Part shown: piece after piece, positions 1 through 4,429 of the stretch | Layout: the number at the start of each line of letters is the position of its first letter | Position numbering within the stretch: position 1 is the first letter of the stretch | IMG/VR virus record: IMGVR_UViG_2706794688_000003 | Strand: one strand, 5' to 3' | Length of the DNA stretch: 4,429 nt | Source of the DNA: a virus | Lineage: Duplodnaviria; Heunggongvirae; Uroviricota; Caudoviricetes | Position numbers and translations under genes: made by a program | Notes under the pieces: generated by a model | Databases searched by the model: none | What the model was told of the DNA's origin: nothing | Seen by the model: only the letters and a program-made list of their open reading frames with translations

Positions 1-13
1 GTCCAATGTGCAT

Positions 14-48
14 AAAAAAATCCGGAAACAAGTGAGCGTTTCCGGATT
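14..48 (-). terminator. Rho-independent terminator downstream of the portal gene
   Basis: Minus-strand RNA would read AAUCCGGAAAC-GCUCACUU-GUUUCCGGAUU followed by a U-run (7 T in the DNA, of which the first two can pair in the stem). That is a 9-11 bp stem with a GC core and an 8-nt loop, about 30 nt after the portal stop. Confidence 0.6.
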
Positions 49-80
49 CTTACACAGCCACTGGATCGGTCAACTGATCC

Positions 81-1328
81 TTAACTGATCGGCATTACAC
101 CACCGGGACGCGGATTCATATCTTCCAGGTCGCGGCAGTCATTGGAAGAGTAAATTCCCCAGTTGATCCCGGTGGCGTAGGCTTCAAAACGGGACTTCAT
201 ATCCCCGCGCAGTAACGCCCCGGCGTTAAATTTGGCGTAATAAACGCCCTGCTTACTTTTTCGTACCAGTCCGGTGTTGATCCGCTGTTCGATGCGGGTC
301 AGATACGGCACCAGTGAATAGTTGATAAATCCCAGCCCCAGCTCTTCGATATTGTTGAAGGTGGCGCGATCGGTGTTCTGCACCATGTGCAACGGCACCC
401 GGAACAGACGACAGATTTCTTCCAGCTGAAACTTGCGGGTTTCCAGGAACTGACTGTCCTCGGCGTTCAGCGCCATCGACTTCCAGTCCAGCCCCATTTC
501 CAGAATCATCGGGCGGTGAGCATTGCCAAGCCCCGTGTGACACTCCTCAAAATCTTTCTTCAGACGCTCGTAAGCATCCGGCGTGAGCTTTTGTTCCGTA
601 CGCAACACACCGGATGTCACCGCACCATTACTAAACAACCTGGCACCGTGCTCCTCGGTTGCCGCTGCCAGTGAAATGGCCTCACGCGCATACGCAATGG
701 GATTCAGCCCGACAAGTCCATCCAGCGTCAGGGTGCGCACATGCCAGATTTCATTCTGGGTCAACACATCCACGGAACCATCCGGAAACGTCACCTGATA
801 AACCGGCTGCCACTGGCTGTTCAGCTTCGGTTCCACACAGCCCGGATCTATCGGAAGAAGCTCCACCACTTCTCCCAGTGCCTTTACCTTGTAGGCGTAA
901 AAATTCCCCCGTAGACACAGGCAGACAATAACCAGCTCCCAGAATTCCTGCGGTGTCATGTAGCCATTAGGTTTTGCCGAAACCAACTTATGCAGTCGTT
1001 CATCCACCGCCCGTGTTTTCAGGGTACCGCTGATTTTGTAGAGACTGCAGGGCAGCATACCAACAGACTCTGCCAGCACCCTGACGCAAGAATAGACCGC
1101 CGTCAGGCGCATGGCCCGCTGGCTACTGATCCGCTTTCCGGTATAGGTGTCGTATGACAGCCCGATAGCATCAGCAGTTCTGCTGGCGTGGTCACCGGCA
1201 CATCGCTTTTTCGTTGAAATAATCCCGAAAAGAACACTATTTACCTCCGCCGACAGACTGCCGTGTACGGTCGAGATATCGCGCCACCAGCCACGACCAG
1301 AACAGGCACAGCGCCCCGGCAACAACAA
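81..1328 (-). CDS. Phage portal protein, HK97 family; the 5' end and start codon are uncertain, with a possible frameshift near the N-terminus
   Basis: Long minus-strand ORF with portal-typical motifs ([72 protein letters not shown]). The listed ORF starts at TTG, not ATG, and overlaps the upstream 60-aa gene by 92 nt. The first in-frame ATG is at 1112. A better-placed GTG at 1237 is in a different frame. Stop TAA at 81-83. Confidence 0.85.
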
Positions 1329-1419
1329 AACCCGCCGGGGGATAAATCAGCCAGGCACCATACGCCAGCAAAAGCGCACCCAGCACGCCCACCAGAGGCG
1401 CGAGAATCAGCATGATCAT
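1237..1419 (-). CDS. ymfR: Small two-helix membrane protein between terminase and portal; probably YmfR-like (e14 prophage)
   Basis: 60-aa [63 protein letters not shown] with an ATG start and a good SD, lying 11 nt after the terL stop. It has two hydrophobic helices followed by a basic tail. Its stop (TAG 1239-1237) overlaps a GTG that looks like the true portal start. The ymfR assignment rests on my recollection that E. coli K-12 e14 carries a 60-aa ymfR between its terminase and portal remnants, and I have not verified the sequence. Confidence 0.6.
1244..1248 (-). promoter_or_regulatory. Shine-Dalgarno (GGAGG) in front of a candidate GTG start for the portal gene
   Basis: Minus strand reads GGAGGTAAATAGTG; GGAGG is 6 nt upstream of the GTG at 1237-1235, which overlaps the upstream gene's TAG stop. 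Confidence 0.45.
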
Positions 1420-1423
1420 AATT

Positions 1424-1428
1424 ACCTC
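1424..1428 (-). promoter_or_regulatory. Shine-Dalgarno (GAGGT) for the small membrane-protein gene
   Basis: Minus strand reads CTGAGGTAATTATGATCATG; the SD sits 4-5 nt upstream of the ATG at 1419. Confidence 0.5.
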
Positions 1429-1430
1429 AG

Positions 1431-3164
1431 TTAAAGCGAGCGGATCCCGTAGGACTCAATGTGGTCAGACAGCGTGTCTTCTTTCTCGTACAGCATGGCT
1501 CTGCCAACCGCCATAATCAGCGCAACTGCACCATCGATTTTGTTTTCCGCCTGCTCTTTGACGGGTTTCACCACATCATCGTTACCCGGCATGTTTTTGC
1601 CGACCACGTTGCCGATACACCAGGTCATGATGGGATTGCCGTCATGATGAAAACGTCCCGATTCAATCGCTGCTTCCAGCTCTTTCATCGGATCGGACAT
1701 ATTGGTGAAGTTCTGGACGATAGTGACGGGATTCAGGTCTTCATCAGCAAGGTCATGTGACAACCCGGTCGCCCCGAAGGGGTCGATGGGTGACTCACTG
1801 ACCGGGCTGATTTTGTTCGCCGCTTTGGCCTCCTCGAGGATGTAGCGATAATCCACCTCCGCACCATCGGTAACGGTCAGAACGCCCATTTCCACCCATT
1901 TCTGAAAGCGTTCGGCTGTCCGTCGATCTTCATTTTTCTCGACGCTGTACACCGTGTCATACGGTACCCAGAAACGCGGGGCCACACTGTAGTAATGCGT
2001 TTTACCGTCAATCTCGCGGGTATAAAGTCGCGCCATGCTGTTCATATCCAGCTTACGCGCCAGGTCAAAGGCCAGAATGCACGGCTGCCCCTCGAACTGC
2101 TCAAGGGTCAGTGATTTATCCTCGCAGCTCTGCCAGCTCACCAAGTTGAAATACGCCGAACGCGCCGACACCCAGATATTGAGGTGTTTTGTTTTAAAGA
2201 CGTTTGCCAGACGGGCGTTATTTTTCGCACGCTGCTGCTGACTTAACAAAAATTCGCGATAAACCGACACGCCAATATTTGGATTGGCTTTTTCCAGCAC
2301 CTGCGGGCCGGTCCAGTCGTCACCTTCATCAACGGTATAGATGATCCCGAACAGTTCATCGTTAGGCACCGAGCCGTTGAGCATCTCGATGACTTCCCGC
2401 CGCTTGTCGTAGCACGGCCCCTCAATGTTGTACCCGGCGGTGGTGATGGCCCACATCAGTGGCTGACGTCGCGCCCCCATCCCGGTAAGCATTGTGGTAT
2501 AAAGCGCATCGGTGGCATGCTCGTGATATTCATCAACCACGGCACAGTGGGGTGATGAACCATCACCTGGGTTGCCGATCAGCGGTTCAAACCGCGCGCC
2601 ATCCTCCGGACGGTTCATGTTTGAGGCGTTAACCTCAATCCCGAACGCTTCCGTCAGCATGGGTGTGCGTTTACACATCAGTCGCGCCGGGCGAAAGACT
2701 TCCCACGCCTGTTTCTCTGTCGTGGCACCGGAATACACTTCCGCGCCAAACTCGTTATCACAGGCAAAACAATACAGGGCAACACCGGCAGAGATTGCTG
2801 ATTTGCCGTTCTTACGGGGGATTTCGGTGTACACCTCCCGGAAGCGGCGCAACCGGGTGCCTTTATTGACCCAGCCAAACGCACAGCAGATCACAAATAG
2901 CTGCCACGGCTCCAGCGTGATGGGCATCCGTTTGAATGCCCACTCCCCCTTGGTGTGCGGCAACAGCTGAATAAATTTCGCGGCCCGTTCAGCCAGGTCC
3001 TTGTCGAAGCGGTAACGAAACGACTTACTTTTTTCCGCCATCAGGTCATCAAGATGGCGCTGGCAGGCCTGAATCACAAACTGGCAGGCAACAATCTTTC
3101 CGCGCACGACATCCCGGGCATACTGATTTGCAGCATTTACGTTGGGGTAAGATTTCCGGCTCAT
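1431..3164 (-). CDS. Terminase large subunit (Terminase_1 / HK97-like type)
   Basis: 577-aa ORF with an ATG start at 3164-3162 in an ATGA overlap with the terS stop. It has a Walker-A-like EIPRKNGKS motif in the N-terminal ATPase domain and a C-terminal nuclease-like region. Position after HNH and terS and before the portal is canonical. Stop TAA at 1431-1433. Confidence 0.93.
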
Positions 3165-3543
3165 GATTCGATAATTTTCAGAAACGGGTTAGTGGCTTTC
3201 TTCTGCCCCGCCAGGCCAATCAGACGCTGGCGGCTGCTGGGGTCGAGTCCGAGCATTGCCCCCGTGCTGCTCATCTCGGACTCCTGTTCTTTTTTGGCGG
3301 TCAGCTCCGGATTTTTGACCCTGCCGCCCATTGCACCGGTGATGGTGTTGCCCTGTATGGCAATATTTTTCACGGCACGTCGCCAGAACTCATAGGCCAC
3401 GCACCACCGCTCAAGTACCGCCAGGTCAGTCACGCACAGCAGGCCCTGACCGCAGAGTTCTTTGGTTGTCAGTTGCCACATGATCGTGGCGAGAGGGAGA
3501 TCTTCTTCAGCGAACCACTCTGGTGGCTCAACACCTTTGATGG
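3161..3543 (-). CDS. Terminase small subunit (P27 family / Terminase_4-like); 5' end lost in the N run
   Basis: The visible C-terminal 127 aa ([126 protein letters not shown]) match the P27-family pattern P.W...A...W..L...L...D...L..YC, NPEL and GL.PSSR.RL. Stop TGA at 3161-3163 overlaps the terL ATG. The family is usually about 150-170 aa, so the start should lie in the gap. Confidence 0.8.
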
Positions 3544-3788
3544 NNNNNNNNNNNNNNNNNNNNNNNNNNNNNNNNNNNNNNNNNNNNNNNNNNNNNNNNN
3601 NNNNNNNNNNNNNNNNNNNNNNNNNNNNNNNNNNNNNNNNNNNNNNNNNNNNNNNNNNNNNNNNNNNNNNNNNNNNNNNNNNNNNNNNNNNNNNNNNNNN
3701 NNNNNNNNNNNNNNNNNNNNNNNNNNNNNNNNNNNNNNNNNNNNNNNNNNNNNNNNNNNNNNNNNNNNNNNNNNNNNNNNNNNNNNNN
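3544..3788. other. Run of 245 N (assembly or scaffold gap, or masked sequence)
   Basis: Continuous n characters from 3544 to 3788. The six-frame track translates them as X, fusing two unrelated genes into one 287-aa ORF. Confidence 0.99.
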
Positions 3789-4024
3789 TTCGCCTCGCTC
3801 ACCACACCGACACGCAGACACAACTGACACAGACCTTTATCGCGCTTCAGAATACGGGCACGAATCACCGTCCATTTTGAGCCATAGCCACGCTGGTGGC
3901 GGCTCAGTCCGCGCTGGTGCTGCACCCAGCCTTCACCGCGATGTTTATCGCAGTAACCCGAACTGTCTGTGGTTGTACCTGCACATCCACGCTTACGGCA
4001 GGCACGTGGGATTAGTGATGGCAT
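3789..4024 (-). CDS. Phage HNH endonuclease, terminase-associated; 3' end lost in the N run
   Basis: ATG at 4024 with a GAGG RBS. N-terminal 78 aa MPSLIPRACRKRGCAGTTTDSSGYCDKHRGEGWVQHQRGLSRHQRGYGSKWTVIRARILKRDKGLCQLCLRVGVVSEA has a Cys-rich zinc-binding N-terminus and the RGYGS.W...R..IL.RD..LCQ.C pattern that precedes the catalytic HNH motif in phage HNH nucleases. The catalytic motif itself would fall inside the Ns. Confidence 0.78.
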
Positions 4025-4029
4025 AAATA

Positions 4030-4033
4030 CCTC
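4030..4033 (-). promoter_or_regulatory. Shine-Dalgarno (GAGG) for the HNH endonuclease gene
   Basis: Minus strand reads GAGGTATTTATG, with GAGG 5 nt upstream of the ATG at 4024-4022. Confidence 0.5.
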
Positions 4034-4066
4034 ATACCCTGCGAAATGTTTACCACGATAAAAAGG

Positions 4067-4429
4067 CTACTTAATGCACTGAGTGCGGATATACTCCTGT
4101 GCCCCTTCCAGTTGCATCTGCATCGTCATCAGCCGCTCTCTGAGGGTGAAATAATCCCGTTCAGCGGTGTCTGCCAGTCGGGGGCTGGTTGCATTATCCA
4201 CGCCGGAGGCGGTGGTGGCTTCACGCACTGACTGACAGACTGCTTTGATGTGCAACCGACGACGACCAGCGGCAACATCAGCGCGCAGAGTTTCATTTTC
4301 AGCTTTCGCATCAGCTAACTCCTTCGTGTATTTAGCATCGAGTGCATTAACATCACGCTGTCTCTGCTGCATGTCAGTAATGGTTGCGTTCGCCAGCTTC
4401 AGTTCTCTTGCGTTTTTGTCGCGCTGCTC
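4067..4429 (-). CDS. Rz: Rz i-spanin (lysis protein), 5'-partial: the reading frame runs open to the window edge
   Basis: Minus-strand translation ...[120 protein letters not shown] is near-identical to phage lambda Rz as I recall it. The frame stays open upstream of the ATG at 4372 to position 4429, so the real N-terminus lies outside the window. Stop TAG at 4067-4069. Confidence 0.9.
4129..4311 (-). CDS. Rz1: Rz1 o-spanin, outer-membrane lipoprotein, fully embedded in the +1 frame of Rz
   Basis: 60-aa [63 protein letters not shown] with an ATG start. It has a signal peptide plus lipobox (LVVVG-C), a penta-proline stretch, and close similarity to lambda Rz1, and it lies wholly inside Rz in another frame. 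Confidence 0.85.

Follow-up and report, generated by a model that had tools for sequence, protein, structure and literature searches.

An IS4 left end with its transposase leader hairpin at the truncated portal gene of a defective Shigella sonnei prophage

The DNA analyzed here, a stretch of 4,429 nucleotides from an IMG/VR virus record that is called the window below, carries all of its genes on the minus strand, as judged from the list of open reading frames and from direct reading. Its phage genes and the element that follows them are given below, starting from the end distant from position 1.

4067-4372, minus strand: Rz/Rz1 lysis pair.
3544-3788, minus strand: N-masked stretch between an HNH endonuclease gene and a small-terminase gene.
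1431-3164, minus strand: large terminase gene (577 aa), with the exact protein found in S. sonnei chromosomes including CP000038.1.
1237-1419, minus strand: gene for a ymfR-like small membrane protein (60 aa), with E. coli homologues annotated as ymfR.
81-1237, minus strand: portal pseudogene, assigned by alignments to E. coli A36, SfIV and L020 and by Pfam PF04860.
98-109, minus strand: 12-bp IS4 target sequence GTCCCGGTGGTG, one copy of the duplication and the last phage-derived DNA.
1-97, minus strand: left end of IS4, cut by the window edge, 100% identical to the K-12 IS4.

The head/packaging module was related to the e14-type ymfR region according to the annotations of its E. coli homologues, and an earlier note on this DNA had likewise suggested an e14-like prophage. 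Phages SfIV and SfII and Salmonella phage ST64B shared 94-95% DNA identity with the window over TerS-TerL-portal as well as the same upstream gene order; the order of the SfIV/SfII/ST64B/e14-type ymfR module is HNH, TerS, TerL, YmfR, portal, protease, capsid. The exact large-terminase protein was present in many S. sonnei assemblies, including Ss046 (CP000038.1), and served as the handle for finding source genomes. Positions 1-1450 of the window were identical to S. sonnei Ss046 and to the S. sonnei locus L007. The masked stretch 3544-3788 corresponds to 9377-9621 of L011 in an identical S. sonnei copy, where it contains the HNH stop, a GC-rich inverted repeat (GGGGCGGGGCA...CTGCCCGCCCC), a run of seven T and the start of the small-terminase gene. 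In HK97-like phages the cos site is expected at this location, between HNH and small terminase. Because the N-run fuses two genes, the 287-aa open reading frame listed at 3161-4024 is an artefact.

Intact homologues of the portal protein, from E. coli A36, L020, L105/L106 and the functional Shigella phage SfIV, are 413 aa long and continue past the motif ...PRPGG for 33 further residues (DVYLTPMNMTTSPSAGDDNGKKKESGDADKTAS). Alignment of the window portal to these proteins showed that the 33 native C-terminal residues are missing and that five IS4-encoded residues, (V)MPIS, stand in their place; the earlier suspicion that this C-terminus is abnormal was correct. Across the junction the portal frame reads GGT GGT G/TA ATG CCG ATC AGT TAA, in which IS4 provides part of the valine codon, the codons for M-P-I-S and the stop. 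The frame thus enters the IS4 terminal repeat for five codons (V-M-P-I-S-stop) and ends at TAA 83-81 on the minus strand, after which the same strand continues with GGATCAGTTGACCGATCCAGTGGCTGTGTAAGAATCCGGAAACGCTCACTTGTTTCCGGATTTTTTTATGCACATTGGAC. The Pfam portal domain PF04860 was complete (profile positions 2-321 of 321, E = 2e-107), and IS4 took away only the variable C-terminal tail. The gene carries a further lesion near its other end. Its authentic start is a GTG at 1237-1235 on the minus strand, and in comparison with SfIV and two E. coli prophages one nucleotide is deleted between 1176 and 1175, which shifts the frame at about codon 21. As a result, the frame from the authentic GTG stops after 44 codons (44 aa). 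The deletion, which lies in the stretch identical to Ss046 and L007, was common to all S. sonnei copies examined, and no portal frame in the window runs unbroken between the authentic start and the native stop. In the intact relatives (SfIV, E. coli A36, L020, L105/L106), the portal gene overlaps the prohead protease gene, the major capsid gene follows, and there is no intergenic hairpin. Compared with the SfIV-type module, the window has a portal gene that is frameshifted and lacks its last 33 residues, and no protease, capsid or tail genes come next.

Phage-derived DNA ends at position 98, where homology to the intact portals of SfIV and the E. coli prophages also ends exactly. A comparison of window 1-1500 with 5,426 complete E. 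coli genomes yielded prophage portals of up to ~94% identity; among the matches listed, nearly all began at 98, with a single start at 87, and in no case did the match extend to position 1. When used alone, window 1-140 matched ~3,260 E. coli records that carry the annotation "IS4 family transposase". In a BLAST search of phage records these first 140 nucleotides were split, 1-102 matching IS4 copies inside lambda-type phage records and 98-140 matching portal genes (SfIV, ST64B and others). The 18-bp repeat TAATGCCGATCAGTTAAG at 97-80 on the minus strand was identical to the K-12 copy, in which it bounds IS4 at both ends; the K-12 element reads TAATGCCGATCAG...CTGACTGGCATTA and has an 11-bp direct repeat on either side. 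Since several independent comparisons agree, positions 1-97 were assigned to IS4 (E. coli K-12 insG; IS4 family, IS4 subgroup), whose left end they reproduce base for base, and not to the phage. Only transposase codons 1-4 fall inside the window. In locus L007 the same ATG opens a 442-aa open reading frame with the domains PF13006 Nterm_IS4 (3e-33) and PF01609 DDE_Tnp_1 (8e-32), and the full element there spans 13068-14493, i.e. 1426 bp. Within the IS4 end of the window, the following features were distinguished.

80-97, minus strand: IS4 left terminal inverted repeat, 18 bp, encoding (V)MPIS and TAA 83-81.
46-73, minus strand: promoter-like site, with -35 TTGACC at 73-68, a 16-nt spacer and a TG-extended -10 AAGAAT at 51-46.
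19-48, minus strand: IS4 leader hairpin, with 5' arm AAUCCGGAAACG at 48-37, loop CUCACU at 36-31 and 3' arm UGUUUCCGGAUU at 30-19.
14-20, minus strand: seven-T run, directly 3' of the hairpin and directly 5' of the transposase ATG.
1-13, minus strand: start of the IS4 transposase gene (insG), ATG at 13-11 (MHIG...), with the remainder beyond the window.

The earlier note had described a stable hairpin with a U-tract about 30 nt after the portal stop, and this description was accurate: the hairpin begins 32 nt past the stop, has a 12-pair stem and is followed by seven U. The free-energy calculation proposed in that note gave -15.5 kcal/mol for the core stem-loop (48-19). In its 49-nt context the hairpin folded at -21.4 kcal/mol, a z-score of -5.8, with no equally stable fold among 200 shuffled sequences, which means that the terminator-like anatomy is real and not due to chance. 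A stem-loop with a direct U-tract is the structure of an intrinsic (Rho-independent) terminator. A simple terminator scan did not report the hairpin, which may reflect that maximal extension of the stem consumes the T-run via A-U pairs. An Rfam scan at E ≤ 1 gave no match for the hairpin region; its sole hit, a mir-200 match inside the terminase gene, was regarded as chance.

The anatomy of the hairpin and its position 32 nt past the portal stop codon would suit a native intrinsic terminator of the phage that ends the terminase-portal transcript. However, the stop codon and the hairpin both lie in DNA that is 100% IS4, the homology to every intact portal stops at 98, and SfIV and the intact prophages have overlapping portal and protease genes without a hairpin between them. 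Among 5,426 complete E. coli genomes and 50,697 phage records, no case was seen of the exact hairpin after an intact portal without IS4 repeats or transposase. That the hairpin is a phage terminator has virtually no chance of being correct, and the earlier note's reading of it as the terminator of the portal gene does not stand. Its alternative suggestion, that the hairpin has another role, was the right one. The hairpin is a feature of IS4, situated between the terminal repeat and the transposase start codon and identical to that of the K-12 copy.

Two arrangements were found past window position 1. In the first, a full IS4 is followed by raiA-pheL-pheA-tyrA-aroF; in the second (Ss046-type), IS4 is cut by IS2 and followed by bamE-recN-nadK-grpE. 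No protease or capsid genes were found in ~7-8 kb past IS4 in ten S. sonnei loci from complete chromosomes. The inspection beyond position 1 that the earlier note had advised therefore led into IS4 and then into chromosomal genes, and its proposal of a truncated head module in a defective prophage was borne out by the lost C-terminus, the frameshift and the lack of protease and capsid genes in the ten loci. In Ss046-type genomes the IS2 end that interrupts IS4 lies at ~14190 of L011 (TGGATTTGCCCCTATATTTCC...), and in other S. sonnei strains a complete IS4 is joined to the raiA upstream region, the same locus thus occurring in two chromosomal arrangements.

The flanks of IS4 in L007 differ from each other, with CAGCCCTTGAGCTG... 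on the right and ...GTCCCGGTGGTG on the left, and share no duplication. Because the flanks are unlike, this IS4 copy must have been rearranged and now joins two unrelated regions; such flanks are the expected product of IS4-IS4 recombination or deletion. There is no sequence difference from the known IS4, and what sets the S. sonnei closed-genome copy apart is the lack of matching flanks, together with the interruption by IS2 in Ss046-type strains. The reciprocal junction was present in one IMG/VR scaffold, L019, as GGCATTA/GTCCCGGTGGTG/ATGTCTATCTC... (also given as /ATGTCTATCTCACACCGATG...), with the portal 3' end and the protease, capsid and tail genes next to it. Over its first 2442 bases, L019 matched the window at 99.9% without gaps. 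The reciprocal junction points to a simple IS4 insertion with a 12-bp duplication as the founding event. Target-site duplications of IS4 are typically 11-13 bp, with 11 bp in the K-12 copy, and the original insertion would fall within this range.

L019 also has irregularities. At 2818-2845 it carries an 'n' followed by the IS4 hairpin with an inverted loop, and a 386-bp portal/protease segment is duplicated at 99.2% identity, which indicates either that the assembly broke at the palindrome or that two prophage copies were collapsed. Because of the 'n', the duplicated segment and the inverted loop, only the right-hand junction of this scaffold was used as evidence. IS copies commonly break or mis-join assemblies, and with such an artefact at the hairpin in L019 the portal-IS4 junction itself might be thought an assembly chimera. 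This possibility is negligible, since closed S. sonnei chromosomes produced by independent projects share this junction, as do five IMG/VR contigs. The latter were the result of a scan of viral contigs for the exact junction, and the same scan of genome contigs gave no match. Because all five end inside IS4, they are uninformative about its far side. When the missing head genes were sought in S. sonnei, with the L019 protease as query and its cluster members considered, the only hits were intact E. coli prophages and a single fragmented assembly that is probably rich in errors.

The window thus belongs, with a probability of roughly 95%, to a defective lambdoid prophage of S. sonnei whose portal 3' end was cut by IS4, with later rearrangements at the site, and the hairpin is the leader of the IS4 transposase gene. 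In the most probable course of events, IS4 inserted in the portal 3' end, at the codon after ...PRPGG, and made the 12-bp target duplication; later rearrangements between insertion sequences joined the far side of IS4 to unrelated chromosomal DNA, as a result of which the protease, capsid and tail genes are no longer next. IS4 is one of five insertion sequences that have expanded in all Shigella species (PMC7373316), where expanded insertion sequences give rise to pseudogenes and to rearrangements (PMC7373316, PMC8072062). An IS4 junction in a decayed prophage is in this respect already known and ordinary, a further example of insertion-sequence-driven prophage decay in Shigella that has little importance beyond correct annotation. 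For annotation, it illustrates that the end of an insertion sequence can pass for the terminator of a gene while giving that gene a spurious C-terminus and stop codon.

Independent IS4 copies had similar flanks, with AATCCGC just before the duplication both in K-12 and here. The sites compared were window 98-116, L002 2598-2620, L007 14494-14520 and the flanks of the aligned relatives; the flanks of IS4 relatives resemble terminator palindromes adjoining A or T runs. Such similarity is in keeping with the report of strong target specificity in the IS4 subgroup (PMC2266710).

To return to the leader, the promoter-like site upstream of the hairpin had 9 of 12 consensus matches plus the TG in a consensus scan, and transcription from it is predicted to start near 40-38, inside the 5' arm. 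In the same scan, the 24 nt that separate the -35 from the terminal repeat contained no other promoter-like site. The only Shine-Dalgarno-like sequence, GGA at 23-21, lies in the 3' arm. In folding calculations, a leader produced by read-through folded at -35.4 kcal/mol with AUG and GGA buried, whereas the 28-30 nt leader from position 40 or 38 was unfolded (0 kcal/mol); a longer native leader of 60 nt adopted a weaker alternative fold of -7.3 kcal/mol that involves GGA. Provided that transcription starts near 40-38, these calculations are consistent with a structure that only transcripts from outside would form.

The conservation of the leader was assessed by aligning the leader regions of 24 IS4-like copies, which came from ~20 enterobacterial species. 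In the stem, 97.5% of cells were paired, and the loop varied freely. Three aligned leaders had a compensatory double change from G-C to A-U, although this covariation rests on few independent events because most of the relatives are very similar to each other. At least six T stood directly before the ATG in all 23 IS4-like leaders, the 24th row (Phytobacter) having an unrelated upstream sequence. This Phytobacter sequence (L045 1-88) has a hairpin and T-run of its own (CCACCTGC...GCAGGTGG TTTTTT) and ACG instead of ATG. Two relatives with 49-51% protein identity have different stems, AAUCCAUAAUCA/UGGUUAUGGAUU and AAUCCGAUAUCAG/CUGAUAUCGGAUU, both of which are completely paired (-19 to -22 kcal/mol). 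The layout is retained in each of them: the terminal repeat, then TTGACCGATC, 16-17 nt, nAnAAT, the stem, T7 and ATG. TTGACC with nAnAAT 16-17 nt further on is thus retained at 49-51% protein identity, and even there the last T of the -10 is the first base of the stem (AATCC). Compensatory changes in close and in two distant relatives, around a variable loop, suggest that the stem is kept by selection. The outer helix of the long read-through fold, in which the AUG region pairs with 76-64, was 86% paired and broken in about 9 of the 24 leaders, and conservation is not claimed for it.

The inverted repeat could in principle act as DNA, either by binding transposase or a host factor or by forming a cruciform, its likeness to a terminator being incidental. 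Subterminal sequences of insertion elements often bind transposase, and three GATC sites and repeated GATCAGTT motifs lie nearby. Several features of the alignment make this very unlikely. The distant relatives keep the pairing and not the sequence of the stem, which argues against a sequence-specific protein site, and the invariant T-run fits an RNA terminator. G·U wobbles are found only on the transposase-sense strand: one stem pair is U·G in 15 of 24 leaders, and a second is G·U in 16 of 24. In a cruciform, as on the opposite strand, these frequent pairs would become A·C mismatches. The restriction of wobbles to this strand points to sense-strand RNA and not to a DNA cruciform.

Most likely, the hairpin shields the IS4 transposase gene from outside transcription, a role that we consider probable and that is the most economical model. 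A transcript entering from flanking DNA, here from the phage late operon, would carry both arms and form the hairpin, and it would terminate at the U7 run just before the transposase AUG. In a transcript that escapes termination, the GGA Shine-Dalgarno sequence would be buried, and in the longer fold the AUG too. IS4's own promoter would start transcription inside the 5' arm; with such a start, the native mRNA could not form the hairpin and could be translated. Because the -10 overlaps the base of the stem, only outside transcripts could fold it.

The main rival to this shielding role follows from a start further upstream, in which case the hairpin would attenuate the element's own mRNA. It would then act as a constitutive attenuator, combined with sequestration of the Shine-Dalgarno sequence, and keep transposase low. 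The hairpin and U7 end directly at the AUG, the only Shine-Dalgarno-like GGA is in the 3' arm, and the promoter was assigned from a consensus scan only. There is also a precedent in IS200, whose own mRNA carries an inhibitory stem-loop in the 5'UTR (PMC4513863). The fixed spacing of TTGACC and nAnAAT, however, with the last T of the -10 as the first stem base, places the start inside the 5' arm, and no other promoter-like site occupies the 24 nt between the repeat and the -35. Attenuation of the native mRNA is accordingly the less likely explanation, although it deserves to be taken seriously.

Shielding of the gene from outside transcription would have counterparts in other elements. Fold-back protection against outside transcription occurs in IS10 and IS50. 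For IS200, a left-end terminator that protects against impinging transcription is supported experimentally (PMC4513863). The likeness to IS200, IS10 and IS50 lies in a structure between terminal repeat and transposase start that would stop or silence outside transcripts, and the IS4 hairpin matches the IS200 type in its position, its U-tract and the Shine-Dalgarno sequence in the 3' arm. No sequence similarity or homology to the structures of IS200, IS10 and IS50 is claimed. The difference from IS200 is that IS200 has two separate structures, whereas in IS4 a single hairpin would be both terminator and Shine-Dalgarno trap, with the predicted -10 overlapping the stem base. In the literature searched, whose coverage did not extend to the original IS4 papers of 1979-1984, no study of leader or terminator function in IS4 was found. 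It is conceivable, at somewhat less than even odds, that such a single promoter-embedded terminator and Shine-Dalgarno trap is uncharacterised in the IS4 subgroup. The promoter-embedded layout, its stem maintained by covariation, is shared by E. coli IS4 and by relatives from marine gammaproteobacteria at 49% identity, and this conserved design of the leader hairpin is the sole mildly new element of the locus. A leader hairpin kept by covariation and foldable only by outside transcripts would be a small lead for transposon biology.

Two minor observations concern the IS4 end. Its three GATC (Dam) sites lie at 64-67, 76-79 and 87-90; one adjoins the -35 (TTGACCGATC) and another is inside the terminal repeat, and both motifs are kept at 49-51% protein identity. 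This placement suggests a possible control of IS4 by Dam methylation, a form of control that operates in IS10 and IS50. RefSeq starts the IS4 transposase at a TTG in the hairpin loop (29-31, minus strand; 448 aa) and not at the ATG 13-11 (442 aa). Of the 24 aligned leaders, 23 retain this ATG, which is preceded by GGA and seven U, and so do the two distant relatives.

Follow-up and report, generated by a model that had tools for sequence, protein, structure and literature searches.

Portal gene with a one-base deletion and an IS4 truncation in a phiP27-like Shigella sonnei prophage

Known relatives and the gene order of the window

The closest intact relative of the portal gene described here is that of phiP27, an Stx2e-converting phage; SfI, SfIV and ST64B are ~91% identical. 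In phiP27, the genes for an HNH protein, a P27-family small terminase, a large terminase, a 60-aa membrane protein and the portal protein (L38, NP_543090.1) follow one another in this order, and the complete 413-aa portal is succeeded by protease, capsid and connector genes. A homologous portal gene is also situated in e14, a defective prophage of Escherichia coli K-12, with ~93% nucleotide identity over the stretch considered here. This gene, which we take to be beeE, starts at the same GTG, overlapping ymfR, and retains the correct frame; it is cut after 136 codons, where it abuts a remnant of baseplate J. IS-driven pseudogene formation and decay are well known in Shigella genomes, and the genome of S. 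sonnei Ss046 was described by Yang et al. in 2005, as cited in PMC5447701.

The window, by which we mean the whole stretch of 4,429 nucleotides that was analyzed, is 100% identical to S. sonnei Ss046 (CP000038). It is a remnant of a phiP27-like prophage of S. sonnei, and is neither e14 nor K-12 DNA. Its exact large terminase protein is encoded in many assemblies, CP000038.1 among these, and exact copies are found in S. sonnei genomes. A published source gives CP000038.1 as S. sonnei Ss046 (PMC5447701). All genes of the window are on the minus strand, and from HNH to portal they have the same order as in phiP27:

4429-4067, minus strand: Rz spanin gene enclosing a putative Rz1 frame
4024 downwards, minus strand: HNH endonuclease gene
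3788-3544: run of N
ending at 3161, minus strand: 3' part of the P27-family small terminase gene
1431-3164, minus strand: intact large terminase gene (577 aa; Pfam TerL_ATPase and TerL_nuclease), upstream of the portal gene in the same operon
1237-1419, minus strand: ymfR-like gene for a 60-aa membrane protein, at the same position in E. coli prophage A36, K-12 e14 and phiP27
1237 downwards, minus strand: HK97-family portal gene (Pfam PF04860, 358.8 bits)

The ymfR-like gene is annotated as ymfR or as a membrane protein in A36, K-12 e14 and phiP27. Inside the Rz gene, in another frame, an ORF of 60 aa (4129-4311, minus strand) encodes a lipoprotein-like signal and a proline-rich stretch, which by eye resembles the classic Rz1 o-spanin arrangement. 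Where the window has its 245 N, complete S. sonnei genomes have 348 bases of sequence, a difference in length that points to a scaffold gap and not to masking that preserves length. These 348 bases cover the 3' part of the HNH gene, the initial 112 nt of the small terminase gene and the intergenic sequence between the two, whose counterpart in phiP27 contains the cos site. A 287-aa ORF at 3161-4024 is an artefact that fuses the HNH and small terminase genes across the Ns.

The portal gene scores 358.8 bits against Pfam PF04860 (cut-off 39.1). When the frame is repaired as described below, the protein scores 263.6 bits (cut-off 112.05) against TIGR01537 portal_HK97, the NCBIfam HK97-portal equivalog model, and covers profile positions 3-343 of 343. 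The large terminase and ymfR-like genes precede the portal gene as in a head module, but IS4 and host genes come after it. Instead of a single frame of ~413 codons, there is a change of frame between codons 21 and 22, and codon 380 is the last of the gene. It is a member of the HK97 portal family by descent and not an intact gene. Compared with phiP27, the locus differs by a 1-bp deletion and by IS4 after codon 380.

The start of the portal gene and the missing base

The features of the portal gene are as follows:

1244-1248, minus strand: Shine-Dalgarno motif GGAGG of the portal gene, read from the sequence
1175-1237, minus strand: portal codons 1-21, the true 5' end, in the GTG frame (tblastn and starts of RefSeq homologues)
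1174-1176, minus strand: 1-bp deletion, where a GG pair has lost one G (a single gap column in DNA alignments)
1103-1105, minus strand: premature TGA of the shifted GTG frame, preceded by 44 codons
98-1174, minus strand: portal codons 22-380, read in the main frame and free of additional stops and indels (Pfam PF04860, tblastn)
1-97, minus strand: left end of IS4 (TAATGCCGATCAGTTAAGG...) in place of portal codons 381-413 (matches E. coli IS4 copies)

An earlier, sequence-only reading of this DNA had proposed that the portal gene begins at the GTG at 1237 and that a frameshift separates this start from the rest of the gene. Its description of the 5' end was correct in every statement. GGAGG (1248-1244) is separated from the GTG (1237-1235) by a spacer of 6 nt, TAAATA, and the TAG (1239-1237) of the upstream 60-aa gene overlaps the start as TAGTG, as in phiP27. 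The GTG frame runs for 44 codons and is closed by the TGA at 1105-1103. The main portal frame opens after a TGA at 1349-1347, and between this stop and the ATG at 1112 it contains neither ATG nor GTG, only the TTGs at 1328, 1325 and 1322; starting at 1112 gives an ORF of 343 aa.

The GGAGG motif is conserved in DNA alignments with phiP27, E. coli A36 and K-12 e14. The RefSeq portal coding sequences of A36, AST20, K-12 e14 and phiP27 start at the homologous GTG or ATG, in each case overlapping the stop of the gene for the small membrane protein, and the N-terminus of the homologues is (V/M)FFSGLFQRK. Intact portals starting in the main frame would have spoken against the proposed start; none was found, and the TTG-extended frame is used by none of the homologues examined, which favours the GTG. 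The TTGs at 1328 and 1325 were rejected as true starts, since both are within ymfR, in a different frame, and the N-terminus that they predict is matched by no homologue. Neither the 44-aa ORF nor the 60-aa ymfR-like protein had a match in Pfam or NCBIfam, for which both are too short to inform. The 44-aa product had no exact match in the protein collection; such an ORF is skipped by gene callers, so that this result says nothing about the DNA.

The portals of the two E. coli prophages A36 and AST20 are intact and served as tblastn queries. Residues 1-21 of the A36 portal match the GTG frame (-1) at 1237-1175 with 90% identity (E = 4e-8), in agreement with the proposal that the first 20 residues of the 44-codon frame are an HK97-family portal N-terminus. 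Residues 22-380 of the intact portals match the main frame (-3), ending at position 99 (E = 0); for A36, the identity is 93.9% up to residue 380. The homology changes frame after residue 21, and this switch indicates that the arrangement of the GTG and main frames is not a chance pattern.

At the point of the switch, the window reads CTGCT where phiP27, the two E. coli prophages and K-12 e14 read CTGGCG. In the alignment the homologues have GAGCTGGCGGA and the window GAACT-GCTGA, with one gap column; therefore, one G is missing at 1175/1174. When a G is inserted after 1175, a single open frame results that is continuous with the rest of the portal gene. Because of the shift after codon 21, translation from the GTG at 1237 runs for 44 codons and stops at the TGA (1105-1103). 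The single base predicted to be missing somewhere between 1105 and 1237 is thereby located. The sequence-only reading also mentioned that e14 carries a decayed portal, which is true; its lesion is a different one, because e14 keeps the G, and the lesions of e14 and of the window are independent.

Over residues 1-380, the repaired gene has 97.1% amino acid identity to the phiP27 portal. The two differ synonymously in 68 codons and non-synonymously in 10, implying that until recently purifying selection maintained this allele as a working gene. The lack of further stops in the main frame is likewise attributed to a recent inactivation.

The IS4 junction at the 3' end

Homology to the 413-residue portal extends as far as residue 380 (window 99/98), and alignment with E. 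coli IS4 and with intact portals places the junction at 98/97. Window positions 97-1 can be aligned base for base to an annotated E. coli IS4, and they match copies of IS4 in 2649 E. coli genomes. IS4 takes the place of the last 33 portal codons and supplies the five terminal codons of the ORF (VMPIS) together with its stop (83-81). The window holds only 97 bases of the element, among them the terminal inverted repeat TAATGCCGATCAG...; full copies of IS4 are 1426 bp long and have a DDE transposase. In S. sonnei the corresponding copy has a length of 1426 bp, ends with ...CTGACTGGCATTA and encodes a 442-aa protein with Nterm_IS4 and DDE_Tnp_1 domains.

Two of seven complete S. sonnei genomes have this 1426-bp form, followed by raiA/pheA. 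In the other five the element measures ~2762 bp owing to an inserted IS3-family element, and bamE/recN are next. These two arrangements indicate that S. sonnei strains differ by an IS-associated rearrangement at this junction (L004-L010, about 9068-11830). Within ~2-3 kb beyond IS4 in the seven complete genomes, there was no target-site duplication, no remainder of the portal gene and no phiP27 head gene, protease and capsid genes included.

The IS4 truncation is a second lesion, outside the coordinates considered by the sequence-only reading, which had missed it. The expectation that one restored base would yield a portal of roughly 385 aa stands as far as the joining of the frames is concerned; that product is not the whole portal. 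Intact homologues have 413 aa, and the repaired protein is still truncated because IS4 replaces the C-terminal codons.

Two further observations concern the element itself. Just inside its left end, at window 25-62 on the minus strand, is a terminator-like hairpin followed by a T run, AATCCGGAAAC-gctcacttg-GTTTCCGGATTTTTTT; it is situated upstream of the IS4 transposase gene and is identical in E. coli IS4 copies. The 12 bases that flank IS4 in the portal gene (98-109, GTCCCGGTGGTG) resemble the 14-bp target duplication CAGCCCGGAGGCTG of an unrelated E. coli IS4 copy (L014, 1601-1613), a likeness that hints at a target-site preference of IS4.

Alternative readings and consequences for annotation

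All 14 S. sonnei loci that were read, Ss046 (CP000038.1) included, carry the 36-mer that spans the deletion, and 10 of them are identical to the window over the entire shared stretch. Every one of 40 E. coli matches, an even sample from 1394 records, spans one base more than the query. Among the E. coli complete genomes searched, no record has this allele or the deletion, and the best match to this stretch is 95.9% identical. At least 1000 contigs have the 343-aa ORF that the lesions create, and the named members of its cluster are all S. sonnei. The 36-mer had no exact match in the genome-contig collection, where S. sonnei perhaps has no separate species representative. Single-base indels are the commonest assembly error, and the sequence-only reading had allowed for a base dropped by the sequencer or assembler from a gene that is intact in the organism. 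Two S. sonnei assemblies have private 1-bp indels elsewhere in the segment: compared with the window and the remaining genomes, L009 (CP021144.1) lacks one base of the ymfR-like gene, which is uncalled in that record, and L018 (GCA_040188945.1) lacks one base of the large terminase gene, present there in two parts of 194 + 341 aa. Both indels probably reflect errors of assembly or decay specific to the strain, and they indicate that sporadic differences do occur, unlike the shared portal deletion. The latter is identical in 14 of 14 loci from independent assemblies and affects a GG pair, not a long homopolymer; the nearby sequence has just two homopolymers, TTTT at 1231 and AAAAA at 1211, and neither has changed. 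Moreover, IS4 truncates the gene independently. Because the deletion is shared by 14 loci and at least 1000 contigs, with the extra base present in E. coli and no homopolymer at the site, we regard it as a real mutation that, to judge from these sequences, seems to be fixed in S. sonnei; the probability of a sequencing or assembly indel is negligible. The sequence-only reading had also raised a programmed -1 ribosomal frameshift, which would join both frames during translation into a portal. The geometry fits, as a shift anywhere in 1237-1103 would join the frames, and the upstream start has a good Shine-Dalgarno motif. However, a scan of all frames over 1240-1100 revealed no slippery heptamer of the form X XXY YYZ, and the homology changes frame exactly at the deleted base. 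The portal is encoded in a single frame in every homologue examined, so that there is no conserved recoding signal, and the product would still be without its C-terminus and its capsid partners. As far as the nucleotide sequence goes, recoding is excluded, and we consider it exceedingly improbable.

A shortened but functional protein might instead be made in the main frame, starting with the ATG at 1112 (343 aa) or with a TTG, at 1328 or 1325 (414-415 aa). Its frame has no further stops, and such ORFs are listed by gene callers and in GenBank as "portal protein" and "putative portal protein" (AAZ89394.1). This is very unlikely, however: the TTG extension crosses ymfR in another frame and matches the N-terminus of no homologue, the product from the ATG at 1112 is short of 42 conserved residues at its N-terminus and of the final 33 at its C-terminus, the head genes are lost at the prophage locus, and recent inactivation explains the absence of stops. 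It is also highly improbable that the 343-aa fragment from the ATG at 1112 has been retained as a dominant-negative portal subunit, directed at head assembly of superinfecting phages of the phiP27, SfI, SfIV and ST64B types. The sole observation in its favour is that the frame is still open, and this is fully explained by recent inactivation.

The portal gene of this phiP27-like S. sonnei prophage, of the type with an HK97 head module, is almost certainly a pseudogene with two independent lesions, and both lesions are real, exactly located and reproducible across assemblies. Loss of one G from the GG pair at 1175/1174 shifts the frame after codon 21, and IS4, joining the gene after codon 380, removes the last 33 codons. 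The DNA beyond IS4 is host chromosome, so that the prohead protease, capsid and tail genes no longer adjoin the portal gene. A functional portal is presumably not made. Real pseudogenization had been considered plausible in the sequence-only reading, and the deletion shared by the 14 S. sonnei loci bears this out.

The case is that of an already sequenced, ordinary two-hit pseudogene in an IS-eroded prophage. Its scientific weight is small, since a point deletion together with an IS element represents routine prophage decay in S. sonnei. The value lies in annotation. The 343-aa "portal protein" of many public records and the 414-aa "putative portal protein" of Ss046 have artefactual starts; the correct annotation has its start at the GTG at 1237, a frameshift at codon 22 and an IS4 truncation after codon 380. 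As a frameshifted prophage gene truncated by IS4, this portal gene is typical of the IS-driven pseudogenes of Shigella, and in five of the seven complete genomes the truncating IS4 is itself interrupted by an IS3-family element. Both lesions are apparently fixed in S. sonnei, as part of the IS-driven decay of its genome.

Follow-up and report, generated by a model that had tools for sequence, protein, structure and literature searches.

The closest described counterpart of the gene analysed here is ymfR of the E. coli K-12 prophage e14, which encodes a protein of 60 aa, occupies the slot between the gene for the large terminase subunit (terL) and the portal gene, follows terL after an 11-nt spacer and overlaps the portal start in a TAGTG. 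Copies of the same family in the same position are known as L37 of phiP27, Sb3 of ST64B and a "membrane protein" of SfI, SfII and SfIV, while the wider family, PHROG 502 ("membrane protein"), includes gp30 of Azospirillum phage Cd with the same hairpin, the same YGAW..YxPAG turn and the same overlap with a PF04860 portal gene. By gene order, gpW of lambda, a soluble protein involved in head-tail joining, is a further counterpart, as gene W stands between the terL gene A and the portal gene B. HK97 gp15, which is embedded in the structural operon, and T4 Imm resemble YmfR in being small inner-membrane phage proteins. In T4, a connector-interacting membrane protein is needed, and proheads of other phages are not known to associate with the membrane (PMC3185693); with this protein, gp40, T4 provides the sole documented example of portal or prohead initiation assisted by a membrane (PMC3185693; T4 gene 40 annotation). 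A drug that induces the SOS response raises expression of K-12 ymfR along with that of the rest of e14 (PMC10012262).

The window, i.e. the whole stretch of 4,429 nt analysed here (IMG/VR record IMGVR_UViG_2706794688_000003), carries terL, ymfR and the portal gene on its minus strand. The terL gene (1431..3164, stop TAA at 1433-1431) is intact and encodes 577 aa, as identified by Pfam matches to TerL_ATPase (8.2e-26) and TerL_nuclease (4.2e-33) and by the RefSeq annotation of homologs. Its stop is followed by the 11-nt spacer CTGAGGTAATT (1420-1430), identical in the E. coli homolog, and by the ymfR coding sequence (1237..1419; 60 codons plus stop), with its ATG at 1419-1417 and its TAG at 1239-1237. 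We confirmed that the ORF has its own Shine-Dalgarno sequence, as the first-pass annotation had proposed, namely a GAGG (1425..1428) within the spacer, 5 nt before the ATG. The proposed coupling to both neighbours was borne out as well, since on the other side the ymfR stop and the portal GTG (1237-1235) have G1237 in common (TAGTG). The portal ribosome-binding site, GGAGG (1244..1248, minus strand), lies within the last ymfR codons (Gly-Gly-Gly-Lys), and this embedded site is probably the reason why the C-terminal GG is invariant in the alignment of enterobacterial YmfR proteins, the remaining tail being variable.

Judged by its sequence, the small ORF is almost certainly the Shigella copy of ymfR, in line with the earlier suggestion that it corresponds to the e14 gene. 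Its product is an exact match to the RefSeq entries "protein YmfR [Shigella sonnei]" and "MULTISPECIES [Shigella]", its 90%-identity cluster includes YMFR_ECOLI of K-12 e14, and the e14 locus is 96.5% identical at the DNA level, with only a few substitutions. PHROG 502 was matched over residues 1-55 (E 2.8e-28) and also by all of 64 diverse family members. A profile search yielded 409 clusters (50% identity) of two-helix proteins of about 60 residues (nearly all 50-80 aa) with a YGAW-x2-Y-x-PAG motif. The gene is common: RefSeq annotates it in the order terL, ymfR, portal in roughly 1,340 of 5,426 complete E. coli genomes, and it is present in phages phiP27, ST64B, SfI/II/IV and Azospirillum Cd. 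Scans of the window protein and 64 relatives with Pfam, NCBIfam and PADLOC assigned no family; against Pfam, the window protein gave weak membrane-protein noise only. Several GenBank phage records name the YmfR homolog "head-tail joining protein W". We rejected an identity with gpW, as YmfR is almost wholly hydrophobic and has no Pfam match, gpW included, and the W label on these homologs is a positional mis-annotation. The gene is thus already known, being named in RefSeq and UniProt and catalogued as PHROG 502. The first-pass annotation had described its function as unknown, and our search of the literature on ymfR and phrog_502, on the ST64B membrane protein and on small membrane proteins encoded between the genes for terminase and portal likewise turned up no functional study; the reports found mentioned ymfR in deletion lists and one transcriptome table only.

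The present analysis adds that ymfR is an old and strongly conserved gene which accompanies one major portal family and is coupled to the portal gene in translation. Loci were picked by a degenerate DNA pattern for the YmfR motif alone, ignoring the neighbouring genes, and in 31 of 31 loci the ORF downstream nonetheless encoded a portal of the HK97 type (PF04860). The upstream ORF was terL in 26 of 28, from two different Pfam terL families. About 23 loci had a 1-nt overlap between the stop of the small ORF and the portal ATG, and four had a 4-nt overlap. This order of terL, small ORF and portal, with stop-start overlaps, occurred in phages of alpha-, beta- and gammaproteobacteria, and the terL-ymfR-portal order was also found in Azospirillum phage Cd and in the genomes of six bacteria that belong to several classes. 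The motif and the gene order are kept even in very distant phages. Among related IMG/VR loci that extend upstream of the portal gene, ymfR was present in 79 of 79, and the family is a fixed element of the module (HNH)-terS-terL-ymfR-portal-protease-capsid. Together with the PHROG 502 match, the exact match to Shigella YmfR and a dN/dS of 0.27 (see below), this conservation upholds the earlier view of a real gene and not noise. The outcomes that the first-pass annotation had named as refuting, a lack of conservation in related prophages or a region that is just portal 5' coding sequence in another frame, were not observed.

At the allele level, recombination joints were found on both flanks of ymfR. 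The idea that ymfR travels with the portal gene rather than with terL was consequently dropped at that level, and the portal is the constant neighbour at the family level only. Portals related to these but without ymfR occur in HK97, phi1026b, Pseudomonas phi2, Pantoea AH07, a Bradyrhizobium phage and a Lachnospiraceae phage. In a rough neighbour-joining tree, provisional because of n = 6 and of positives found by motif, these six portals grouped in one clade. A distinctive N-terminus of portals that follow YmfR was also considered and dropped, since the hydrophobic start (MGFL.. or MFFSGLF..) is found in portals without YmfR too and does not discriminate between them. In phages without ymfR, terL and the portal gene overlap directly. 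The statement that the two genes are normally adjacent thus holds for HK97, phi1026b and others, but not as a general rule; lambda has W in between.

The suggestion that ymfR is a moron was not supported. Neither a promoter-like nor a terminator-like site was found on the minus strand between 900 and 1900, and GC3 is 0.67 in ymfR compared to 0.65 in terL and the portal gene, the higher overall GC (0.61 vs 0.54 in the flanks) being accounted for by Gly, Ala and Leu codons. No presence/absence variation was seen among close relatives; absence occurred only in distant portal lineages, and the one partial E. coli match that was inspected is a deletion remnant. The lack of signals of its own, the ordinary composition and the constant presence argue that ymfR is a fixed part of the head and packaging module, and its position before the portal gene with overlapping or near-touching codons argues that it is a member of the late structural operon, in both cases as opposed to a classical moron. 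The stability of the gene order could also reflect just the general stability of head modules. Taking the identity as YmfR and the status of module part jointly, we put the probability of this reading at roughly 0.65.

The protein was described earlier as two hydrophobic helices with a basic C-terminal tail, which agrees with the AlphaFold2 model (helices at residues 2-25 and 27-57, pLDDT 72.5) and with the charge of the tail (four K/R vs one D). About 80% of the sequence is hydrophobic helix, and the two helices are linked by the YGAW-x2-Y-x-PAG turn that is kept across alignments of the family. According to position-specific composition, helices in the family are short (about 16-17 residues) and rich in Gly and Ala. 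Among 160 members, the median number of K/R is 2 at the N-terminal end, 2 at the C-terminal end and about 0.15 in the loop, a charge distribution that indicates two TM helices with both ends cytoplasmic and a charged C-terminus. YmfR would accordingly be inserted in the inner membrane with its YxPAG turn in the periplasm, and the hairpins may pack together as oligomers; tandem-duplicated four-helix versions exist in the family (P0157, P0178, P0184, P0216 and P0267). Selection acts mainly on the hairpin, with a dN/dS of 0.27 over codons 1-48 (48 distinct alleles) compared to 0.71 in the tail. Members of PHROG 502 from outside the enterobacteria carry a basic N-terminal extension of 10-30 residues and an Asp that opens helix 1, whereas in enterobacterial YmfR helix 1 begins without any such extension and Pro8 takes the place of the Asp. 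A profile search of PDB sequences gave a chance match only (E 0.27), and a Foldseek comparison of the AlphaFold2 model with the PDB gave nothing significant, the best match being a hairpin of a type III secretion export gate (E 5.6).

As to its role, we tentatively propose that YmfR, embedded in the membrane, may assist as an accessory factor in DNA packaging or in the assembly of the portal or procapsid. The protein would be produced late in infection or upon prophage induction, translated together with terL and portal and in similar amounts, and would act within the membrane in a manner analogous, not homologous, to T4 gp40, which helps to start head assembly at the portal vertex. In the more specific and more doubtful form of this proposal, the hairpin of YmfR and PHROG 502 would be a partner of HK97-type portals that acts at the inner membrane, nucleating or positioning the packaging complex or the rings of portal protein. 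Like YmfR, gp40 is a small phage membrane protein linked to the portal, the linkage of YmfR being genetic only. In contrast, gp40 has 114 aa, is encoded far from the portal gene 20, serves a phage whose portal belongs to another family and has no sequence similarity to YmfR (hhalign probability 0.2%). If the specific form were true, membrane-assisted head initiation, so far documented for T4 gp40 alone, would be widespread in temperate phages of Proteobacteria. A role in portal or head assembly of either kind would mean that membrane-assisted capsid initiation is not confined to T4, and would supply a missing function in a head module that is very common in E. coli, Shigella and Salmonella prophages.

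Several findings speak against such a helper function. The conserved part of the protein is the membrane-embedded hairpin with its periplasmic turn, and the cytoplasmic segment of enterobacterial YmfR is only the variable tail of 12-13 residues, so that little surface remains through which a portal or terL protein in the cytoplasm could be contacted specifically. Alleles of ymfR are paired with different terL types (41% identity) and with different portal variants (83%), so that co-adaptation of specific alleles is absent. The gene can also be dispensed with in principle, as it is missing from HK97 and from a number of further phages whose portals are related.

An alternative explanation, which takes up the exclusion or host-interaction function suggested in the first-pass annotation and which we consider unlikely, is that the inner-membrane hairpin bars the DNA of superinfecting phages or alters a function of the host membrane, as HK97 gp15 and T4 Imm do. 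HK97 gp15 is a precedent for a small inner-membrane protein within a structural operon, and in PHROGs, phrog_502 is assigned to the category "moron, auxiliary metabolic gene and host takeover". An exclusion or host-interaction function would also fit the absence of ymfR from some phages with related portals, and a conserved part that is intramembrane and periplasmic is compatible with binding of a host membrane protein. The gene is furthermore intact in two decayed prophages, the one in this window and K-12 e14, but in a decayed prophage a gene of 183 nt is expected to stay intact by chance. Against this explanation, ymfR shows none of the moron features, i.e. neither its own promoter or terminator, nor an odd composition, nor presence/absence variation in close relatives, and its tight coupling to late genes means that it should not be produced in a quiescent lysogen. 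In hosts from Azospirillum to Shigella its linkage is with the portal gene rather than with genes for the tail or tape measure, whereas a block to entry is typically specific for a route and host. PADLOC gave 0 matches, and hhalign found no similarity to T4 Imm (probability 0.3%).

A function in lysis timing or permeabilisation, in which an oligomeric hairpin forms small holes or modulates the holin and ties the start of packaging to lysis, is quite unlikely. Two TM helices with cytoplasmic ends and a charged C-terminus are the layout of class II holins, although this layout is generic and not diagnostic, and the Gly/Ala-rich helices and the tandem-fused versions suggest oligomers. There are precedents for the gene order too, as lysis genes of T7 are interleaved with the terminase genes and P2 lysA and lysB lie in the late structural operon; class II holins and pinholins are further precedents for such a model. 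In the window, the Rz/Rz1 genes lie immediately upstream of HNH-terS-terL. However, a search of 64 members against Pfam, holin families included, gave no match to any family at E <= 0.01 apart from scattered weak matches, and the same prophages already have a complete and separate holin-endolysin-spanin cassette. In 31 of 31 loci the neighbour was the portal gene and never an endolysin gene, and helices of about 16-17 residues are short. The N-terminal "MIM" was considered as a holin-like dual start and rejected, since the extra charge is absent and relatives begin with MIL or MFL. Should YmfR govern lysis or exclusion instead of portal or head assembly, it would represent a new class of small protein for such a role.

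That the peptide is irrelevant and the ORF serves solely for translational coupling, setting portal relative to terL translation, is very improbable. The stop/start overlap on both sides in most loci and the portal ribosome-binding site within the last codons are what such a spacer would look like, but a specific amino-acid motif is kept across lineages whose synonymous sites are saturated, the hairpin is under selection at the protein level (dN/dS 0.27), and phages without ymfR manage with a direct overlap of terL and portal. Finally, a chance ORF, or the portal 5' end read in another frame, as might be argued from a portal-frame ORF (81..1328) that overlaps the 3' half of ymfR and from antisense ORFs that also cover it, is refuted by the data, since that overlap stems solely from a 1-nt deletion, the start codon of intact portal genes (GTG or ATG) overlaps the stop of ymfR, the Pfam portal domain begins well downstream of ymfR, and coding is supported by family-wide conservation.

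The deletion lies between 1176 and 1175 and breaks the portal frame compared to intact homologs, including that of phage phiP27; the long ORF 81..1328 is an artefact of this frameshift. Alignment with the intact E. coli homolog places the portal 5' end at 1103..1237 on the minus strand, where the GTG-initiated frame ends after 44 codons at a stop at 1105-1103 (a 44-aa ORF in the ORF list). The body of the HK97-type portal pseudogene (PF04860) follows in the shifted frame at 84..1175 on the same strand (Pfam Phage_portal, 3.3e-107) and lacks the C-terminal 30 or so residues, homology to intact portals stopping at about 98. The portal gene is truncated there by the end of an IS4-family insertion sequence (about 1..97), delimited by IS4 matches and by prophage homology from 98 onwards. 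With its portal gene frameshifted and cut by IS4, the prophage is defective, and ymfR is therefore probably a relic here. K-12 e14 differs in that both neighbours of ymfR are truncated pseudogenes, compared to an intact terL and a frameshifted, IS4-cut portal gene in the window. The pseudogene state of the portal had gone unnoticed in the first-pass annotation. Positions 1-110 of the window match IS4 ends in 2,591 E. coli genomes.

We identified the 60-codon ORF between terL and the portal gene as ymfR of e14, the defective prophage of E. coli K-12, as the first-pass annotation had guessed, because the product matched exactly the records "protein YmfR [Shigella sonnei]" and "MULTISPECIES: protein YmfR [Shigella]", fell into the same 90% cluster as K-12 YMFR_ECOLI, and corresponded to the e14 locus (96.5% DNA identity), where ymfR is flanked by truncated terL and portal pseudogenes. 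Both the gene and its family, PHROG 502 ("membrane protein"; E 2.8e-28 for the window YmfR), are already catalogued; Pfam, NCBIfam and PADLOC gave no match for this protein. Of 5,426 complete E. coli genomes, 1,363 matched a 351-nt query spanning ymfR, 1,341 of them across ≥80% of the query length; the matches listed are annotated, in order, as terminase large subunit, ymfR (or hypothetical protein) and phage portal protein. The cultured phages phiP27 (L37), ST64B (sb3), SfI, SfII, SfIV and 118970_sal3 also carry ymfR, annotated as a (putative integral) membrane protein. The GenBank phage records ON470603, ON470584, ON470580 and PQ793804 call their YmfR homolog ‘head-tail joining protein W’, apparently a naming by position; a gpW identity was rejected, as the sequence is a membrane hairpin without a gpW match. 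In phage lambda, W is located between A and B.

The ORF listing places all window genes on the minus strand. The terL gene, encoding 577 aa with the Pfam domains TerL_ATPase and TerL_nuclease, has its TAA stop at 1433-1431 and is followed, after an 11-nt spacer (CTGAGGTAATT) containing GAGG at 1428-1425, by the ymfR ATG at 1419. The ymfR stop, TAG at 1239-1237, shares its G with the portal start GTG (1237-1235), and the portal ribosome-binding site GGAGG (1248-1244) lies within the final ymfR codons, confirming the proposed coupling to both neighbours. The product combines two hydrophobic stretches with a tail of net basic charge, and an AlphaFold2 model built on a 23-sequence alignment placed helices at residues 2-25 and 27-57 with a break at Tyr26/Pro27 (mean pLDDT 72.5), in line with the two-helix protein described earlier.

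This gene order was conserved well beyond the window. Among the IMG/VR close relatives of the window portal that reach upstream, ymfR was present in 79/79. As a context-free test, a degenerate DNA pattern that encodes the turn motif and was designed to leave out the enterobacterial YPPAG variant retrieved 36 IMG/VR loci and six bacterial genome loci (titled Castellaniella, gammaproteobacterial MAG, Halopseudomonas, Rhizobiaceae MAG, Alcaligenaceae MAG and a MAG labelled Mycobacterium). In these motif-selected loci the downstream large ORF was a Pfam Phage_portal protein (PF04860) in 31/31 and the upstream large ORF was terL in 26/28 (24 of the PF03354/PF20441 type, two Terminase_3), and the order terL, hairpin gene, portal was found in all six genome loci. 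Where the small ORF meets the portal gene, its stop and the portal ATG shared a single base (TGATG or TAATG) in about 23 loci and four bases (ATGA) in another four. At the other junction, the start of the small ORF overlapped the terL stop or lay within ~15 nt of it in most loci. The same 1-nt overlap occurs in Azospirillum phage Cd, whose order is HNH, terS (P27 family), terL, membrane protein, portal, protease and capsid. Overall, a YmfR family gene constantly adjoins, and is coupled to, an HK97-type portal gene. A family member (E 2.5e-7) also lies between terL and portal at 4259-4510 of L123, a locus from the MAG labelled Mycobacterium sp.; its actinobacterial assignment means that the host range is wider or that the contig was misbinned.

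However, ymfR is not universal among phages with related portals. The gene is lacking in HK97, Burkholderia phi1026b, Pseudomonas phi2, Pantoea AH07, a Bradyrhizobium phage and a Lachnospiraceae phage, whose portals are related (29-41% identity); in these, terL abuts the portal gene or unrelated genes intervene. All six portals fell into a single clade of a rough neighbour-joining tree, a pattern that fits a long vertical ymfR-portal association with few gains or losses and is provisional in view of the small sample and the motif-based choice of the YmfR-positive set. Recombination among alleles affects either side of ymfR: alleles like that of the window were paired with terL genes 96% or 41% identical and with portal genes 99% or 83% identical.

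Pairwise comparison of 48 distinct enterobacterial alleles gave a mean dN/dS of 0.27 at codons 1-48 (the hairpin) and 0.71 in the tail, values that are indicative only since the pairs are non-independent. When 1.84 billion representative proteins were searched with a profile built from 23 enterobacterial sequences (E ≤ 0.001), 409 clusters were retrieved, nearly all of 50-80 residues, with the common pattern (R)D-L-x-G-L-A-G-x-x-L-(I/V)-S-Y-G-A-W-L-(I/V)-Y-x-P-A-G-(F/Y)-I-V-x-G-x-L-L-L ... A-R and conservation at single positions of 92-100% for Gly, 89% for Trp, 82% for Tyr and 89% for Pro. On sequence grounds, YmfR is a protein under selection, for which these distant relatives are stronger coding evidence than allele dN/dS, and the claim that the ORF is a real gene was borne out. 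The enterobacterial tail (alignment A2) varies except for an invariant C-terminal Gly-Gly. The codons of these two residues (1241-1249) form the portal GGAGG, so the downstream gene probably imposes their conservation at the nucleotide level. The family may reach beyond the 409 clusters. Vibrio phage K270 encodes a 67-aa hypothetical protein with a similar two-helix layout between terL and portal (L129 1731-1934), and this divergent hairpin matched the family profile weakly (E 0.0045, small local set).

YmfR is a predicted membrane hairpin. Across 160 members, the median Lys/Arg count was 2 before helix 1, 2 after helix 2 and ~0.15 in the five-residue turn, from which the positive-inside rule predicts a periplasmic YxPAG turn with both ends in the cytoplasm. 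Each helix is short (~16-17 residues), with a high content of Gly and Ala. Among the top 150 representatives, five (P0157, P0178, P0184, P0216 and P0267; 102-122 aa) are natural-looking tandem duplications with two hairpins per chain, which suggests that hairpins normally pack together and may work as oligomers. The best structural match of the model (m31764349885a) was 7agx chain 1L, the small hairpin subunit of a type III secretion export gate, and was not significant (E 5.6).

The question of function concerns a small membrane protein that is very common, deeply conserved and linked to a major portal family. Our literature search found no functional study of ymfR, the mentions being e14 deletion lists and one transcriptome table, in which K-12 ymfR rose ~4.5 log2 units alongside further e14 genes on treatment with a drug that induces SOS (PMC10012262). 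YmfR would be made late, at levels similar to terL and portal, and would act in the inner membrane. Our leading, tentative reading (probability roughly 0.3) is that it is an accessory factor in portal/procapsid assembly or in packaging at the membrane; that the whole family is a widespread membrane-bound portal helper is somewhat more doubtful. The only precedent is T4, whose membrane-associated head vertex initiator gp40 is not homologous to YmfR; T4 requires a membrane protein that contacts the connector, and an association of proheads with the membrane is documented for no other phage (PMC3185693). Against an assembly role, the conserved surface sits in the membrane and not in the cytoplasm, the tail that enterobacterial members would expose to the cytoplasm is short and varies, alleles combine freely with different partners, and related phages do without the gene.

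A late-expressed exclusion or host-interaction protein is an unlikely alternative. The first-pass annotation had suggested a moron with an exclusion or host-interaction role, a reading left without support, as no promoter-like or terminator-like site was found near ymfR on the coding strand, its GC3 resembles that of the flanks (0.67 vs 0.65) and its presence did not vary among the close relatives; one partial E. coli match examined was a deletion remnant and not a precise loss of ymfR. Moreover, ymfR is linked to the head and not the tail module, and YmfR resembles neither the T4 exclusion protein Imm nor PADLOC models. A lysis-timing or pore-forming hairpin is slightly less probable again: the layout resembles a class II holin, but YmfR matches no holin family, its gene never adjoins an endolysin gene, and a complete lysis cassette is already present elsewhere. 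A pure translational-coupling spacer is very improbable, being contradicted by the conserved motif, and a spurious ORF can practically be dismissed; the remaining probability falls to some other role.

The window prophage itself is defective. Compared with intact homologs, including those of phiP27 and E. coli, its portal gene lacks one base between 1176 and 1175 (about codon 21-22), because of which the frame from GTG 1237 ends after 44 codons (1103-1237) and the rest lies in another frame; four IMG/VR contigs identical to the window (L004-L007) share the deletion. Similarity to intact portals stops at ~98, and positions 1 to ~97 match an IS4-family end that occurs in 2,591 E. coli genomes and takes the place of the last ~30 portal codons; related IMG/VR contigs stop there. 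The ymfR-portal coupling in the window is therefore inherited architecture and not a working arrangement. The IS4 end and the exact YmfR match fit a decayed prophage of the Shigella type. A run of 245 N (3544-3788) covers the 5' end of terS, the cos region and the 3' end of HNH, so the 287-aa ORF at 3161..4024, an HNH endonuclease fused to a P27-family small terminase, is artificial. Directly adjoining HNH is a minus-strand Rz/Rz1-type spanin pair (4067-4372 and 4129-4311), with a lipoprotein-like ORF inside the Rz-like ORF in a different frame. The E. coli homolog L001 carries ~0.9 kb extra in this region, including the lipoprotein gene iss (serum survival).
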